A DNA stretch of 64,000 bases from an uncultured Eubacteriales bacterium (lineage in GTDB: Bacteria; Bacillota; Clostridia; Christensenellales; Aristaeellaceae), in the NCBI GenBank assembly GCA_902781095.1, contig CACZHW010000010.1, positions 3,120-67,119 on the forward strand, read 5' to 3'. The stretch's first letter is position 1. Every line of letters starts with the position of its first letter. The position numbers and the translations under genes are program-made. The notes beneath the pieces were generated by a model, which saw only the letters and a program-made list of their open reading frames with translations, did not search any database and had not been told where the DNA came from. Shown piece by piece: positions 1 to 64,000 of the stretch.

Positions 1-466
1 CCCACACGATGGAGGTTTCCTCTTCCGAAACCATCGTGCGGATGACCTTCAGGGTATTCCCCTCCCAGACGCAGATCTGGGCGTGAAACAGCAGGCCCGC
101 ATTGCCATCGTTACTGCGGGAGACCACGTACCGGCCGTCCGCCAGCTCGTAGTTGATGATGTCGCCGGCGTCTAACTCGGCGTATTCGTATCCGCTGCCG
201 TTCCAAAGGTAGAATTCATGCCAGGCGTTGGAGGCACCCAGCACGGTGACCACCGCCAGATCCGGATGCCCGTCAAAATTGACGTCGTCATAGCTGACAA
301 AGGGCTGCTCTTCAGTGGAAACGAAGTAAATCTCCTGCCCGTTGTCCGCCGTGTAGCGGTGGATGTAACCGTCTGTGCATCTGCCGACAATCTCTGCGCC
401 GGCGATGCAAGGCATCGCGAGCAGCAGTACCGCCGCCAGTATGCAAGCCCCTGTCTGAATCTTCAT
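1..466 (-). CDS. hypothetical secreted/lipoprotein-like protein (partial; C-terminus lies beyond window start)
   Basis: Not in the ORF track because there is no stop in the window. My translation from ATG 466..464 reads MKIQTGACILAAVLLLAMPCIAGAEIVGRCTDGYIHRYTADNGQEIYFVSTEEQPFVSYDDVNFDGHPDLAVV... The frame stays open to base 2. The N-terminus looks like a signal peptide. Confidence 0.5.
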   Translation of the reverse strand, partial: MKIQTGACILAAVLLLAMPCIAGAEIVGRCTDGYIHRYTADNGQEIYFVSTEEQPFVSYDDVNFDGHPDLAVVTVLGASNAWHEFYLWNGSGYEYAELDAGDIINYELADGRYVVSRSNDGNAGLLFHAQICVWEGNTLKVIRTMVSEEETSIVW

Positions 467-578
467 GCGTCCTTTTCCTCCTTCTCTTTCCGCCCGGTCA
501 AGAGCACCGGGTCGGCGTTTGCCTAGTCTCCGGGATAACAGAAAAGCGCGGAACCCCGCGCTTCTCCGTCTGCGCCGC

Positions 579-833
579 TTACGCGGCGTTGCTGATCATA
601 TAATCCAGGAACATGCTGATGTCCTCGGCCGGGATGGAGAGGTGCAGTTCCGGCAGCTCTCCGTCATGCCCCAGCGCGCGCAGGATGCCCGCGCCGGGCA
701 TCTCCTCCCGCAGGTCGCACAGCGCACGCTCCTCGTCCATGAGGCACACAGGGCCATGGCTCCTGCCGGCGAGCTCCAGCAGCCCGTCCACGTTCCGTAT
801 ATGATAAAGCTTGATGTTTGCGCGATTGTTCAT
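579..833 (-). CDS. small hypothetical protein (84 aa)
   Basis: ORF 579..914 trimmed to the internal ATG (MNNRANIKLYHIRNVDG...), which is preceded by a GGAAGGAGAG RBS. No family recognised. Confidence 0.45.
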   Translation of the reverse strand: MNNRANIKLYHIRNVDGLLELAGRSHGPVCLMDEERALCDLREEMPGAGILRALGHDGELPELHLSIPAEDISMFLDYMISNAA

Positions 834-1002
834 CGTTGATCTCTCCTTCCAAAGGCACCGGTGTTCCGGTGCTTTTGCGTATTTTATCCAAAGCGGCCGG
901 AATGTCAAAGGCAAAGTGCCAAATGAAGACCGGCCTCCAGTCCCGCCGGAAGGAGTGATTTATCGGAAATGACCATTTTGATTCGTCTAAAAGCGGGAAA
1001 TT

Positions 1003-1671
1003 TTAAGCATTTTGCATAACAGCCTGTCCTTCTTTCCAATCTTCGGCCGCTTTTCTCCGTTCCCGCTCCGCTTTTGAATACACGCAGCCGCAGTAATCCT
1101 GCCTGTAGAGGTGATGGACGGCGGAGAGCTCGATGGAGCGCTGATAGCCGCCCCTCTTTTTGAAATCCGAATAGAGGTACGGCACGCCGAAGGTTTCGGA
1201 CAGCTCTCCCCCGATGGCGCACAGCAGCTGCGCGTCCTTGAGGGGCGAAATGGACAGCGTCGTCGTAAAGTAATCGTACCCGCCGGCGCTGGCTGCCTCC
1301 GCAGCCTTTTGCAGGCGCAGGCGGAAGCACGCCTCGCACCGTTTGCCGCCCTCCGGCTCCCCTTCCAGCCCGCGCACCGCAGCGCGCCACTCCTCCGGCT
1401 CGTACGGCGCGACCTCTAGGCGGACGTCCACCCCCATCTCGCGGATCAGGCGGGCCGCCTCCGAGGCGCGGTGCTCGTACTCCTCCCGGGGCGCGATGTT
1501 CGGATTGTAGTAAAAGAGCGTAATGTCAAACAAACCGGCCAGGTATTCCAGCACGTAGGAGGAGCAGGGCGCACAGCAGCCGTGCAGCAGCAGCCGCGGC
1601 CTGCGCCCCTCCCGCCGGATTTTCTCCAGTTCTTTTTCCAGAACCAGCTGATAATTGACCTTCGGTTTCAT
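1003..1671 (-). CDS. queH: epoxyqueuosine reductase QueH (DUF208 family)
   Basis: ORF 1003..1770 trimmed to MKPKVNYQ. Shows the LLLHGCCAPCSSY motif, a CEACFRLRL motif and a C-terminal YRQDYCGC, all typical of QueH. Confidence 0.85.
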   Translation of the reverse strand: MKPKVNYQLVLEKELEKIRREGRRPRLLLHGCCAPCSSYVLEYLAGLFDITLFYYNPNIAPREEYEHRASEAARLIREMGVDVRLEVAPYEPEEWRAAVRGLEGEPEGGKRCEACFRLRLQKAAEAASAGGYDYFTTTLSISPLKDAQLLCAIGGELSETFGVPYLYSDFKKRGGYQRSIELSAVHHLYRQDYCGCVYSKAERERRKAAEDWKEGQAVMQNA

Positions 1672-1791
1672 CGCCTGTGCCTCATTGCATCTGATCTTTC
1701 TTTTTTCGGGCAACTTCCTGTTTTCAAAATGCCGCCGATGTACTATAATAATACCCCGCTGACTCCCCATGTGCAGAAAGGATTATGGATT

Positions 1792-2223
1792 ATGCGGTAT
1801 ATCTTGAACAACTATATGCTGAGCGTGACCGTAACCGCTTACCTCATCGCCCAGATTTCCAAGTTTTTTCTCTATTCCTTCATCAGCGGCCGCTTCGAGT
1901 TTTCCCGCATTCTGGGTTCCGGCGGCATGCCCAGCAGCCACTCCGCTTCCGTCTCCGCGCTGGCCATCTCCTGCATCCGGCAAAACGGCCTTTCCTCGCC
2001 GCTCACCGCCATCAGCATCGTGCTGGCCATCATCGTGGTGCACGACGCGGTCGGCGTCCGCCGGCAGTCCGGCATCCACGCCCAGGTGCTCAACCAGATG
2101 CTCGACCTGCTGCCCATCGAGATGACCAAGCAGCTCAACGAGTTCATCGGCCACACCTTTATGCAGTCGCTCGTCGGCTGCCTGCTGGGAACGGCGGTCG
2201 CCCTGCTCTTCCCGCTGCACTGA
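1792..2223 (+). CDS. divergent PAP2 / DUF212 family membrane protein
   Basis: 3' part of ORF 1471..2223 starting at MRYILNNYML. Contains the GGMPSSHSA and HDAVGVRR motifs of the acid-phosphatase/vanadium-haloperoxidase-related DUF212 family. AAAGGA RBS upstream. Confidence 0.75.
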   Translation: MRYILNNYMLSVTVTAYLIAQISKFFLYSFISGRFEFSRILGSGGMPSSHSASVSALAISCIRQNGLSSPLTAISIVLAIIVVHDAVGVRRQSGIHAQVLNQMLDLLPIEMTKQLNEFIGHTFMQSLVGCLLGTAVALLFPLH

Positions 2224-2242
2224 CCGGCCCTTTGTCAAGCAG

Positions 2243-2279
2243 AGCCCATTCCGCCTGTGCGGGAAAGGGCTCCTTTTTG
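2243..2279 (+). terminator. Rho-independent terminator between convergent genes
   Basis: Hairpin GAGCCCATTCCGC-CTGT-GCGGGAAAGGGCTC followed by CTTTTTGT. Confidence 0.55.
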
Positions 2280-2283
2280 TCTG

Positions 2284-2892
2284 TCACAGCCACTCCAGCG
2301 GATCGAGTTCCTGCGGAACCATCTGCCGGACCTCCTCCAGCAGCCGCTGCATCTCCCGCAGCCGCTGCCGCACGCCGGTCGAGGAGGTATTCCGCCAGTC
2401 CTGCGGCGACTGCACCACGTGGATGTACTGTGCAAGGCCGGAGAGCAGCGGATCGGAGGCGATCATCTCCTCGCAGACGTCCCTGCCCCGGGCCAGCGCG
2501 ACGATGCCGAACTCCCGGGCGATTTCCGGCACGTGCAGCCAGTTCGTCGCCATCTCCTCCAGCTTGTCCGAGCCGACGAGCAGCGCGCCGTCGATACCCT
2601 CTTCCCGCAGATGGCACAGCGTCTCATAGGTCCGCGGCTGCCTGCTCTGGCGCAGTTCCCAGTCGCACACGCGCATCCAGGGATGCGTCTTCGCGATCTT
2701 CCGCAGCATCGTCAGCCGCTCTTCCTCCATGAAGGCGAAGTCCTTGCCCTGGTCCTTCTCGATATAGCGGGATTTGGACGGAACGAAGAGGACCGTTTCC
2801 CGCTGCGTGTCCCGCAGCGCGCATCCGGCCAGCGCGATGTGCGCGTTGGTAGGCGGGTTAAAGGCGCCCACAAAGACCAGCGCCCGCGTCAT
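2284..2892 (-). CDS. nadD: nicotinate/nicotinamide-nucleotide adenylyltransferase-like nucleotidyltransferase
   Basis: ORF 2284..3444 trimmed to MTRALVFVGAFNPPTNAHIAL (the GxFxPxxxxH nucleotidyltransferase motif). Its ATG overlaps the nadE stop (ATGA), so it is the last gene of the pncB-nadE operon. Confidence 0.7.
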   Translation of the reverse strand: MTRALVFVGAFNPPTNAHIALAGCALRDTQRETVLFVPSKSRYIEKDQGKDFAFMEEERLTMLRKIAKTHPWMRVCDWELRQSRQPRTYETLCHLREEGIDGALLVGSDKLEEMATNWLHVPEIAREFGIVALARGRDVCEEMIASDPLLSGLAQYIHVVQSPQDWRNTSSTGVRQRLREMQRLLEEVRQMVPQELDPLEWL

Positions 2893-3665
2893 AGGCAGGC
2901 TCCCCCGTCCGGGTTGATAATGGGCGGCATGCGGCGCTTGTGGGCCGCAGCGCGTTCTTTCGCCGCAATCTTCGCGTCCGTCGCGGCGTCTCCGCTCGTG
3001 CCCTTGCGGATGTAATCGTGGATGGCGCGGTAGGTGACGCCCAGACGCTCCTCGTCGCTCTTGCCCGATAGACCGTCCGTCGGCGTCTTGACCACGAGCT
3101 CCCGCGGGAGCTCCGGCATCGTCAAACCGACCTCCACGACCTCCAGGCTGGTCAGGCCCAGCAGCAGCGCGAAATCGCACGAGGTGTCGCCGTCCTTCGT
3201 GCAGTAGCCGACCGTCGACTCCGACAGGTTGCCGGTGCCCGCCAGCCGGGCGCCCAGCGCCTGCGCCGCATAGCGCAGCGCCGTCATGCGTAGCCTGGGC
3301 CCCACGTTGATGTCGCTCTCCACGCTGTGGGGTACGGCAAACTCGCCCGCCTCCGGCTCCTTTTCCGGCTCGAACTGAGCGCGCAGCGCCCTGTGCATCT
3401 CCCCGATGTTCACCGTACGGCTGTTGATGCCCAGCGCGGCGCACACCTTCCGGCTGTCCTCGATATCCGCCTGCTGCCCGTCCGGCATCATGATGCCGAA
3501 GACGTTCTCTTTGCCGAGCGCGCGTGCGCAGATCGCCGCGGTAACGGTGGAATCCTTGCCGCCCGAAATGCCGATGACCACGCGCGTAAATCCCTGTTCC
3601 TCCGCCAGGCGCTTCACGCCCCGGACCAGGTTGTCGCGCACGTTGGCCGCGTTAAATCCTTCCAT
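2889..3665 (-). CDS. nadE: ammonia-dependent NAD+ synthetase
   Basis: 258 aa with the GISGGKDS PP-loop motif and overall NadE-like sequence. Overlaps the pncB stop. Confidence 0.9.
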   Translation of the reverse strand: MEGFNAANVRDNLVRGVKRLAEEQGFTRVVIGISGGKDSTVTAAICARALGKENVFGIMMPDGQQADIEDSRKVCAALGINSRTVNIGEMHRALRAQFEPEKEPEAGEFAVPHSVESDINVGPRLRMTALRYAAQALGARLAGTGNLSESTVGYCTKDGDTSCDFALLLGLTSLEVVEVGLTMPELPRELVVKTPTDGLSGKSDEERLGVTYRAIHDYIRKGTSGDAATDAKIAAKERAAAHKRRMPPIINPDGGACL

Positions 3666-5139
3666 CGCCTTCTCCCTCCTGCTTGCGGCTCTCGCTGGAG
3701 AGCATCTGCATCTTCATCTCATAGTACTCGGGGCTCATATCCAGGTAATGCGGGTGCGGGTTCTTGAAGCGCTGTTCCTCCTGCCAGATCTCGTGCTCCA
3801 GCTGGTCCTTTACGCGCGCTGCGATATCCGTCACGCTCTCCTGCTCTTCCAGTCGCTTTCCGTTTTCCACAACCCGGCGCTGCAGGCGCTTGGCCGTGCA
3901 TCCCTCGAAGTACAGCAGCTTCCAGGGGCGCTCCGGATCGACGAAGCGGTAACGCTTTTTGAGGTTCGGCTCCTCGCCGTACCGGGTGATCAGGTCCGCG
4001 ACGGCCTTGCCCGTCCCGTCATAGATCCGCCAGACGTCCTTGCGTCCGGGGTTCGTGGTTTTCTCCAGCGTGTCGCTGATCTTGATGCGCGGCGACCAGG
4101 CACCCTCCTGCTCCACGGCGCACAGCTTGTACACGCCGCCGAAGACCGGCTCCGACTTCGCCGTGATCATCCGCTCGCCGACGCCGAAGCTGTCCACCTG
4201 TCCGCCCTGCTGCAGGATGGAAGAGATCGTAAACTCGTCCAGGCTGTTGGAGATGACGATCTTGGCCTTTTCAAAGCCGGCCTCGTCCAGCATGCGCCGC
4301 GCCTTCTTCGTCAGATAGGCAAGGTCGCCGCTGTCGATGCGGATGCCGAAGCTGCGGGATTCGATGCCCGCCTCCTGCATTTCACGGAAGACCCTGATCG
4401 CGTTGGGCACACCGGAGCCGACCACGTCGTAGGTGTCCACCAGCAGGATGCAGTTGTGCGGATACCGCTCCGCGAACTTGCGGAAGGCCGTCAGCTCGTC
4501 GCCGTAGAGCATCACCCAGCTGTGCGCCATGGTGCCGCCCACGGGGATGCCGAACTTCTGCCCGGCCAGCACGGTCGCCGTCGCGCCGACGCCGCCGATG
4601 GCGCAGGCCCGGGCGCCGTACACCGCGGCATCGTTGCCGTGGGCACGCCGCGCGCCGAAGTCGGAGACCACGCGCCCTTCCGCGGCCCGTACGATGCGGT
4701 GCGCCTTGGTCGCGATCAGGCTCTGGTGGTTGAACTGCGCCAGGATTTCCGTCTCTACCACCTGCGCCTCCACGATGTCCGCAACGACGGTGACGACCGG
4801 CTCGTTGGGATAGATGACGGTTCCCTCCGGGAAGGCAAACACGTCTCCGCGGAAGCGGAAGGAGGACAGGTAGTCGAGAAAAGCGTCGTCATAGAGGCCG
4901 AGGCTGCGGATGTACTCCACATCCTCGGGATCGAAGTGCATCGTCGTCAGATAGTCGACGATCTGCTCCAGGCCAGCGAAGATGGAAAAGCCCGCTTCGT
5001 CTGGGTTACGGCGGAAGAACACGTCGAACGCGACGCGGGTGTTCCGCACCTCCGGGTCCAGAAAATAGCCGTTGGCCATCGTCAGCTCGTAAAGATCCAT
5101 CATCATCGCGCGGTTGTTGGCATTGCCGTTGGGTTTCAT
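3652..5139 (-). CDS. pncB: nicotinate phosphoribosyltransferase
   Basis: 495 aa. N-terminus reads MMMDLYELTMANGYF, and HSWVM and DTYD motifs typical of NAPRTase are present. GAAGGAGG RBS. Confidence 0.9.
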   Translation of the reverse strand: MKPNGNANNRAMMMDLYELTMANGYFLDPEVRNTRVAFDVFFRRNPDEAGFSIFAGLEQIVDYLTTMHFDPEDVEYIRSLGLYDDAFLDYLSSFRFRGDVFAFPEGTVIYPNEPVVTVVADIVEAQVVETEILAQFNHQSLIATKAHRIVRAAEGRVVSDFGARRAHGNDAAVYGARACAIGGVGATATVLAGQKFGIPVGGTMAHSWVMLYGDELTAFRKFAERYPHNCILLVDTYDVVGSGVPNAIRVFREMQEAGIESRSFGIRIDSGDLAYLTKKARRMLDEAGFEKAKIVISNSLDEFTISSILQQGGQVDSFGVGERMITAKSEPVFGGVYKLCAVEQEGAWSPRIKISDTLEKTTNPGRKDVWRIYDGTGKAVADLITRYGEEPNLKKRYRFVDPERPWKLLYFEGCTAKRLQRRVVENGKRLEEQESVTDIAARVKDQLEHEIWQEEQRFKNPHPHYLDMSPEYYEMKMQMLSSESRKQEGEGDGRI

Positions 5140-5191
5140 CTGCAGTCCTCCTTCGGGTGTACTGGTTTCTTTCTATTGAATTTGTATTTTA

Positions 5192-5284
5192 CCTCATCCA
5201 CTGACAGTTTCCAGCTTTGCATTTGGCCTCATCCACCATCCACTGACAGTTTCCACGCTTTGCATTTGACCTCATCCACCATCC
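5192..5284. repeat. tandem direct repeat, about 43-bp unit x 2.3, in the pncB upstream region
   Basis: Copy 2 (5227..5269) is CCTCATCCACCATCCACTGACAGTTTCCACGCTTTGCATTTGA. Copy 1 (5192..5226) is the same with a 6-bp and a 1-bp gap. A partial copy 3 (5270..5284) runs into an 18-bp perfect palindrome, CCATCCGCCGGCGGATGG (5279..5296). Confidence 0.85.
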
Positions 5285-5398
5285 GCCGGCGGATGGTCCC
5301 CCTTCTAACGTCATGCCCTGAAAGGGCATGATCCCGCCAACGGCGGGACGTACGCCACTGCAGGTGGCTACGCCAATCCCCAAAGGGGAAGGTTTCAA

Positions 5399-6760
5399 TC
5401 AAGTTTCCTGCCACTTCCTGTACTCCAGCAGCATCATGGTGACAAAGCATGCCCCGCCGCCGATCAGGTTGGAGACGGGTTCGGCGAAGAACACCCCGTT
5501 GACGCCGAAGCCGAGTCCCGGCAGCAGCAACGTCAGCGGAACGACCATGATGACCTTGCGGAACAGGGAGAAGAAGATCGCATACCGTTTGCGCCCCAGG
5601 GAACGGAAGACGTTCTGCCCGTTGTACTGAAGCGCCTGAAAGACGAACATCGAGAAGTAAATCCGCAGCGCGGGGCTCCCCGCCCGCAGCAGCTCCGGGT
5701 CATCGGAGAAGACGCGGATGAGGAGGCCCGGCGCGAGGAGAATGACGAACCAGACGGTCACCGTATACAGGAGGGACCAGCGCAGGATGATGCGCACCGT
5801 CTCGCGCATCCGCTCCGGCCTGCCCGCCCCGTAGTGGTAGCTGAGCACGGGCGAGCCGCCGCTGCTGATGGCCTGCACCGGCACGTCCAGGATTTGCCGC
5901 ACGGAGGAGATCACCGTATATACGGAAACGTACAGCGCCGACCCCCACAGGCCCAGCATGCGGTTGCAGACCACGGCGACCAGGCTGTTGGTGAACTGCA
6001 TGATGAAGTTGACCACGCCGAGGCCCAGGATATCGCCGACGACCCGCCCGTTCAGCCGGTGCGGCGCGATGAAGCGCAGCCGGAGTTCCGCCCTGGAACT
6101 GCCGAGGAAGCAGAGCACAAAGGCCGCGGAAAGCGTCTGCGCGAGCACCGTAGCCAGCGCGGCACCCTGCACCCCCAGTCCGAAGCCGAAGATGAAGAGC
6201 GGATCGAGCACTATGTTGGCGAGTGCGCCGATAGCGATGGCCAGCATGCCGGCGCCGGCGAACCCCTGGGCGTTGATATACGGGCCCAGGCCGGAGGCCA
6301 GCATCGTCGCGGGCGTCCCGAGCAGGTACAGCCGGAGGTAGCGCAGCGCGTGCGGCATCAGATCCGGCGCAGCTTCCCCTCCTAGCAGCCGGAGCAGCGG
6401 GCCCGCAAAGGCCTCAAATGCCGCCATCAGCGCGAAGCTGGTCAAAAGCAGCAGCGTCGCGGCGGTGTTCATCACCCCGGCCGCCTGATCGCGCTTTCCC
6501 CTGCCCCGCGCCATCGCACACAGCGGTGAGCCGCCCTGGCCGTAGAGGTTGGTAAACGCCGTCACCATCATGACGAAGGGGAAGCACAGGCCGATACCGC
6601 CCAGCGCGGCCGCCCCTTCCCCGTGCAGCCTGCCGATGTAGATCCGGTCCACGATGCTGTAGAGCAGCGCAAGGATATCCGCCACCAGCAGCGGCACGAT
6701 GGCCCTGGCGATGTTTCCTTTCGTATCCCCGCCCGAAAAGTCGATTTGCTTCATCTTCAT
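5399..6760 (-). CDS. MATE family efflux transporter
   Basis: Polytopic protein of about 453 aa with MATE-like repeats (LLVADILALLYSIVDRIYIGRL...). Start set at MKMKQIDF, which has an AGGGAA RBS; the track start is a TTG. Confidence 0.8.
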   Translation of the reverse strand: MKMKQIDFSGGDTKGNIARAIVPLLVADILALLYSIVDRIYIGRLHGEGAAALGGIGLCFPFVMMVTAFTNLYGQGGSPLCAMARGRGKRDQAAGVMNTAATLLLLTSFALMAAFEAFAGPLLRLLGGEAAPDLMPHALRYLRLYLLGTPATMLASGLGPYINAQGFAGAGMLAIAIGALANIVLDPLFIFGFGLGVQGAALATVLAQTLSAAFVLCFLGSSRAELRLRFIAPHRLNGRVVGDILGLGVVNFIMQFTNSLVAVVCNRMLGLWGSALYVSVYTVISSVRQILDVPVQAISSGGSPVLSYHYGAGRPERMRETVRIILRWSLLYTVTVWFVILLAPGLLIRVFSDDPELLRAGSPALRIYFSMFVFQALQYNGQNVFRSLGRKRYAIFFSLFRKVIMVVPLTLLLPGLGFGVNGVFFAEPVSNLIGGGACFVTMMLLEYRKWQET

Positions 6761-6926
6761 AGGCTGTTCCCTGAATCGGTTGATCAACGCTGATTATACT
6801 CTGCCTGTCTTTGGAAAACAAGCATAATTCCGTTGACAAACCCCACCAAGTATGTTAAGGTATGCGAAATATTCCGCGGCGGAGAGGGGGATTGCCCGCC
6901 GCGGCAAAAATGAGGAGGGACCGCCC

Positions 6927-8435
6927 ATGGCTACTTTCTATACCGAACCCAGCCGTACGTTCAGCGAATACCTGCTGATTCCCGGCTATACCGGCGAGGG
7001 CTGCATCCCCGCCAACGTCTCTCTCCGCACCCCGCTCGTCAAATACCGCAGAGGCGAAGAAGAACCCGCCATTTCTCTGAACATTCCGCTGACCAGTGCG
7101 ATTATGCAGTCCGTTTCGGACGACAAGCTGGCCATTGCGCTGGCCAGGGAAGGCGGGCTTTCGTTTATCTACGGCGCCCAGAGCATCGAAAGCGAAGCGG
7201 CCATGGTCGCCCGGGTCAAGAACCACAAGGCCGGCTTCGTCGTGTCCGCCTCCAACCTGACGCCCGACAACACCCTCTCCGACGTGCTGGCGCTCAAGGC
7301 GAAGAACGGCTTTTCCACCGTGGCCATCACGGAGGACGGAACGGCCAACGGCCGCCTGCTGGGCATCGTGACCAGCCGCGACTACCGCGTCAGCCGTATG
7401 GATCCCGACGAAAAGGTCGCCAACTTCATGACACCGCTGCGCAAGCTCATCACCGCGCCCGCGGACACCACGCTCAAGGTCGCCAATGACATCATCTGGG
7501 AGCACAAGCTCAACTCCCTGCCCATCGTGGATGACAACGGCTGCCTCCTGTACTTCGTCTTCCGCAAGGACTACGCCTCCCACAAGGAGAATCCGCAGGA
7601 ATTGCTGGACAGCAAAAAGCGCTATCTCGTGGGCGCCGGCATCAACAGCCGTGACTTTGCCGAGCGCGTGCCCGCCCTGGTAAACGCCGGTGCGGACGTG
7701 CTGTGCATCGACAGCTCGGAGGGCTACAGCGTCTGGCAGGCCAAGACGATCCGCTGGATCCGCGAGCAGTACGGCGACAGCGTGAAGGTCGGCGCAGGCA
7801 ACGTGGTCGACCGCGACGGCTTCCTCTTCCTCGCCCGTGCCGGCGCCGACTTCGTCAAAGTGGGCATCGGCGGCGGCTCCATCTGCATCACCCGCGAGAC
7901 CAAGGGCATCGGCCGCGGCCAGGCCACGGCCGTCATCGAGGTGGCCGCCGCACGGGACGAGTACTTCCGCGAGACGGGCATCTACGTCCCGATCTGCTCC
8001 GACGGCGGCATCGTCCACGACTACCACATGACCCTCGCGCTGGCCATGGGCGCCGACTTCCTCATGCTGGGCCGCTACTTCGCCCGCTTCGACGAGAGCC
8101 CGAGCGCCAAGGTGATGGTCAACGGCGTCTACATGAAGGAGTACTGGGGCGAGGGTTCCAACCGCGCGCGCAACTGGCAGCGCTACGATCTGGGCGGCGC
8201 GCAGCGCCTCTCCTTCGAGGAGGGCGTGGATTCCTACGTCACCTATGCCGGCCCGCTGCACGACAACGTGGAGGTCTCCCTCTACAAGGTCAAGAGCACC
8301 ATGTGCAACGTCGGCGTTCTGAACATCCCCGATCTGCAGAAGAACGCGCGCCTCACGCTGGTCAGCTCCACCTCCATCGTGGAGGGCGGATACCACGACG
8401 TCGTGCTGCACAACACGGCGCAGGCCACCCGCTGA
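6927..8435 (+). CDS. guaB: IMP dehydrogenase
   Basis: ORF trimmed to [21 protein letters not shown] after a GAGGAGGG RBS. Has a CBS-pair insert, the [11 protein letters not shown] catalytic-loop motif and a GGxxxDYH-type motif. Confidence 0.9.
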
Positions 8436-8455
8436 TTCCGGTCCTTTGCATACGC

Positions 8456-8486
8456 CGGCGCCGCCCAATGGGCGGCGCCGCTTTTT
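8456..8486. terminator. bidirectional Rho-independent terminator
   Basis: Hairpin CGGCGCCGCCC-AAT-GGGCGGCGCCG followed by CTTTTTATT, between convergent guaB and the BMP-like fragment. Confidence 0.6.
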
Positions 8487-9186
8487 ATTCTTCTCTTTTG
8501 ACGCCCATCACGTCCACCGTCGCCCTGCCCGCATCTCCGAGGTCACGGTATTCGGGGATCGTTCCCTCGACGCCTTCCACCAGATAATCCATCGCTGCGA
8601 TGTCTTCCGGGCCGAGGGACAGTTTTCCTTCCCCTGTCCTTTTGCCGTCCTGCCGGACGACCGGCGTCGCGAAAGGATTCAGGACCCCGGCGGAAATCGC
8701 CTGTTTCAGGTATTCCGCCAGCCTCTTTGTCCCGTCCGGCAGATCGCCGGACCAGGCTGCGTCCACGACGCCCGCATCCATTCCCCAGTAGTAATTGAGG
8801 GCTTTCGCGCTGTCTGCGTAGTCGCTTAGCAGGCTTCCGTCCAGAATCCGGCGGATGATTGCCTCATAATAGACGTCCCACCGCCAGACGGGCGCAGCCA
8901 GCAGGCGGCTGCCGTCCTCCTTCATCTGGACGAGCCCGTTTTCCGCAGAGCCGGCACGCGTGAGAGACTGGGTGGAGACGAGCCGGATTCCCCGCTCCGA
9001 AAGCCTTTCGAGCGCCCTGCCGTGCTGCACAAGGTCCGACCATTCCAGGATGACGCGCCCGCGCGGGTTCACCATCTGCACACCGAGCGCAGAGGCGTTG
9101 ATGCCCGCAATCTGCCCGTAGATGGGATAGTCGCAGATGTACCCGATCTCCTCCCGTTCGGCCACCGCGCCCGCGATCGCCGCCAT
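8485..9186 (-). pseudogene. BMP-family (PnrA/Med-like) substrate-binding protein, apparently 5'-truncated remnant
   Basis: The 233 aa resemble only the second lobe of BMP-family lipoproteins (EEIGYICDYPIYGQIAGINASALGVQMVNP...). No signal peptide or lipobox is present, and no upstream continuation exists in any minus frame. Its ATG abuts and overlaps the ATG of a divergent gene. Confidence 0.45.
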
Positions 9187-9880
9187 GACCCTGCCGCAGA
9201 AGCTGGAGTATATCTTTGAATACTACAAGTTTCCGCTGGTTCTGGCGCTCATCGCGGCGGTGGCGCTGGGCAGCGTGCTGTACTACCGGCTTACCCGGAA
9301 GGACGCGCTGCTCTACGTCGCCTACGCAAACATCTCCGTGGGCGACACCCTGGCTTCCGAGCTGGAGGAAGGCTTCGTGCGTTTTGCCGGCGCAAATCCC
9401 GGCAAAGCCGAGGTCAGGACCTACCGCAACCTGTACCTGAGCCGGGATGCTTCCGTGCAGAACCACGAGTACGCCTATGCTTCACAGCTCAAGGTCATGC
9501 CCTCCATGGCCAACGGACAGCTGGACCTGCTGCTGATGAACCGCGAGGCTTACGATATCCTGTCCGCCGGGGGCTATCTCTTGCCGCTGGAAGGTTTTCT
9601 GGGTGACAGCCTCTGCGGCAGGCTGTCCGGACGGATCGTTGAGAACACCGTCATCCTTGAGGACAACGACATCGAACACCGCCTGGACGAGCGCATTCCC
9701 TATCGTGCCGAAACCGAGACGGTTCCAAACGGCATTCTGATCTCCGCCTTCCCCCTGTTCGAGCGCGCGGGCTTCTCCGGGGACGTCTTCCTCGGCGTGG
9801 TGGGAAACAGCGTCCGCAGGGAGGTCATTCTGCAGTATATCGATTATCTGACCTCTCAGTCCGAAGCCGGCGCGGCATAA
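9185..9880 (+). CDS. membrane-anchored hypothetical protein
   Basis: ORF 9137..9880 trimmed to MTLPQKLEYIFEYYKFPLVLALIAAVALGSVLYY (one N-terminal TM helix). No family recognised. Confidence 0.5.
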   Translation: MTLPQKLEYIFEYYKFPLVLALIAAVALGSVLYYRLTRKDALLYVAYANISVGDTLASELEEGFVRFAGANPGKAEVRTYRNLYLSRDASVQNHEYAYASQLKVMPSMANGQLDLLLMNREAYDILSAGGYLLPLEGFLGDSLCGRLSGRIVENTVILEDNDIEHRLDERIPYRAETETVPNGILISAFPLFERAGFSGDVFLGVVGNSVRREVILQYIDYLTSQSEAGAA

Positions 9881-9994
9881 TCTCCTCCCGGCAAACGGCT
9901 GCGCCCGCAGCAAGACCGGTGCCCGCCCTCATGACCTGACCCATAGAAATGTCCGGCCCCCGTCAGGAGGCCGGACGCTTTTGGTTCGGGAATC

Positions 9995-11329
9995 CTATGC
10001 CTTTGGGCCGCCTGCCCGCGCAGCGCGTTCCTGTTTCAGGTACCGAAGGGACAGCAGCATGCACAGCCCCTCGGACAGGGTTGCCGCCCACCAGATGCCT
10101 CCCCCGCCGAAGACCGCCGTCACAAGCCAGAGCGACGCTGCGATAAAGACGAGGCCCCGGCCCAGCGATACGGCCATCGACCTGCCCGTCTGCTCCACCG
10201 CGGCCAGGTATCCGCCCGCGGCGATGTTGATCCAGACCAGCAGGAAGGACACGGAGAACACGCGGATGACGGCAGCGCAGGCGCTTCTCAGGCCGGCCAG
10301 TTCGCTTGCGATAAACAGGCCGGCGATCCTCTCCGCCCCGAGCAGGCTGAGCGCGAAGGCCGCAGCGCCCAGGGCGAACGAAGCAGTCAGCGTGTAGCGA
10401 AGGAGGCGTTTTGTCGCGACCTCTTCGCCTTTGCCGTAGTAATAGCTGATCATCGGCTGCGCCCCCTGCGCAATGCCCGCCATGCCCACGACGACGATCA
10501 TGTTGACGTAGCCGATCACCGTGTAGCTGATCAGCGCCTCCTCCCCCAGGAAGCGCACGATCGCATGGTTGAAAAAGAAGGTGGTGAGGCCCGCGGAGAA
10601 CTCCGTAAGGCCGGAAGGCAGGCCGAGGCGGAAGATGCGGCACAGCTCCGTCCCGTCAAACGGCGAAAGCCGCCATCTGAGCGTCGCCTTCGGCCCCAGA
10701 AAATGCACCAGATACACCCCGATCAGCAGCACCTGCGCCGTACCCGTCGCGGTCGCCGCGCCCTTTACGCCCCACCCCAGGTGCAGCACCAGCAGGATGT
10801 CGAGGGCGCAGTGAACGAGGCAGCCGCAGATGACGGCGAAGGTCGCGTAGCGCGGCCTTCCGTCCGTCTTCACCAGCACCTCGAAGGCATAGGAGAGCAC
10901 GAAGCCGAAACTGAACGGCGCCAGGCGCGTGAGATAATCGCGGACGTACGGCATCGTCGGCGCCGTCGCGCCGAGGAAAGACGCCACCCTCTCCGGAAAC
11001 AGCAGGACGATCAGCGTCAGCGCGGCCGAAATCATGCTCAGCACGATGAGGTTCTGCGTCACCACCCGGTCCGCCCTGTCCTTTTTTCCCTGCCCCAGGT
11101 AGATGGAAGCCGCCGTGGAGGTGCCCGCCGTGAAGAGCAGGGACACTGAGAACAGGAAATTGACGTACGGGGAAGCGATGTTGACCGCAGCGAGCGCCAC
11201 CTCGTTCACGCCCCTGGCGACGAAAATCCCGTCTATGGCGCTGTACAGCGCAAAAATCCACTGCGCCAGTACGGAAGCAGTGGCAAAACGAAGAAAATCC
11301 CTCTTCAGGTTTTGAATGTCCAGATTCAA
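9995..11329 (-). CDS. MATE/MOP-superfamily transporter (possible polysaccharide flippase given its context)
   Basis: 444 aa and polytopic. TTG start after an AAGGGA RBS, 10 bp downstream of the DUF4422 gene. Confidence 0.75.
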   Translation of the reverse strand: MNLDIQNLKRDFLRFATASVLAQWIFALYSAIDGIFVARGVNEVALAAVNIASPYVNFLFSVSLLFTAGTSTAASIYLGQGKKDRADRVVTQNLIVLSMISAALTLIVLLFPERVASFLGATAPTMPYVRDYLTRLAPFSFGFVLSYAFEVLVKTDGRPRYATFAVICGCLVHCALDILLVLHLGWGVKGAATATGTAQVLLIGVYLVHFLGPKATLRWRLSPFDGTELCRIFRLGLPSGLTEFSAGLTTFFFNHAIVRFLGEEALISYTVIGYVNMIVVVGMAGIAQGAQPMISYYYGKGEEVATKRLLRYTLTASFALGAAAFALSLLGAERIAGLFIASELAGLRSACAAVIRVFSVSFLLVWINIAAGGYLAAVEQTGRSMAVSLGRGLVFIAASLWLVTAVFGGGGIWWAATLSEGLCMLLSLRYLKQERAARAGGPKA

Positions 11330-11339
11330 AGCTTTCCCT

Positions 11340-12098
11340 TTACTTTCTCGCAGCGGCCAGCTTTCTTTTGAGAAAAGCCGCGCCCTTTTTCAGCCAGTTC
11401 TGCTTTTCCAGAAAGACGTACGGGATGTCGCGGCCCCGGTAGCCCCGGTACAGCAGCCATACGTCGAGCAGGCGCTCCCCCACAAAGCCGAAGACGCGCG
11501 CGTCATAGGCGCTGTAGAGCGAAAGGTCCAGCCGCGCCTCCAGTTCAAACAGGACAGGGAACAGCCACGCGCAGTACGCGTCCGCAAGCTCCCTTTTCAT
11601 GATGAACATGTTGAACCGGTGGCCGGACGTCCGCTTCATCACCGCGTCCCACGCGGGCAGCGCCTGCGGGCACCGCTCCGAAAGGATCTGCCGGGTGAGG
11701 GCCAGGTCCTGCGCGTGGTGCGCGTGGACGTACTGGCTTTCGGTCGTCTCGATCCAGTAGTGGCGCTTCGACGGCAGCAGGATGTCGTCCTTCTCCAGCA
11801 GCGCTTCAATCTCCCGGCCGCAGAGGATGCGCGCAAACTTGCCGCCCAGGCCGCGCCTGGCAAAATACCTGCGGTAATGGCACAGGCCCAGCGCGTCCGA
11901 CTGCGTGTTCTTCCATGCCCAGTACAGGCCGGTCAGTTCGCAGTAGTGCGGGTTTTTCGCGCTGATGTTCTCCCCTTCGCAGTCGCGCCGGAAACCGATG
12001 GACGCCTTCCCTTCGGCGCCCACGTGCAGCGGCAGGTAGCAGGGATCCTCCGGCATGCGGTACGGCTTGTGCGCCGCTACGATGACGATCGTCTTCAT
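11340..12098 (-). CDS. DUF4422 domain glycosyltransferase-like exopolysaccharide biosynthesis protein
   Basis: 252 aa with MKTIVIVAAHKPYRMP...YCELTGLYWAWKN...HYRRYF motifs typical of DUF4422. Overlaps the upstream gene by 4 bp. Confidence 0.7.
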   Translation of the reverse strand: MKTIVIVAAHKPYRMPEDPCYLPLHVGAEGKASIGFRRDCEGENISAKNPHYCELTGLYWAWKNTQSDALGLCHYRRYFARRGLGGKFARILCGREIEALLEKDDILLPSKRHYWIETTESQYVHAHHAQDLALTRQILSERCPQALPAWDAVMKRTSGHRFNMFIMKRELADAYCAWLFPVLFELEARLDLSLYSAYDARVFGFVGERLLDVWLLYRGYRGRDIPYVFLEKQNWLKKGAAFLKRKLAAARK

Positions 12099-13495
12099 GG
12101 CTTTTCATCCCCGCCGGTGGTCAGCTGTTCCTGGTTGATCATCCCGCCGAACGCCGTCTTGAACAGGATGCGCAGATCCAGCAGCGGCGACCAGTTCTCA
12201 ATGTAGTAGATGTCGTATTTCACGCGGTCGCGGATGGACGTATCCCCGCGCAGGCCGTTGACCTGCGCCCAGCCGGTGATGCCCGGGCGCACCTGCTGGC
12301 GCACGAGGTAACGCGGGATTTCCTCCCGGAAGGTCTTTACGTGGTAGGGCACCTCCGGCCTGGGACCGATGAGGCTCATGTCCCCGCAGAGCACGTTGAA
12401 AAACTGCGGCAGTTCGTCGATGGAGAACTTGCGGATGAACGCGCCGAAGCGCGTCTTGCGCGGGTCCTGATTCCGGCTCCAGCCGGTCTGCTCCGTCCCC
12501 GTGACGCGCATGCTGCGGAACTTCAGCATGCGGAAAGGCTTCTTGTCCTTGCCGATCCGCTCCTGTTTGAAGAGGATGGGGCCGGGGCTGCTCAGCTTTA
12601 CGCCGACGGCCGTCAGCAGCATAATCGGGCTCGTCAGCAGGATGAGCGCAAGCGAGGCGACGATGTCGAAGGTCCGCTTGAAGGTGGCGGCGAACAGGTT
12701 GTCCAGCGGGGTCGCCCGCAGGTCGATGAGCTTCGTGCGTCCCACGTTGTCGATGACGGGGTGGCTGGGATAGAAGTCGTTGAAGAACGGGATCAGGCTG
12801 ACGCGCACGCCCTCCTTGTCCGTCGCCGCGAAAATCCGCTGCATGAACTGGGTCTCGTGGGGCTCCAGCGCGATGATGACCTCGTCCACCGGCGTCTCCT
12901 GCAGAATCCGTTCCAGGTCCTCGTAGCTGCCCAGGCAGCGTCCCAGTTCCTCCTTCCGGTGCGCGGAGAGATAGCCGTCCACGACGTAGCCTGTCTGCGG
13001 GTTCTCCCGGATGTACTGAATGTACTGCGCGGCCAGGTGGCCGTTCCCCACGACGACGACGTGCCGCATATGCCGGCTGAGGCTCCTGCTGCGCAGCGCG
13101 CGCACGATCAGCCGCTCTGCGACGATGAAGCCGCAGCAAAGCGCCCAGAAAACGACGAAGAGGAGGCGCGAAAAATCGAGCTGCCGCTGCAGGAACATGA
13201 AGGCTGTGAGCAGCACGACGCCGATGCCGTTGACGATGAGCACCCACTGGATCTCCCAGGAGAGGGTGCGGCGCGGGTTCACCTTGTACATCTGCAGGCA
13301 GTAAAACGCGAAAACGACGGCCATGGCGTATGCCGTGATGAGCGTCATAAAGCCGCGGCTGTAGAAATCCAGGTGGGCGTTGCCCCCCATGACGCCGAAG
13401 CGCAGGGAAACCGACAGCAAATAAGCGCAGATGATGAGCAGCACTTCGGCCGCCATGCACAGCGCCTCCCGTATCCTGCGATTATCCGAACGCAT
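12095..13495 (-). CDS. undecaprenyl-phosphate hexose phosphotransferase (bacterial sugar transferase, WcaJ/EpsL-like)
   Basis: 466 aa with N-terminal TM helices. The C-terminal domain reads KRTFDIVASLALILLTSPIM...RIGKDKKPFRMLKFRSM...DELPQFFNVLCGDMSLIGPRP. Confidence 0.85.
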   Translation of the reverse strand: MRSDNRRIREALCMAAEVLLIICAYLLSVSLRFGVMGGNAHLDFYSRGFMTLITAYAMAVVFAFYCLQMYKVNPRRTLSWEIQWVLIVNGIGVVLLTAFMFLQRQLDFSRLLFVVFWALCCGFIVAERLIVRALRSRSLSRHMRHVVVVGNGHLAAQYIQYIRENPQTGYVVDGYLSAHRKEELGRCLGSYEDLERILQETPVDEVIIALEPHETQFMQRIFAATDKEGVRVSLIPFFNDFYPSHPVIDNVGRTKLIDLRATPLDNLFAATFKRTFDIVASLALILLTSPIMLLTAVGVKLSSPGPILFKQERIGKDKKPFRMLKFRSMRVTGTEQTGWSRNQDPRKTRFGAFIRKFSIDELPQFFNVLCGDMSLIGPRPEVPYHVKTFREEIPRYLVRQQVRPGITGWAQVNGLRGDTSIRDRVKYDIYYIENWSPLLDLRILFKTAFGGMINQEQLTTGGDEKP

Positions 13496-13652
13496 AAACC
13501 TGCCTCTTTTCGAATGATACTAAAGGATATTATAACCATATTAGGCCCCTCCTGACAAGCCCTCACGGCTGCCGCGGAGGTTGTATCCGGACGCCTTTCA
13601 TGGTATAATCCGCGCTAACAAACCAAACCCTTCCGCTCCCAGGAGGCCGCCT

Positions 13653-14930
13653 ATGACCGATTACACTTTCGCGTACGGCGATACAACCGTCACGCTGCCG
13701 CTCGACGAGCGGCAGGTGCTGGGGGTCGTGCGCGGAAACCGCGTACCCCCGGTTTCAGATATCCGCGCCGCGCTGTATGACGCGCTGGACCACCCCGTCG
13801 ATTCCCTTCCGCTCCGCGCGCGTGTCCGGCGCGGCATGCGCATCGCGCTGATCGTCTCCGACATGAGCCGTTTCTGGATGCGGCAGGATCTGGTCGTCCC
13901 CCATCTCATCGCGTATCTGAACGATTGCGGCGTGTCCGATGAAAGCATCACGATCGTCATCGCCAACGGGACGCACGAGGGCGGCAGCGAACAGGACCTG
14001 CGCACGCTTTTGACGGACGCCGTTTACGACCGCATCCGCGCCGTAAACCACGACTGCCTGGCCGACGATCTCGTCTGCATCGGCGAAACCGCGCACGGCA
14101 CGAAGGTCTCCATCCATCCCGCCGCCGCTGCCGCCGATCTCGTCATCGCGCTGGGCGCCGCCACCTACCACGTGATGGCCGGCTACGGCGGCGGCCGCAA
14201 GAGCATCCTGCCGGGCATCAGTTCGCTGGAAACCATCCGGCACAACCACGCCTTCGCGCTGGATCCGGCGCGCTTCCGGTCCAACCCGCTCATCGGCAAC
14301 GGCGTCACCGCGGGCAACCCGCTGAACGAGGACATGTGCGAGGCCGCCGCGCTTCTGGGGAACCTGTTCACCGTAAACCTCGTGATGAACGCGGACATGG
14401 TGCTGTGCTCCGTCTTCTGCGGACACCCGCTCACAAGCTGGCAGCGGGCCTGCCGGGCAGTCGATGAGGTCATGCGCGTCCCCGTTCCGCAGCGCGCGGA
14501 CGTCATCGTCGCCTCCTGCGGCGGGTTCCCCAAGGATATGTCCCTCTACCAGGGCACCAAGACGATCGACAACATCGAGTTCGCCCTGAAGCCCGGCGGC
14601 ACCCTCGTCATCCTCATGGAGGCGCGGGACGGCGGCGGCCCTGCGGAGTACTTCGACTGGATCGGACCCTTGCAGGACGGCACGTTTGAAGAGAAACTCC
14701 GCAGCCACTTCACGATCCCCGGCTACATCTTCCTGCTCAACTGCGAGCAGGCGCAGCGTTACCGCATCCTGATGCTGACCGGCGTCGCGCCGGAGGTCCT
14801 CGCGCCGATGGGCATACAGGCCTTCATCGACCCCGCAAAGCTGCTTGAGGCCGCCCGCCTCGAGGGGAAGAGCATCTACGTCATTCCCAACGGCTCCGCC
14901 GTCATGCCATATGTGGAGGGAGAAGCATGA
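13653..14930 (+). CDS. larA: LarA-family nickel-pincer-dependent 2-hydroxyacid racemase/epimerase homolog (DUF2088)
   Basis: ORF trimmed to MTDYTFAYGD after an AGGAGG RBS. Contains ANGTHEG and GYGGGRKSILPG (the Lys of the NPN-tether motif). Length is about 425 aa. Confidence 0.75.
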   Translation: MTDYTFAYGDTTVTLPLDERQVLGVVRGNRVPPVSDIRAALYDALDHPVDSLPLRARVRRGMRIALIVSDMSRFWMRQDLVVPHLIAYLNDCGVSDESITIVIANGTHEGGSEQDLRTLLTDAVYDRIRAVNHDCLADDLVCIGETAHGTKVSIHPAAAAADLVIALGAATYHVMAGYGGGRKSILPGISSLETIRHNHAFALDPARFRSNPLIGNGVTAGNPLNEDMCEAAALLGNLFTVNLVMNADMVLCSVFCGHPLTSWQRACRAVDEVMRVPVPQRADVIVASCGGFPKDMSLYQGTKTIDNIEFALKPGGTLVILMEARDGGGPAEYFDWIGPLQDGTFEEKLRSHFTIPGYIFLLNCEQAQRYRILMLTGVAPEVLAPMGIQAFIDPAKLLEAARLEGKSIYVIPNGSAVMPYVEGEA

Positions 14931-16072
14931 AACTGATTGCCGACCGCTACGAAAACATCAAAGCCGGACTGATGCTGGATTCCGACGCCGTAAACCGCTA
15001 CGGCGACCTCGTGGACCTGTCCATCGGGGACACCGACTTCACCACCGACGAGCGCATCATCGACGCCGCCATGCGCGACGCCAGGGCCGGCCACACGCGC
15101 TACGGATTCCCACAGGGCGATCCGGAGCTGATCGACGCCATCCGCACGGCCTGGCGAGAGGACTTCGGCCAGGAGATCCCGCACGACAACGTCTTTATCA
15201 CCGCCTCCTCCTGCCTGGGCATGGCCGAAGTGCTGATGACGATGCTGAACCCCGGCGATGAGGTCATCGTCCTGGGACCCTACTTCGCCATCTACCGGGA
15301 GCAGATCCAGCTCGCCGGCGGCGTCTGCGTCGAAGTTCCTTCCTATGAAGAAGAAGGTTACGCGCTCGTAAAGGAGCGCCTCCTTAACGCCCTGTCGCCG
15401 CGCACCCGGGCCGTCATCCTCAACAACCCCTGCAACCCGACCGGCATGGCCTACAGCCGCGCCGATCTGAACGTCCTCTCCGCCGTCGCGCAGGAGCGGG
15501 ACCTCGTGCTCATCGCCGACGAGATCTACACGAAATACGTCTTCGAGGGCGAATTCATCCCGCTGCGGACCCTGCCCGGGCTGGAAGGGCGCGTCATCAC
15601 CCTCAACAGCTTTTCCAAGAACTTCATGATGACCGGCTGGCGCGTCGGCTGCGTCATCGCGCCCGCTGCTTTCTGCCGCGCGCTGCAGCAGCTCAACGGC
15701 TCCATGATTTACACCGCGCCCTCCGTCAGCCAGCGGGCGGCCATCGAAGCGCTGCGCCTGCGCGAGGACGTCGCCCGGCGCTACATCACGCGCTACCGCG
15801 ACCGGCTCCTCTACGCGGCGGACCGCGTCGAGCGCATCCCCTGGATGACGCTCTCCCGCCCCAAGGGCACCTTCTACCTCTTCCCCGGCATCACGAAGAC
15901 GGGGCTGGACTCCGCGGGTTTCTGCAAGGCCGCGCTGGAGCAGGCGCACGTGCTGATGAGCCCCGGCAGCGCCTTCGGCAAAAGCGGCGCCGGGCACGTC
16001 CGCATCGCCGTCACCCAGCCCATGGAAAAGCTTCAGGCCGCGTTTGACCGCCTGGAGGCCATGCGCCTGTGA
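14927..16072 (+). CDS. pyridoxal-phosphate-dependent aminotransferase (class I/II)
   Basis: 381 aa with NNPCNPTG and SFSKNFMMTGWRVG (PLP-lysine motif). Its ATG overlaps the larA-homolog stop. Confidence 0.85.
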   Translation: MKLIADRYENIKAGLMLDSDAVNRYGDLVDLSIGDTDFTTDERIIDAAMRDARAGHTRYGFPQGDPELIDAIRTAWREDFGQEIPHDNVFITASSCLGMAEVLMTMLNPGDEVIVLGPYFAIYREQIQLAGGVCVEVPSYEEEGYALVKERLLNALSPRTRAVILNNPCNPTGMAYSRADLNVLSAVAQERDLVLIADEIYTKYVFEGEFIPLRTLPGLEGRVITLNSFSKNFMMTGWRVGCVIAPAAFCRALQQLNGSMIYTAPSVSQRAAIEALRLREDVARRYITRYRDRLLYAADRVERIPWMTLSRPKGTFYLFPGITKTGLDSAGFCKAALEQAHVLMSPGSAFGKSGAGHVRIAVTQPMEKLQAAFDRLEAMRL

Positions 16073-16153
16073 CATTCCTGCCGCTTCCTTCTCCAAAATC
16101 TTTGTTTATACAAAAAATCTGCTGATTATACGCAAATTTCTGTATAAAACAGC

Positions 16154-16181
16154 TTGACAACGACAAATTTATGCATATAAT
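16154..16181 (+). promoter_or_regulatory. sigma70-type promoter for the ABC transporter operon
   Basis: TTGACA (16154..16159), 16-nt spacer, TATAAT (16176..16181). Confidence 0.5.
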
Positions 16182-16229
16182 GATGTCCATTGCAAGTTAC
16201 TTCAACCTTTGATTCAGGAGGAAAAACAA

Positions 16230-17024
16230 ATGAAAAGGATTCTTGCTCTCGTTCTGGCGCTTGCCCTGGTTCTCGCCCTCTCCTGCGCCTCTGCCGAGAC
16301 CGCCCTTGAAAAGGTCAAGGCCGCCGGCAAGCTCGTCGTCGGCACGGAAGCCACTTATCCCCCGTACGAGTATCTGGACGACAACGCCCAGATGGCCGGC
16401 TGCGACATCTGGCTCGCCCAGCAGATCGCGGACGCGCTCGGCGTCGAGCTCGTGATGCAGGACATGGCCTTCGACGGCATCATCCCCGCCGTGCAGGCCG
16501 GCCAGATAGATCTGGGCATCGCCGCCTTCACTGTCACCCCGGAGCGCGCCGAGGTCATCGACTTCTCCCATCAGTATGAGCTTTCTGAGCAGCTCCTTAT
16601 TGTAAAAGCTGAAAACGCAGAAGTCTATGCAACCAAGGAGAGCCTGGCCGGCAAGCGCGTCGGCGCGCAGCTGGGCACCATCCAGAGCCAGCTCGTCGAA
16701 TCCGCGCTGCCCGACAGCGAGCTCTTTGAGCTTCCCACCTATCCGGAATTGGGTCTGGAGATTAAAAATGGCAACATCGCTGGTTGCGTTGTTGATAAAG
16801 CAGTCGGCGAATCTATGGTAGCTAACAGCGACGGTGCTCTTGCTGTTTCCGCTTTCGCCTTTACGGCAGAAGAAGCATCTTTCGGCAAAGCAGTCGTGCT
16901 ACAGAAGGGAACTGATGACCTGCTGGCTGCTATCAATGAAGTCATTGATAGAGTTGTTGCCGACAATAGCTATATCGAAGAATTCAACAAAGCTAAGGCT
17001 GCCACCGGGGCCACCGGCGAGTAA
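16230..17024 (+). CDS. amino-acid ABC transporter substrate-binding lipoprotein
   Basis: Starts MKRILALVLALALVLALSCASAE (lipobox) after an AGGAGG RBS. Family-3 SBP motifs are present (GTEATYPPYEY, DGIIPAVQAGQIDLGIAAFT). Confidence 0.85.
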   Translation: MKRILALVLALALVLALSCASAETALEKVKAAGKLVVGTEATYPPYEYLDDNAQMAGCDIWLAQQIADALGVELVMQDMAFDGIIPAVQAGQIDLGIAAFTVTPERAEVIDFSHQYELSEQLLIVKAENAEVYATKESLAGKRVGAQLGTIQSQLVESALPDSELFELPTYPELGLEIKNGNIAGCVVDKAVGESMVANSDGALAVSAFAFTAEEASFGKAVVLQKGTDDLLAAINEVIDRVVADNSYIEEFNKAKAATGATGE

Positions 17025-17079
17025 GCCTCTCTCCTTTGCCTGTCTGACAGCGGCCCTCGGGCCGCGAACCTACAGCACA

Positions 17080-17113
17080 GCCTCCCCTTTCCGGGGAGGC
17101 AGTCCCTTTTATT
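17080..17113 (+). terminator. intra-operon hairpin/partial terminator after the SBP gene
   Basis: GCCTCCCCTTTCCGGGGAGGC followed by AGTCCCTTTTATT. A second hairpin, GCGGCCCTCGGGCCGC, lies at 17050..17065. Confidence 0.45.
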
Positions 17114-17140
17114 CACCCTGTCTTATATCGGAGAATTCCC

Positions 17141-17842
17141 ATGCAGTTTATCCAGACCATCATCAAGATCCTGTCCAAGTACGGCAATTTTTTCGCCGAG
17201 GGCGTGCGCAACACGCTGATCATCTCCCTCATGGCCGTCTTCTTCGGCACCATCCTGGGGGCGCTCATGGCGCTGGCGAGGATGAGCCGGATCCGGCCGC
17301 TGCGCTGGCTGGCCACCGCCTACATCGAGTTCTTCCGCGGCACGCCGCTCATGGTGCAGCTGACCTTCATCTTCTACGGCCTGCCGATGATCGGCGTCAC
17401 CTTCCCGGAGGTCTCCTTCATCCCCGACTTCTCGCGCTTCATGGCCGGCGTCGTCGCCATGAGCCTCAACAGCTGCGCGTACGTGGCGGAGGTCATCCGC
17501 TCCGGCATACAGGCCGTCGATCCCGGCCAGATGGAAGCCGCCCGGTGTCTGGGCCTCTCCGGCGGACAGGGCATGACGATGGTCGTGCTCCCGCAGGCCA
17601 TCCGCAACATCCTCCCCGCGCTGGGCAACGAGTTCATCACCGTCATCAAGGAATCCTCCGTCGTCTCGGTCATCGGTATCGCCGACCTCATGTACCGCAC
17701 CAACGGCGTGAAGGCCAAGACCTACAACGTACTGGAATGCCTGGCCACAGCGGCCATCATCTACTTCATCCTGACCTTTACCCTCAGCAAGCTGGTCGCC
17801 TGGGCAGAAAGGAGAATGGCACATGGCCGCAAACACCACTAA
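17141..17842 (+). CDS. amino-acid ABC transporter permease (HisMQ family)
   Basis: 233 aa with [13 protein letters not shown] and the EAA-like loop [14 protein letters not shown]. Confidence 0.85.
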
Positions 17843-18581
17843 CGCTCCCGCGGAAGAGATCATCCGCGTCGAGCACCTGACCAAGAAATTCGAGAATCTT
17901 CTCGTGCTGGACGACATCTCCACCTCCTTCCGCAAACACGAGGTCGTCAGCGTCATCGGCCCTTCCGGCGGCGGCAAATCCACCTTCCTGCGCTGTCTGA
18001 ACCTGATGGAGACGCCCACCTCCGGCGCCATCTACGTGGACGGGGTGGACATCTGCAAAAAGGGCGTGGACATCAACCGGCACCGCGAAAAGATGGGCAT
18101 GGTCTTTCAACAGTTCAACCTGTTCAACAACATGAACGTCATGAAGAACCTCACCGCCGCGCCTGTCAAGCTGAAGAAGATGACGCTCGACGCGGCGGAA
18201 GCCAAGGGCATGTCGCTCCTGCGCCGCGTCGGGCTGGAGGACAAGCGCAACAGCTATCCTTACGAGCTCTCCGGCGGGCAGAAGCAGCGCATCGCCATCG
18301 TGCGCGCGCTGATGATGAACCCGGAGGTCATGCTCTTCGACGAGCCGACCTCCGCCCTGGATCCGGAGATGATCGGCGAGGTGCTCGACGTCATGCGCGA
18401 GCTCGCCGAGGACGGCATGACGATGATCGTCGTCACGCACGAGATGCGTTTCGCCCGGGAGGTCTCCAGCCGCACGCTCTTCCTCTCCGACGGCCATATT
18501 GAGGAGGACAAGCCGAGCCACGAGCTGTTCGACCACCCGGAAAGCCCCCGCCTCATCTCCTTCCTGCAGAAGGTGCTGTAA
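17823..18581 (+). CDS. amino-acid ABC transporter ATP-binding protein
   Basis: Walker [10 protein letters not shown], signature LSGGQKQR, Walker [12 protein letters not shown]. Confidence 0.9.
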
Positions 18582-18597
18582 ATCTCCCCCGCATTAC

Positions 18598-18633
18598 AAA
18601 AGGGATCCCCGCTCCGGCGGAGATCCCTTTTTT
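18598..18633. terminator. bidirectional terminator between convergent operons
   Basis: AAAGGGATC...GATCCCTTTTTT hairpin with A and T runs on both sides. Confidence 0.55.
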
Positions 18634-18646
18634 CGTGTCTGTCCGA

Positions 18647-19603
18647 TTACTTCTGCACGATGTGCACGGCGAAGCCGGCGACTTCGTCCTTCAGGTAGAT
18701 GGCCTTCAGCTGGCCGTCCTTGTAGCTCGCACTGGACGGATCGAACTCGAAGCCCTGGTTCTCCAGGAAGAACTTCGCGCGCTCGACGAAGTTGGTGCGG
18801 ATGCCGATATGTCCGTGCGTGCCGCGGAAAGGCGTCTTCATGACTTCCACGGCCGTGCCGGCGAAGATGGAGCTGTTGCCGACCTTGACGGGCCAGCCGA
18901 ACATCTTGCACAGCAGCGTCGCGGTCTTCATCGCCTCTTCCTCATTGGCGGAGTTGATGCCCACGTGCGCGATCTCCAGGCCCAGCATCAGCTGGACGGC
19001 GGAGCTGACCAGGGAGCGGATCCGGTCCCAGTCCTTGGCGGCGATGGCATCCTTCGGCACCATCCAGCTGCCGCCGCAGCAGATGATCTTCTTGAAGGAC
19101 AGGTAGTCCAGCAGGTTCTTCTCGCTGATTCCGCCCGTGGGCATGAAGGTCACGTCCACATAGGGCGCGGCGATGGACTTGATGTACTTGAGGCCGCCGG
19201 CCGCCTCCGCCGGGAAGAACTTCACGGTCTTGAGTCCCAGGGAGAGCGCCACCTCGATGTCGCTGGGGTTGCTGGTGCCGGGGCAGACCGGGATGCCGAT
19301 CTCCTGGCAGTGGCGCACCGTCTCGGGGTTGAGGCCCGGGGAGACGATGAACTTCGCGCCGGCGGCAACCGCGCGGTCCACCTGCTCGTTGGTCAGGACG
19401 GTGCCGGCGCCGACCAGCATGTCCGGGAAGGCCTTCGTCATGTTGGCGATGGCTTCCGCGGCAGCGGCCGTACGGAAGGTGACCTCGGCGCAGGGCAGGC
19501 CGCCCTCGCAGAGCGCCTGTGCCAGCGGCACGGCGTCCGCCGCGTCGTCGATGGCGATAACCGGCACGATGCCGATCAGGGACAGTTGCTTCAAAATGTC
19601 CAT
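18647..19603 (-). CDS. eda: KDPG/KHG aldolase (Eda) fused to a C-terminal glyoxalase/VOC-like domain
   Basis: ORF trimmed to MDILKQLSLIGIVPVIAIDD after an AAAGGAGGA RBS. The Eda barrel contains the VKFFPAEAAGG motif. An extra domain of about 110 aa follows (LGLEIAHVGINSANEEEA...GHIGIRTNFVERAKFFLENQG). Confidence 0.8.
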   Translation of the reverse strand: MDILKQLSLIGIVPVIAIDDAADAVPLAQALCEGGLPCAEVTFRTAAAAEAIANMTKAFPDMLVGAGTVLTNEQVDRAVAAGAKFIVSPGLNPETVRHCQEIGIPVCPGTSNPSDIEVALSLGLKTVKFFPAEAAGGLKYIKSIAAPYVDVTFMPTGGISEKNLLDYLSFKKIICCGGSWMVPKDAIAAKDWDRIRSLVSSAVQLMLGLEIAHVGINSANEEEAMKTATLLCKMFGWPVKVGNSSIFAGTAVEVMKTPFRGTHGHIGIRTNFVERAKFFLENQGFEFDPSSASYKDGQLKAIYLKDEVAGFAVHIVQK

Positions 19604-19671
19604 TGGATTTTCCTCCTTTGTTATGTAAACCATTGCTGAAAGGAAACGCTTTTTGAGGGACGGCGCAGGGC

Positions 19672-20001
19672 TTACTTGACGAAGTCCTCCCGCATCGGGG
19701 TGAAGACGTCCAGCAGCGTGCCCGCCTTCACGCAGGCGCAGCCGTGGGTCTTTCCGCTGTCCACCACGATGGAGTCGCCCTGGTTGAGATGCCAGGTCTC
19801 CCCCTCGATCTCGTAGGTGAATTCACCGGCGAGCACATAGGAAATCTGCGTATGCGGATGGCTGTGCAGCGCACCGACAGCCCCCGTCTCAAAATCCACC
19901 AGCACCGCCATTTCATCGGCGTTGTAGGCGCACACCTTTCGGCGCTGGCCCAGGCCGACCTCCTGCCACTCCATGCCGGCAGGCCTTCCCACTCTTACCA
20001 T
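19672..20001 (-). CDS. cupin domain protein
   Basis: 109 aa with a GALHSHPHTQISYVLAGEF...GDSIVVDSGKTHG cupin motif pair. 1 bp downstream of uxaC. Confidence 0.75.
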   Translation of the reverse strand: MVRVGRPAGMEWQEVGLGQRRKVCAYNADEMAVLVDFETGAVGALHSHPHTQISYVLAGEFTYEIEGETWHLNQGDSIVVDSGKTHGCACVKAGTLLDVFTPMREDFVK

Positions 20002-20002
20002 A

Positions 20003-21412
20003 TCAGTCCACCTTCATGCCGAAGTACTCGACGGCGTTGTTGTAGCAGATGCCGCGGATGAGTTCGCCCAGCGTGTCGAAATCCGCTGGGTACTCGCCGT
20101 TCTCCACCCAGCCGCCGACCAGCTCGCACAGCACGCGGCGGAAGTACTCGTGCCGCGGATAAGAGATGAACGAACGGGAGTCCGTCAGCATGCCGACGAA
20201 GCGGCCCAGCAGGCCCAGTGCGGCCAGCGCCTTCATCTGCTCCTGCATGCCGTACTTCTGGTCGCAGAACCACCAGCCGGATCCGAACTGGATCTTGCCG
20301 GGGATGCAGTCGCCCTGGAAGTTGCCCAGCATCGTGCCGATGACGTAGTTGTCCTTCGGGTTGAGGCAGTAGAGCACGGTCTTGGGCAAATCGCCGGTGC
20401 GCTCCTCCTCCGCCAGCAGCTTGGCCAGCTTCTCTGCGATGCAGGTGTCCTGGGTGGAGTCGAAGCCGACGTCCGGGCCGTACTTCTCAAACATGCGCGG
20501 GTTCGCGTTGCGCAGCGCGCCGATGTGGTACTGCTGCGCCCAGCCGCGCGCCTTGTACATGCGCGCCAGCTCCACCAGCACGTAGGTCTTGTAGCACTCC
20601 ACTTCCGCCTCGGTCAGCGGCGCGCCGCTCATCGCCTTGCGGAAGGCTTCGCCCGCGATGTGCGTGCTGGGCGCGCCGAAGGGCACGGTGTCCAGCGCGT
20701 GGTCGGACAGGCGCGCGCCGCAGGCGTGGAAGTAATCCAGCCTGGACTCCAGCGCCTTCATCATGCTCTCCAGGTTCAGGCACTGGATGCCGGAGACGCG
20801 GGAGAGCTTGTTCATGTAGTCCACGAAGCCGCCGCGGTCGATGTTGATGACTTTGTCCGGGCGCCACGCGGGATAGACCTTGAAGGAGCACTTGCCCTCC
20901 TCCGCGATCTTCTTCTGGAACTCGAGGTCGTCCACCGGGTCGTCCGTCGTGCAGATCAGCTTCACGCCGAACTTCTCGATGAGGCCGCGGCAGCGGTACT
21001 CGTCCTTCGCCAGCAGCGCGTTGGCACGGTTCCAGATGTCCTCCGCCGTATCCTCGTTCAGGATATCGTAGATGCCGAAGACGCGGCGCAGCTCCAGGTG
21101 CGTCCAGTGATACATCGGGTTGCCCAGGCAGTACTTGAGGGAGCCCGCGAAGGCCTTCCACTTCTCCAGCCAGGGGGCGTCGCCGCGGATGTACTTGTCG
21201 TCCACGCCGTTGGAGAGCATCACGCGCCACTTGTAGTGGTCGCCGCCGAGCATGAGCTCGCCGATGTTCTGGAACTTGTAGTTCTCCCAGATCATGCGCG
21301 GGCTGATGTGGCAGTGGAAATCATAGATCGGCATGTTTTCCGCGTAGTCGTGATAGAGCTTTTTCGCCGTGTCAGTCGTCAGCAGAAAGTCTTCGTCCAT
21401 AAAGGGTTTCAT
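20003..21412 (-). CDS. uxaC: glucuronate isomerase
   Basis: 469 aa starting MKPFMDEDFLLTTDTAKKLYHDYAENMPIYDFHCHISP, typical of UxaC. Confidence 0.9.
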   Translation of the reverse strand: MKPFMDEDFLLTTDTAKKLYHDYAENMPIYDFHCHISPRMIWENYKFQNIGELMLGGDHYKWRVMLSNGVDDKYIRGDAPWLEKWKAFAGSLKYCLGNPMYHWTHLELRRVFGIYDILNEDTAEDIWNRANALLAKDEYRCRGLIEKFGVKLICTTDDPVDDLEFQKKIAEEGKCSFKVYPAWRPDKVINIDRGGFVDYMNKLSRVSGIQCLNLESMMKALESRLDYFHACGARLSDHALDTVPFGAPSTHIAGEAFRKAMSGAPLTEAEVECYKTYVLVELARMYKARGWAQQYHIGALRNANPRMFEKYGPDVGFDSTQDTCIAEKLAKLLAEEERTGDLPKTVLYCLNPKDNYVIGTMLGNFQGDCIPGKIQFGSGWWFCDQKYGMQEQMKALAALGLLGRFVGMLTDSRSFISYPRHEYFRRVLCELVGGWVENGEYPADFDTLGELIRGICYNNAVEYFGMKVD

Positions 21413-21473
21413 GCGTCTTCCTCCTTAGTCTTTGCTAGCTTTATCGTTTCCCGCCGCCCGGCGGGCCGGTCTC

Positions 21474-22946
21474 TTACAGCGTAACGCCGTCCTTGAAAAT
21501 GGCGATTTCGCGGTAGCCGTTCTGCTCCGCCTTCGTGTGCACCTCACCGGAAGCCAGGCGCAGCAGCCATGAGAAGAAGGCCTCCGTCGTCTCCTCCGGA
21601 TCGGCGCCCTGGACCAGAACGCCGGCATTGAAGTCGATCCAGTTCTTCTTCTTCTCGGCCAGCGCCGTGTTGGTCGCCACCTTCACCGTGGGGACCGGCG
21701 CGCCCAGCGGCGTGCCGCGGCCGGTGGTGAAGAGGATCATCTGGGCGCCCGCAGCCATCAGCGCCGTGCAGGCGCAGATGTCGTTGCCCGGCCCCTGTAC
21801 GAGATTGAGGCCCTTCTCCTGTACGCGTTCGCAGTATTTGAGGACGCCGCGCACCTCGCTGCTGCCGCCCTTCTGCGTGCAGCCGAGGGACTTGTCCTCC
21901 AGCGTGGTGATGCCGCCCGCCTTGTTTCCGGGCGAAGGATTCTCGTAGACCTCCTGGCCGTGGCGGATGAAGTACGCCTTAAAGTCGTTGATGAGGTCCA
22001 CGCACTTGCGGAACGTCTCCTCGTCCTTGCAGCGGTCCATGAGCAGCGTCTCCGCGCCGAACATCTCCGGCACCTCGGTGAGCAGCGTCGTGCCGCCGTG
22101 CCGGCAGACGAGATCGGAGATCCGCCCCAGCAGCGGGTTGGCCGTGATGCCCGAAAGGCCGTCGCTGCCGCCGCACTTGAGACCGATGATGAGGCTGGAA
22201 GCCGACACCGTCTGTCGCTTCTGCTGCGCCGCGTACGCCGTCAGCTCGTCCAGCAGCTGCATGCCCGCCTCGATCTCGTCCTCGTGCTCCTGCGTCACCA
22301 GGAATTTGACGCGGCGCTCGTCAATCTCGCCCAGCACGGGCTTGAACACGTTCAGGTTGTTGTTTTCGCAGCCGAGGCTCAGCACCAGCACGCCTCCCGC
22401 GTTGGGGTGGTGCACCATGGCGGAGAGCAGCTTCTGCGTATTGGCGTGGTCCTCGCCGAGCTGGGAGCAGCCGTATGGATGCACGAAGCAGTGGATGCCG
22501 TCCACGCGGTCCCCGTAGGCTTCCTGCGCCAGCCGTTCCAGCGTCTTCGCCGTCCCGTTTACGCAGCCCACGGTGTTGACGATCCACACCTCGTTGCGGA
22601 TACCGACGCGCCCGTCCTCCCGCACGTAGCCCTCGAAGGTCGCGCTGCGGTCCTGCGGCATGCTGCAGGGATGCGGATGATAGCTGTACTCCAACATGCC
22701 GGAAAGGTTGGTCTTCACGTTGTGGGTGTGCACCCAGCAGCCCTTGCCGATCGCCTGCGTGGCATGGCCGATGGGCGCCGCGTACTTGATGACGTTCTCG
22801 CCTTCCGCGATGTCGCGCAGGGCGAATTTATGCCCGGCGGGAATATCCTCGCAGAGTTTCACCCCGAGGATTTCTTCACCTGCCGTAAGCGGCACGAGCG
22901 CTACGGCGACGTTGTCCGCCGCGTTGATCCGGATGAATCTGTCCAT
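21474..22946 (-). CDS. uxaA: altronate dehydratase
   Basis: ORF trimmed to MDRFIRINAADNVAVAL (SAF domain) after a GGAGGAGG RBS. UxaA/GarD-like throughout. Confidence 0.9.
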   Translation of the reverse strand: MDRFIRINAADNVAVALVPLTAGEEILGVKLCEDIPAGHKFALRDIAEGENVIKYAAPIGHATQAIGKGCWVHTHNVKTNLSGMLEYSYHPHPCSMPQDRSATFEGYVREDGRVGIRNEVWIVNTVGCVNGTAKTLERLAQEAYGDRVDGIHCFVHPYGCSQLGEDHANTQKLLSAMVHHPNAGGVLVLSLGCENNNLNVFKPVLGEIDERRVKFLVTQEHEDEIEAGMQLLDELTAYAAQQKRQTVSASSLIIGLKCGGSDGLSGITANPLLGRISDLVCRHGGTTLLTEVPEMFGAETLLMDRCKDEETFRKCVDLINDFKAYFIRHGQEVYENPSPGNKAGGITTLEDKSLGCTQKGGSSEVRGVLKYCERVQEKGLNLVQGPGNDICACTALMAAGAQMILFTTGRGTPLGAPVPTVKVATNTALAEKKKNWIDFNAGVLVQGADPEETTEAFFSWLLRLASGEVHTKAEQNGYREIAIFKDGVTL

Positions 22947-22998
22947 CCCGTTCCTCCTCCCCTGAACTGCGAATGAAAGCCCGAACTTTTCCTTGTAA

Positions 22999-23027
22999 AG
23001 TATAGCATTCATCCCCGGACGGGTCAA
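22999..23027 (-). promoter_or_regulatory. sigma70-type promoter of the uxaA-uxaC-cupin-eda operon
   Basis: On the minus strand: TTGACC (23027..23022), 17-nt spacer, TATACT (23004..22999). Confidence 0.45.
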
Positions 23028-23054
23028 GGACGAAAGGCCGCGCCGTCCCCTTTT

Positions 23055-23122
23055 CAAACAAAAACAGAGGACCCGCGGGCAGCCTTGCCGGTCGCTTGAC
23101 CTGCCCCGCTGCCGGGTCCTCT
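23055..23122 (-). terminator. Rho-independent terminator downstream of the AT-rich island gene
   Basis: Minus-sense AGAGGACCCGGCAG...CTGCCCGCGGGTCCTCT long hairpin followed by GTTTTTGTTTG. This element is GC-rich, like the host genome. Confidence 0.6.
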
Positions 23123-23145
23123 TTTATCTTATTCAATTCTGTTCT

Positions 23146-24339
23146 TTACTTAGTCCTGTTATGCATCTGTTTCCGTACTTCTTTCGCAAGTTCATCAATC
23201 ATATTAAGCTCGCCAAGGAGATACAGCTTTTCTTTCTCATAGGTGTTTTGCTTATAGGAAATCTCAATCAGTTTTAGTCCTTTCTCCTGTGCGTATGCCC
23301 TTTTCTTTTCGTCATTCAGCTGCTGTAGTCTGAAAACTGGTTCGCCACCAAATCCTTCATCTTCACTCTTTCTGTAATGCTGTGCTCCCTGGCATTCGAT
23401 CAGTGCCTTGATCTTCCCGTTTTCATATACCGCAAAATCGTAGCGGAGCAAATACTTATGTCCTGCCCCAATTAAATCCGGGAAGCTTACTTCTGCCTCA
23501 TACTCAATTCCGTATTCCCTGAAAAACTTCATTGTCCGCCATTCAAAAGACGAAGGGGCTGTAAAAAAAGAATCGTCTCTGCAATTACAACGAGCCAAGC
23601 TATAGTAACCATCCGATTTTTCTATTTCAAAATCTTTGTATCTGTATTCATATTCCTTCCCGCATAGTTTACGTCGGCATTTGAATGTTCTGTAAATAAC
23701 ATAGTATTCTTTTCGACCGGCCTTACAAAGCTCTTCTTTATCCTTCCCATAACCCTCTATTACTAATGTTGCATGGTTTTTAAACGGTAATTCATAATCG
23801 TAATCGCTACTCCGTACTCTTTCCCGTTTCTGTTCTTTCAAACCACATTCTTTGATATTCATATGAAAAAAACTGTATGGCATATTATCAAGCACTGAGT
23901 ACAACTCTTCTTCATCAGCAGTTGCATTCTTATCATTAATCAGCTGTGCATAAACATCCTTGCTTACGCTTATATTCATATAATTATTGAGTGTGTCACA
24001 GTAATTATGCCGTTTAAAAAAGAAATAAGGCGCAAGCATATAAATCTCTCTTCCACATTTACACTTACATTTGATCTTTTTTACTTTCTTAAGCTTTTCA
24101 TATATCTCAATATAATGTTCGTAATGAGAAGATACTTCTTTAGCTTTTTCAGGAGAGTCACATCTCTGTAGTTCCCTTTCTTTCATCACTCTATCTTCTT
24201 CTATTAACTTATCATATGTTTCTGAATCATTTACATCCAATTCAATAATAGTAAGACATCCTGACTTTTGTCCAACTCTTATATTTCTTATCTTGTTAGC
24301 GATGCTACTAATTCTATCTTGCCGTATTTCGTTTATCAT
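23146..24339 (-). CDS. Cys-rich (Zn-ribbon-like) protein with C-terminal Vsr/DUF559-like PD-(D/E)xK nuclease signature; horizontally acquired
   Basis: ORF trimmed to MINEIRQDR after a GGAGAG RBS. Cys motifs seen: CKCKCG, CRRKLCG, CNC. The C-terminus reads SSFEWRTMKFFREYGIEYEAEVSFPDL...LLRYDFAVYENGKIKALIECQGAQHY, which has the E..D..ExQ-G-xx-H layout of DUF559/Vsr-type endonucleases. DNA is 23-37% G+C in lines I counted versus about 67% in the flanks. Confidence 0.7.
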   Translation of the reverse strand: MINEIRQDRISSIANKIRNIRVGQKSGCLTIIELDVNDSETYDKLIEEDRVMKERELQRCDSPEKAKEVSSHYEHYIEIYEKLKKVKKIKCKCKCGREIYMLAPYFFFKRHNYCDTLNNYMNISVSKDVYAQLINDKNATADEEELYSVLDNMPYSFFHMNIKECGLKEQKRERVRSSDYDYELPFKNHATLVIEGYGKDKEELCKAGRKEYYVIYRTFKCRRKLCGKEYEYRYKDFEIEKSDGYYSLARCNCRDDSFFTAPSSFEWRTMKFFREYGIEYEAEVSFPDLIGAGHKYLLRYDFAVYENGKIKALIECQGAQHYRKSEDEGFGGEPVFRLQQLNDEKKRAYAQEKGLKLIEISYKQNTYEKEKLYLLGELNMIDELAKEVRKQMHNRTK

Positions 24340-24367
24340 TACACACTCTCTCCTATTCTTATAAAGC

Positions 24368-24396
24368 ATGATAGATTAAGTTCTTTTAAAAGTCAA
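24368..24396 (-). promoter_or_regulatory. sigma70-type promoter inside the AT-rich island
   Basis: On the minus strand: TTGACT (24396..24391), 17-nt spacer, TATCAT (24373..24368), about 28 nt upstream of the ATG. Confidence 0.5.
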
Positions 24397-24510
24397 CAAA
24401 GGCCCCTGTTCTCTGGCCGCATCCTGTCTGCCGCGTTCTCCTCCCCGGTTTCCCGCCCCTGGCTGGCAGGCTGACCCGGCAGTACGGGATCGTAATGTAT
24501 AACCCTTTCC

Positions 24511-24552
24511 GAATGAAAAGAACCCGCTGGATCTGCTGTCCATCGGGTTCTC
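24511..24552 (-). terminator. Rho-independent terminator of the CNNM/hemolysin-family gene
   Basis: Minus-sense AGAACCCG-loop-CGGGTTCT followed by TTTCATTC. Confidence 0.55.
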
Positions 24553-24563
24553 TTCTATCCTGT

Positions 24564-25823
24564 TCAGTTTTTCGGTTCTTCGCTTTCCGGCAGCAGCTTC
24601 AGCCGGATGCGCCGCACGCGCTTTTCCTCCATCTCCAGCACGGTGATTTCCATGCCGTCCCGCACGAGCTCCTCGCCCTGCACCGGCAGGTGGCCCGCCG
24701 TCTCCAGCACCCAGCCGGATACGGTCAGCGCGTCGGACTCCGTGCTGCGCTCCAGCTCGTCCATCAGCTTTTCCAGGTTGGTGCCGCCCATGACCAGGTA
24801 CTCGTCGTCCGAAACCTTCTCGATCTCGTTGACGACCTCGTCGTGCTCGTCCCAGATTTCGCCCACGAGCTCCTCCAGGATGTCCTCCATGGTGACGATG
24901 CCGCGCGTGCCGCCGAACTCGTCCAGCACCACAGCGATCTGCATCTTCTTCTGCTGCAGCTCGCGCAGCAGGCTGCCCAGCTTCCGGTGTTCGGAGACGA
25001 AGATCACGGGCCGGATGATTTCAGAAACGTCCCGGCCCTCGTCACCCCGGAGCTTGTTGTAGAAGTCCTTCTGATAAAGGATGCCGACGATGTGATCAAG
25101 ATCCCCCTCGTAAACCGGCAGGCGGGAATACCCCGTCTCCGCGAAGCGCTCCGCGATCGTCTCCCGGCTCTCACCCTTTTCGACGCCCTCGATGTCCACC
25201 CGGGGCGTCAGGATGTCCTGCGCCTCCTGGTCCATAAAATCGATGGAATTGCGCAGCAGCGCGCTCTCCTGCTCGTTGATGCCGCCCTCGTCCTCCGCGA
25301 CGTCCACCATCGTCAGCAGCTCGTCCTCGGTGATGCCCCGGTCCTCCTCGTCCTTGATGAGGAGGGAGAGCAGCTTCTTCCACAGGCCGAAGAGCACCGT
25401 CAGCGGCGTCATCACGGCCATGAGCACGCGCAGCACCGGGGCGGAAAAGCCCGCGAAGCGCTCCGGGAACCGCGCCGCAAGCGACTTGGGCGTCACCTCG
25501 CCGAAGACGAGCAGCACGAGCGTGATCACCAGCGTCGCGATGCCCGTGCCCCTGTCCTCTCCCAGCAGACGCACAAAAAGAACGGTCGCCAGGGCGGTGG
25601 CCGCTATATTCACCAGATTGTTGCCTATGAGTATAGTGGTCAGGAGCTTGTCATACTCCTCCAGCAGCTTCAGTACCAGCGCCGCCTTCCCGTCCCCTTT
25701 TTCGGCCAGGCTCTTCAGCCGGATGCGGTTGACCGAGTTAAAGGCCGTCTCCGTCGCGGAAAAATAAGCGGAGAGTACGACGCACACGATAATCAGGATT
25801 TGCGATATGCCGCTGCTTACCAT
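24564..25823 (-). CDS. hemolysin-family/CNNM protein (DUF21-CBS pair-CorC_HlyC)
   Basis: 419 aa. N-terminal TM DUF21 region (FSATETAFNS), a CBS pair, and a C-terminal transporter-associated domain. Confidence 0.85.
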   Translation of the reverse strand: MVSSGISQILIIVCVVLSAYFSATETAFNSVNRIRLKSLAEKGDGKAALVLKLLEEYDKLLTTILIGNNLVNIAATALATVLFVRLLGEDRGTGIATLVITLVLLVFGEVTPKSLAARFPERFAGFSAPVLRVLMAVMTPLTVLFGLWKKLLSLLIKDEEDRGITEDELLTMVDVAEDEGGINEQESALLRNSIDFMDQEAQDILTPRVDIEGVEKGESRETIAERFAETGYSRLPVYEGDLDHIVGILYQKDFYNKLRGDEGRDVSEIIRPVIFVSEHRKLGSLLRELQQKKMQIAVVLDEFGGTRGIVTMEDILEELVGEIWDEHDEVVNEIEKVSDDEYLVMGGTNLEKLMDELERSTESDALTVSGWVLETAGHLPVQGEELVRDGMEITVLEMEEKRVRRIRLKLLPESEEPKN

Positions 25824-26037
25824 AAAATGGTCTTATTGCCTTCCCTTCAGGGCCATTACCCCATATTTTTCCTAGAGTGTATCAGGAATTGGGCGCAAGG
25901 TCAAGTTCCCCGGGCTTTCTTTTCCCGCAAAAGCCCGGTTTTTCGCGGTTTTCGGCGTCCGGAGGCCCGAAAAGGCAGGCCGCGCCTGTTTTTTGCCGGG
26001 GGAATGGCGAAAAAATCCGTGAATCTGTTGACTTTTC

Positions 26038-26066
26038 CCCTGCCCGTGAGTATAGTATAGGCGCAA
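26038..26066 (+). promoter_or_regulatory. sigma70-type promoter of the HU gene
   Basis: TTGACT (26038..26043), 17-nt spacer, TATAGT (26061..26066). Confidence 0.55.
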
Positions 26067-26100
26067 CCAAATCAACACAAGATACAGGAGGTACCCTATT

Positions 26101-26400
26101 ATGACCAAGACCGAACTGATCGCAAAGGTCGCTGAGAGCGCGAGCATCTCCAAGAAGGATGCCGGCGCTGCCGTCTCCGCCGTTTTCGGCGCCATCTCCG
26201 AGGAGCTCGTCAAGGGCGAGAAGGTTTCCCTCATCGGCTTCGGCACTTTCGAAGTCCGTGAGCGTCCTGCCCGCCAGGGCCGCAACCCCCAGACCGGCGA
26301 GTCCATCAAGATCAAGGCCAGCAAGGCTCCCGCTTTCAAGGCCGGCAAGGCACTCAAGGACGCCGTGAACGCCCCCAAGAAGAAGAGCAAGAAGAAGTAA
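26101..26400 (+). CDS. hup: HU family DNA-binding protein with Lys-rich tail
   Basis: [12 protein letters not shown]...[35 protein letters not shown]. Confidence 0.92.
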
Positions 26401-26416
26401 TTTAAACAGGCAAACG

Positions 26417-26449
26417 AAATCCGGAAGCGATGCTTCCGGATTTTTTCTT
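26417..26449. terminator. bidirectional Rho-independent terminator
   Basis: AAATCCGGAAGC-GATG-CTTCCGGATTTTTTCTTT, between convergent hup and the CARF gene. Confidence 0.65.
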
Positions 26450-27610
26450 TCAGCCGCCGAGGACGATTTCCTTCAGGCGCTGCCCCGTCCTTCCCTCTGA
26501 CAGGTCCGCCAGGTCGATCACGCCGATATGCAGCTCGGAGGCGCGGTTGCGGACGGCGGCGTTGGCGGGTTCCGCCGTGACAATGGCCGCGCACGCCATT
26601 TCCCCGCCGAAACGGTCCCTCAGCACGGAGAGCTCATTGAGCGCCTCTGTCTTGACCTCGCCCGTCTTGCAGCTGATGAAGATAGGCGTAAGCGCACGGC
26701 TGGACATCACGTCGATCTCGTTGGAAACGCCGTCCTGCTCCTGAATCCTCTCCCAGTCGACGACGACGCTCGTCTTCACATCGTTGAAAAGCCCCGTATC
26801 GAGGCACGCCTTGTAGATGTATAGTTCCAGCACGCTGCCCACGTCGCGCAGCCAGGCGCGGATCTGCCGGTCTGTAAAGGTGAAGCTGACCGTTTCACCG
26901 ATCTCAAGGTCCGTGATCATCCCGATCTTCTGCAGCGCTTCCAGCGTCTGCGCGTCCGCACGAACCCGCTCCCGGCCGGCCTTGACTTCCGCGGGTGCCC
27001 TGACGCTCAGCGACTCATTGCTCTGGGAGACCGCCTGCATGTAGCCGATGGTCTGTGTCCACGCCCTCCGGTTCTCCAGAAAGACGGAGAAGAACGGCTC
27101 CATCAGCCACATGTAACGGGAGAGCACCGCATTATCCACCCGTCCTTTCCGCATGGAGCCGCCCGCCATGTGCAGGAAGTCCGCTACGGAGAAGCGGACG
27201 AACCCCGTATCCACGCTCGCGTAGGAGGCGCCGCGGATATTGAAGAAGCGGTTCCGTCTGCGGCTGTAGGTAAATACGGCCAGATCGTCGTGCCTTGCCG
27301 CAAACAGCCCGCCCGCAAAGAGGGCCGCGTCCGTTCCCCCGCAGATATCCAGCGCGCAGTCGCCATATTGAGCCTGTACCCGCTCCATCGCTTTCAAAAC
27401 GGCCTGCGGGTCGTTCATGTCCACGCTCTCGACGGACAGCTGGCTTTCAATCCCCCGGCCTTTCAAAAAAGCGTTCACCGACGCGCGGAGCGCTTTGTCC
27501 TCCGCCACTTTCGGCGGGGCCAGAAAGACCGTCCGCTCCGGGCGGAAGACTTCCGTCGCCAGGATGTTCTCCAGCGGCCGCTTGTCATAGAGTTCAATCA
27601 GCGTCTTCAT
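26450..27610 (-). CDS. Card1/Can2-like CARF plus PD-(D/E)xK protein (DUF1887 family), orphan
   Basis: ORF trimmed to MKTLIELYDKRP after a GGGAGGA RBS. The N-terminal Rossmann-like domain carries DICGGTD (CARF-like). The C-terminus reads NEIDVMSSRALTPIFISCKTGEV (D...SxK where D...ExK is expected). Confidence 0.65.
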   Translation of the reverse strand: MKTLIELYDKRPLENILATEVFRPERTVFLAPPKVAEDKALRASVNAFLKGRGIESQLSVESVDMNDPQAVLKAMERVQAQYGDCALDICGGTDAALFAGGLFAARHDDLAVFTYSRRRNRFFNIRGASYASVDTGFVRFSVADFLHMAGGSMRKGRVDNAVLSRYMWLMEPFFSVFLENRRAWTQTIGYMQAVSQSNESLSVRAPAEVKAGRERVRADAQTLEALQKIGMITDLEIGETVSFTFTDRQIRAWLRDVGSVLELYIYKACLDTGLFNDVKTSVVVDWERIQEQDGVSNEIDVMSSRALTPIFISCKTGEVKTEALNELSVLRDRFGGEMACAAIVTAEPANAAVRNRASELHIGVIDLADLSEGRTGQRLKEIVLGG

Positions 27611-27747
27611 ACCCGTCCTCCCGGTTTTACTGATGAAACCATTATAAATCCCCGCCGGACCCGCGTCAATTGCGCGCGTCTTGTGCTTTTTCGCCGTACC
27701 CGTTATAATGGACCCGTCTTGAGACTGCATCAAGGAGGAGGATCGGA

Positions 27748-28365
27748 ATGAACGTACTCATGATCAACGCGAGCCCCCATCCAAACGGCAACACCAGCCT
27801 GGCCCTTCGCGAGATGGAAGGCATCTTCGCTTCGGCCGGCATCCACACGGATACGATGCGCATCGGCAGCAGCGCCATCCGCGGCTGCATCGCCTGCGGC
27901 AGCTGCTCAGAGAAGGGCCGCTGCGTCTTCGACGACGAGGTCAACGCCGCCGCCCCCCTCTTCGAGGCCGCGGACGGCCTGGTTCTGGCCACGCCCGTCT
28001 ACTACGCCTCCGCCAACGCGACCCTGATCGCGTTTCTGGACAGGCTCTTCTACTCCACGTCCTTCGACAAGACGATGAAGGTCGGCGCCGGCATCGCCGT
28101 GGCCCGCCGGGGCGGCTGCAGCGCCACCTTCGACGAGATCAACAAGTACTTCACCATCGCCGGCATGCCCGTCGCCTCCTCCCAGTACTGGAACAGCGTG
28201 CACGGGCGCACGCCCGGCGAAGCGGCCGGGGACGCCGAGGGGCTGCAGACCGTCCGCACCCTTGCGCGCAACATGGCCTTCCTGATGCGCGCCATCGCCG
28301 ACGCCAAAGCCAGGTACGGCCTCCCCGAAAAAGAGGAGCACGTCTGGACGCACTTCATTCACTGA
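27748..28365 (+). CDS. flavodoxin-like NAD(P)H-dependent FMN reductase / iron-sulfur flavoprotein
   Basis: MNVLMINASPHPNGNT..., a CIACGSC..C cluster motif and LATPVYYASA. Confidence 0.8.
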   Translation: MNVLMINASPHPNGNTSLALREMEGIFASAGIHTDTMRIGSSAIRGCIACGSCSEKGRCVFDDEVNAAAPLFEAADGLVLATPVYYASANATLIAFLDRLFYSTSFDKTMKVGAGIAVARRGGCSATFDEINKYFTIAGMPVASSQYWNSVHGRTPGEAAGDAEGLQTVRTLARNMAFLMRAIADAKARYGLPEKEEHVWTHFIH

Positions 28366-28377
28366 GCCCGCAGCGAC

Positions 28378-28409
28378 GCGGCCCGCCGGAACCGGCGGGC
28401 CGCTTTCTT
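28378..28409. terminator. bidirectional terminator
   Basis: GCGGCCCGCCGG-AA-CCGGCGGGCCGC followed by TTTCTT. Confidence 0.55.
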
Positions 28410-29379
28410 ATGGCGCCATCATCAGGATATCCAGTTCGCCCGTCAGCTCGGTATCCTCCAGCATCGCCGGGAGGAACACGCTGTCGCCGCGGCGCAGCTG
28501 CGCCTCTCCCCCTTCCCAGCGCAGGATGCCTTCTCCCAGCGCCGTCATCAGCCGGAAGCGCTCCGGCGTCGCCGAAAGGCGCAGCCGGCCGCGTACGGGG
28601 TACCGGTCCAGGGTGAAAGCCGAGCCGTTTACATACCGTACGCCCGCGCATCCGTCCAGGCTGACGGCCGTGCCCGCGCACGCGCAGGGTTCCGGGCCGA
28701 GGCGCACCACGTCCAGCCCCTTTTGAATGTGCAGCGGGCGGCGGTTGCCCTGCGCGTCCGTGCGGTTCCAGTCGTAAAAGCGGTACGTCACGTCGCTGGA
28801 CTGCTGAATCTCCGCCAGCGTAATCCCGCCGCCCAGCGCGTGGACGGTGCCCGCCGGGATGCTGTACACCTCCCCCGCGCGGACGCCGGTAAAGCGCAGG
28901 CATTCCTCAAGCGCCTTTCCGCCGGCGCGGCACGCCTCGCCAAGTTGCGCCCGGGTGACGCCTTCGCGGATGCCGAAGACGATTTGAGCGTCCGGTTCCG
29001 CCTCCAGGATGACCCACGCTTCCGCCTTCCCCAGCTTTCCGTTTTCGTTTTTGAATGCATAGACGTCGTCCGGATGCACCTGAACGGACAGCCACTGCCT
29101 GGCGCTGATCAGCTTGAGGAGCAGCGGAAAGGTTTCCCCGACCCGCGTTCCGCGCATCGCTTCCCCGTAGCGTTCGAGCAGGGCGGGCAGCGCCGTGCCC
29201 GAGGCGTCGCGGCTCTCCAGCCCGGGCAGGGCGGAGACCTCCAGGCTCTCCCCCGTCCGCTCGTCCGGTATCGCCTTGTGAAAGCGCCTCAGCCCCACGC
29301 CGCCCCACGGCGTATCCTTTCCGTACCGGAAAGCCGGTGCCATGCCAATCGGCGCCAGTTTGATTCCCGTCTCCTTCAT
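28408..29379 (-). CDS. manA: class I mannose-6-phosphate isomerase
   Basis: 323 aa with SVQVHPDD, EAWVILE and the cupin-type PMI layout. Start overlaps the upstream yolD-like stop. Confidence 0.8.
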   Translation of the reverse strand: MKETGIKLAPIGMAPAFRYGKDTPWGGVGLRRFHKAIPDERTGESLEVSALPGLESRDASGTALPALLERYGEAMRGTRVGETFPLLLKLISARQWLSVQVHPDDVYAFKNENGKLGKAEAWVILEAEPDAQIVFGIREGVTRAQLGEACRAGGKALEECLRFTGVRAGEVYSIPAGTVHALGGGITLAEIQQSSDVTYRFYDWNRTDAQGNRRPLHIQKGLDVVRLGPEPCACAGTAVSLDGCAGVRYVNGSAFTLDRYPVRGRLRLSATPERFRLMTALGEGILRWEGGEAQLRRGDSVFLPAMLEDTELTGELDILMMAP

Positions 29380-29585
29380 TCCGTCCAGTCCCCCTCGTCT
29401 GTTTCCCGATGCGCGTCCTGCTCTTGCATCCGGTGCTCATGCGCGTCCCTGCGCACTTCCAGCGTGTCCGTATACCCGCGGAGCGCGGCAAAGGGCATAA
29501 ACTGCTTGGCCCTGTCCGCCCGGGGCATCCGCGGGTGCCGGAGCGCCGGGCGCCGGACCTTCAGGATGTCTTCGTACCGGTCCAT
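29376..29585 (-). CDS. YolD-like protein (accessory to Y-family polymerase)
   Basis: 69 aa starting MDRYEDILKV, with the KQFMPFAALRGY motif. Begins 1 bp after the polymerase stop. Confidence 0.65.
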   Translation of the reverse strand: MDRYEDILKVRRPALRHPRMPRADRAKQFMPFAALRGYTDTLEVRRDAHEHRMQEQDAHRETDEGDWTE

Positions 29586-29586
29586 C

Positions 29587-31026
29587 TTACCCCTCCTCCC
29601 CGGAAGCGTGGCCGCCGATGACGGTATTGCGCTGCCGCCCCGTCGCCCCTTCTTCCAGGCTTGTTCCCTTGATGACCGCGTTTGCGCCGTAGCGCCTGCG
29701 CAGGTCCAGCATCGCCTCGCCCAGCCGCCGCTCCCGTCGGCGCGCCTCTTCCTCGCGCAGCAGTGTCTCCGGCGGCGTAAAGAGGTCCGTCTGTCTCTCC
29801 TCCCGGACGGCTTCCCGGGCGCGCACATCTCCCAGCCCCAGCTCGAACCGCCGGATCGTGAGGGACGGCTCCGCCAGCCGGTCGTAGAGCGCCACCGCCG
29901 CCGCCTCAATCAGCCGCGCCGAATCGGTATGGATCCGCGCGCCGCCCTCTTCCAGCGGTGCCGTTCCGCGCGCGGGTTTGGGCGCCATGCGGCCGTAATA
30001 GTCCGCCTGCACCGGCCCCTTCCATCTGCCGCTGTCCACCGCCTCCCTGTCGTAGTGGATGCCCACGGCAACGCTGCCGGCGGTCAGCCTCTCGGAAAGC
30101 AGTTCCAGGGCCATCTGCACGGCCATCTCCCGCACGATGATCCTGCCCTGATCCGCCGTATACGGCTCCGGCATTACCTGCGCGCAGGACAGGGAGTGCA
30201 TCTGGGGCCGGAAGGCTTTGATGTCCGCCATCGTGCAGCTTTCCTCTCCCCACGCGTGGTCGAGCAGCAGCTCCGCGTCCACGCCGAATTCCCGGAAGAA
30301 AACGTCCTCGTCGGTCAGGCTGCGGCGGGCCACATCGCCCATCGTCCGCATCCCGTGCCGCTGCAGCCTGGCCGCCGTTCCCCTGCCTACGCGCCAGAAA
30401 TCCGTGATGGGCGTATGCGCCCAGAGGAGCCTGCGGTAAGCCGCCTCGTCCAGGAAGGCGATGCGCACGCCGCGCGCGTCCGCCTCCTTGTGCTTGGCTA
30501 CGATGTCCATCGCCACCTTCGCCAGATAGAGATTGGTGCCGATTCCGGCCGTCGCGGTAATGCCCGTCTCCAGGAGAATCCCGTCGATCAGCTCCCGCAC
30601 CATCTCCTCCGCCGTCTGCCCCCTCGTCTTCAGGTAGCCCGTCAGGTCGAGGAAGACCTCGTCGATGCTGTAGACGTGGATGTCCTCCGCCGACAGATTG
30701 GCAAGATACACGCTCCCGTAAATCCGGGCGCTCGTCTCCATATAGACGCGCATGCGCGGCGGCGCGGTGATGAACTCAACCGTCCTTCCGGTCTGCGCCC
30801 TCACTTGCGCGGCACGCCGTTTCACCTCGAACAGCCTGCACCGCCCGGGGACGCCCAGCGCCTGCTTGAGCGCGGGGCTGACCGCCAGGCAGATGGTCTT
30901 GTCGCTGCGCGACGCGTCCGCCACCACGAGGTTCGCCGTAAGCGGATCAAGCCCGCGTGCGACGCATTCCACGGAAGCATAAAAGGATTTGAGGTCGATC
31001 GCCGCATACACCCGCCGCTGCTCCAT
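29587..31026 (-). CDS. Y-family (translesion) DNA polymerase, UvrX/YqjW-like
   Basis: MEQRRVYAAIDLKSFYASVECV...YSIDEVFLDLT motifs of the ImpB/UmuC/DinB family. Confidence 0.85.
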   Translation of the reverse strand: MEQRRVYAAIDLKSFYASVECVARGLDPLTANLVVADASRSDKTICLAVSPALKQALGVPGRCRLFEVKRRAAQVRAQTGRTVEFITAPPRMRVYMETSARIYGSVYLANLSAEDIHVYSIDEVFLDLTGYLKTRGQTAEEMVRELIDGILLETGITATAGIGTNLYLAKVAMDIVAKHKEADARGVRIAFLDEAAYRRLLWAHTPITDFWRVGRGTAARLQRHGMRTMGDVARRSLTDEDVFFREFGVDAELLLDHAWGEESCTMADIKAFRPQMHSLSCAQVMPEPYTADQGRIIVREMAVQMALELLSERLTAGSVAVGIHYDREAVDSGRWKGPVQADYYGRMAPKPARGTAPLEEGGARIHTDSARLIEAAAVALYDRLAEPSLTIRRFELGLGDVRAREAVREERQTDLFTPPETLLREEEARRRERRLGEAMLDLRRRYGANAVIKGTSLEEGATGRQRNTVIGGHASGEEG

Positions 31027-31109
31027 CCCGCTGCCCCCTTCTGCTTGACGCCGGTTGCTCCTCTGTCTATAATCAGTGCGGATTGTTTTTCGTTGAAAGG
31101 AGAACCCCT

Positions 31110-32258
31110 ATGTCTTATATCCAGACCAAAGTCCAGTCACAGGAGGAAGCCTCCCGCGACAGCATTATCGTGCGCACCAGCATCCTCGGCATCGCGGCGA
31201 ACCTCTTTCTCGCCGCCTTCAAAGCGGCCGCCGGCCTTTTGTCCGGCTCCATCGCCGTCGTGCTGGATGCGGTCAACAACCTGTCCGACGCCGCTTCCTC
31301 CGTCATCACCATCGTGGGCACCAAACTGGCCGCGCGCCAGCCTGATAAAAAGCACCCCTTCGGCTACGGGCGCATCGAATACCTCTCGGCCATGATCATC
31401 TCGGTCATCGTGCTGTACGCGGGCATCACCAGCCTGACCGAATCCGTCAAGGCCATCCTTCACCCGGAAGCGCCCGATTATTCACCGCTGACGCTCGTCA
31501 TCATCGCCGTGGGCGTCGTCGTCAAAATCCTGCTGGGCCGGCACGTAAAAGCCGTCGGCCAGCGCGTCAACTCCGATTCCCTCGTCGCCTCCGGCGAGGA
31601 CGCGCGTCTGGACGCGGTCATCTCGGCTTCCACGCTGGCGGCTGCCGTCATCTACCTGCTCTTCTCCGTCTCTCTGGAGGCCTGGCTGGGCGCCGTCATC
31701 TCGCTCGTCATCATCCGGTCCGGCGTCGGCATGCTGCGCGATACGCTCTCCCAGATTCTGGGCGAACGGGCAGAGGCTTCCCTGGCCCGCGAAATCCGGC
31801 AGACGGTCTGTTCCTTCCCGGAGGTGCAGGGCGCGTACGACCTGATTCTCAACAATTACGGGCCGGACGCCTTCAATGGCTCCATCCACATCGAGGTCGC
31901 CGACACGATGACGGCGGACCGGCTGGACACGCTGATCCGCTCCATCACCAGGGAGGTCTATGCCCGGCACAACATCATCCTCACCGCCGTCGGCATCTAC
32001 GCCGTCAACACGCAGGACGAGGAAGCCGCCGCACTGCAGCGGGAGGTCTACCGCATCACCCTCGCCAATCCCCACGTCCGCGAGATCCACGGCTTCTACT
32101 ACGACCGGGACGAGCGCACCATGCGCATGGATATCGTCGTCAGCCTGGACGCGCCGGACAGGCCGGCTGTCGTTGCGGAAGTCTGCAAGGCGCTCTCGGC
32201 GGCTTACCCGGACATCACGCCGCATCTCACCCTGGATACCGATTTCGCCGAGGAGTGA
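31110..32258 (+). CDS. cation diffusion facilitator family transporter
   Basis: ORF trimmed to MSYIQTK after an AAAGGAG RBS. Six TM helices with LDAVNNLSDA and a C-terminal cytoplasmic CDF domain. Confidence 0.85.
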   Translation: MSYIQTKVQSQEEASRDSIIVRTSILGIAANLFLAAFKAAAGLLSGSIAVVLDAVNNLSDAASSVITIVGTKLAARQPDKKHPFGYGRIEYLSAMIISVIVLYAGITSLTESVKAILHPEAPDYSPLTLVIIAVGVVVKILLGRHVKAVGQRVNSDSLVASGEDARLDAVISASTLAAAVIYLLFSVSLEAWLGAVISLVIIRSGVGMLRDTLSQILGERAEASLAREIRQTVCSFPEVQGAYDLILNNYGPDAFNGSIHIEVADTMTADRLDTLIRSITREVYARHNIILTAVGIYAVNTQDEEAAALQREVYRITLANPHVREIHGFYYDRDERTMRMDIVVSLDAPDRPAVVAEVCKALSAAYPDITPHLTLDTDFAEE

Positions 32259-32351
32259 GCAAAGGCCGTTTTCCTCCAACATCATAATCAAAGCGCCCTC
32301 CCGTTTCAAGGCTTTTCTTGCGGGAGGGCGCCGTTTGCGCACCGTTCGTCC

Positions 32352-32380
32352 TTGAATTCACCCCGGCCGGGCATTATAAT
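32352..32380 (+). promoter_or_regulatory. sigma70-type promoter of metF-metH
   Basis: TTGAAT (32352..32357), 17-nt spacer, TATAAT (32375..32380). The leader is only about 30 nt. Confidence 0.5.
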
Positions 32381-32412
32381 GTCTTTATTCTCTTACTGTC
32401 CGGAGGGTTACC

Positions 32413-33297
32413 ATGAAGCTGACCGATCTGCTGTGCCGGGAGCGCTACTCCCTTTCCTTTGAAGTTTTCCCGCCGAAGACGGACGCCGTGTTCGAAAGCG
32501 TCAGCCGCGCGGCGCTCGCCTGCGCCCGGCTTCAGCCCTCCTTTGTCAGCGTCACCTACGGCGCGGGCGGCGGACGCAGCCGCTACACGCTGGAGCTGGC
32601 GGAGCGCATCCACGCCGAAACCGGCGTACCGACGCTGGCGCACCTCACCTGCGTCTCCTCCACCCGTGAAACTGTGGAAGCGCAGATCGCCGCCCTTAAG
32701 CGGGCCGGCATCGAAAACGTGATGGCCCTGCGCGGAGACCTGACCCCCGAGATGGAGGCGCAGGACCGCTCGCTCTGGCCCTACCGCCACGCCATAGAGC
32801 TCGTCCGCGAGCTGCGGGAGAGCGGCGCGGACTTCTGCATCGGCGGTGCGTGCTATCCGGAGGTGCACCCCGAGAGCGCCAGCCAGAAGGAGGACATCCG
32901 CCGTCTGCGGGAAAAGGTGGATGCCGGGTGCGATTTCCTCACCACGCAGATGTTCTTCGACAACAACCTGTTCTACAGCTTTCTCTATAAAATCCGCGAG
33001 GCGGGCATCACCGTGCCCGTCCTGCCCGGCATCATGCCCATCACCGGCGCGGCGCAGGTGGAGCGCGCCGTCCGGCTCTCCGGGTCTTTCATGCCCCAGC
33101 GCTTCCGCACGCTGGTCGACCGTTTCGGCACCTCGCCGGAGGCGATGCGGCAGGCCGGCATCGCCTATGCCACCGATCAGATCATCGACCTGTTCGCCAA
33201 CGGCATCCGCAACGTGCACATCTACACCATGAACAAGCCGGAGGTGGCAGGCGCAATCCGTCAAAACGTCTCCGCCATCCTCGGTATGCCGCTGTGA
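32413..33297 (+). CDS. metF: methylenetetrahydrofolate reductase
   Basis: 294 aa. SFEVFPPKT, VTYGAGG and the overall MTHFR sequence. Confidence 0.9.
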   Translation: MKLTDLLCRERYSLSFEVFPPKTDAVFESVSRAALACARLQPSFVSVTYGAGGGRSRYTLELAERIHAETGVPTLAHLTCVSSTRETVEAQIAALKRAGIENVMALRGDLTPEMEAQDRSLWPYRHAIELVRELRESGADFCIGGACYPEVHPESASQKEDIRRLREKVDAGCDFLTTQMFFDNNLFYSFLYKIREAGITVPVLPGIMPITGAAQVERAVRLSGSFMPQRFRTLVDRFGTSPEAMRQAGIAYATDQIIDLFANGIRNVHIYTMNKPEVAGAIRQNVSAILGMPL

Positions 33298-33947
33298 ACG
33301 TGCTCTCTCCGGCGGAGCCGCCGGTCAACCGCCGCGAAATCCTCCGCTACGCCGGCTGCAGGGGCGGAGGGGCGGAAGGCCTGCCCCTGGAGGAATGCCT
33401 GCGCCTGAGTGCGGGCGTGCTCTCGTACCGCGTCGTCTGGGAAACCTTCCCCGTCAGCGCGCAGGAAGACACCGTCGATCTCGGGTTCGCCCGCGTCCGC
33501 TCCGCCGCCCTCGCCCGCTCTCTAGCCGGCTGCGGGTCGGCGCTGGTCTTTGCCGCCACCGTCGGCCTTGGCATGGACAGGCTGATCGCCCGCTACGAAC
33601 GGGTGAGTCCCTCAACCGCGCTGCTGCTGCACGCCGTGGGAACGGAGCGCATCGAGAGCCTGTGCGATGCCTTCTGCCGCGGGCAAAACACCGCGCTGGC
33701 GGAGAAAGGGCTCGCCCTGCGCCCCCGCTTCTCCCCCGGCTACGGCGACCTGCCGCTCGCCTTTCAGCGGGAGATTTTCCGCGCGCTGGAATGCGAAAAG
33801 CGCATCGGCCTCACCCTGACGGACAGCCTGCTCATGTCCCCCGCGAAGAGCGTGACCGCCATCGCGGGCATCGCTAGCGCGTGCGCCGGCCGGGAGAGTG
33901 CGCCCTGCGCCCAGTGCGGCAAGGCAGACTGCGCCTACCGAGGATAA
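33294..33947 (+). CDS. stand-alone methionine synthase activation (AdoMet-binding) domain protein
   Basis: GTG start overlapping the metF stop. RPRFSPGYGDLPL and LMSPAKSVTAI motifs of the MetH reactivation domain. Confidence 0.7.
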   Translation: MNVLSPAEPPVNRREILRYAGCRGGGAEGLPLEECLRLSAGVLSYRVVWETFPVSAQEDTVDLGFARVRSAALARSLAGCGSALVFAATVGLGMDRLIARYERVSPSTALLLHAVGTERIESLCDAFCRGQNTALAEKGLALRPRFSPGYGDLPLAFQREIFRALECEKRIGLTLTDSLLMSPAKSVTAIAGIASACAGRESAPCAQCGKADCAYRG

Positions 33948-33974
33948 CCACACGGCCACGTTGAAAGGAACGCC

Positions 33975-36377
33975 ATGGATTTTCGAAGCTTTTTAAAGAG
34001 CCGCATCGTCACGCTGGACGGCGGCATGGGCAGCCTGCTGCAGGCCCGCGGGCTCAGGCCCGGCGAAGCGCCCGAGCGGTGGAACCTTACGCATCCGGAT
34101 GCCGTTCTGGCGGTTCAGCGCGCCTATTATGACGCGGGGAGCAACCTCGTCATCGCCAACACCTTCGGCGCCAACCCGCTTCGCTTTTCGCAGGAGGAGC
34201 TCTCCCGCATCATCCCCGCCGCGATCGCCGTCGCCCGGCAGGCGGCCGCCGAAAGCAGCGGGAAGCAGGAGAAGTTCGTCGCGCTGGATGTCGGCCCCTG
34301 CGGGCAGCTGCTCGCCCCCTACGGCACCCTTGGGTTTGAAGACGCCGTCCGGCTCTTTTCCCAAACCGTCGCCCTCGGCGCCGAGGCCGGCGCGGACTGC
34401 GTGTTCATCGAGACGATGAACGACAGCTACGAGACCAAGGCCGCCCTGCTCGCCGCGAAGGAGAGCTGCAGCCTGCCCGTGATCGTCTCCAACGCCTACG
34501 GAGCCGACGGCAAGCTGATGACCGGCGCCTCTCCGGAGGCCATGGTCGCACTGCTGGAGGGAATGGGTGCGGACGCCGTCGGCGTCAACTGCTCCCTCGG
34601 GCCGGAGGCGCTCGCCCCGGTCGTGCGCCGCTACCTCGCCTGCGCTTCCGTCCCCGTGCTTCTCAAGCCCAATGCGGGGCTTCCCCGCGTGGAGGACGGC
34701 CGGACGGTTTACGACATCGGCCCGGAGGCCTTTGCAGAGGCCGTTTTCGCCCTCATGCGGGAGGGTGTGCGCCTGTGCGGCGGCTGCTGCGGCACGACGC
34801 CGGAGTATATTGCCGCGCTGAAGGATCACACGGCGGGCCTTGAACCCGTCCCCGTCCGTCCGAAAGAAGAGACCGTCGTCTCCTCCTATACCCATGCTGC
34901 CGTCTTCGGCGGGCGCCCGCTGCTCATCGGCGAGCGCATCAACCCGACCGGGAAGAAGCGCTTCCGCCAGGCTCTGGCGGAACACGACATGGGGTACCTG
35001 CTCTCGGAGGGCATTCGGCAGCAGGAGGCCGGGGCCGACATCCTGGATGTCAACGTCGGCGCGCCGGGCGTCGACGAGCCCGCGCTGCTGGAAGACGCCG
35101 TGCGCGAAATACAGGCCGTCCTCGATCTTCCGCTGTGCATCGACACCTCCGATCCCGTGGCGATGGAGCGCGCCATGCGCCTGTACAACGGAAAGCCGCT
35201 GGTCAATTCCGTAAACGGCAAACAGGAAAGCCTCGATGCCGTGCTGCCGCTTGTCGCTAAATACGGCGGGACCGTCATCGCCCTTACGCTGGATGAGGAC
35301 GGCATCCCGCCCACGGCTGAAGGGCGTGTGCGCATCGCCCGGCGCATCCTTGATGCGGCGCAGGCGCACGGCATCTGCAAAAAGGACGTCGTCTTCGACA
35401 CGCTGACCATGACCGTCAGCGCAGCGGAAGACGCCGCCGCCGTGACGCTGGAGAGCCTCTCCCGCATCCGCCGGGAGCTCGGCTGCCACACCTCGCTGGG
35501 CGTCTCCAACGTCTCCTTCGGCCTGCCCGCCCGCGAACGCATGAACGCCGCGTTCTTCACCCTGGCCCTCGCCCGCGGCCTGTCTGCCGGCATCGTCAAC
35601 CCGCTGAGCACGGAGATGATGGGCGCTTACCGCTCCTACTGTGCGCTGAGCGGGCTGGACGCCCACTGCGGCGAATACGTCGTCTGGTCACAGGCGCACC
35701 CGGTGGCGGCAGCCGCAGCCGCAAAACCCGTGGACGCGGCCGCCGAAACCGGAGATTTATCCGGCCTTCGCCGCGCCATCGAGCGCGGACTGACCGCCGA
35801 GGCGGCGCGGCAGGCTGCGGAGGCGCTGCGCTCCCGCGAGCCGCTCTCGCTCATCGGCGAAGAGGTCATCCCCGCTTTGAACGCCGTCGGGGAGGGCTTC
35901 GAACGCGGCCGCGTCTTCCTGCCGCAGCTGATGATGGCCGCAGAGGCGGCCGGCAGCGCCTGCGCGGAAATCAAGGCCGCCCTCTCAGCAGAGAAGACGG
36001 CCTCCCGCTGTGATTTTGTGCTGGCCACCGTGCAGGGCGACATTCACGACATCGGCAAAAACATCGTCCGGCTGCTGCTGGAAAACTACGGCTTCGCCGT
36101 ACACGATCTGGGCAAGGACGTGCCCCCGGAGGACATCGTCGACGCCGTCGTGCGGCTGCACGCCCCGCTGTGCGGTCTCTCGGCGCTGATGACGACCACC
36201 GTTCCCGCGATGGAGGAGACCATCCGCCGGCTGCGGGACAAAGCGCCCTGGTGCCGCATCGTGGTCGGCGGCGCCGTGCTCACGGAAGAATACGCGCGCA
36301 CCATCGGCGCGGACGCGTACGGGCGGGACGCCATGGCCACCGTCCGCTACGCCGAGCAGGTGGACGCCTCCCTCTGA
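33975..36377 (+). CDS. metH: cobalamin-dependent methionine synthase core (Hcy-binding, pterin-binding and B12-binding domains; no activation domain)
   Basis: 800 aa. Hcy S-methyltransferase N-terminus (GCCGTTPEYI), pterin domain, and the cobalamin DxHxxG motif (GDIHDIGKN). Confidence 0.9.
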   Translation: MDFRSFLKSRIVTLDGGMGSLLQARGLRPGEAPERWNLTHPDAVLAVQRAYYDAGSNLVIANTFGANPLRFSQEELSRIIPAAIAVARQAAAESSGKQEKFVALDVGPCGQLLAPYGTLGFEDAVRLFSQTVALGAEAGADCVFIETMNDSYETKAALLAAKESCSLPVIVSNAYGADGKLMTGASPEAMVALLEGMGADAVGVNCSLGPEALAPVVRRYLACASVPVLLKPNAGLPRVEDGRTVYDIGPEAFAEAVFALMREGVRLCGGCCGTTPEYIAALKDHTAGLEPVPVRPKEETVVSSYTHAAVFGGRPLLIGERINPTGKKRFRQALAEHDMGYLLSEGIRQQEAGADILDVNVGAPGVDEPALLEDAVREIQAVLDLPLCIDTSDPVAMERAMRLYNGKPLVNSVNGKQESLDAVLPLVAKYGGTVIALTLDEDGIPPTAEGRVRIARRILDAAQAHGICKKDVVFDTLTMTVSAAEDAAAVTLESLSRIRRELGCHTSLGVSNVSFGLPARERMNAAFFTLALARGLSAGIVNPLSTEMMGAYRSYCALSGLDAHCGEYVVWSQAHPVAAAAAAKPVDAAAETGDLSGLRRAIERGLTAEAARQAAEALRSREPLSLIGEEVIPALNAVGEGFERGRVFLPQLMMAAEAAGSACAEIKAALSAEKTASRCDFVLATVQGDIHDIGKNIVRLLLENYGFAVHDLGKDVPPEDIVDAVVRLHAPLCGLSALMTTTVPAMEETIRRLRDKAPWCRIVVGGAVLTEEYARTIGADAYGRDAMATVRYAEQVDASL

Positions 36378-36979
36378 GCGGCAGACGCATGCGGGCGCGC
36401 AGGCACCCTGAACAGCCCGTGCCGGTTGCAGTAATAATAAAACCACCGCGTTCTGCTGATCTTAAAACGGGCCTCAGCATTGCCTTCCGGATACAGCTTT
36501 TTCAGCTCGTACCCGTCGTCCTTTACAGCCAGTATAAACGAGATATAATGCGCTTTGCTCATTTCGTGAGCGACCGTCACGCAGTATTCGTCTTCGACGG
36601 TTTCAATGTGCGCGGGATGCTCCTCGTCCTCTTCTTCCGCCTCCAGCACCGGAAGGACGATGCCACAACAGCTGATGACAGCCTCTCCGATGCTCACTAT
36701 AAAGTTTCCGCAGACCGGGCAGACGTAAAGCTTCATCCGCAGCATGTTGAAAGACGCGTTGGTGTTGGTGATGCGCTCGCCTGAAAACAGCTCGATCATC
36801 GAGACCCCCAGAGCCGCCGCAAGCGGTTCCAGCAGCGTGATATCCGGGTAACCCTTCCCTGTTTCCCATTTGGAGATGGCCTTGCAGCTGACCGTCAGTT
36901 CCTCTGCCAGCTGCAGTTGGGTCATCTTTTTGTTTTCGCGCAGACGCCTGATCATGGCCCCTGTCACATACTGATTCAT
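36347..36979 (-). CDS. XRE-family HTH fused to a complete desulfoferrodoxin (2Fe superoxide reductase) module
   Basis: ORF trimmed to MNQYVTGAMIRRLRENKKMTQLQLAE (HTH). This is followed by the desulforedoxin motif CPVCGNFIV...CCG and SOR ligand motifs EEHPAHIE, HEMSKAHYISF and YCNRHGLF. Confidence 0.75.
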   Translation of the reverse strand: MNQYVTGAMIRRLRENKKMTQLQLAEELTVSCKAISKWETGKGYPDITLLEPLAAALGVSMIELFSGERITNTNASFNMLRMKLYVCPVCGNFIVSIGEAVISCCGIVLPVLEAEEEDEEHPAHIETVEDEYCVTVAHEMSKAHYISFILAVKDDGYELKKLYPEGNAEARFKISRTRWFYYYCNRHGLFRVPARPHASAAQREASTCSA

Positions 36980-37031
36980 GGCAATCCCTCCTTTTGCCAT
37001 GATCATAAGGCGGCGGCCCGCCTGAATCAAC

Positions 37032-37943
37032 CTACGCTTCGTAGACAGGCGCAGCCTCGTCTTTGCCGGCCCGGCTTTTGCATCTGCCGCAGCCGCTGCA
37101 GCCGTTGCAGACGAGCTTCATCGAACACTCCCCGCAGTACTCTGAAAAAACCGGAACGTACAGGTTCTCTTCGGGGATCGGCAATCCCCAGCTGTCGGTC
37201 AGCTTAAAACGCATCGCTTTTCCCCGGTAGTTCATCCCGGATTTCAGCGCCTGGCGGGTCTGCTGCCGCTTGTCGCGGATGGTAAAGCGCCTGCCGTCCT
37301 TGATGAAAACCGTTCCCGTCTCCAGGAAACAGAAGGTGATGCCGCGGAAAACGCACTCCTCCCTCAGGGCCTTCACCCATTCGAAATCGCAGGGCCGGGT
37401 TCCGCCGTAGTTTTCACCGCCGCAGGCCACCTCTTCGATCTGCCCGCTGTCCAGATACTTTGCAAGGCTGACCGGGCCGATCAACGGCGCACAGTTGACC
37501 CCTTTGTGCCGGAACGGCAGTTCCAGCAGCAGCGGCATCCGCTCGTCCGCCCTCCTCTGGTTCTCGCAGGTCACATTGAAAAAGATGTTCTCCCATCCGT
37601 CGCCCCAGTCCGGCGGGAGACACTTTTCAACCCGCTGCGGTCTTTTGGTCAGCAGATAGAAGATGACGTCGCTTCTGTGCCGCATGACACCCCATGCCTC
37701 GTCCCGCCATCCGTCCGCTTCTTCGAGGAAGAAATCCGAGGTCATGCAGACGCTGATTCTCTCGCCGCTTCGTATCTTATAGCTGCCTTTTCTGTCCTTC
37801 GCGAGGGGATACCGGGCATTGGCGGTTCGGTAGATTTCCGCGCCGCTTCTGCCCCGCATCCCGTCCAGAAAGTACATATAGCAGTTCTCACACCCCTCGC
37901 TGCAGGGCCTGCATCCGTGCCACGGATTCCAGATGCTGTGCAT
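37032..37943 (-). CDS. DUF5131 (phage Gp37/Gp68-like) protein with Cys-rich C-terminal extension
   Basis: MHSIWNPWHGCRPCSEGCENCYM N-terminal signature. The tail reads EYCGECSMKLVCNGCSGCGRC. Confidence 0.75.
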   Translation of the reverse strand: MHSIWNPWHGCRPCSEGCENCYMYFLDGMRGRSGAEIYRTANARYPLAKDRKGSYKIRSGERISVCMTSDFFLEEADGWRDEAWGVMRHRSDVIFYLLTKRPQRVEKCLPPDWGDGWENIFFNVTCENQRRADERMPLLLELPFRHKGVNCAPLIGPVSLAKYLDSGQIEEVACGGENYGGTRPCDFEWVKALREECVFRGITFCFLETGTVFIKDGRRFTIRDKRQQTRQALKSGMNYRGKAMRFKLTDSWGLPIPEENLYVPVFSEYCGECSMKLVCNGCSGCGRCKSRAGKDEAAPVYEA

Positions 37944-37951
37944 ACCTGCCC

Positions 37952-38074
37952 TCACATCCCCGTCTCCGGCGGATCAGTCTGGCCGAGCACGCGGGTCCAT
38001 TCATCTGCCGCGGCGCATATCCTCTGTGCGATGAAGCAGAGCGCCACCGCCGTCAGTCCGCCTCTGTGTTTCAT
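37952..38074 (-). CDS. candidate 40-codon small ORF (below ORF-track threshold)
   Basis: My translation: MKHRGGLTAVALCFIAQRICAAADEWTRVLGQTDPPETGM. Its ATG overlaps the stop of the upstream gene (ATGA). Its stop lies 8 nt before the DUF5131 ATG. About 29 of 39 third positions are G/C. Confidence 0.3.
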   Translation of the reverse strand: MKHRGGLTAVALCFIAQRICAAADEWTRVLGQTDPPETGM

Positions 38075-38943
38075 TGGCTTGCTTTTTCCTGCCTTCTCAG
38101 GATCCATTCGCTCTTGAACGTGTCGTCGTGCAGAAGGATGCCCATCTCATCCAGCGCCCGGATGCAGTCCTCACGCAGCTTCACCGCCTCCTCCGCTGTT
38201 TTGCACTTGGCGGAAAACTTGGTGAGGTACCGCATTTCGCCGCTGAAGGGCATCGGCCAGATCTCAATGCGCACGCTGTGCCGTTCAAGGGTTCCGGTGT
38301 AGCGCACAAACCGAAGCGGACCGATCTTCTCCAGCACGCCGGCTTCCGGCGCAGCCGGCGATTGATTCGCCCGGTTCCGCTCCTGCGGGGGCATATACGC
38401 CGCCGTGAGGCGCGCGGCTTCATCGCCTTCAATGTGATGAATGTCCGCCTTCTCCTCCAGCTTCAATTCAGCTTCCGCGGTAAGGCTGAGCGTCATCCTG
38501 TTGTAACCCCAGTCTATTTCTGCAGAGATATCCGGGTCTGCTGGTGTAAAACCGTCCGCCAGTGCCGCGTCCAGCGCGGATTCGACGTTGCCGCCATGAA
38601 CCGGATAGCGCTTTTTAAAGGTAAACGTATACTTTTTCTTGCCTTCTTTTACGCGGATGCGGTTGATCCAGCCGCTGTGCAGGTAATCCCTCTCCGGCGT
38701 GTCGAGGTAGATTACGCCGTAACCCTGGCATTTCTCCCCCGTCTCCAGGCGGGTGCGTACCCATTCGGCCAGGTTGTGTTCATCGTCCAGCACCCGGGTG
38801 TCGTCCAGGTGCAGCATGATTTCATACTCCGGTCCAAACGCCTCCCGCAGCGTTTCAGCCGCATTGCCAGTGCTTTCCGCTGCCGCGGACAGCGCCGCAG
38901 CCACGAGGAGTGTGAACCACAGCAAGGCAAATCGTTTAAGCAC
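38071..38943 (-). CDS. secreted hypothetical protein
   Basis: 290 aa with signal peptide MLKRFALLWFTLLVAAALSAAAES. No family recognised with confidence. Confidence 0.6.
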   Translation of the reverse strand: MLKRFALLWFTLLVAAALSAAAESTGNAAETLREAFGPEYEIMLHLDDTRVLDDEHNLAEWVRTRLETGEKCQGYGVIYLDTPERDYLHSGWINRIRVKEGKKKYTFTFKKRYPVHGGNVESALDAALADGFTPADPDISAEIDWGYNRMTLSLTAEAELKLEEKADIHHIEGDEAARLTAAYMPPQERNRANQSPAAPEAGVLEKIGPLRFVRYTGTLERHSVRIEIWPMPFSGEMRYLTKFSAKCKTAEEAVKLREDCIRALDEMGILLHDDTFKSEWILRRQEKASQ

Positions 38944-39040
38944 GGATTGTCATCTCCTTTTCCGGAAGGGGTTGCCTTCAGGTTTCTCCGCCTGTATAAA
39001 AGACAGCGCTCCACCCGCAGGCGGAGCGCTGTTTTGCTGT

Positions 39041-40114
39041 TTACTCGCCGAAGGAGATGCCCATGGCGCGGGCCGCCTTGACGGCCTGTGCGTCATCCGG
39101 CACAAACTTCGTCTTGCCGGCGACCTCGGAGAGGGGATTGTGGCCGACCTGGTTGCCGATCATGGCAACCGCCTGGCCGTAATTGCCGTCCGCGATGAGC
39201 TGGGCGGCGTGCACGCCGAAGATCGTGGAGAGCATGCGGTCGTACGCGCTGGGCGTCCCGCCGCGCTGCACGTGGCCGGGAATGACGGCGCGCGCTTCCA
39301 CACCCACCATCTGCTGCAGCTCCGCCGCGAGGCGGTTGGCCGCGCCGTTGAAGCCGGTCTCCTGGCGGAAGGCCAGGCGCTCCTTCTTCTTCATCTTCGC
39401 TTCCTTCTGGGTCATCGCACCCTCGGCAATCGCGACGATGGAGAAGTCCTTTCCGGCCTCCGCGCGGCGTTCGATGGCCTTGGCCACCGCCTTGGGGTCA
39501 TAGGGAATCTCGGGCAGGAGGATGACGTCTGCGCCGCCCGCGATACCGGAATACAGCGTGAGCCAGCCGGCCTTGTTGCCCATGATCTCGATGACCATGC
39601 AGCGGCCGTGGCTGGCCGCGGTGGTATGGATGCGGTCGATGACGTCCGTCGCGATGTCCACCGCCGTGTGGAAGCCGAAGGTGACGTCCGTCCCCCAGAT
39701 GTCGTTGTCGATGGTCTTCGGCAGGCCGATGACGTTCAGCCCTTCCTCGGAGAGCAGATTGGCCGTCTTGTGCGTGCCGTTGCCGCCCAGCGTGACCAGA
39801 CAGTCTAGGCGCATCTTCTTATAGTTCTCCTTCATCGCCTTGACCTTGTCCACGTTGTCGTCCTCGATGACGCGCATGTTGCGGAAGGGCGTGCGGCGCG
39901 TCCCCAGGATCGTCCCGCCCAAGGTGAGGATGCCGGAGAAGTCGGACTGCTTCATCTCCCGGTAGTCGCCGGAGATGAGGCCCGCATAGCCGTCCTGGAT
40001 ACCGATGATTTCGGTATCAAAGAGCGAATAGCTCGCACGGGCGACGCCGCGGATGCACGCGTTGAGGCCGGGGCAGTCGCCGCCGCTGGTCAGGATACCG
40101 ATGCGCCTTTTCAT
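39041..40114 (-). CDS. pfkA: 6-phosphofructokinase
   Basis: MKRRIGILTSGGDCPGLNACIRGV, IGLPKTIDNDI and MGNKAGWL motifs. Confidence 0.9.
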   Translation of the reverse strand: MKRRIGILTSGGDCPGLNACIRGVARASYSLFDTEIIGIQDGYAGLISGDYREMKQSDFSGILTLGGTILGTRRTPFRNMRVIEDDNVDKVKAMKENYKKMRLDCLVTLGGNGTHKTANLLSEEGLNVIGLPKTIDNDIWGTDVTFGFHTAVDIATDVIDRIHTTAASHGRCMVIEIMGNKAGWLTLYSGIAGGADVILLPEIPYDPKAVAKAIERRAEAGKDFSIVAIAEGAMTQKEAKMKKKERLAFRQETGFNGAANRLAAELQQMVGVEARAVIPGHVQRGGTPSAYDRMLSTIFGVHAAQLIADGNYGQAVAMIGNQVGHNPLSEVAGKTKFVPDDAQAVKAARAMGISFGE

Positions 40115-40144
40115 GCTGAATTCCTCCGTTCTCGGAATTTTAAA

Positions 40145-41320
40145 TTATGTTGCGAATATTGTAACATTTTGTCGGTCAGATGACAAGAAAAACCTCTTCG
40201 TTTCAGCAGGCAGCCCGGCAGAAACCGCCCCGAACAGCAGCTGCGCCGTCTGGCAGGCGTCCGCGCCCTGCAGGCCCTCCGGGTCCGTAAGGCCGCCCAC
40301 GACGCCGGGGCGCCAGCGGAAGACACCCGTCCCTTCTTTCCGAAAATCAAAGTAGACCGACGGGCTCTTCAGGCAGGCGGGATAGCGCCTGCTCCAGGCC
40401 GGATAAAAGGATGCCATGATCCCGTCCGCCAGCCGGTACGCTTCGCAGCCTTCGTCAGCGCCTACGGCGCCGATCTGCACCCCGCCGCCCGGCTGCCCCG
40501 CCCGGCTCGGGCTGGGCGTGGAATGCGCGATGAGCGTGCTGCCGTCCGCACAGCGGCCCAGCGAAAGGTAGACGTGCCCCGAAATGCTGACGATGTCGCC
40601 GGGGCTGAGCCGGGGCGCTTCCCCCGCCTGCGGTTTGATGAGCGCCCCGTATCCCCGGGTGGCCAGCTTCGCCGCCAGGCCGGTCGAGCTGCTGACGAAG
40701 CCGTCTTCCCCGCTTCTCTCATGCGCCGTATTGTACAGCGTCCAGCCGATGTAACCGGAGCAGTCCAGCCCCGCGTAGCCGTACTGGTTGAACCCGCCGT
40801 ACGGATAGAAGCTCCTGCGTGCGTCCTTCTTCGTCTCGTCCCCGTCCGGATCCCGGTAGGTATACCGCTCGTCCTGCGCGTCGAAGAAGCGCTGCCAGTC
40901 GGGCGAAAGGCCGATCCGGCGCGCGTTTTCGTGCGCGCCCGAATCCTGCCAGTTCCAGCCGCCGCCGAAGACGTACAGCGTACGCCCGACCGGTTCCATC
41001 GCGGTCTGCAGGAGATTGAGGAGGGTCCGCCGTCCGGGGATCCCCCGCACGGGCGAAGGGGCCGGCTCCGGCAGCCTCTCCCGGCAGACCGCGTCCGTCA
41101 CGGTCTCTCCCTGCACCTCCAGATCGTAGGCGTACCCCACCTTCAGGCGGTTCTGGAGCGCAAAGCGGGGCGCCCCGCCGTCCTCTGCGGCGATGGCGTA
41201 CAGCGCTTCCTTCCCTTCCTCCGTCCAGAACCGGTAGCGGAATTCCCCGGCGCGCGCGCGGCAGGTCTCCGGCTCCCCGTACCTAAAGACGCCCAGATAC
41301 GTCGCCCGCACCCTTCTCAC
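40145..41320 (-). CDS. NlpC/P60-like (papain-fold) domain protein, function unknown
   Basis: GLDCSGYIGW (catalytic Cys context) and SGHVYLSLG (His). GTG start; the second GTG at 41311 is better spaced from the GGAGG. Confidence 0.55.
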   Translation of the reverse strand: MRRVRATYLGVFRYGEPETCRARAGEFRYRFWTEEGKEALYAIAAEDGGAPRFALQNRLKVGYAYDLEVQGETVTDAVCRERLPEPAPSPVRGIPGRRTLLNLLQTAMEPVGRTLYVFGGGWNWQDSGAHENARRIGLSPDWQRFFDAQDERYTYRDPDGDETKKDARRSFYPYGGFNQYGYAGLDCSGYIGWTLYNTAHERSGEDGFVSSSTGLAAKLATRGYGALIKPQAGEAPRLSPGDIVSISGHVYLSLGRCADGSTLIAHSTPSPSRAGQPGGGVQIGAVGADEGCEAYRLADGIMASFYPAWSRRYPACLKSPSVYFDFRKEGTGVFRWRPGVVGGLTDPEGLQGADACQTAQLLFGAVSAGLPAETKRFFLSSDRQNVTIFAT

Positions 41321-41337
41321 CTCCGCCTGTTCAGTCT

Positions 41338-42186
41338 TCAGTCTTCCAGCCAGCGTCTCTCCAGAATGCCGTAGAGCGCGGAATGCACGTCCACCTTGCG
41401 GCAGAAGAGGCAGCCGGACGCGTCGATCGCGGGCAGATCCCCTTCCTCCAGCAGCGCCGGCGTTCCCCGCTGCGGCTCGTCCCAGACGGAGAAGCGCAGC
41501 GCCTCGCCGGTGATGCGCTCCTGCCAGGCGGTGCCGGCAAAGGCATTTTGAAAGAAGAATTCCTCCGGGATGTAGGTGTAGCGCAGGCGGTGCAGCAGGC
41601 GCCGGTTCTCCTTTGCGTTCACCGCGTGCTCCGCCGCCTCCCTGGGCAGCGAAAGCCAGACGAGCCCCTTACCCGGCAGGTTCAGCCGCCTTTCGACGTG
41701 CAATTTCTCCTGCCAACGGTCGATCCGGCCCACCCAGTTCTGCGCCCACTCGCTCATGTCCCTGTAATTGAGCAGGTGCATGAAATGGAAATGCCGGTAC
41801 CGGTGCGAAAGTTCCGGGTAATCGGCCGTACGCAGATACTGCATGTGAATCCGACTGTCCCCGTCAAAGAAGCGCTCCATCTCCCTCCACGGCACGCAAG
41901 GGAAATCCTGCGCGCTGATCAGGTGAAGATGCGTCACCCGCGGGTCCTCCAGCGCCAGGCGGACGAGGTCGCACAGCGCGTACAGATGGTACACGCTCCC
42001 CCAGTTGACCTTATAACGGCGGATGGCGCGCACGTTCGGGATGCCGTTCATCTCCCGCACGTCCGCCCCGGAAATCTCCCCCTTGGCGTCGGCGTGCACG
42101 AAACACAGCGCGTGCCGGGACAGGGCCCGGAGCATGCGCTTCGTCCCCTCTGCGTCCCGGTAGGCCGTGATGATCATCGCCTGCAT
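41338..42186 (-). CDS. GT14 (core-2/I-branching, beta-1,6-GlcNAc-transferase-like) glycosyltransferase
   Basis: AMIITAYRDAEGTKRMLRAL...CFVHADAK pattern of the Branch/GT14 family. Starts 11 nt after the hslU stop. Confidence 0.6.
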   Translation of the reverse strand: MQAMIITAYRDAEGTKRMLRALSRHALCFVHADAKGEISGADVREMNGIPNVRAIRRYKVNWGSVYHLYALCDLVRLALEDPRVTHLHLISAQDFPCVPWREMERFFDGDSRIHMQYLRTADYPELSHRYRHFHFMHLLNYRDMSEWAQNWVGRIDRWQEKLHVERRLNLPGKGLVWLSLPREAAEHAVNAKENRRLLHRLRYTYIPEEFFFQNAFAGTAWQERITGEALRFSVWDEPQRGTPALLEEGDLPAIDASGCLFCRKVDVHSALYGILERRWLED

Positions 42187-42197
42187 CGGCACGCCCC

Positions 42198-43559
42198 TTA
42201 CAGGATGTACCGTTTGAGGTCCATCTTCTTCGCGTCCTCGCCCAGATGCTCGGCCACGTACGCGCCGTTGATCAGCACCTCAACGTCCGGCATGTCGCCG
42301 GCCGCGTTGAAGGAGATGTCCTCCAGCACCTTCTCAAACAGCGTGTGCAGGCGCCGGGCGCCGATGTCTTCCTTGGTGGCGTTCTCCTCCTCCGCTGCCT
42401 CCGCCAGCGCGGTCAGCGCGGAATCGTCGAAGGTCAGGTGCACGTGGTCCACGCCCAGCAGCGCGGCATACTGGCGCGTCAGCGCGTTGTCCGTCTGGCT
42501 CAGGATGGCCTTGAAGTCCTCTTTCGTCAGCGGCTTCAGGCTGACCCGCACGGGGAAGCGGCCCTGCAGCTCCGGGATGAGGTCGCTGGGCTTGGATACG
42601 TGGAAAGCGCCCGCCGCGATGAAGAGGATGTAGTCCGTGTGGACCGGCCCGTACTTCGTGTTTACGGTCGTCCCCTCCACGATGGGCAGGATGTCGCGCT
42701 GCACGCCCTCGCGGCTGACGTCCGGTCCGCCCTGCGCGGAGCGGCCCGCGACCTTGTCGATTTCGTCGATGAAGACGATGCCATCCTGCTCCGCGCGGCG
42801 GACCGCCTCGTCCTTCACCTCGTCCATGTCGATGAGATTCTGGGACTCTTCCGCCTCGATCACCCGGCGTGCGTCGCGAATCTTCATGCGCCGCATGCGC
42901 GTCTTCTTGGGCATCATGTCGCCCATGATCGTGCCGATGGAGACGCTGGCCCCGTTGATCTCCACTTCCTGCGGCGCCTCTTCGACCTCCACCTGGATTT
43001 CCATGTCCTCCAGTTCCCCGCGGCGGAGCCGTTCGCGCAGCTCGTCCGCCCGGCCCGAGAGCCGGCGGCGCTCCTCCTCGGAAGGCGCGGGATCCTGCGG
43101 CCGCTGGTTGCCCAGCAGCATGTCGATGGGGTTCTGCGGCTTGCGGTTCGGGTGCAGGATGAGATCGATGATCTTCTCCTCCGCCAGCGCCTGCGCGCGC
43201 ACCTTCACCTTCTCCGCCGCCTGGTCCTTGCACATGCGGATGCTGGCCTCGACCAGGTCCCGCACGATGCTCTCCACGTCCCGCCCGACGTAGCCCACCT
43301 CCGTGAACTTCGTCGCCTCCACCTTGACAAACGGCGCGTCCACCAGCCGCGCCAGGCGGCGGGCGATCTCCGTCTTGCCCACGCCCGTGGGGCCCACCAT
43401 GAGGATGTTCTTGGGCACGATCTCCCGGCGCACTTCGTCGGGCAGCTGCGCGCGGCGGTAGCGGTTGCGCAGCGCAACGGCTACGGCACGCTTGGCCTCG
43501 TCCTGGCCGATGATGTAGCGGTCCAGTTCCCGCACGATCTGTTTGGGTGTCAGTTCCAT
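42198..43559 (-). CDS. hslU: ATP-dependent protease ATPase subunit HslU
   Basis: ORF trimmed to MELTPKQIVRELDRYIIGQDEAKRAVAVALRNR. Walker A GPTGVGKT. Confidence 0.92.
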   Translation of the reverse strand: MELTPKQIVRELDRYIIGQDEAKRAVAVALRNRYRRAQLPDEVRREIVPKNILMVGPTGVGKTEIARRLARLVDAPFVKVEATKFTEVGYVGRDVESIVRDLVEASIRMCKDQAAEKVKVRAQALAEEKIIDLILHPNRKPQNPIDMLLGNQRPQDPAPSEEERRRLSGRADELRERLRRGELEDMEIQVEVEEAPQEVEINGASVSIGTIMGDMMPKKTRMRRMKIRDARRVIEAEESQNLIDMDEVKDEAVRRAEQDGIVFIDEIDKVAGRSAQGGPDVSREGVQRDILPIVEGTTVNTKYGPVHTDYILFIAAGAFHVSKPSDLIPELQGRFPVRVSLKPLTKEDFKAILSQTDNALTRQYAALLGVDHVHLTFDDSALTALAEAAEEENATKEDIGARRLHTLFEKVLEDISFNAAGDMPDVEVLINGAYVAEHLGEDAKKMDLKRYIL

Positions 43560-43573
43560 GTCGCTTCCTCCCC

Positions 43574-44107
43574 TCAGGCGTCTTCCACGATGACGTTGTG
43601 GTTCGTATACACGCAGATGTCGGCGGCGATGTGCAGCGCCTTCTCCGCGATCTCGTGTGCGGAAAGCGCCGTGTTTTCCGACAGCGCGCGGGCCGCCGCC
43701 AGCGCGTAGTTTCCGCCGGAGCCGACGGCCGCAATGCCGTCGTCCGGCACGATGACCTCGCCCGTGCCGGAGATGATCATGAGCTCCTCGCCCGCGGCGA
43801 CGATCAGCATCGCCTCCAGCTTGCGCATCACCTTGTCCGCGCGCCACTCCTGCGCCAGTTCCACCGCCGCGCGCTCCAGGTTGCCGGAATACTGCTCCAG
43901 CTTGCCTTCGAAACGCTCGCACAGCGCGAATGCGTCCGCCACGCTGCCGGCGAAGCCCGTCACCACCCGGCCGCCGTAAATCCTGCGCACCTTGTGCGCG
44001 TTCGCCTTGAAAATCGTGTGCTCCCCCATCGTCACCTGGCCGTCGCCGGCGACGGCAATCTTTCCGTCCTTGCGCACAGCGCAGATCGTCGTACCCATCA
44101 AAGCCAT
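43574..44107 (-). CDS. hslV: ATP-dependent protease subunit HslV
   Basis: [26 protein letters not shown] after an AGGAGG RBS. Has the N-terminal Thr nucleophile context. Confidence 0.9.
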
Positions 44108-44135
44108 GATGCTGCCTCCTGTCACACCGTATTCG

Positions 44136-45452
44136 TCAGTCGAAGTCGCATGCGAGCGGGTTGCTGCGCAGCCCTTCGATCAGGTTGAGCGAACGCACGG
44201 CCATCTCGGCGTAACGCTCGTGCTTGTTTTTCACGCGCCTCTCCAGCGGTTTCATCAGCCCGAAATTGGCGTTCATGGGCTGAAAATCCCCCGTGGCGTT
44301 CGCCACGTGCCGCCCGAGGGCGCCGATCACCGTCTCGGCCCCGAAATCCACCGGCGGAAGGCCCTTCATCTCCCTGGCCAGGGAGATCCCCGCCACAAGG
44401 CCGCTGGCCGCGCTCTCCACGTAGCCCTCCACGCCGGTCATCTGTCCCGCGAAGTACACCGTGGGGCGGGCAATCATCCGGTACCGCTCATCGAGGAAGC
44501 CCGGGGAGTGCAGGAAGGTGTTGCGGTGCATGACGCCGTAGCGCAGAAACTCCGCGTTCTCCAGCCCGGGGATCATGGAGAAGACGCGCTTCTGTTCCCC
44601 CCACTTGAGGCGCGTCTGAAACCCGACGAGGTTGTACATCGTCCCGGCCTCGTTCTCCGCGCGCAGCTGCACCGCGGCAAAGGGCTCGCGGCCTGTCCGG
44701 GGATCGGTAAGGCCGACCGGCTTCATCGGCCCGAAGGCCATCACCATCTCCCCGCGCGAGGCCATCACCTCGATCGGCATGCAGCCCTCGAAGACCTGGC
44801 TGCCGTCAAACCCGTGCACTTCCGCCTTCTCGGCGCCGAGCAGCGCCTCATAGAAGGCCAGGTACTCCTCTTTGGACAGCGGGCAGTTGAGATAATCGTC
44901 CCCCCTGCCGTAACGGCTCTGGCGGAAGACCTTGCTCCTGTCCAGCGAATCCGCGGAGACGATGGGCGCCGCCGCGTCGAAGAAGCTGAGCGTCTCAAGC
45001 CCCGGCAGCGAGGCGATCTTCTCCGCCATCGCGTCGCTGGTCAGCGGCCCGGTCGCGATGACCGCTTTCTCCTCCGGGATCTCCGCCGCCTCGCGGCAAA
45101 CCACCTCGATCAGCGGGTTTTCCGCAATCCGGCGCGTCACCGCGTCCGAGAAGGCCACCCTGTCCACCGCCAGCGCCCCGCCGGCCGGCACGCGCGTCTC
45201 GTCCGCGCAGCGCAGGATAAGGCTGTCCAGCTGGCGCATCTCTTCCTTCAGCAGGCCTACGGCGTTTTGGAGCTGGTCGCTGCGCAGGCTGTTGGAGCAG
45301 ACCAGTTCAGCAAAGCCCGCGCTGTGATGCGCGGGCGTGAATCGCCGGGGTTTCATCTCTGTCAGGCGCACGGCAATGCCGCGGCGCGCCAGCTGCCAGG
45401 CCGCCTCGCACCCGGCAAGGCCCGCGCCGATTACCTCTGCGTGGCCGCTCAT
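44136..45452 (-). CDS. trmFO: methylenetetrahydrofolate--tRNA-(uracil54-C5)-methyltransferase TrmFO
   Basis: ORF trimmed to [25 protein letters not shown]. Its ATG overlaps the topA stop. Confidence 0.9.
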
Positions 45453-47575
45453 GCTTCTCCCTCTTCTTCCGGCAGCTGCACGCGGAAACGGCACTGCTCG
45501 TTGGCGCACACGTGGAAGCGCCCCCTGCGCGTCTCGGAAAGCGTCATATAGCCGCCGCACTTGGGGCAGCGCTCCTCCACCGGCGGGTTCCACGCGACGA
45601 AGTCGCAATCCGGCCAGCGTTCGCAGCCGTAGAACTTTTTGCCCCTGTGGGAACGCTTCTCCAGCACCTTCGCGCCGCATTTGGGGCAGGGCACGGAGAT
45701 CTCCTGCTGGATGTTCTTCGTATTGCGGCAGGCCGGGAAGTTGGGGCAGGCCAGGAACTTGCCGTAGCGCCCCATCTTGTACACCATGCGTGCGCCGCAT
45801 TTGTCGCAGATGACGTCCGACTCCTCGTCGGGGATCTCTACCTTTTCGATCTTCGACTCCGCGACCTCCAGCGTCTTTTCAAACGGGCCGTAGAACTGCG
45901 CGATGACGTCGTGCCACTCCCGCTTGCCGGCCTCCACGTCGTCCAGCTCGGCTTCCATGCCGGCCGTAAAGGCGGTGTCCACGATGTCCGGGAAGTACTC
46001 CTTCATGAGGTCGGTGGTCATGATGCCCAGCTCCCCGGGCACCAGCTGCTTCTTCTCCCGCAGCACGTAGCCGCGGGCGAGGATGGTGGAGATGGTGGGC
46101 GCGTACGTGGACGGCCGGCCGATGCCCAGCTCTTCCATGGCGCGCACCAGCGTCGCCTCCGTATAGCGCGCGGGCGGCTGCGTGAAGTGCTGCGCCGCGT
46201 CGACTGCGCGGCAGTCGAGCGCCGTCCCTTCTTCGATGTCCTGCAGCTGGGTCATGGTCTCTTCCGGCTCCGCATCCTCGTCCCGCGCTGCTTCATAAAC
46301 CGCCGTAAAGCCCGCGAACTTCAGCCGCTCCGCCGAGGCGCGCAGCTGCACGCCGCCGTCGGAGGCGATGTCGATCTGCTGCGTCTCATACACGGCGTCC
46401 GCCATCTGGCAGGCGACGAACCGGTTGTAGATGAGCCGGTAGAGGCTGAACTGGTCCCGGGTCAGCGAGGCTTTCACCTCTTCCGGGCGCAGCTGCAGGT
46501 TGGTGGGGCGGATCGCTTCGTGCGCGTCCTGCGCGCCGCTGCGCCCCTTGTAGACCACCGGCTTCGCCGGCACGAACGCCTCGCCGTACGCATCGGCGAT
46601 CATCGCGCGCACGGCGTCCACCGCCTCGTCGCTGAGGCGGACACTGTCCGTACGGATGTACGATATGAGGCCCTGCGTGCCGTGCCCCTGCACGTCCACG
46701 CCTTCATACAGCTGCTGGGCCACCTGCATCGTCTTGGCGGTGGAAAAGCCCAGCTTGCGGCCCGCCTCCTGCTGCAGGTTGGAGGTCGTAAACGGCGGCG
46801 CGGGATGCCTGTGCCGCTCGCTGCGCTTGACGCTGCGCACCGTAAGCCCGCCGAGGAGCACGCGTTTCCTCGCCTCTTCCGCTTCCTCGGCGCAGGTCAG
46901 GCGCGGTTTTTCGCCGTCCAGCGCAGTGAGCTTCGCCGTCAGGCGGCTCTTGCCCCCCTCCAGCTGCGCCTCGACCGTCCAGTATTCCTCCGGGATAAAG
47001 GCCTCGATTTCCTGCTCCCTGTCCACGATCATGCGCGTCGCCACCGACTGCACGCGCCCGGCAGAGAGCCCCTTGCGGATTTTGGCCCAGAACAGCGGGC
47101 TGATCTTGTAGCCCACCAGCCTGTCCAGCACGCGGCGCGCCTGCTGCGCGTCCACGAGCTGCATGTTGACGCTGCGCGGCTTTTTGACGGAAGCCTTGAC
47201 CGTCTTCTCCGTGATCTCGTTGAATTCCACCCGGCAGGCGCTGTCTGGATCGATGCCCAGGATGCCCGCCAGATGCCAGGAAATGGCTTCTCCCTCGCGG
47301 TCCGGGTCAGTGGCGAGAATCACCTGCTTTGCGCCCTTGGCGTCCTTGCGGATGCGCTCCAGCACCTCGCCGCGGCCGCGGATGGTAATGTACTTTGGTT
47401 CGAAATTGCCCTGCGTGTCCACGCCCAGCTGGGAGCGCGGCAGATCGCGCACGTGGCCGTTGGATGCCTCCACCTTGTAGGTTTTGCCCAGGAATTTGCT
47501 GATCGTTCTCGCCTTGGCGGGCGACTCCACGATGACCAATTTATAAGAAGGTTTTTTTGCGGTAGCCAATGTCAT
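45449..47575 (-). CDS. topA: DNA topoisomerase I
   Basis: 708 aa. TOPRIM N-terminus [11 protein letters not shown], the active-site region YIRTDS, and C-terminal Zn-ribbon repeats. Confidence 0.95.
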
Positions 47576-47638
47576 TCCTCCGTGCCGCTGCGGGCGGCGT
47601 TTAATCGGGAAACAGAATAGCAGTCCTTTTCCCGGCTG

Positions 47639-48823
47639 TCAAGCCTGAGAAGAGGAAATCCGTTCCCCGGGCCGGAACCGGTTGCCCGGCAGCGCCTCGA
47701 TCAGCCCGTCCAGCTCCATCTCGATCAGCAGCGCGCCCAGCTCGTCGTCCGGCAGGTTCGTCGCCCCGGTCAGCTCGTCAAAATCCGCGTTGCCCGCAAG
47801 CAAAGCCCGGCACACCGCCCGCTCCCGCTCTCCGATGTCCTCCGGAATGACCGGCTCCGCCCCGCCTGCCGGTGCGGCAGGCGGAAAGGCCGCGGCTTTT
47901 TCGTCATACGCATCTTTTTTCACGTTCTGCCGCGCTTTCTCCTTCTTTTCCATCCCCTGCAGGGGAAGCCTGAAGCGCAGTTCCTCCAGGATGTCTGCAG
48001 CGCTGGTCACCGGCTTTGCGCCCTCCGCGATCAGCTGGTTGGGGAGACAGGCGGTCGCCTCGTCGATGCTGCCCGGCAGGGCGAAGACCTCCCTGCCCTC
48101 CTCCAGCGCACAGCCGGCCGTCCGCAGGGCGCCGCTTCGCTGACGGCCCTCCGCGACAAAGACGCCCGCGCACATGCCGGCGATGATGCGGTTGCGGTGC
48201 AGAAAGCTGTAGCGGCTGGGCCGGGTTCCCGGCGGGTACTCCGTGATGACGCTTCCGCCCCCGCCAAGGATCCGCTCCAGCAGCGGCCTGTTCTCCCTGG
48301 GGTAAAACGCGTCCTGCGCCCCGCCCAGCACGGCGACCGTCCGGCCGCCCGCGTCCAGTGCGCCGCGGTGGCACGCGGCGTCGATGCCCAGCGCCAGCCC
48401 GGAGACGACACAGCAGCCCGCCTCGGCCAGTTCCCTGGCGATCCTGTGCGCGTGGCGAAGCCCGTAGGCGGAAGGCTCCCTCGTCCCCACGGCCGCGATG
48501 CAGGGAGCGTCGTCCAGCGCAGGCTGCCCGGCCGTAAAAAGGAGGTGGGGCGGGTTGTGGATTTCCCGCAGCAGCGGCGGGTAGGCAGGATCGTCCTGCA
48601 GCACCAGCGAGAGCTTCTCCGCCGCGATCTTCTCCAGGAGGGTGTCCGCTTCCCGCACGCCCTTTTTGAGCGACGCGGCCGCCTCCTCTCCCAGCAGCGC
48701 CCTCACCGCGTCCGGCTCGGCCAGCAAGGCTGCCGCGCTGCCGGCCGCGGAAAGCGCGCGGCTTCTGCGCCCGTAGGCCGGAACGGCCGCCGTCAGCACC
48801 GCCATGGCTTCCGCTTCCGTCAT
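47639..48823 (-). CDS. dprA: DNA-processing protein DprA
   Basis: 394 aa. SGLALGIDAACHRGAL and the Rossmann-like DprA core. Upstream of topA, as is typical in Firmicutes. Confidence 0.88.
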   Translation of the reverse strand: MTEAEAMAVLTAAVPAYGRRSRALSAAGSAAALLAEPDAVRALLGEEAAASLKKGVREADTLLEKIAAEKLSLVLQDDPAYPPLLREIHNPPHLLFTAGQPALDDAPCIAAVGTREPSAYGLRHAHRIARELAEAGCCVVSGLALGIDAACHRGALDAGGRTVAVLGGAQDAFYPRENRPLLERILGGGGSVITEYPPGTRPSRYSFLHRNRIIAGMCAGVFVAEGRQRSGALRTAGCALEEGREVFALPGSIDEATACLPNQLIAEGAKPVTSAADILEELRFRLPLQGMEKKEKARQNVKKDAYDEKAAAFPPAAPAGGAEPVIPEDIGERERAVCRALLAGNADFDELTGATNLPDDELGALLIEMELDGLIEALPGNRFRPGERISSSQA

Positions 48824-48863
48824 TTTTCTCCCCCGCTTTCCCCTTTGATGCCGCCCGCTACGC

Positions 48864-49889
48864 TCAGAACGTGCGCGGCCCGCGCGCCTCCGTCTTCTTC
48901 TCCCGCTGCATCAGCTGCGCCACCGCGTCCGCCGGGTCGGCGCCCCCGTTCACCACCGCGTCGACCGCCTGCACGATGGGCATTTCCACCCGGTAGCGCT
49001 CCGCCAGCGTCATGGCAGCCGGGAGCGCGTTGATGCCCTCCACCACCATGCCGATTTTCCGCACGGCCTCCGCGGGCTTTACGCCCTGCCCGATCAAAAA
49101 GCCCGCCCGGTTGTTGCGGCTGTGGCGGCTGGTCGCCGTCACGATCAAATCGCCCATGCCGGCCAGGCCCGCAAACGTCTCCGCCCTGCAGCCCATGCAC
49201 AGCCCCAGGCGCTCCATCTCCGCCAGCCCCCTCGTGATCAGCGCGGCCTTCGTGTTGTCGCCGTAGCCCAGGCCGGCGGAGATGCCGGCCGCCAGCGCGA
49301 TGATGTTCTTGAGCGCGCCGCAGAGCTCCACGCCGCGGATATCGGTGTTGGTGTACACGCGCATGCACGTGTTCATAAACACGTCCTGCACCAGTTCCGC
49401 CGCTTTCTCGTCCGCGCAGGCGGAGACGATGGTCGTCGGCAGGTCGATGGCCACCTCTTCCGCGTGCGTCGGCCCGGAGAGCGCCACGACCTTTACGTTT
49501 CCGTGCTTGCCGTCACGGTTCAGTTCGTCCGCGATGACCTCGCTGAGCGTCATCAGCGTATCCTTTTCGATGCCCTTGGCGACGTCCACTACGACCTGCC
49601 CATCCGGGACAAATGCCCGGGCCCTGGCCGCCGTCTGCCGCAGATAGACCGAAGGCACGGCGAAGAGCACGATCTCTTTCCCCGTGCACGCCCCGGCGAT
49701 GTCCTCCGTAAAGCGGACCTCCTCCGGGATGACGCAGCCGGGCAGATTGGGATGGGTATGCGTCGTCCGGAGCGCGCGGATTTCATCCGGGATCGCCGAC
49801 CAGCAGGTGACCTCGTGCCCCGATCTGGAGAGCATCCGCGCCAGCGCGGTGCCCCAGGTGCCGGTGCCCAGTATGCCGATAGAACTCAT
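48864..49889 (-). CDS. gpsA: NAD(P)H-dependent glycerol-3-phosphate dehydrogenase
   Basis: SIGILGTGTWGTALARML and the GpsA core motifs. Confidence 0.9.
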   Translation of the reverse strand: MSSIGILGTGTWGTALARMLSRSGHEVTCWSAIPDEIRALRTTHTHPNLPGCVIPEEVRFTEDIAGACTGKEIVLFAVPSVYLRQTAARARAFVPDGQVVVDVAKGIEKDTLMTLSEVIADELNRDGKHGNVKVVALSGPTHAEEVAIDLPTTIVSACADEKAAELVQDVFMNTCMRVYTNTDIRGVELCGALKNIIALAAGISAGLGYGDNTKAALITRGLAEMERLGLCMGCRAETFAGLAGMGDLIVTATSRHSRNNRAGFLIGQGVKPAEAVRKIGMVVEGINALPAAMTLAERYRVEMPIVQAVDAVVNGGADPADAVAQLMQREKKTEARGPRTF

Positions 49890-49912
49890 TTTTCTCTCTC
49901 CGTTCCCACATT

Positions 49913-49957
49913 CTCATGAAAGAAAACTGTCCGATGATTCATCTTACATCGGACAGT
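49913..49957 (-). terminator. Rho-independent terminator of the acyltransferase gene
   Basis: Perfect 11-bp stem ACTGTCCGATG-loop-CATCGGACAGT, followed on the minus strand by TTTTCTTTC. Confidence 0.65.
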
Positions 49958-50017
49958 GGAAGGTGTCAAATGGCAAACCGACAGAACACCCGGAACGGGG
50001 ACCTGCGGCTGCGGTTG

Positions 50018-51067
50018 TCAACCTGTATTCGTCAAAAGATACCCATTCTTTACCTTTTCACGCTTTGCGTTGTGCTTCGATCTCAAAACCGCTGTTTTGA
50101 CCGCCAGAAAGAGAACGAGAATGCCGGCATCCAGGCAGAGCCTCAGGGCACAGCGGATGATCGTGCTCTCCGGCCGGGACCAGAGGCTGCCGTACAGATA
50201 GTCCATCGCATGTACGGAAAAGAGGCCGAGCGAATGCCGCCCCAAATAGGACCACAGGCCTGAGAACCGCCGAAACCGTTCCATCGCCTTGCAGAAGCCA
50301 AACACGAACAGCGAACCCGACACCGCCGGAATCATGCAAAGCGGGAAAAACGGATACCTTCTGGCCGCCAGTTCCAGATAACCGCTATATCCTTTAGCTT
50401 TCAGATAAACCAATGAAAAAGAAATCGCCCATGCCGCAAAGCAGACCCCGGCAAGCCGAAGATCCAGCCTCTCTGGTTTCAGGCTGTGTCCCAGCCAGAT
50501 CAGCGGAAGCACCGTCAGCACTACGTCAAACGACAGCGGCAGCCACTGGGTCCTTCCAAAGTAAACGCCCAGGCAAGAGAGGAAAGCCAGGACCGCTATG
50601 CGCCGGGTTCTGTCTTGCACTGTACAGTACAGCACGCCGCTCAGTATCCTAGAAATAAACAGGACCACCAAAAACCACATCATGCCGAATTCGGGAATCA
50701 CCCCGCTGCCAGTTCTCACCCTGACGCCGCTGGCGTAAATCAGGGTCTGGAACCGCTCCCCTAAAAACCCAGCCAATCCGCCGGCTCCGTAACGTCCGGA
50801 TGCAAATTCAATGACCGTTCTAGCACAGAAGAGGTGTAGCGCCGGGACGATGAGCCTGCGGAATGATTTTCTGGCCTGCCCGGCGAGCATCCTGCCGCTG
50901 CCGGAAAAGCGCATCGTCGCGCCGGACGCCATGAAGAACAGCGGCATATGCACGGAGAAGATGATTGCCCTGACCAACTCCCTGTACCGGTCTCCTGCGC
51001 CGGTTACCGTATGGCCGATAATCACCAAAGCGATGGCTATGCCTTTTGCGCAATCCAGCCATTCCAT
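50018..51067 (-). CDS. acyltransferase family 3 (O-acyltransferase) membrane protein
   Basis: ORF trimmed to MEWLDCAKGIAIALVIIGHT...VHMPLFFMASG. Polytopic. G+C is modestly lower than in neighbouring genes. Confidence 0.75.
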   Translation of the reverse strand: MEWLDCAKGIAIALVIIGHTVTGAGDRYRELVRAIIFSVHMPLFFMASGATMRFSGSGRMLAGQARKSFRRLIVPALHLFCARTVIEFASGRYGAGGLAGFLGERFQTLIYASGVRVRTGSGVIPEFGMMWFLVVLFISRILSGVLYCTVQDRTRRIAVLAFLSCLGVYFGRTQWLPLSFDVVLTVLPLIWLGHSLKPERLDLRLAGVCFAAWAISFSLVYLKAKGYSGYLELAARRYPFFPLCMIPAVSGSLFVFGFCKAMERFRRFSGLWSYLGRHSLGLFSVHAMDYLYGSLWSRPESTIIRCALRLCLDAGILVLFLAVKTAVLRSKHNAKREKVKNGYLLTNTG

Positions 51068-51144
51068 CCTAGCCGGTTTCCCCTGTAGGGTCTGCACGCC
51101 CAATCTCCTCCATTTTAAGGCTTTAGGGTTTCCGCCCGTGGTTT

Positions 51145-52296
51145 TTACCTTCTCTGATACCGCCTGAGCACCTGAACCTGCCTCAGTATTGCCTCTGCCG
51201 CCCGGTCCATCTCCTCCTCCGTGTTGAAGCAACCCAGGCTCACGCGGATGGTCCCGTCCGCCCGGGACCTGGCCAGGCCCATGGACAGCAACGCGCCGCT
51301 GACCTTCTGCTTGTGCGAGGAACACGCGGAGCCGGTCGAGACGAGGATGCCCTCCCCCTCCAGCGCGTTGCGCAGCACCTCGCCGCGCACGCCGTCGAAG
51401 GACAAACTGAGGATGTGCGGCGCGGAGCGCTCCGCATCGGCGGGGTCCGGCCCGTTGGCAAACACGCCGTCCGCATCCTTCAGCTGCTGCCAGAGGCGCA
51501 GCTTAAGCGCCCTCAGCCGCTCTGCCGGCGGCTCGTCTGTCATCCTGCGGACCGCCTCGCCCAGCGCCAGGATCGCCGGGGCGTCGTAAGTGCCGGAGCG
51601 CATGCCGCCCTCCTGCCCGCCGCCCGTCATCTGGGGCACCAGACGGCGGCCGGGCTGCACCATCAGCGCGCCGATCCCCTTTGGGCCGTGGATCTTGTGG
51701 CCGCTGACGGCATAAAAATCCACGCCCAGGCGCTGCATGTTGAGCGGCACGCGCAAAAAACCCTGCACGCCGTCGACGTGCAGCCGCGCCTGCGGCGCGT
51801 TCTCCCGGCGGATTTCCGAAAGCTCGCCGATGGGCTGGATGGCGCCCGTCTCGTTGCTGACCTGCATGCAGCTGATCAGCGCGGTCTTTTCGTCGATGAG
51901 CGCGCGGGCGGCTACGGTGTCCACCCGCCCCTGCGCGTCCACGGGCAGCACGCGGACCTCGTGTCCCAGGCGCTCGACCCGCTTCACGGTTTCCGCCACG
52001 GCGGGGTGTTCGATCGCGCTGACGACGAAATTCATCGGTGCGTGCAGCGTCTCCGCCGTTCCCACGATGGTCAGGTTGTCCCCTTCCGTCCCGCAGGACG
52101 TAAACAGCACGCCGCTCTCCTGCGCCCCGGCCGCGGCTGCCAGCCGCCGGCGGCACGCGCGGATCTCCTTTTCCACCGAAAGCGCCGGCGCATAAGCAGC
52201 GGAAGCGTTGAACCAACGCTCCCGCATCGCATCTGCCATACAATCGACGACGCTGTCGAACGGCCGCGTCGTCGCGCTGTTGTCCAGATAGATCAT
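51145..52296 (-). CDS. cysteine desulfurase (class V aminotransferase, NifS/IscS-like)
   Basis: MIYLDNSATT, SGHKIHGPKGIG (PLP-Lys) and SACSS (active-site Cys loop). Confidence 0.88.
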   Translation of the reverse strand: MIYLDNSATTRPFDSVVDCMADAMRERWFNASAAYAPALSVEKEIRACRRRLAAAAGAQESGVLFTSCGTEGDNLTIVGTAETLHAPMNFVVSAIEHPAVAETVKRVERLGHEVRVLPVDAQGRVDTVAARALIDEKTALISCMQVSNETGAIQPIGELSEIRRENAPQARLHVDGVQGFLRVPLNMQRLGVDFYAVSGHKIHGPKGIGALMVQPGRRLVPQMTGGGQEGGMRSGTYDAPAILALGEAVRRMTDEPPAERLRALKLRLWQQLKDADGVFANGPDPADAERSAPHILSLSFDGVRGEVLRNALEGEGILVSTGSACSSHKQKVSGALLSMGLARSRADGTIRVSLGCFNTEEEMDRAAEAILRQVQVLRRYQRR

Positions 52297-52823
52297 CCCT
52301 GATATACCCCCGCCGGCACATACAGGCGGATGAGCTGCACCATTTCCTCGCTGGGCTCGATCACGATGATGTGCTTTTTCCCCTCTTTTTCATAATAGAA
52401 ATAGAAGAGGTTGCCGTCCCGGTTGAGGAACCAGTTTTTGCGATCCGCGTCCCTCATGCTGAGATAGCGCTTGAAGCTGGGGTGCGCCACATGCCCGCAG
52501 GCCGCGACGTTGGCGACCGTCATGCTGCCCAGTTCCTTCCGCCGGGCTCCGCGCAGCACCTTCGCAAAATCGAGCGTCCCGTTGGTAAAGGTGTACTCAT
52601 ACTCCGCCTTCATCTCGTCCTTGGCGAAGTAGAAGAAAACGGCCGCGGCAGCGCTCAGCACGAACAGCACGAGCGCGCCCACGCTGAACTGAAGCATGAG
52701 CACCTGCAGCATCAGCAGCGCGTACACGCCGAAGACGATGACCAGCGCCCATCCGGCAAAGTAGAAGACGCCCGAAAGCCCGGTGTTCCGCCTTCCCACG
52801 ATATCCTCTCTGAAGTGATCCAT
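52293..52823 (-). CDS. hypothetical membrane protein
   Basis: 176 aa with two TM helices followed by a soluble domain. 4-bp overlap with the cysteine desulfurase start. Confidence 0.55.
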   Translation of the reverse strand: MDHFREDIVGRRNTGLSGVFYFAGWALVIVFGVYALLMLQVLMLQFSVGALVLFVLSAAAAVFFYFAKDEMKAEYEYTFTNGTLDFAKVLRGARRKELGSMTVANVAACGHVAHPSFKRYLSMRDADRKNWFLNRDGNLFYFYYEKEGKKHIIVIEPSEEMVQLIRLYVPAGVYQG

Positions 52824-52996
52824 TTGTCCGACCTCCGTCTGCTTGGTGGGGTTATTCTAGCACAAAGCGACACTTTGCTCAAGGCCGGATCTGCACCGCA
52901 AAACCTTTCCCCGGCGCCTCCTCCGCTTTCAAAAGCAGGACTTTTGCCCGTCCGGGAAGAATGGTATAATGATGTCTGATCGGAGGTTTGATCGCC

Positions 52997-54886
52997 ATGA
53001 GATGTCCCGAGTGCGGCGCGTGGAACGCCGCTTACCTGCCCAACTGCACGCGCTGCGGCGCCCCGCTGCCCGAAAACAGCAGCGAGAGGGCTGCCTGGGA
53101 GGACGCGCTGCACGATAAAAAGCCGAGTCTGCGCATCACCAAATACGACGAAGATGATCCCGCTGAGGAGCAGCAGCCCGCCGCGGACGCGCCGTACGAC
53201 CCCGAAACGGTGGACGCCAGCGCGCTGACGGACGAGGTGGAAGAGCTGATGACGCGGCGCCAGCGCGGCGAGCAGCGGCTGAACGCCCTGCGCGAGCGCG
53301 CGTCCGACGTCCGCCGCGCGCTGCGGGAAACGGAGGTCATCCGCCCCCATACCGAGGACGAGGACGAATCCGCCCCCGGCGCCAGGGAGGGCGACGCGGC
53401 AATGCCGCCCGCCCGGACCCGCAGCGGCGCCCGGCGCGAAATCCTCGTCTATGCCGACGACGACCCGGATGCGCCCGTCTACCACGACGGCTACGTGCCG
53501 GAGGGGCGCGAGGAAGACGCCGGCGAGGACGACGAATACCTGCCGCGGCGCGTCCGCAGGAGCGCGGGAAGCTCCCCCTCCATCCCGGAGACGGAAGCGC
53601 AGGAGCGGAAAAAGAAATCGACGGCGCGCACGCTGCTGCGCGTCTTCCTCGTGCTGCTCGTCTGCGCACTCGTCGCCGTGGGCAGCGTGCTGGCCGCACG
53701 CTTTTTCGTCATCCGCCAGGGCATGCAGATGCGCCGCGACAACTCCGCCTATGCGGAATGCATCGAGACGGAGGTGGACGGCAGGCCCGCGCACACCATC
53801 GTCGTCCACGGCCGGGAGAATGCCACCGTCTACCTGCGTGAGACGTCTTCCACCTACGTCGTGGCCGACGGCTCCGTCAGCGTCACCATCCCCGATTACA
53901 TGTGGTACGACACGGACTCCTCCACCTACGCCACGGCCGTGGATACGGACACGATGGACGTCACCGTCTCCCCCTTCATCCGCTACTCCCAGGAGGGCGA
54001 GCAGTACGAGATCGAGCCGCTGCACTTCACCATCGACGTGCCGGAGAGCCCCGTCTACCTGCTGAACCCGGCCACCCCGCGGGCCGAGGTCGGCGTCTCC
54101 ATTTTCGAGGTGCGCATCAACGTGCCGGCCGGCTCCACCGTCGTCATCGACGGCACGAACGTCTCCACCCTCATCCGCGAGACCGGCAACGTCTCCAAGA
54201 ACGTGCAGGTGCTGCCCGTCGGCGACAACACCATCTCCATCTCCGTCAAGAGCAAGTACTGCCGTGAGACCAAGATGGAGGTCGTGCTCTACCGCGCGCC
54301 GCAGGAGATCCCGCTGGAGCTCGTCCCCACCGTCATCACCGAATGGAACTACGAGGCGGACGACCCCGTAAACCAGGCCAGCATCTCCGGTTCCACCCTG
54401 CCCGGCGCCACGATCACCGTGGAATCCCCGCACGAGAACCTGGAGGTCAACCAGACCACCGGCGATTTCAAGTTCAAGCCGCTCTTCCCGCTGCTGGGCA
54501 ACAACGAGGTCGTCATCCGTTCCTCGTACGAAGGGCGGGCCGATTCGGTCATCACCCATACGGTCTACTACATGCCGACGGCCGACGTCTACACGCGCCG
54601 CGCCTGGGACCTCGATTCCCAGTACAGCGACCTCATCAACTACATCAACATCCGCAAGGGCACCATCTACGTCGGCACCGGCGTCATCAAGCGCATCATC
54701 TCCAGCACGCCCCAGCTGGCCGTCATGGACATCGGCAACGATAACTTCGAAAAGCTGGTGCTGCTGGAAAACAGCTCCAAGACGACCTGGATGGTGGGCA
54801 CGAAGTACCGCATCTACGGTGAGGCCTTCGGTCTGTATGACACGATGCCCAGGCTCACCGTCCGCTACACCTACCTCATGGAATGA
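52997..54886 (+). CDS. zinc-ribbon membrane protein with large extracytoplasmic domain
   Basis: MRCPECGAWNAAYLPNCTRCGAP, then an acidic linker, one TM helix (LLRVFLVLLVCALVAVGSVLAA), and about 400 aa predicted to lie outside the membrane. GGAGG RBS. Confidence 0.65.
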   Translation: MRCPECGAWNAAYLPNCTRCGAPLPENSSERAAWEDALHDKKPSLRITKYDEDDPAEEQQPAADAPYDPETVDASALTDEVEELMTRRQRGEQRLNALRERASDVRRALRETEVIRPHTEDEDESAPGAREGDAAMPPARTRSGARREILVYADDDPDAPVYHDGYVPEGREEDAGEDDEYLPRRVRRSAGSSPSIPETEAQERKKKSTARTLLRVFLVLLVCALVAVGSVLAARFFVIRQGMQMRRDNSAYAECIETEVDGRPAHTIVVHGRENATVYLRETSSTYVVADGSVSVTIPDYMWYDTDSSTYATAVDTDTMDVTVSPFIRYSQEGEQYEIEPLHFTIDVPESPVYLLNPATPRAEVGVSIFEVRINVPAGSTVVIDGTNVSTLIRETGNVSKNVQVLPVGDNTISISVKSKYCRETKMEVVLYRAPQEIPLELVPTVITEWNYEADDPVNQASISGSTLPGATITVESPHENLEVNQTTGDFKFKPLFPLLGNNEVVIRSSYEGRADSVITHTVYYMPTADVYTRRAWDLDSQYSDLINYINIRKGTIYVGTGVIKRIISSTPQLAVMDIGNDNFEKLVLLENSSKTTWMVGTKYRIYGEAFGLYDTMPRLTVRYTYLME

Positions 54887-56136
54887 CGGAGGCTGAGATG
54901 ACCGCAAAACTTGAGCGAAACATGCGCGTGCTGTGCGGGGAGAAGCGGCTGCTGTGCGGCCTTTCCGTCGCCTACGGCACCGCAACGGAATGCGAGACGG
55001 CCCTCTGCGGGCAGCGGCAGGAAGCCGTCCCCTCCGGCGGGGCGTTTGTCCCCGCCCCGCTCCCTCTGCAGGCGGATTCCGTCTTTGACCTGGCGAGCCT
55101 GACCAAGTTCTTCTGCCTCCTCCTGCTGCTGCGCCTGAAAGAGGAGGGGCGCGTCAGCCTGGATGCGGAGATCCCCGCCCTCGACGCACGCTTCGCGCGC
55201 CTTGCAGGCGTCACCGTCGGGGATGTCCTGTGCTACCAGAAGCACCTGTCCACGCCGCAGCGCGTGGATACGGCGGAGGACCGCGAAGAGGGGCTGCGGC
55301 GCCTCTTTGAGATCGGCGTCGTTCCCAGCCCGGCGGTCCGCCTCTACTCCGACATGAACGCGATGGTGCTCAAGTACGTGTGCGAGGCGGCTTCGGGGCT
55401 TTCCTTTTACGACGCCCTGAAGGACCGCATCCTCTCTCCGCTCGGCATGCGGGAAACCTGGTCCGCCGTACCCGCCGGGGAGCGCCGCCGCTGCGTCTCC
55501 TGCAACTGCGATCATCAGATCGCGGGCGGCCGCTTCCTGCTGCGCACGGATCTTCTGCCCGGTACTCCGCACGACCCGAAGGCGCGCCTGCTCTCGCAGG
55601 ACGGCCTGGATCTCTGCGGCCATGCGGGGCTCTTCTCCACCCGGGGCGACCTCGTAAGGCTTCTTAGCGCTCTGCTCGCCGGCGAGGTGCTCTCCCGGGA
55701 TACCCTGATGGATATCGGAAAGAACCGGACGGGACTTCCCTATCCGGACGGGACGCACCGGCAGTACCTAGGGATGATGTGCCACGTCAAGCATCCCGAT
55801 CAGTATTACAGCGAGGTGCCTGCCTTTATGACGGACGCCTCCTTCGGTCTCTCCGGTTTTACGGGCCATCACCTCTCCGTCGACCCCGTCCTCGGCTGCT
55901 ACGTCCTCTACCTGGGCAGCCGCTGCCACATGCACGTCTCCCGCGTCGTACCCCGGCCCGGCGAGTCAATGCAGGACTACGGCCTGTCCGCGGACGGAAA
56001 TGGCTGCGTCCGCTGGCCGGACGGAAGACAGGTCCCCTCTTCCGCCGGCTGGGTCCACTTTAAAGACGAGTGGCTCCACGCGCCCGTGGCCGCACGGATG
56101 CGGGAACGCGGCTGGCTGCCTGCCGCCGGCATTTAA
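54883..56136 (+). CDS. serine hydrolase, beta-lactamase/transpeptidase-like fold
   Basis: SLTK (SxxK) motif in FDLASLTKFF. Its ATG overlaps the upstream stop. Confidence 0.7.
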   Translation: MTEAEMTAKLERNMRVLCGEKRLLCGLSVAYGTATECETALCGQRQEAVPSGGAFVPAPLPLQADSVFDLASLTKFFCLLLLLRLKEEGRVSLDAEIPALDARFARLAGVTVGDVLCYQKHLSTPQRVDTAEDREEGLRRLFEIGVVPSPAVRLYSDMNAMVLKYVCEAASGLSFYDALKDRILSPLGMRETWSAVPAGERRRCVSCNCDHQIAGGRFLLRTDLLPGTPHDPKARLLSQDGLDLCGHAGLFSTRGDLVRLLSALLAGEVLSRDTLMDIGKNRTGLPYPDGTHRQYLGMMCHVKHPDQYYSEVPAFMTDASFGLSGFTGHHLSVDPVLGCYVLYLGSRCHMHVSRVVPRPGESMQDYGLSADGNGCVRWPDGRQVPSSAGWVHFKDEWLHAPVAARMRERGWLPAAGI

Positions 56137-57713
56137 ACGCCGCTGGCGCCGTAGTTGCCAAGAACGCGCGCCGAGGGATCGTCCACGTCACAGCCTGGCC
56201 AGCTCCGGTTGGGCATCCAGTAATCGGGAATCATCCGCGCCTGCCCGGGATAAAACTGCTCGAAGAGTTCCCGGTAGAGCAGGCTCTCCTTCGTAAACGG
56301 CCGGCAGTAATCGTAGCGCAGCCGCCTTTCCTCAAATACTTTGTCCGTGTAGGTGCGCTCCGCCAGCGCCTTCAGGTCTTCCACCATGCTGTGCCCCACC
56401 GCATCCGAAAACGCCGCCTTCTGCCGCCAAAGGATTTCCTCCGGCAGAAGGCCTTCTTCTGCAAAGGCCTTCCGCAGCAGGTATTTTCCCATGTGATGGC
56501 GGTTCATCTTCAACTCCGGGTCTATGCTCATCGCGTAGCGAACGAACTTCAAATCGCCGAAGGGCACCCGCGCCTCCAGGCTGTTCACCGAAATGCACCG
56601 GTCCGCGCGGAGCACATCGTAGACGTGCAGCTCACGGATGCGTTTTTCGGCTTCCTCCTGGAAGGCCGCGGCGTCCGGGGCGTAATCGGTGTACTTGTAC
56701 CCGAACAGCTCGTCGGAAATTTCTCCCGTCAGCAGCACGCGGATGTCCGTGTTTTCATGGATCCACTTGCACAGCAGGTACATCCCGACGGAGGCGCGGA
56801 TCGTCGTGATGTCCCACGTGGCCAGCAGCTCCACCACTGCGGGCAGGGCCCTGAGCACGTCCGCTTCGCTGATGATCACCTCCGTGTGCCGGCTGCCGAT
56901 GAATTCCGCCGCCCTTCGCGCATACTTAAGGTCGATCGCGTCCTTGTCCATGCCGATGGCGAACGTCCGGATCGGTTGTTTCAGCGCCCGCTGCGCAATC
57001 GCGCACACCAGAGAGGAGTCCAGCCCGCCGGAGAGCAGAAAGCCGACGGGCGCGTCGGCGTCCAGCCGCTTGATCACGCCGTCCGTCAGCAGCCTGCGCA
57101 GCTTGGCGCACACGGCGTCCTCGTCCTTCATCGTAAAATACCCGACATAGGCGGGGTCGGCATAGCGCACGAAGCGCCCGTCCGCCCAGTAATGCCCCGG
57201 CGGGAAAGGCATAATCCTTTCGCACAGGCCCGTCAGATTCTTAGGTTCGCTGGCAAAGGCCATGCCGCCGTCCGCCATTTCCCCGAAGTACAGCGGGCGG
57301 ATGCCGATGGGATCCCGGGCCGCGATCAGCTGCCCTTTGTCGGCGTCGTAGAGCAGCAATGCGAATTCCGCGTCCAGCGTTTTGAACATCTCCAGGCCGT
57401 ACTCCCGGTACAGCGGCAGGAGGATTTCGCAGTCCGATCCGCTTTTCAGCTCATACCGGGCCATCAGGCGCTCCCGCAGCGGGCGGAAGCCGTAGAGTTC
57501 TCCGTTGCACACGACGGCGCTGCCCCCCAGGTGGAAAGGCTGCATGCCCTCCTCGTGAAGGCCCATAATGGCCAGCCGGTGGAAGCCCAGATACCCGCAG
57601 GGAATCTCTTCGAACCGGCTCATGTCCGGACCGCGGGAGACCGTGCGCGCAAAACACCGCCTGAGCGTCTCTGCCGGAACCGACTTGCTGGTTACACCGA
57701 AAATGGAACACAT
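56133..57713 (-). CDS. asnB: asparagine synthase (glutamine-hydrolysing)
   Basis: ORF trimmed to MCSIFGV (N-terminal Cys nucleophile). SGGLDSS PP-loop motif. Confidence 0.92.
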   Translation of the reverse strand: MCSIFGVTSKSVPAETLRRCFARTVSRGPDMSRFEEIPCGYLGFHRLAIMGLHEEGMQPFHLGGSAVVCNGELYGFRPLRERLMARYELKSGSDCEILLPLYREYGLEMFKTLDAEFALLLYDADKGQLIAARDPIGIRPLYFGEMADGGMAFASEPKNLTGLCERIMPFPPGHYWADGRFVRYADPAYVGYFTMKDEDAVCAKLRRLLTDGVIKRLDADAPVGFLLSGGLDSSLVCAIAQRALKQPIRTFAIGMDKDAIDLKYARRAAEFIGSRHTEVIISEADVLRALPAVVELLATWDITTIRASVGMYLLCKWIHENTDIRVLLTGEISDELFGYKYTDYAPDAAAFQEEAEKRIRELHVYDVLRADRCISVNSLEARVPFGDLKFVRYAMSIDPELKMNRHHMGKYLLRKAFAEEGLLPEEILWRQKAAFSDAVGHSMVEDLKALAERTYTDKVFEERRLRYDYCRPFTKESLLYRELFEQFYPGQARMIPDYWMPNRSWPGCDVDDPSARVLGNYGASGV

Positions 57714-57996
57714 AAAAAGCACCTCCGGACTCTTTGGCGGCCCTCGTCCTATTTCAGGACGAAGGCCGCTTCTCCGTGGTGCCACCTGATTTGCTTCTCG
57801 TAAAGGGCTCTGTCAAGCCCCGGCGGCTGTAACGTGCCGCCCGGACGCCGCCCCTACCGGCGGATCGCTCCGCTTTGGGTTTGGACTTGGAAGGGTTCTT
57901 CGCCCGGCAGCCCGCACGGGATTCCCACCGCCGCCCGCTCTCTTTGCCGCCGCTTGTCCGGGGTACTCTTCTTCCGCATCGCTTTGTCTTTTGAAT
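57714..57996 (-). promoter_or_regulatory. T-box leader RNA upstream of asnB
   Basis: Minus-sense elements: GCGATGCGGAAGAAGAGTA (K-turn/specifier 5' side), AGAGAG...GGTGGGAA (stem I), the T-box motif AATCAGGTGGCACCACGG (57791..57774), and a downstream hairpin GGCCTTCGTCC-loop-GGACGAGGGCC. The specifier loop 3' strand CGAAGAACC contains AAC (Asn). Confidence 0.75.
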
Positions 57997-58003
57997 TGGC
58001 CCT

Positions 58004-58032
58004 ATCCTATCACCCTTTTCCGGTGTTGTCAA
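58004..58032 (-). promoter_or_regulatory. sigma70-type promoter of the asnB T-box leader
   Basis: On the minus strand: TTGACA (58032..58027), 17-nt spacer, TAGGAT (58009..58004). Confidence 0.5.
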
Positions 58033-58134
58033 CTGCTATTTGCAACTTTAATGCGTTATAATTGCAAATTTTCATTAATTTAAAACTATTACAAGTATTT
58101 TCGGCAGAAATTCTGATTTGCTTTCATTTTTGCC

Positions 58135-58163
58135 TTGACAGCCCTTGCGTATGGTGCTAAGAT
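58135..58163 (+). promoter_or_regulatory. sigma70-type promoter of glnA
   Basis: TTGACA (58135..58140), 17-nt spacer, TAAGAT (58158..58163). Confidence 0.5.
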
Positions 58164-58232
58164 GATGCGCGTTAAAGCGGCGGCCGAAACGCCGGCCGCA
58201 CCCAGAACGGTCATTTGGAAGGAGGATTGAGC

Positions 58233-59564
58233 ATGAGCCGCTATACGAAGGAAGACATCATCCGCAGGGTCCGCGAGGACGACATCGAGTTTATCCGCAT
58301 GCAGTTCACCGATATCTTCGGACAGCTCAAGAATGTCGCCATCACCGCCAGCCAGATCGAAAAGGCCGTGAACAACGAGATCATGATCGACGGCAGCTCC
58401 ATCGAGGGTTTTGTCCGTATCAACGAAAGCGACCAGTACCTTCACCCGGATCTGGACACCTTCGCCCTGCTCCCCTGGCGCCCGCAGAGCGGAAAGGTCG
58501 CCCGCCTCATCTGCGACGTGTACAACCCGGACGGGACGCCGTTTGCCGGCGATCCGCGCGGCGTGCTGAAGCGGGCGCTGGCCCGCGCGGCCAAACAGGG
58601 CTACGCCTTCAACGTCGGCCCGGAGATGGAGTTCTTCCTCTTCCAAACCGATGAAGCCGGCCGCCCGACGACCCGGACCGGCGACGAGGCCGGTTACTTC
58701 GATTTGGGTCCGCTGGACCGCGGCGAGAGTACGCGCAGGGAGATCTGCCTTGCGCTGGAACAGATGGGGTTTGAAATCGAGGCCAGTCATCACGAGGTCG
58801 CGGCCGGCCAGCACGAGATCGATTTTAAATACACGGACGCGCTGACCGCCGCCGACAACATCATGACCTTCAAACTCGCCGTCAAGACGCTGGCGCAGAA
58901 AAACGGCCTGCACGCCACCTTCATGCCCAAGCCGGTCTTCGGCATCAACGGCAGCGGCATGCACACGAACATGAGCCTCTTCAAGGACGGCAAAAACGCC
59001 TTCGCCGATCCGCAGGACGGGAGGGGGCTCAGCCGGGACGCCTACGCCTTCATCGCGGGGCTGCTCTCGCACGTGCGCGGCATGGCCGCCGTCACAAACC
59101 CGCTGGTCAACAGCTACAAGCGGCTCGTCCCGGGCTACGAAGCGCCCTGCTACCTCGCCTGGAGCGCCAGCAACCGCAGCGCGCTGATCCGCATCCCCGC
59201 CGCCCGCGGGCAGGCGACGCGCGTGGAACTGCGCTGCCCGGACCCCAGCTGCAACCCCTATCTCAACATGGCCGTTTGTCTGGCCGCCGGCCTGGACGGC
59301 ATCGAAAAAGGGATGACCCCGCCCGCGGAAATCACCGAGAACATCTTCTCCATGAGCGCCGCGGACAGGGAGGCCCGGGGCATCCAGTCCCTGCCCGGCA
59401 CGCTGCGGGATGCCGTCGAATGCCTCAGGGCGGACGACGGCATCTGCGCCGCGCTCGGGGAGCACGTGCTCTCCCAGTACGTCGAAGGCAAGCTGAAGGA
59501 ATGGGACGCCTACCGCACCCATGTCAGCCGCTGGGAGATCGACCGCTACCTCGTCCTCTACTGA
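58233..59564 (+). CDS. glnA: type I glutamine synthetase
   Basis: ORF trimmed to [30 protein letters not shown] after a GGAAGGAGG RBS. Classic GS-I motifs ([21 protein letters not shown]). Confidence 0.93.
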
Positions 59565-59577
59565 AAGGCAGACGCGC

Positions 59578-59616
59578 AAAAGGACAGGGCCGCGCCCGCG
59601 GCCCTGTCCTTTTTTA
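59578..59616 (+). terminator. Rho-independent terminator of glnA
   Basis: AGGACAGGGCCGCG-CC-CGCGGCCCTGTCCT followed by TTTTTT. Confidence 0.8.
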
Positions 59617-59806
59617 CCGTTTGGGAGGTTCATTCAAACCGGTAGCCCGTCACGTCCAGCGTGGCAAAATAATCCTCCGGCGTCTCCGCGCGCCGGATCA
59701 GTTCTTCTCAGTTGGAGGCGCTGTTTCTTTGACCGTATCGTATCTTTTAATGGCAGGTTATGTCCGTATTTGAACGCTGCCAGTAGGCATAGCTTCTCCC
59801 GCTTGA

Positions 59807-60421
59807 TCAGCGCGCTTTTTCCGCGATACATTGGAATGAGAATGGCGAGATTTTTCTGTACTGGATCTTTTGAAATCCTGCGCTGCGAACCATCCCTTCT
59901 ATTTCCTCCCGACCGTACATTTTCACGTCCCCGCCCGGAAGCTTCGGAAAAAGACAGTTTGCCACAGCCCGAATCGGCGCGATGCAGTCCATATCGTTCA
60001 GAAGCAATACGCCGCCCGGTTTCAGAATACGGAACATCTCGTTCACGGCATTCTGTGGATGCGGATAATGGTGGATGCTCATATTGCACGTGACAACCTG
60101 ATACTGCTTACTCTCCAGCGGCATTTTTTCGGAATCCCCGACGGTCGCTATGGCCGTGCTGGAAAGCCTCTCCCTTGTTTCACGGATCATCCCTTCTGAG
60201 AGATCCAGCGCGTTGAGCTGAATGTCTGGAAAGTTCTCTTCCACCAGACTCAAAAAAGCCCCCGGACCGCAGCCAATGTCGATCAGCCGATCCGGCCTGA
60301 TCCGACCGATCTCCTCAAGCTGGCAGCGGTAGTCGTGCCGCCAGTATCCGCTGTGGGCCAGACGGGATTTGCGATGGCTGTTGAAATAATCCCTTGATTT
60401 CTGCTTGGCGTTCTGCACCAT
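59807..60421 (-). CDS. class I SAM-dependent methyltransferase
   Basis: LIDIGCGPGAF (motif I) and ILKPGGVLLLND. Confidence 0.8.
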   Translation of the reverse strand: MVQNAKQKSRDYFNSHRKSRLAHSGYWRHDYRCQLEEIGRIRPDRLIDIGCGPGAFLSLVEENFPDIQLNALDLSEGMIRETRERLSSTAIATVGDSEKMPLESKQYQVVTCNMSIHHYPHPQNAVNEMFRILKPGGVLLLNDMDCIAPIRAVANCLFPKLPGGDVKMYGREEIEGMVRSAGFQKIQYRKISPFSFQCIAEKAR

Positions 60422-60448
60422 TTGACAGTCATCCTCTCATATCCTGTT

Positions 60449-61078
60449 TCAGATTTTCACCTGATCGCCAACGATCCAGTAGTCGCAGACATCGTCCCCG
60501 TTTGCGATGGTGTGCTCCCGGTGGAGCTTCCCATGCTGCAGCCGGAACATCACCTCATCCGTCGAGCAGAGCGCAGGCATGAGCTCTGCGATGCCCTCCC
60601 GCAGGCAGAATTCACAGATGGGGCAGCGGGTAAAATAATAATAGCTTCCCTCCTGATGGAGCGTTTCATCGAAGTGCACAACCCAGTTGACGGGATACCC
60701 CTTTCCATGAGCCCTGTACCAGGCTTCATACTTCCGCATGTCGCGCTCCCACTTTTTCGGCGTCTTATTCAAATCCATCATGCCAAATATCGTGCGAAGC
60801 AGTCTGCTTTCCAGTACATCAGTCATCACGAATGCCATCTCATCAGGCGTAATTCTTTTTTCGCTGCCAAGCCAGGCCGCCGCAAAGACATAGGCAAAGT
60901 AGGCGTTCTGTGCCATGGGATTTCCGGGGCCCAGATCGTCCGCGTGGGAAAGCAGTCTCCTGTATTCGTCTTTTCCATGTCTGATCGCCTGACCCGCCAT
61001 CTCCTTATTGAAACGCTTCTTGATGCTCTTCTTCATCAGCGGCGCAAACACTGTCCAGTAGGCCCCAACATATTTCAT
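60449..61078 (-). CDS. L-2-amino-thiazoline-4-carboxylic acid hydrolase (ATC_hydrolase) family protein, paralog 1
   Basis: The C-terminus reads CPICEFC...LMPALCSTD...HGKLHREHTIANGDDVCDYWIVGD. GGGAGG RBS. Confidence 0.6.
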   Translation of the reverse strand: MKYVGAYWTVFAPLMKKSIKKRFNKEMAGQAIRHGKDEYRRLLSHADDLGPGNPMAQNAYFAYVFAAAWLGSEKRITPDEMAFVMTDVLESRLLRTIFGMMDLNKTPKKWERDMRKYEAWYRAHGKGYPVNWVVHFDETLHQEGSYYYFTRCPICEFCLREGIAELMPALCSTDEVMFRLQHGKLHREHTIANGDDVCDYWIVGDQVKI

Positions 61079-61107
61079 TCAATACCTCCCATATCTTTGA
61101 TATCCTC

Positions 61108-61584
61108 TCAAAGGAGCGCTACGATTCCGGCAATCACCGCCGCCCCCGCAATCCAGATCAGTGTCAGGATTCCCCGTTTCTTCAAAACCTGCGGCCAGGT
61201 CTGCACAAAGGGGATTTCCTCTGTTCCGGGGATCACCCAGAACCTGCTGTGCCCGACCCAGAGCCTGTCGATCACGATCCCGTCGTACCAGTTCATGACT
61301 TCGAGGAAGATGAGCGCCTGCAGATACGCCGGTTCAAAGTCCTGTATGCCGTTCCAGACGCGAATGATCAGGACCAGCGCCGCCACCATGACCGCGAAGA
61401 ACGCGATCATAAAGCGCTTCCGCTTCCTCGCCACGGTTTCCCGGTCTGCCAGCCCCAGCTCATAGACCTTTTCCTGAACGGGCTCCGGGTAGAAATACAA
61501 GCCGTTCAGCGCGCTGCTTCCCACGCCGGTTTTCACCATCAGTGTAAACAGGGCGCAGAACAGGATCAGCTGTAAAGCAACCAT
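61108..61584 (-). CDS. small hypothetical membrane protein
   Basis: 158 aa with about 3 TM segments. GGGAG RBS. Confidence 0.55.
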   Translation of the reverse strand: MVALQLILFCALFTLMVKTGVGSSALNGLYFYPEPVQEKVYELGLADRETVARKRKRFMIAFFAVMVAALVLIIRVWNGIQDFEPAYLQALIFLEVMNWYDGIVIDRLWVGHSRFWVIPGTEEIPFVQTWPQVLKKRGILTLIWIAGAAVIAGIVALL

Positions 61585-61606
61585 TTTGCTCCCTCATTAA
61601 TCTTTT

Positions 61607-62269
61607 TTATTTTGAGCCCACGTCTGCGATCGCTACTGGTTCCCTGTCACCCAGGATCCAGTAATTGCATTCTCCGTCCCCGTCCGCCAGCGTTTTGTGG
61701 CGGATCAGCTTGCCGTGCGCCGCGCTGCAGGTGATCTGGTCGATAGAGCAGAGATTCGGGAGAAAATCGATATAACCATGCTTTCGGGCAAAGTCATTCA
61801 GCGGGCAGGTATCATAGACAAACGCGAGTCCTTTTTCATGTTCATCCGGATTGAGCCGGATTTTCCAGGTGTTGCCCCATGCGTTGCCGCGAAAACGCTC
61901 CGCCTTCTTTCTGTAATTGTCCAGATACCTGTAGAGCAGTTTCACGATCCAACGATGCTTCAGAAGCCTGTTCAAGTTGAAATGAGACAGATTGCGAAGG
62001 CTTTTTCCCATGGCCGCGTCGATCATGAGCTGCAGATCCTCTTTGCTGAAAGACCGGTCTACCGAATCGTAGAAAGCGAAGAAGGCGTAGGCCTCCAGCA
62101 TATTGCTGGCCATCGGATTCTTTTTACCGCCGAGGTCGCCTTCCTCCAGGATCCACTTTTCGTCCAGCGCAACAGTCCTCTCCCAGCGCGCTTTCGCCTC
62201 TTTGGGCGAATAATGCTCCGACAGCCATTTCTTCATCGCCGGCTCAAACATTTTCAGATACTTATCCAT
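61607..62269 (-). CDS. ATC_hydrolase family protein, paralog 2
   Basis: Trimmed to MDKYLKMFEPAMKK, which aligns with the paralog 1 N-terminus. The C-terminus reads CPLNDF...LPNLCSIDQ...HGKLIRHKTLADGDGECNYWILGD. Confidence 0.6.
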   Translation of the reverse strand: MDKYLKMFEPAMKKWLSEHYSPKEAKARWERTVALDEKWILEEGDLGGKKNPMASNMLEAYAFFAFYDSVDRSFSKEDLQLMIDAAMGKSLRNLSHFNLNRLLKHRWIVKLLYRYLDNYRKKAERFRGNAWGNTWKIRLNPDEHEKGLAFVYDTCPLNDFARKHGYIDFLPNLCSIDQITCSAAHGKLIRHKTLADGDGECNYWILGDREPVAIADVGSK

Positions 62270-62324
62270 GTTGTTTTCAGCCTCCATCCACGCAAAACCG
62301 TCTATCCCTTCCGCAAGGGGCTTC

Positions 62325-62948
62325 TCAAATCAAAAACAGAATAAACAAGCCGAGGTACATCGCGGCGCCGGCAATGTTTCCCGCGCCTGAAATGTTGAAC
62401 GGCGCCTGCAGCAGAAACAGCGGCAGCAGATTGAACACGCACGCCCACGCGGAAAGCGGCGTCATTCCCGCCACCACCGGTATGAAATGCGCGACCGAAA
62501 ACAAGACAATTCCCGCATAGCAGCCGATCATCGTCGCTGAGGTCTTTCCGAAAAAGTCGTTGGTCAGCTTGCGCCCTTCTTCGGTGTGATCGCTTTTGAT
62601 GTAGATCCATTCCGCAGCGCAGCCCAGGATATGATGCGCCAGACCGAAGGTGTAGATCATCGCAGCTCCGACGATCATGATATTCGCCCACAGGGCGGAA
62701 TAAGGACGCATCCAGATCCCCAGCGCAAGGTACCCAAAGAACTGCAAGAACATGGCGAGCGTGCCAAGAACGATCGAACGCAAAGGCTCACCCTCGGGCT
62801 TTGCCCCAAAAAGCTTCACCATTCGTTCGTTATCCTTCATATCCGCAAAACTGAATGAACCGCCGGGCGTGCAGAGCAGCAGTCTGTCGGCGACCACGCA
62901 AAGGATATGTCCGATCATCGCAATGAGCAAAATCCAACTGTGTTCCAT
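62325..62948 (-). CDS. hypothetical polytopic membrane protein
   Basis: About 207 aa with 6 predicted TM segments. Start set at MEHSW, 7 nt after GGAGGT. Confidence 0.55.
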   Translation of the reverse strand: MEHSWILLIAMIGHILCVVADRLLLCTPGGSFSFADMKDNERMVKLFGAKPEGEPLRSIVLGTLAMFLQFFGYLALGIWMRPYSALWANIMIVGAAMIYTFGLAHHILGCAAEWIYIKSDHTEEGRKLTNDFFGKTSATMIGCYAGIVLFSVAHFIPVVAGMTPLSAWACVFNLLPLFLLQAPFNISGAGNIAGAAMYLGLFILFLI

Positions 62949-62989
62949 GTTCATACCTCCTTCGTTTTCACCTTGCATATCCGGCCCTG

Positions 62990-63919
62990 TCAGATTTGTC
63001 TGAGAAGCGCAATCTGTTGGCCAAAGTCCCGTCTGCTCTCTTTAAACACCGGCGCGGACGCGTAGCAGTGCATCATGCCCGGCTCAATGTGCATGTGCAT
63101 TTTCTCTGCGGCACCGCCCCGCTCATAGCCGTGCTGGATCGCGTCCGCAACGGCGGAACATGCCTCGTCTGTGTAGAATACACAGGTCTCCGGAGCGTGA
63201 TGAAAATTCATGTCGGCAGGATACAGAAGCCAATCCGGCGTATCCGGCGCGAGCTTCATCGTAAGGGCCAGCATCCAGCGGAACGCGCCGGGCGTGATCA
63301 TCGCGTCGTCCCGTTCCAGCGCCGCCGCCCGCTTCCATTCTTCCTCTGTTTTGGGATAGGCGAAGGGAGAATTCATGATCAGAAGCTTTGGCATTTCCAC
63401 ATGCGCTTTCGCCTCATCCGCGTTGTTCCGGTTGATCCATGTCAGAAGCTGCATGGCGAGAAACCCGCCGTAGGAGCTGCCGAGGACGGCAACCTTGGCC
63501 GCGCTGTATTCCTTCACCATATCCCGATACACGTTGAAAATGAAATCGGCCGTATTGGCCGGTGAGGCTTCCGTGAACGGCAGATAGAGCGGATAATATA
63601 CATCCATCCCCGCCCGTTTTCCGTAGGCTCTGGCGAAGGCCACCTCCGCCTTCCACGCGTCGTGATTTCCGCCGCCATGGAGATACAGAATCGCTTTCCC
63701 CGCCTGGTTCTCAGGTCTGATTACCAGACAGGGGTATTGCCCGACCTGAATTGTCTGATAGGCAGCCTTCCGATCTGTCGGTTCCTGATAGGGATGCTTT
63801 CGGTTATAATCCCTCGCCCTTCTGAGCTCTGCATCCAGATCCGCACCCGGGCCTTTGATCAGACCTGTTTTCTTGATCCCACGCATGGCCGATACCACGA
63901 TTTTTGTGCCAAGACTCAT
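62990..63919 (-). CDS. alpha/beta hydrolase (HSL-like, fold-3 esterase/lipase)
   Basis: LHGGG oxyanion motif and GSSYGG nucleophile elbow. Start set at MSLGTK after a GGGAGAG RBS. Confidence 0.75.
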   Translation of the reverse strand: MSLGTKIVVSAMRGIKKTGLIKGPGADLDAELRRARDYNRKHPYQEPTDRKAAYQTIQVGQYPCLVIRPENQAGKAILYLHGGGNHDAWKAEVAFARAYGKRAGMDVYYPLYLPFTEASPANTADFIFNVYRDMVKEYSAAKVAVLGSSYGGFLAMQLLTWINRNNADEAKAHVEMPKLLIMNSPFAYPKTEEEWKRAAALERDDAMITPGAFRWMLALTMKLAPDTPDWLLYPADMNFHHAPETCVFYTDEACSAVADAIQHGYERGGAAEKMHMHIEPGMMHCYASAPVFKESRRDFGQQIALLRQI

Positions 63920-64000
63920 GGATACATCTCTCCCTGCAAAAACGCCAATGCTTTCTTTGAAAACGCCTCCAGGTGCATCATGACAGCTGGTCATACTTGG

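Follow-up and report, generated by a model that had tools for sequence, protein, structure and literature searches.

A free-standing gene in an AT-rich cassette of a rumen clostridial chromosome, probably a homing-endonuclease-type selfish gene

The cassette, its gene and its control elements

Between the intact genes for CNNM and uxaA, the window (the whole 64-kb stretch of DNA that was analyzed) carries a tract of AT-rich DNA at positions 24396–23126, with a G+C content of 29–45% compared with ~63% in the host. The original prediction had described a sharp AT-rich island here, and the composition bears this out: in 200-nt windows, the G+C fraction drops from 0.58–0.68 to 0.29–0.45 between ~23100 and 24400, and the cassette accounts for the two lowest 1-kb bins of the 64 kb (0.41 and 0.50, versus 0.53–0.72 elsewhere). 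The AT-rich DNA holds a single long open reading frame (ORF), on the minus strand, which spans 23146–24369 in the ORF list. The 397-aa reading that had been predicted starts at the ATG at 24339, and two database proteins, P0001 and P0169, agree on this start; the window protein is identical to P0169. The G+C content of the gene is 36%, in a 63% host. The elements of the cassette and its GC-rich edges are as follows.

24392..24460, minus strand: left GC-rich conserved block, AGGGGCGGGAAACCGGG...ACAGGGGCC, directly 5' of the cassette promoter; also in L145 and L094
24368..24396, minus strand: cassette promoter TTGACT-17-TATCAT (consensus scan, 10/12 matches), located precisely where the AT-rich DNA begins
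24348..24353, minus strand: ribosome-binding site GGAGAG, 8 nt 5' of the ATG at 24339, read from the sequence
23146..24339, minus strand: endonuclease ORF, 397 aa, coordinates including the stop; Cys-cluster N-terminus and Vsr/DUF2726-type C-terminal nuclease
23056..23125, minus strand: right-end GC-rich terminator hairpin with U-run (hairpin 23125–23063; inverted repeat I5)

The promoter and the ribosome-binding site had both been predicted, and we located them at 24396–24368 and 24353–24348, respectively, on the minus strand. The neighboring genes encode UxaA, UxaC, a CNNM/CBS/CorC protein, HU, a Card1-like protein and an FMN reductase. In agreement with the prediction, there is no integrase, transposase or methyltransferase among these neighbors and no tRNA within the 64-kb window; no methyltransferase occurs among the ORFs from 19.6 to 28.4 kb or within 4 kb of the gene. 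The cassette is intergenic and leaves the terminator of CNNM and the promoter of uxaA undamaged.

The hairpin at the right end, which had been taken for a host-like terminator, is real (RNA fold −43.4 kcal/mol, z = −5.97), but it cannot be regarded as host sequence alone: it accompanies the gene in L145, a second copy in another genome and a different context, which encodes a protein 51% identical to the window protein and has the same left block and hairpin on either side. The hairpin is conserved with L145, where the homology reaches 23056, and is identical in L094, a contig of the same species that lacks the gene.

The encoded protein and its domains

The motifs quoted in the original prediction (GQKSGCLTII, CKCKCG, CRRKLCG, CNC, FEW, LLRYDFAV and ALIECQGAQHY) are all present in the protein, which we divide into the following parts.

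23698..24339, minus strand: N-terminal region, residues 1–214, with the GxKxGCLTII strand and the first Cys cluster (C93, C95, C114, C165)
23554..23697, minus strand: second Cys cluster, residues 215–262, C221-x-[C/R]223-x2-C226...C251-x-C253
23671..23673, minus strand: codon 223, CGT (Arg) in the window and TGT (Cys) in the rarer allele P0001
23200..23553, minus strand: predicted Vsr/DUF2726-type PD-(D/E)xK nuclease domain, residues 263–380
23146..23199, minus strand: C-terminal tail, residues 381–397 and stop, present only in the window protein and P0002 in alignment A1

Searches of Pfam, NCBIfam and PADLOC with the whole window protein returned nothing usable, and the PDB sequences yielded chance matches only, whether queried with the protein or with a profile of either half. 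The AF2 model of the full protein has a mean pLDDT of 85, and a fold search with it against the PDB produced weak matches only; cropping to the C-terminal domain was needed, for which the model has a pLDDT >88 over the nuclease part. With this domain, Foldseek matched the Vsr–DNA complex 1cw0_A (probability 0.99, TM 0.48), the homing endonuclease I-Bth0305I (3r3p_B, third-best match, probability 0.97, TM 0.60), 1vsr (probability 0.96), TnsA (probability 0.9) and, weakly, BstEII (probability 0.6). Structures 1cw0, 3r3p and 1vsr are all among the four best PDB fold matches, with E-values of just 0.02–0.06. Furthermore, the Pfam family PF10881 (DUF2726) matches 8 of the 20 family members (best E 1.7e-5). 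The window protein does not match it even at E ≤ 5, and the phage homolog VRE9_3 CDS0002 falls just short, with 24.5 bits where the cut-off is 24.7 bits.

In the alignment of 20 sequences (A1), residues E283, D301, E315, Q317, H321 and D343 of the nuclease domain are invariant, as are F302, G318 and K346, and R347 is at least 90% conserved. The nuclease motif D-F...E-x-Q-G-x-x-H...D-x-x-R is thus present, with Gln in place of the usual Asp of E-x-D-G. The modeled fold, the DUF2726 matches within the family and the invariant catalytic-type residues support a Vsr/DUF2726-type PD-(D/E)xK nuclease fold for the C-terminal ~120 aa, much as the original prediction of a Vsr/DUF559-like nuclease had it. 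By analogy with Vsr, D301, E315 and Q317 may hold the metal ion, with H321 and D343 completing the active site. Judged from its codons, the domain is under long-term purifying selection (dN/dS 0.046 over codons 263–380, window versus L145); pS is 0.67 in the nuclease domain compared with 0.25 in the C-terminal tail.

The N-terminal region has no Pfam, PHROGs or PDB sequence match over residues 1–214 and is just 36% identical to that of P0002. Residues G23, G27, C28, C93, C95, G96, C114 and C165 are nevertheless invariant in it. When the N-terminal halves of all members were compared with PHROGs, two to three of them gave weak matches to families named 'HNH endonuclease'. In the second Cys cluster, C221, C226, C251 and C253 are invariant in A1, and this cluster is shared with gp154 of Lactococcus phage AM1 (residues 211–362). 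We propose that the N-terminal ~260 residues, with their two Cys clusters, may bind zinc and recognize a long DNA site. The enzyme would then be a candidate rare-cutting nuclease whose presumed recognition region matches no described domain. The original prediction did not recognize the full-length architecture; this holds for the N-terminal 214 aa, for which no described domain was found, but not for the C-terminal domain, which belongs to an already annotated family of >18,000 proteins. That the gene might be a fragment of a known, characterized homing endonuclease or restriction enzyme family had been named beforehand as a finding that would weaken the idea, and this partly applies here.

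Occupied, frameshifted and empty alleles

The locus alignment that the original prediction had proposed revealed a presence/absence polymorphism at one locus: the window, L001–L004 and L163–L172 are occupied, whereas L094 and L014 are empty. In the sister species (L014), CNNM is followed directly by uxaA with a 150-bp spacer, and the whole unit of left block, gene and hairpin is missing. In the same-species contig L094, the gene is absent from the same CNNM–uxaA junction, with flanks 96.6–97.8% identical, and the left block and the terminator hairpin are kept. These empty junctions support the insertion that had been predicted between the two operons: the cassette is an insertion between CNNM and uxaA. 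The ends given for the AT-rich insert agree with its composition, but the indel relative to L094 is 24395–23161, and the last ~12 codons of the gene overlap sequence that is partly retained in L094.

23161..24395, no strand: segment missing from the empty allele L094 (blastn breakpoints and base-level junctions)
24408..24507, no strand: left flank of raised divergence between occupied and empty alleles (sliding identity profile, 62–82% versus 94–100% around it)

In place of this segment, L094 has ~24–30 nt (CTGGCAATAACGATCCCCCGGCGA). It also retains ~45 nt resembling the tail of the gene, so that L094 might be what a deletion left behind and not a target. On the right, identity to the empty allele falls to 74% over 23160–23111, compared with 94–100% elsewhere. 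The spikes of divergence on the two sides of the cassette are compatible with imported (co-converted) flanks, although sequence profiles of this kind do not amount to proof.

The occupied locus is itself polymorphic. The Arg223 allele (P0169) is found on 22 contigs and the Cys223 allele (P0001) on four, and the gene lies at this single locus in all 10 of the Arg223 contigs listed (of 22) and in all four Cys223 contigs. Every other family member has Cys223, which is at least 90% conserved in A1 with the window sequence as the sole exception. A private mutation or an error was considered for C223R and rejected, as the cluster look-up identified Arg223 as the majority allele. Since the majority allele has lost a Cys kept by all other members, the window copy may be inactive. 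Independent deletions of 37 nt and 77 nt, both shifting the frame, fall in the nuclease domain. Across 15 alleles, we counted one segregating site in the 1194 nt of the ORF (none synonymous), compared with 10 in the 1260 nt of CNNM and 79 in the 1473 nt of uxaA; the low diversity of the ORF is partly by design, because the loci were retrieved by exact protein identity. An argument for a sweep based on the 5% divergence of uxaA was also discarded, as this divergence is a localized hypervariable patch. One uncultured rumen species therefore holds an allelic series of two intact alleles (Arg223 and Cys223), two frameshifted alleles and one empty allele. With this series and a diverged second copy that has the same flanks, the cycle of invasion, decay and loss and the target specificity become directly testable.

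The left block is shared by the occupied, empty and second-copy loci: by blastn, window 24460–24392 corresponds to L145 324–392 (77%) and L094 2100–2165 to L145 323–388 (89%). It is unique within the 64-kb window and among 145 loci. The flanks of L145 are less diverged than the synonymous sites of the gene, which is what a conserved target that outlasts its invaders would show. On the other hand, the block and hairpin are missing at the ends of four other family loci (L146, L147, L005 and L013). Several identities for these flanks were examined and set aside. A structured RNA or group I intron was rejected, as a search of Rfam with the left block and the equivalent loci L002, L094 and L145 gave no intron or other family at E ≤ 1, and only the terminator is structured, the left block having no predicted structure. 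A dispersed repeat was rejected because the flanks occur once in the window and in none of the other 139 loci. Transposon ends were rejected, as neither terminal inverted repeats nor a target-site duplication was found at the cassette. Matches of the flanks on viral contigs were at chance level only (L162 was inspected by eye).

A probable homing-type selfish gene and the alternatives

The window protein matches phrog_9084 ('homing endonuclease') at 3e-22 and phrog_7140 ('intron encoded nuclease') at 4e-10, and its 62 BFVD matches at E ≤ 1e-3 include a 'Group I intron-associated VSR homing endonuclease' and a 'Group I intron protein'; many others are named DUF2726, and several are auto-named 'Restriction enzyme'. 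Bacillus phage BSP12_042, 45% identical over 109 residues (266–374), sits between 'terminase large subunit 2' and 'terminase large subunit 1', and AM1 gp154 is located where the ribonucleotide-reductase region is fragmented. Virulent phages encode many of the homologs, in some cases between phage gene fragments, and some phage genomes have more than one copy of the nuclease domain. The distribution is sporadic: a word search of 5.8 billion proteins yielded only 22 clusters. Genes of the family have 25–38% G+C everywhere, and low-GC Firmicutes and mobile elements are the only settings in which this composition matches the host. Integrative or mobilizable elements carry some of the homologs beside restriction-modification (R-M) genes: P0009 adjoins an integrase on an element with a type I R-M system, and P0005 is on a MobL/ParB element with two DNA methyltransferases. 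Such a setting also fits a defense role.

We consider the cassette to be, most probably, a free-standing homing-endonuclease-type selfish gene with its own promoter, ribosome-binding site and terminator. It is most likely of a known kind, well documented here in intact, broken and absent alleles, and not a new defense system. Of the three options that the original prediction had left side by side, the homing-endonuclease-like selfish gene is clearly the best, in view of the PHROGs names, the phage gene-fragment settings and the allelic series. The cassette would have been acquired horizontally from the gene pool of low-G+C Firmicutes, phages and mobile elements. The enzyme would cut its own locus when unoccupied, namely a ~200-nt GC-rich non-coding unit between the CNNM gene and uxaA, and recombinational repair from an occupied copy would then import the gene along with adjoining sequence (~110 nt on the left, ~35 nt on the right). 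After the gene had become frequent in the population, the nuclease would no longer be maintained and would decay. We infer the cleavage specificity and the homing event, like zinc binding, and cleavage and homing by full-length members of the subfamily are activities predicted from sequence. A copy between genes of a bacterial chromosome would depend on DNA transfer for its chances to home. Much is known about free-standing homing endonuclease genes in phages and organelles, but they are rarely documented between intact bacterial chromosomal genes, and AT-rich singleton genes of this class in GC-rich genomes can be explained without invoking a defense system.

The nearest known relatives are the EDxHD homing endonucleases (I-Bth0305I, 3R3P; Hef; PMC3239194, PMC2677866), which likewise have a Vsr-like C-terminal catalytic fold and a DNA-binding part N-terminal to the nuclease, the latter presumed in the window protein. 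The family also accepts free-standing members such as Hef, and free-standing Vsr-like endonuclease genes carry their own control elements (PMC2677866), as the window gene does with its promoter and terminator. Against the composite catalytic motif (Vsr E25, D51, H64, H69 and D97), D301, H321 and D343 of the window protein follow the order of D51, H69 and D97 and are conserved in the family. However, the C-terminal-domain profile retrieved neither 3r3p nor 1vsr from all PDB sequences at E ≤ 10, and hhalign of the domain with Vsr was non-significant (probability 0.5%). In the register of that non-significant alignment, residue 266 is equivalent to E25; the window protein has Glu at this position, whereas most members have Gln. 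E283, although invariant, belongs to strand 1, and Q317 occupies the 'x' place of the EDxHD motif. The window family differs further in its extra invariant E315-x-Q317 just before the His, in having Cys clusters rather than NUMOD/HTH motifs at the N-terminus (Pfam, PHROGs) and, for the window copy, in an intergenic position in a bacterial chromosome rather than in an intron, intein or fractured gene.

The DUF2726 (PF10881)/DUF559 Vsr clade, which a survey associates with mobile elements (PMC3424549), shares DF...E-x-[D/Q]-G-x-x-H...D-x-x-R with the window family; the window protein, though, is below the Pfam threshold, has Gln for Asp in E-x-D-G and fuses the nuclease to a 260-residue N-terminal region absent from Pfam. 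The phage 'homing endonuclease' proteins of PHROG 9084/559/7140 have a clearly homologous nuclease domain and are likewise encoded by single, sporadically distributed genes, AM1 gp154 sharing the preceding Cys cluster as well. Their N-termini are of the CapR or DUF4379 type, whereas the N-terminal 214 residues of the window protein are unrelated, and their genes lie between phage gene fragments rather than between intact bacterial operons. E. coli Vsr (1CW0/1VSR) is the best structural match, with the catalytic Asp, His and Asp in the same order. In contrast to Vsr, the window protein has no significant sequence similarity to it and carries a large N-terminal extension, and its gene is sporadic and of foreign composition, not housekeeping, with no linked cytosine methyltransferase.

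Could the cassette instead be a stand-alone anti-phage or anti-plasmid nuclease, with a zinc-cluster region as the sensor of foreign DNA or a phage cue and a Vsr-like domain that degrades the DNA? A single foreign gene at a chromosomal intergenic site, a Card1-like gene 2 kb away and the R-M and methyltransferase surroundings of P0009 and P0005 would fit this. However, PADLOC-DB v2 matched the window protein to no defense family at E ≤ 1, the locus is no recognizable defense island, and there is neither a partner gene nor a mechanism of self-protection; frameshifted and empty alleles segregate in the species, and virulent phages themselves encode many of the homologs. We regard this option of the original prediction as quite unlikely. 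An orphan type II restriction endonuclease or decaying R-M remnant, its third option, is less likely by far. It draws on the PD-(D/E)xK fold, whose E-x-Q variant is known from BglII, on the auto-named 'Restriction enzyme' matches in BFVD and on the weak BstEII fold match. This reading is unsupported because no methyltransferase is nearby; moreover, the closest folds are Vsr and I-Bth0305I rather than type II enzymes, the empty alleles reflect a single-gene indel and not the loss of an R-M pair, and an unprotected frequent cutter would be lethal.

A host gene domesticated as a repair nuclease or DNA-binding regulator and kept for a cellular function would account for its high frequency (at least 26 contigs, one locus wherever contigs are listed) and for the strong purifying selection on the nuclease domain. 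Its absence from conspecific L094 and from the sister species, the frameshift alleles, a composition with no drift toward the host and the sporadic distribution make such domestication hardly credible. Finally, the mobile entity might be the ~1.4-kb unit of left block, gene and hairpin, a transposon- or MITE-like element mobilized by an enzyme encoded elsewhere, with the nuclease as cargo or accessory and L094 as an internally deleted non-autonomous copy. The same block and hairpin do bracket the gene in two genomic contexts, both ends persist in L094 although the gene is absent, they are more strongly conserved than the synonymous sites of the gene, and the sister species lacks the whole unit. 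Yet the unit lacks terminal inverted repeats and a target-site duplication, is single-copy in the window and not found in ~80 related genome loci, has a left block without predicted structure and no transposase nearby, and its ends do not accompany the four family members noted above. We therefore hold it to be unlikely.

If the homing-type reading is carried one step further, the ~200-nt GC-rich non-coding unit formed by the left block and the hairpin could represent a small transcription unit, or else a recognition module, that is conserved in rumen Clostridia and into which this endonuclease lineage specifically homes. We put this forward tentatively, as a possibility with the odds somewhat against it. 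If true, an uncharacterized zinc-cluster/Vsr-like endonuclease subfamily would have homed repeatedly into an intergenic target in bacterial chromosomes, and the full cycle of invasion, decay and loss would be visible within one natural population.

As a minor observation, a 10/13 pseudo-palindrome was noticed at the junction (...GGGGCC/ATTGTCTGGCAAT...).

An AT-rich single-gene insertion between the CNNM gene and uxaA

In 200-nt windows, the G+C content drops from 0.58–0.68 to 0.29–0.45 over ~23100–24400, and the 1-kb bins with the lowest G+C of the whole 64 kb are those of the cassette; the sharp change of composition seen in the original prediction is real and is the single such break in the window. 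A single long ORF lies within the AT-rich DNA on the minus strand, from the ATG at 24339 to the stop at 23146, and encodes 397 aa. The ORF list and translation agree with the earlier claim of exactly one gene and with all of the protein motifs quoted for it, and the proposed promoter, RBS and terminator hairpin are all present.

Expression signals of the endonuclease gene
24396–24368, minus strand: its own promoter, TTGACT-17-TATCAT
8 nt 5′ of the ATG at 24339, minus strand: RBS, GGAGAG
23125–23056, minus strand: terminator hairpin with a U-run (−43.4 kcal/mol, z = −6.0, RNA fold)

The chromosomal genes around the cassette are of ordinary kinds (UxaC, UxaA, CNNM/CBS/CorC transporter, HU, Card1-like protein, FMN reductase), and no tRNA was found in the 64-kb window, in line with the earlier remark that none accompanies the gene. 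The Card1-like endonuclease domain (PF09002, E 2.6e-8) lies in a 386-aa ORF adjoining the HU gene (26450–27610, minus strand), which may be a stand-alone cyclic-oligoadenylate-type effector.

The neighbouring CNNM protein, used to scan a set with one genome for each species, identified a close relative (L014), a roe-deer reticulum MAG of Clostridia whose CNNM is 91% identical. There, uxaA follows 150 bp after CNNM with no AT-rich DNA between them, and window 24599–23039 is represented by only 102 bp. Furthermore, a 23-mer taken from the start of uxaA and searched against metagenomes matched a sole contig, L094, which is from the same species as the window (flanks 96.6–97.8% identical) and in which 24395–23161 is replaced by ~24–30 nt. 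These two empty uxaA/CNNM junctions bear out the earlier suggestion that the cassette is an insertion. Neither terminal inverted repeats nor a target-site duplication were found at its ends. The occupied allele is common: 22 contigs carry the exact window protein (P0169) and 4 carry a variant that differs by one residue (P0001); all occurrences examined sit at the same locus, in rumen metagenomes. Tandem intrinsic terminators lie on the minus strand at 24515–24555 (after CNNM) and 23056–23125 (after the cassette), and L094 retains both, ~190 nt apart with no ORF in between.

Family and fold of the encoded protein

The whole 397-aa protein had no match in Pfam, NCBIfam or PADLOC. PHROGs matches were confined to its C-terminal 183 residues (phrog_559, 2e-23; phrog_9084 'homing endonuclease', 3e-22; phrog_7140 'intron encoded nuclease', 4e-10). 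Only 22 clusters emerged when 5.8 billion proteins were searched with a word index; in an exhaustive profile search, 87 representatives at E<1e-30 shared most of the protein length, and for the 18,376 at E<1e-3 the similarity lay chiefly in the C-terminal domain, which often follows repeated N-terminal modules. In a 20-sequence alignment, the invariant residues are G23, G27, C28, C93, C95 and G96 in the N-terminus; C221, C226, C251 and C253 in a second Cys cluster; and S264, F265, W267, E283, D301, F302, E315, C316, Q317, G318, Q320, H321, D343 and K346. Pfam DUF2726 is matched by 8 of these 20 family members, and 2 carry N-terminal DUF4379 zinc fingers.

The full-length AlphaFold model is confident (mean pLDDT 85) and gave only weak Vsr and TnsA matches in the PDB. 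With a model of residues 215–397 (pLDDT >88 in the nuclease part), the four best fold matches included Vsr–DNA 1cw0 (prob 0.99), the I-Bth0305I catalytic domain 3r3p (prob 0.97, TM 0.60) and 1vsr (prob 0.96), followed by TnsA, the E-values of the Vsr and 3r3p matches being just 0.02–0.06; sequence profiles of the protein failed to reach Vsr or 3r3p. Among predicted viral structures, there were 62 matches at E<=1e-3, with names including 'Group I intron-associated VSR homing endonuclease', 'Group I intron protein', 'Homing endonuclease', 'DUF2726' and 'Treble clef zinc finger'. A survey of PD-(D/E)XK enzymes places Vsr, DUF559 and DUF2726 with 1cw0 and 3r3p (PMC3424549). Taken together, the fold, the DUF2726 matches, the motif and the PHROGs matches uphold the Vsr/DUF559-like PD-(D/E)XK nuclease tail that had been proposed. 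The N-terminal 214 residues had no described match in Pfam, PHROGs or PDB sequences; N-terminal parts of just 2–3 family members weakly matched PHROGs named 'HNH endonuclease'.

Phage relatives, allelic series and proposed mode of action

The C-terminal half is present in 82 deposited phage genome records, most of them large virulent phages of Enterococcus, Staphylococcus, Lactococcus and Bacillus. The Bacillus phage BSP12 homolog (45% identity over residues 266–374) is flanked by 'terminase large subunit 2' and 'terminase large subunit 1', and that of Lactococcus phage AM1 lies within a fragmented ribonucleotide-reductase region next to other endonuclease genes. The N-termini of such phage proteins (CapR, DUF4379) differ from that of the window protein, and varied N-termini on one nuclease domain are the kind of modularity that homing endonucleases typically show. 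Phage contigs of 171 kb and 240 kb carry full-length relatives, which sit in a variable region that also has an HNH-domain gene. This endonuclease-rich region lies upstream of a conserved 786-aa ORF, and the phrog_2598 gene preceding the relative has a C-terminal HNH domain in one contig (L098, 5035–6171) and lacks it in the other (L099, 7241–7864).

Among bacterial relatives, two (L005, L013) are singletons amid housekeeping genes, one adjoins an integrase on a mobilisable element, another (P0005) is on a MobL/ParB element, and further ones are on Bacillus plasmids. Family genes have 25–38% G+C everywhere and are therefore conspicuous in GC-rich hosts only. P0005 (L010, 7507–9429) has a separate GNAT acetyltransferase gene on each side (157 and 137 aa), and its element also encodes two DNA methyltransferases besides MobL and ParB. 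Upstream of another homolog, P0003 (L146, 1–400), iteron-like repeats (AATATAACT ~6 times, CCACTAAT(G/T)GGAAAAT twice) suggest that this copy may adjoin a plasmid or phage replication origin.

Compared with the closest homolog, P0002 of a second genome (L145), the nuclease domain (codons 263–380) is 86% identical in amino acids with dN 0.076, dS 1.66 and dN/dS 0.046, indicating purifying selection, and the N-terminal 214 residues are 36% identical with saturated synonymous sites. Across 15 occupied alleles, segregating sites numbered 1 in the endonuclease ORF (1194 nt; none synonymous), 10 in CNNM (1260 nt), 14 on the Card1/HU side (1077 nt) and 79, patchily distributed, in uxaA (1473 nt); as the occupied loci had been selected by an exact match to the protein, the comparison for the ORF is fair for synonymous sites only. 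Strains differ in short hypervariable uxaA patches (22842–22887 and 22793–22833): two alleles (L003, L004) have 19 differences in a 45-nt stretch, and L094 varies in another patch. Outside these patches uxaA is 98–100% identical, and the pattern looks like local mosaic recombination.

The lone variable ORF site is codon 223, which is Arg in the window and majority allele and Cys in the minority allele and all other family members. Two further alleles carry independent out-of-frame deletions within the nuclease domain, of 37 nt in L173 (D301 lost) and 77 nt in L174 (E315 to H321 lost). Given Arg223 versus Cys223, these deletions and L094, the alleles in the species are intact, possibly weakened, broken and empty, and this series matches the prediction of the homing-endonuclease cycle of invasion, decay and loss.

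Could the gene instead serve its host? Of the three functions originally offered, a homing-type selfish gene, stand-alone defence or an orphan restriction component, the evidence favours the first, and we consider it probable that the cassette gene is a free-standing homing-endonuclease-type selfish gene. Defence is a weaker reading, as there is no PADLOC match and phages encode many of the homologs, in some cases between phage gene fragments. Orphan restriction fails because no methyltransferase lies nearby and the indel comprises one gene only, and a domesticated host gene is at odds with the alleles that are absent or frameshifted.

As a homing-type gene, it would work like the EDxHD/Vsr-like homing endonucleases (PMC3239194, PMC2677866): the Cys-cluster N-terminus, perhaps binding zinc, would recognise a long DNA site, the Vsr/DUF2726-type domain would cut it using D301, E315, Q317, H321 and D343, and repair by recombination would then place a copy of the cassette in empty alleles. 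However, the window protein has neither a sequence-level match to the narrow EDxHD family nor its NUMOD/HTH N-terminus, and the DUF2726 branch of the Vsr clade fits better. The gene belongs to an already known kind of system, and the value of the finding lies in the natural allelic series and an unexplained conserved flanking unit.

The GC-rich flanking unit

In L145, P0002 has a different genomic context, with another upstream gene and flanks of ~70% G+C, but the AT-rich gene is again flanked by two GC-rich pieces that match those of the window: a 69-nt left block (24460–24392; 77% identical) and the right terminator hairpin (~81%). Both are less diverged than the synonymous sites of the gene, and both are retained in the empty allele L094, whose left block is nearer to L145 (89%) than to the window. 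L094 also retains ~45 nt resembling the gene's last codons and 3′ tail. Occupied and empty alleles are 62–82% identical over 24507–24408 and 74% over 23160–23111, compared with 94–100% elsewhere. Each of the two pieces occurs once in the window and in none of the other loci compared; they had no match in Rfam, none above chance in viral contigs and no structure besides the terminator.

The simplest reading is that this ~200-nt non-coding unit is a conserved target and that the gene came with short flanks added by co-conversion. Alternatively, L094 may be what is left of an earlier copy after decay, or the mobile entity may be the whole 1.4-kb unit.

Upstream of the P0002 cassette lies a ~220-nt almost T-free, purine-rich and GC-rich tract (L145, 177–395; AT skew up to 0.95), the last part of which is the shared left block; the 141-aa Arg/Gly-rich ORF called over it is probably spurious. 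In L094 (2160–2195), a 13-nt pseudo-palindrome, ATTGTCTGGCAAT (10/13 symmetric), opens the empty-allele-specific sequence exactly at the junction and is a candidate recognition site.
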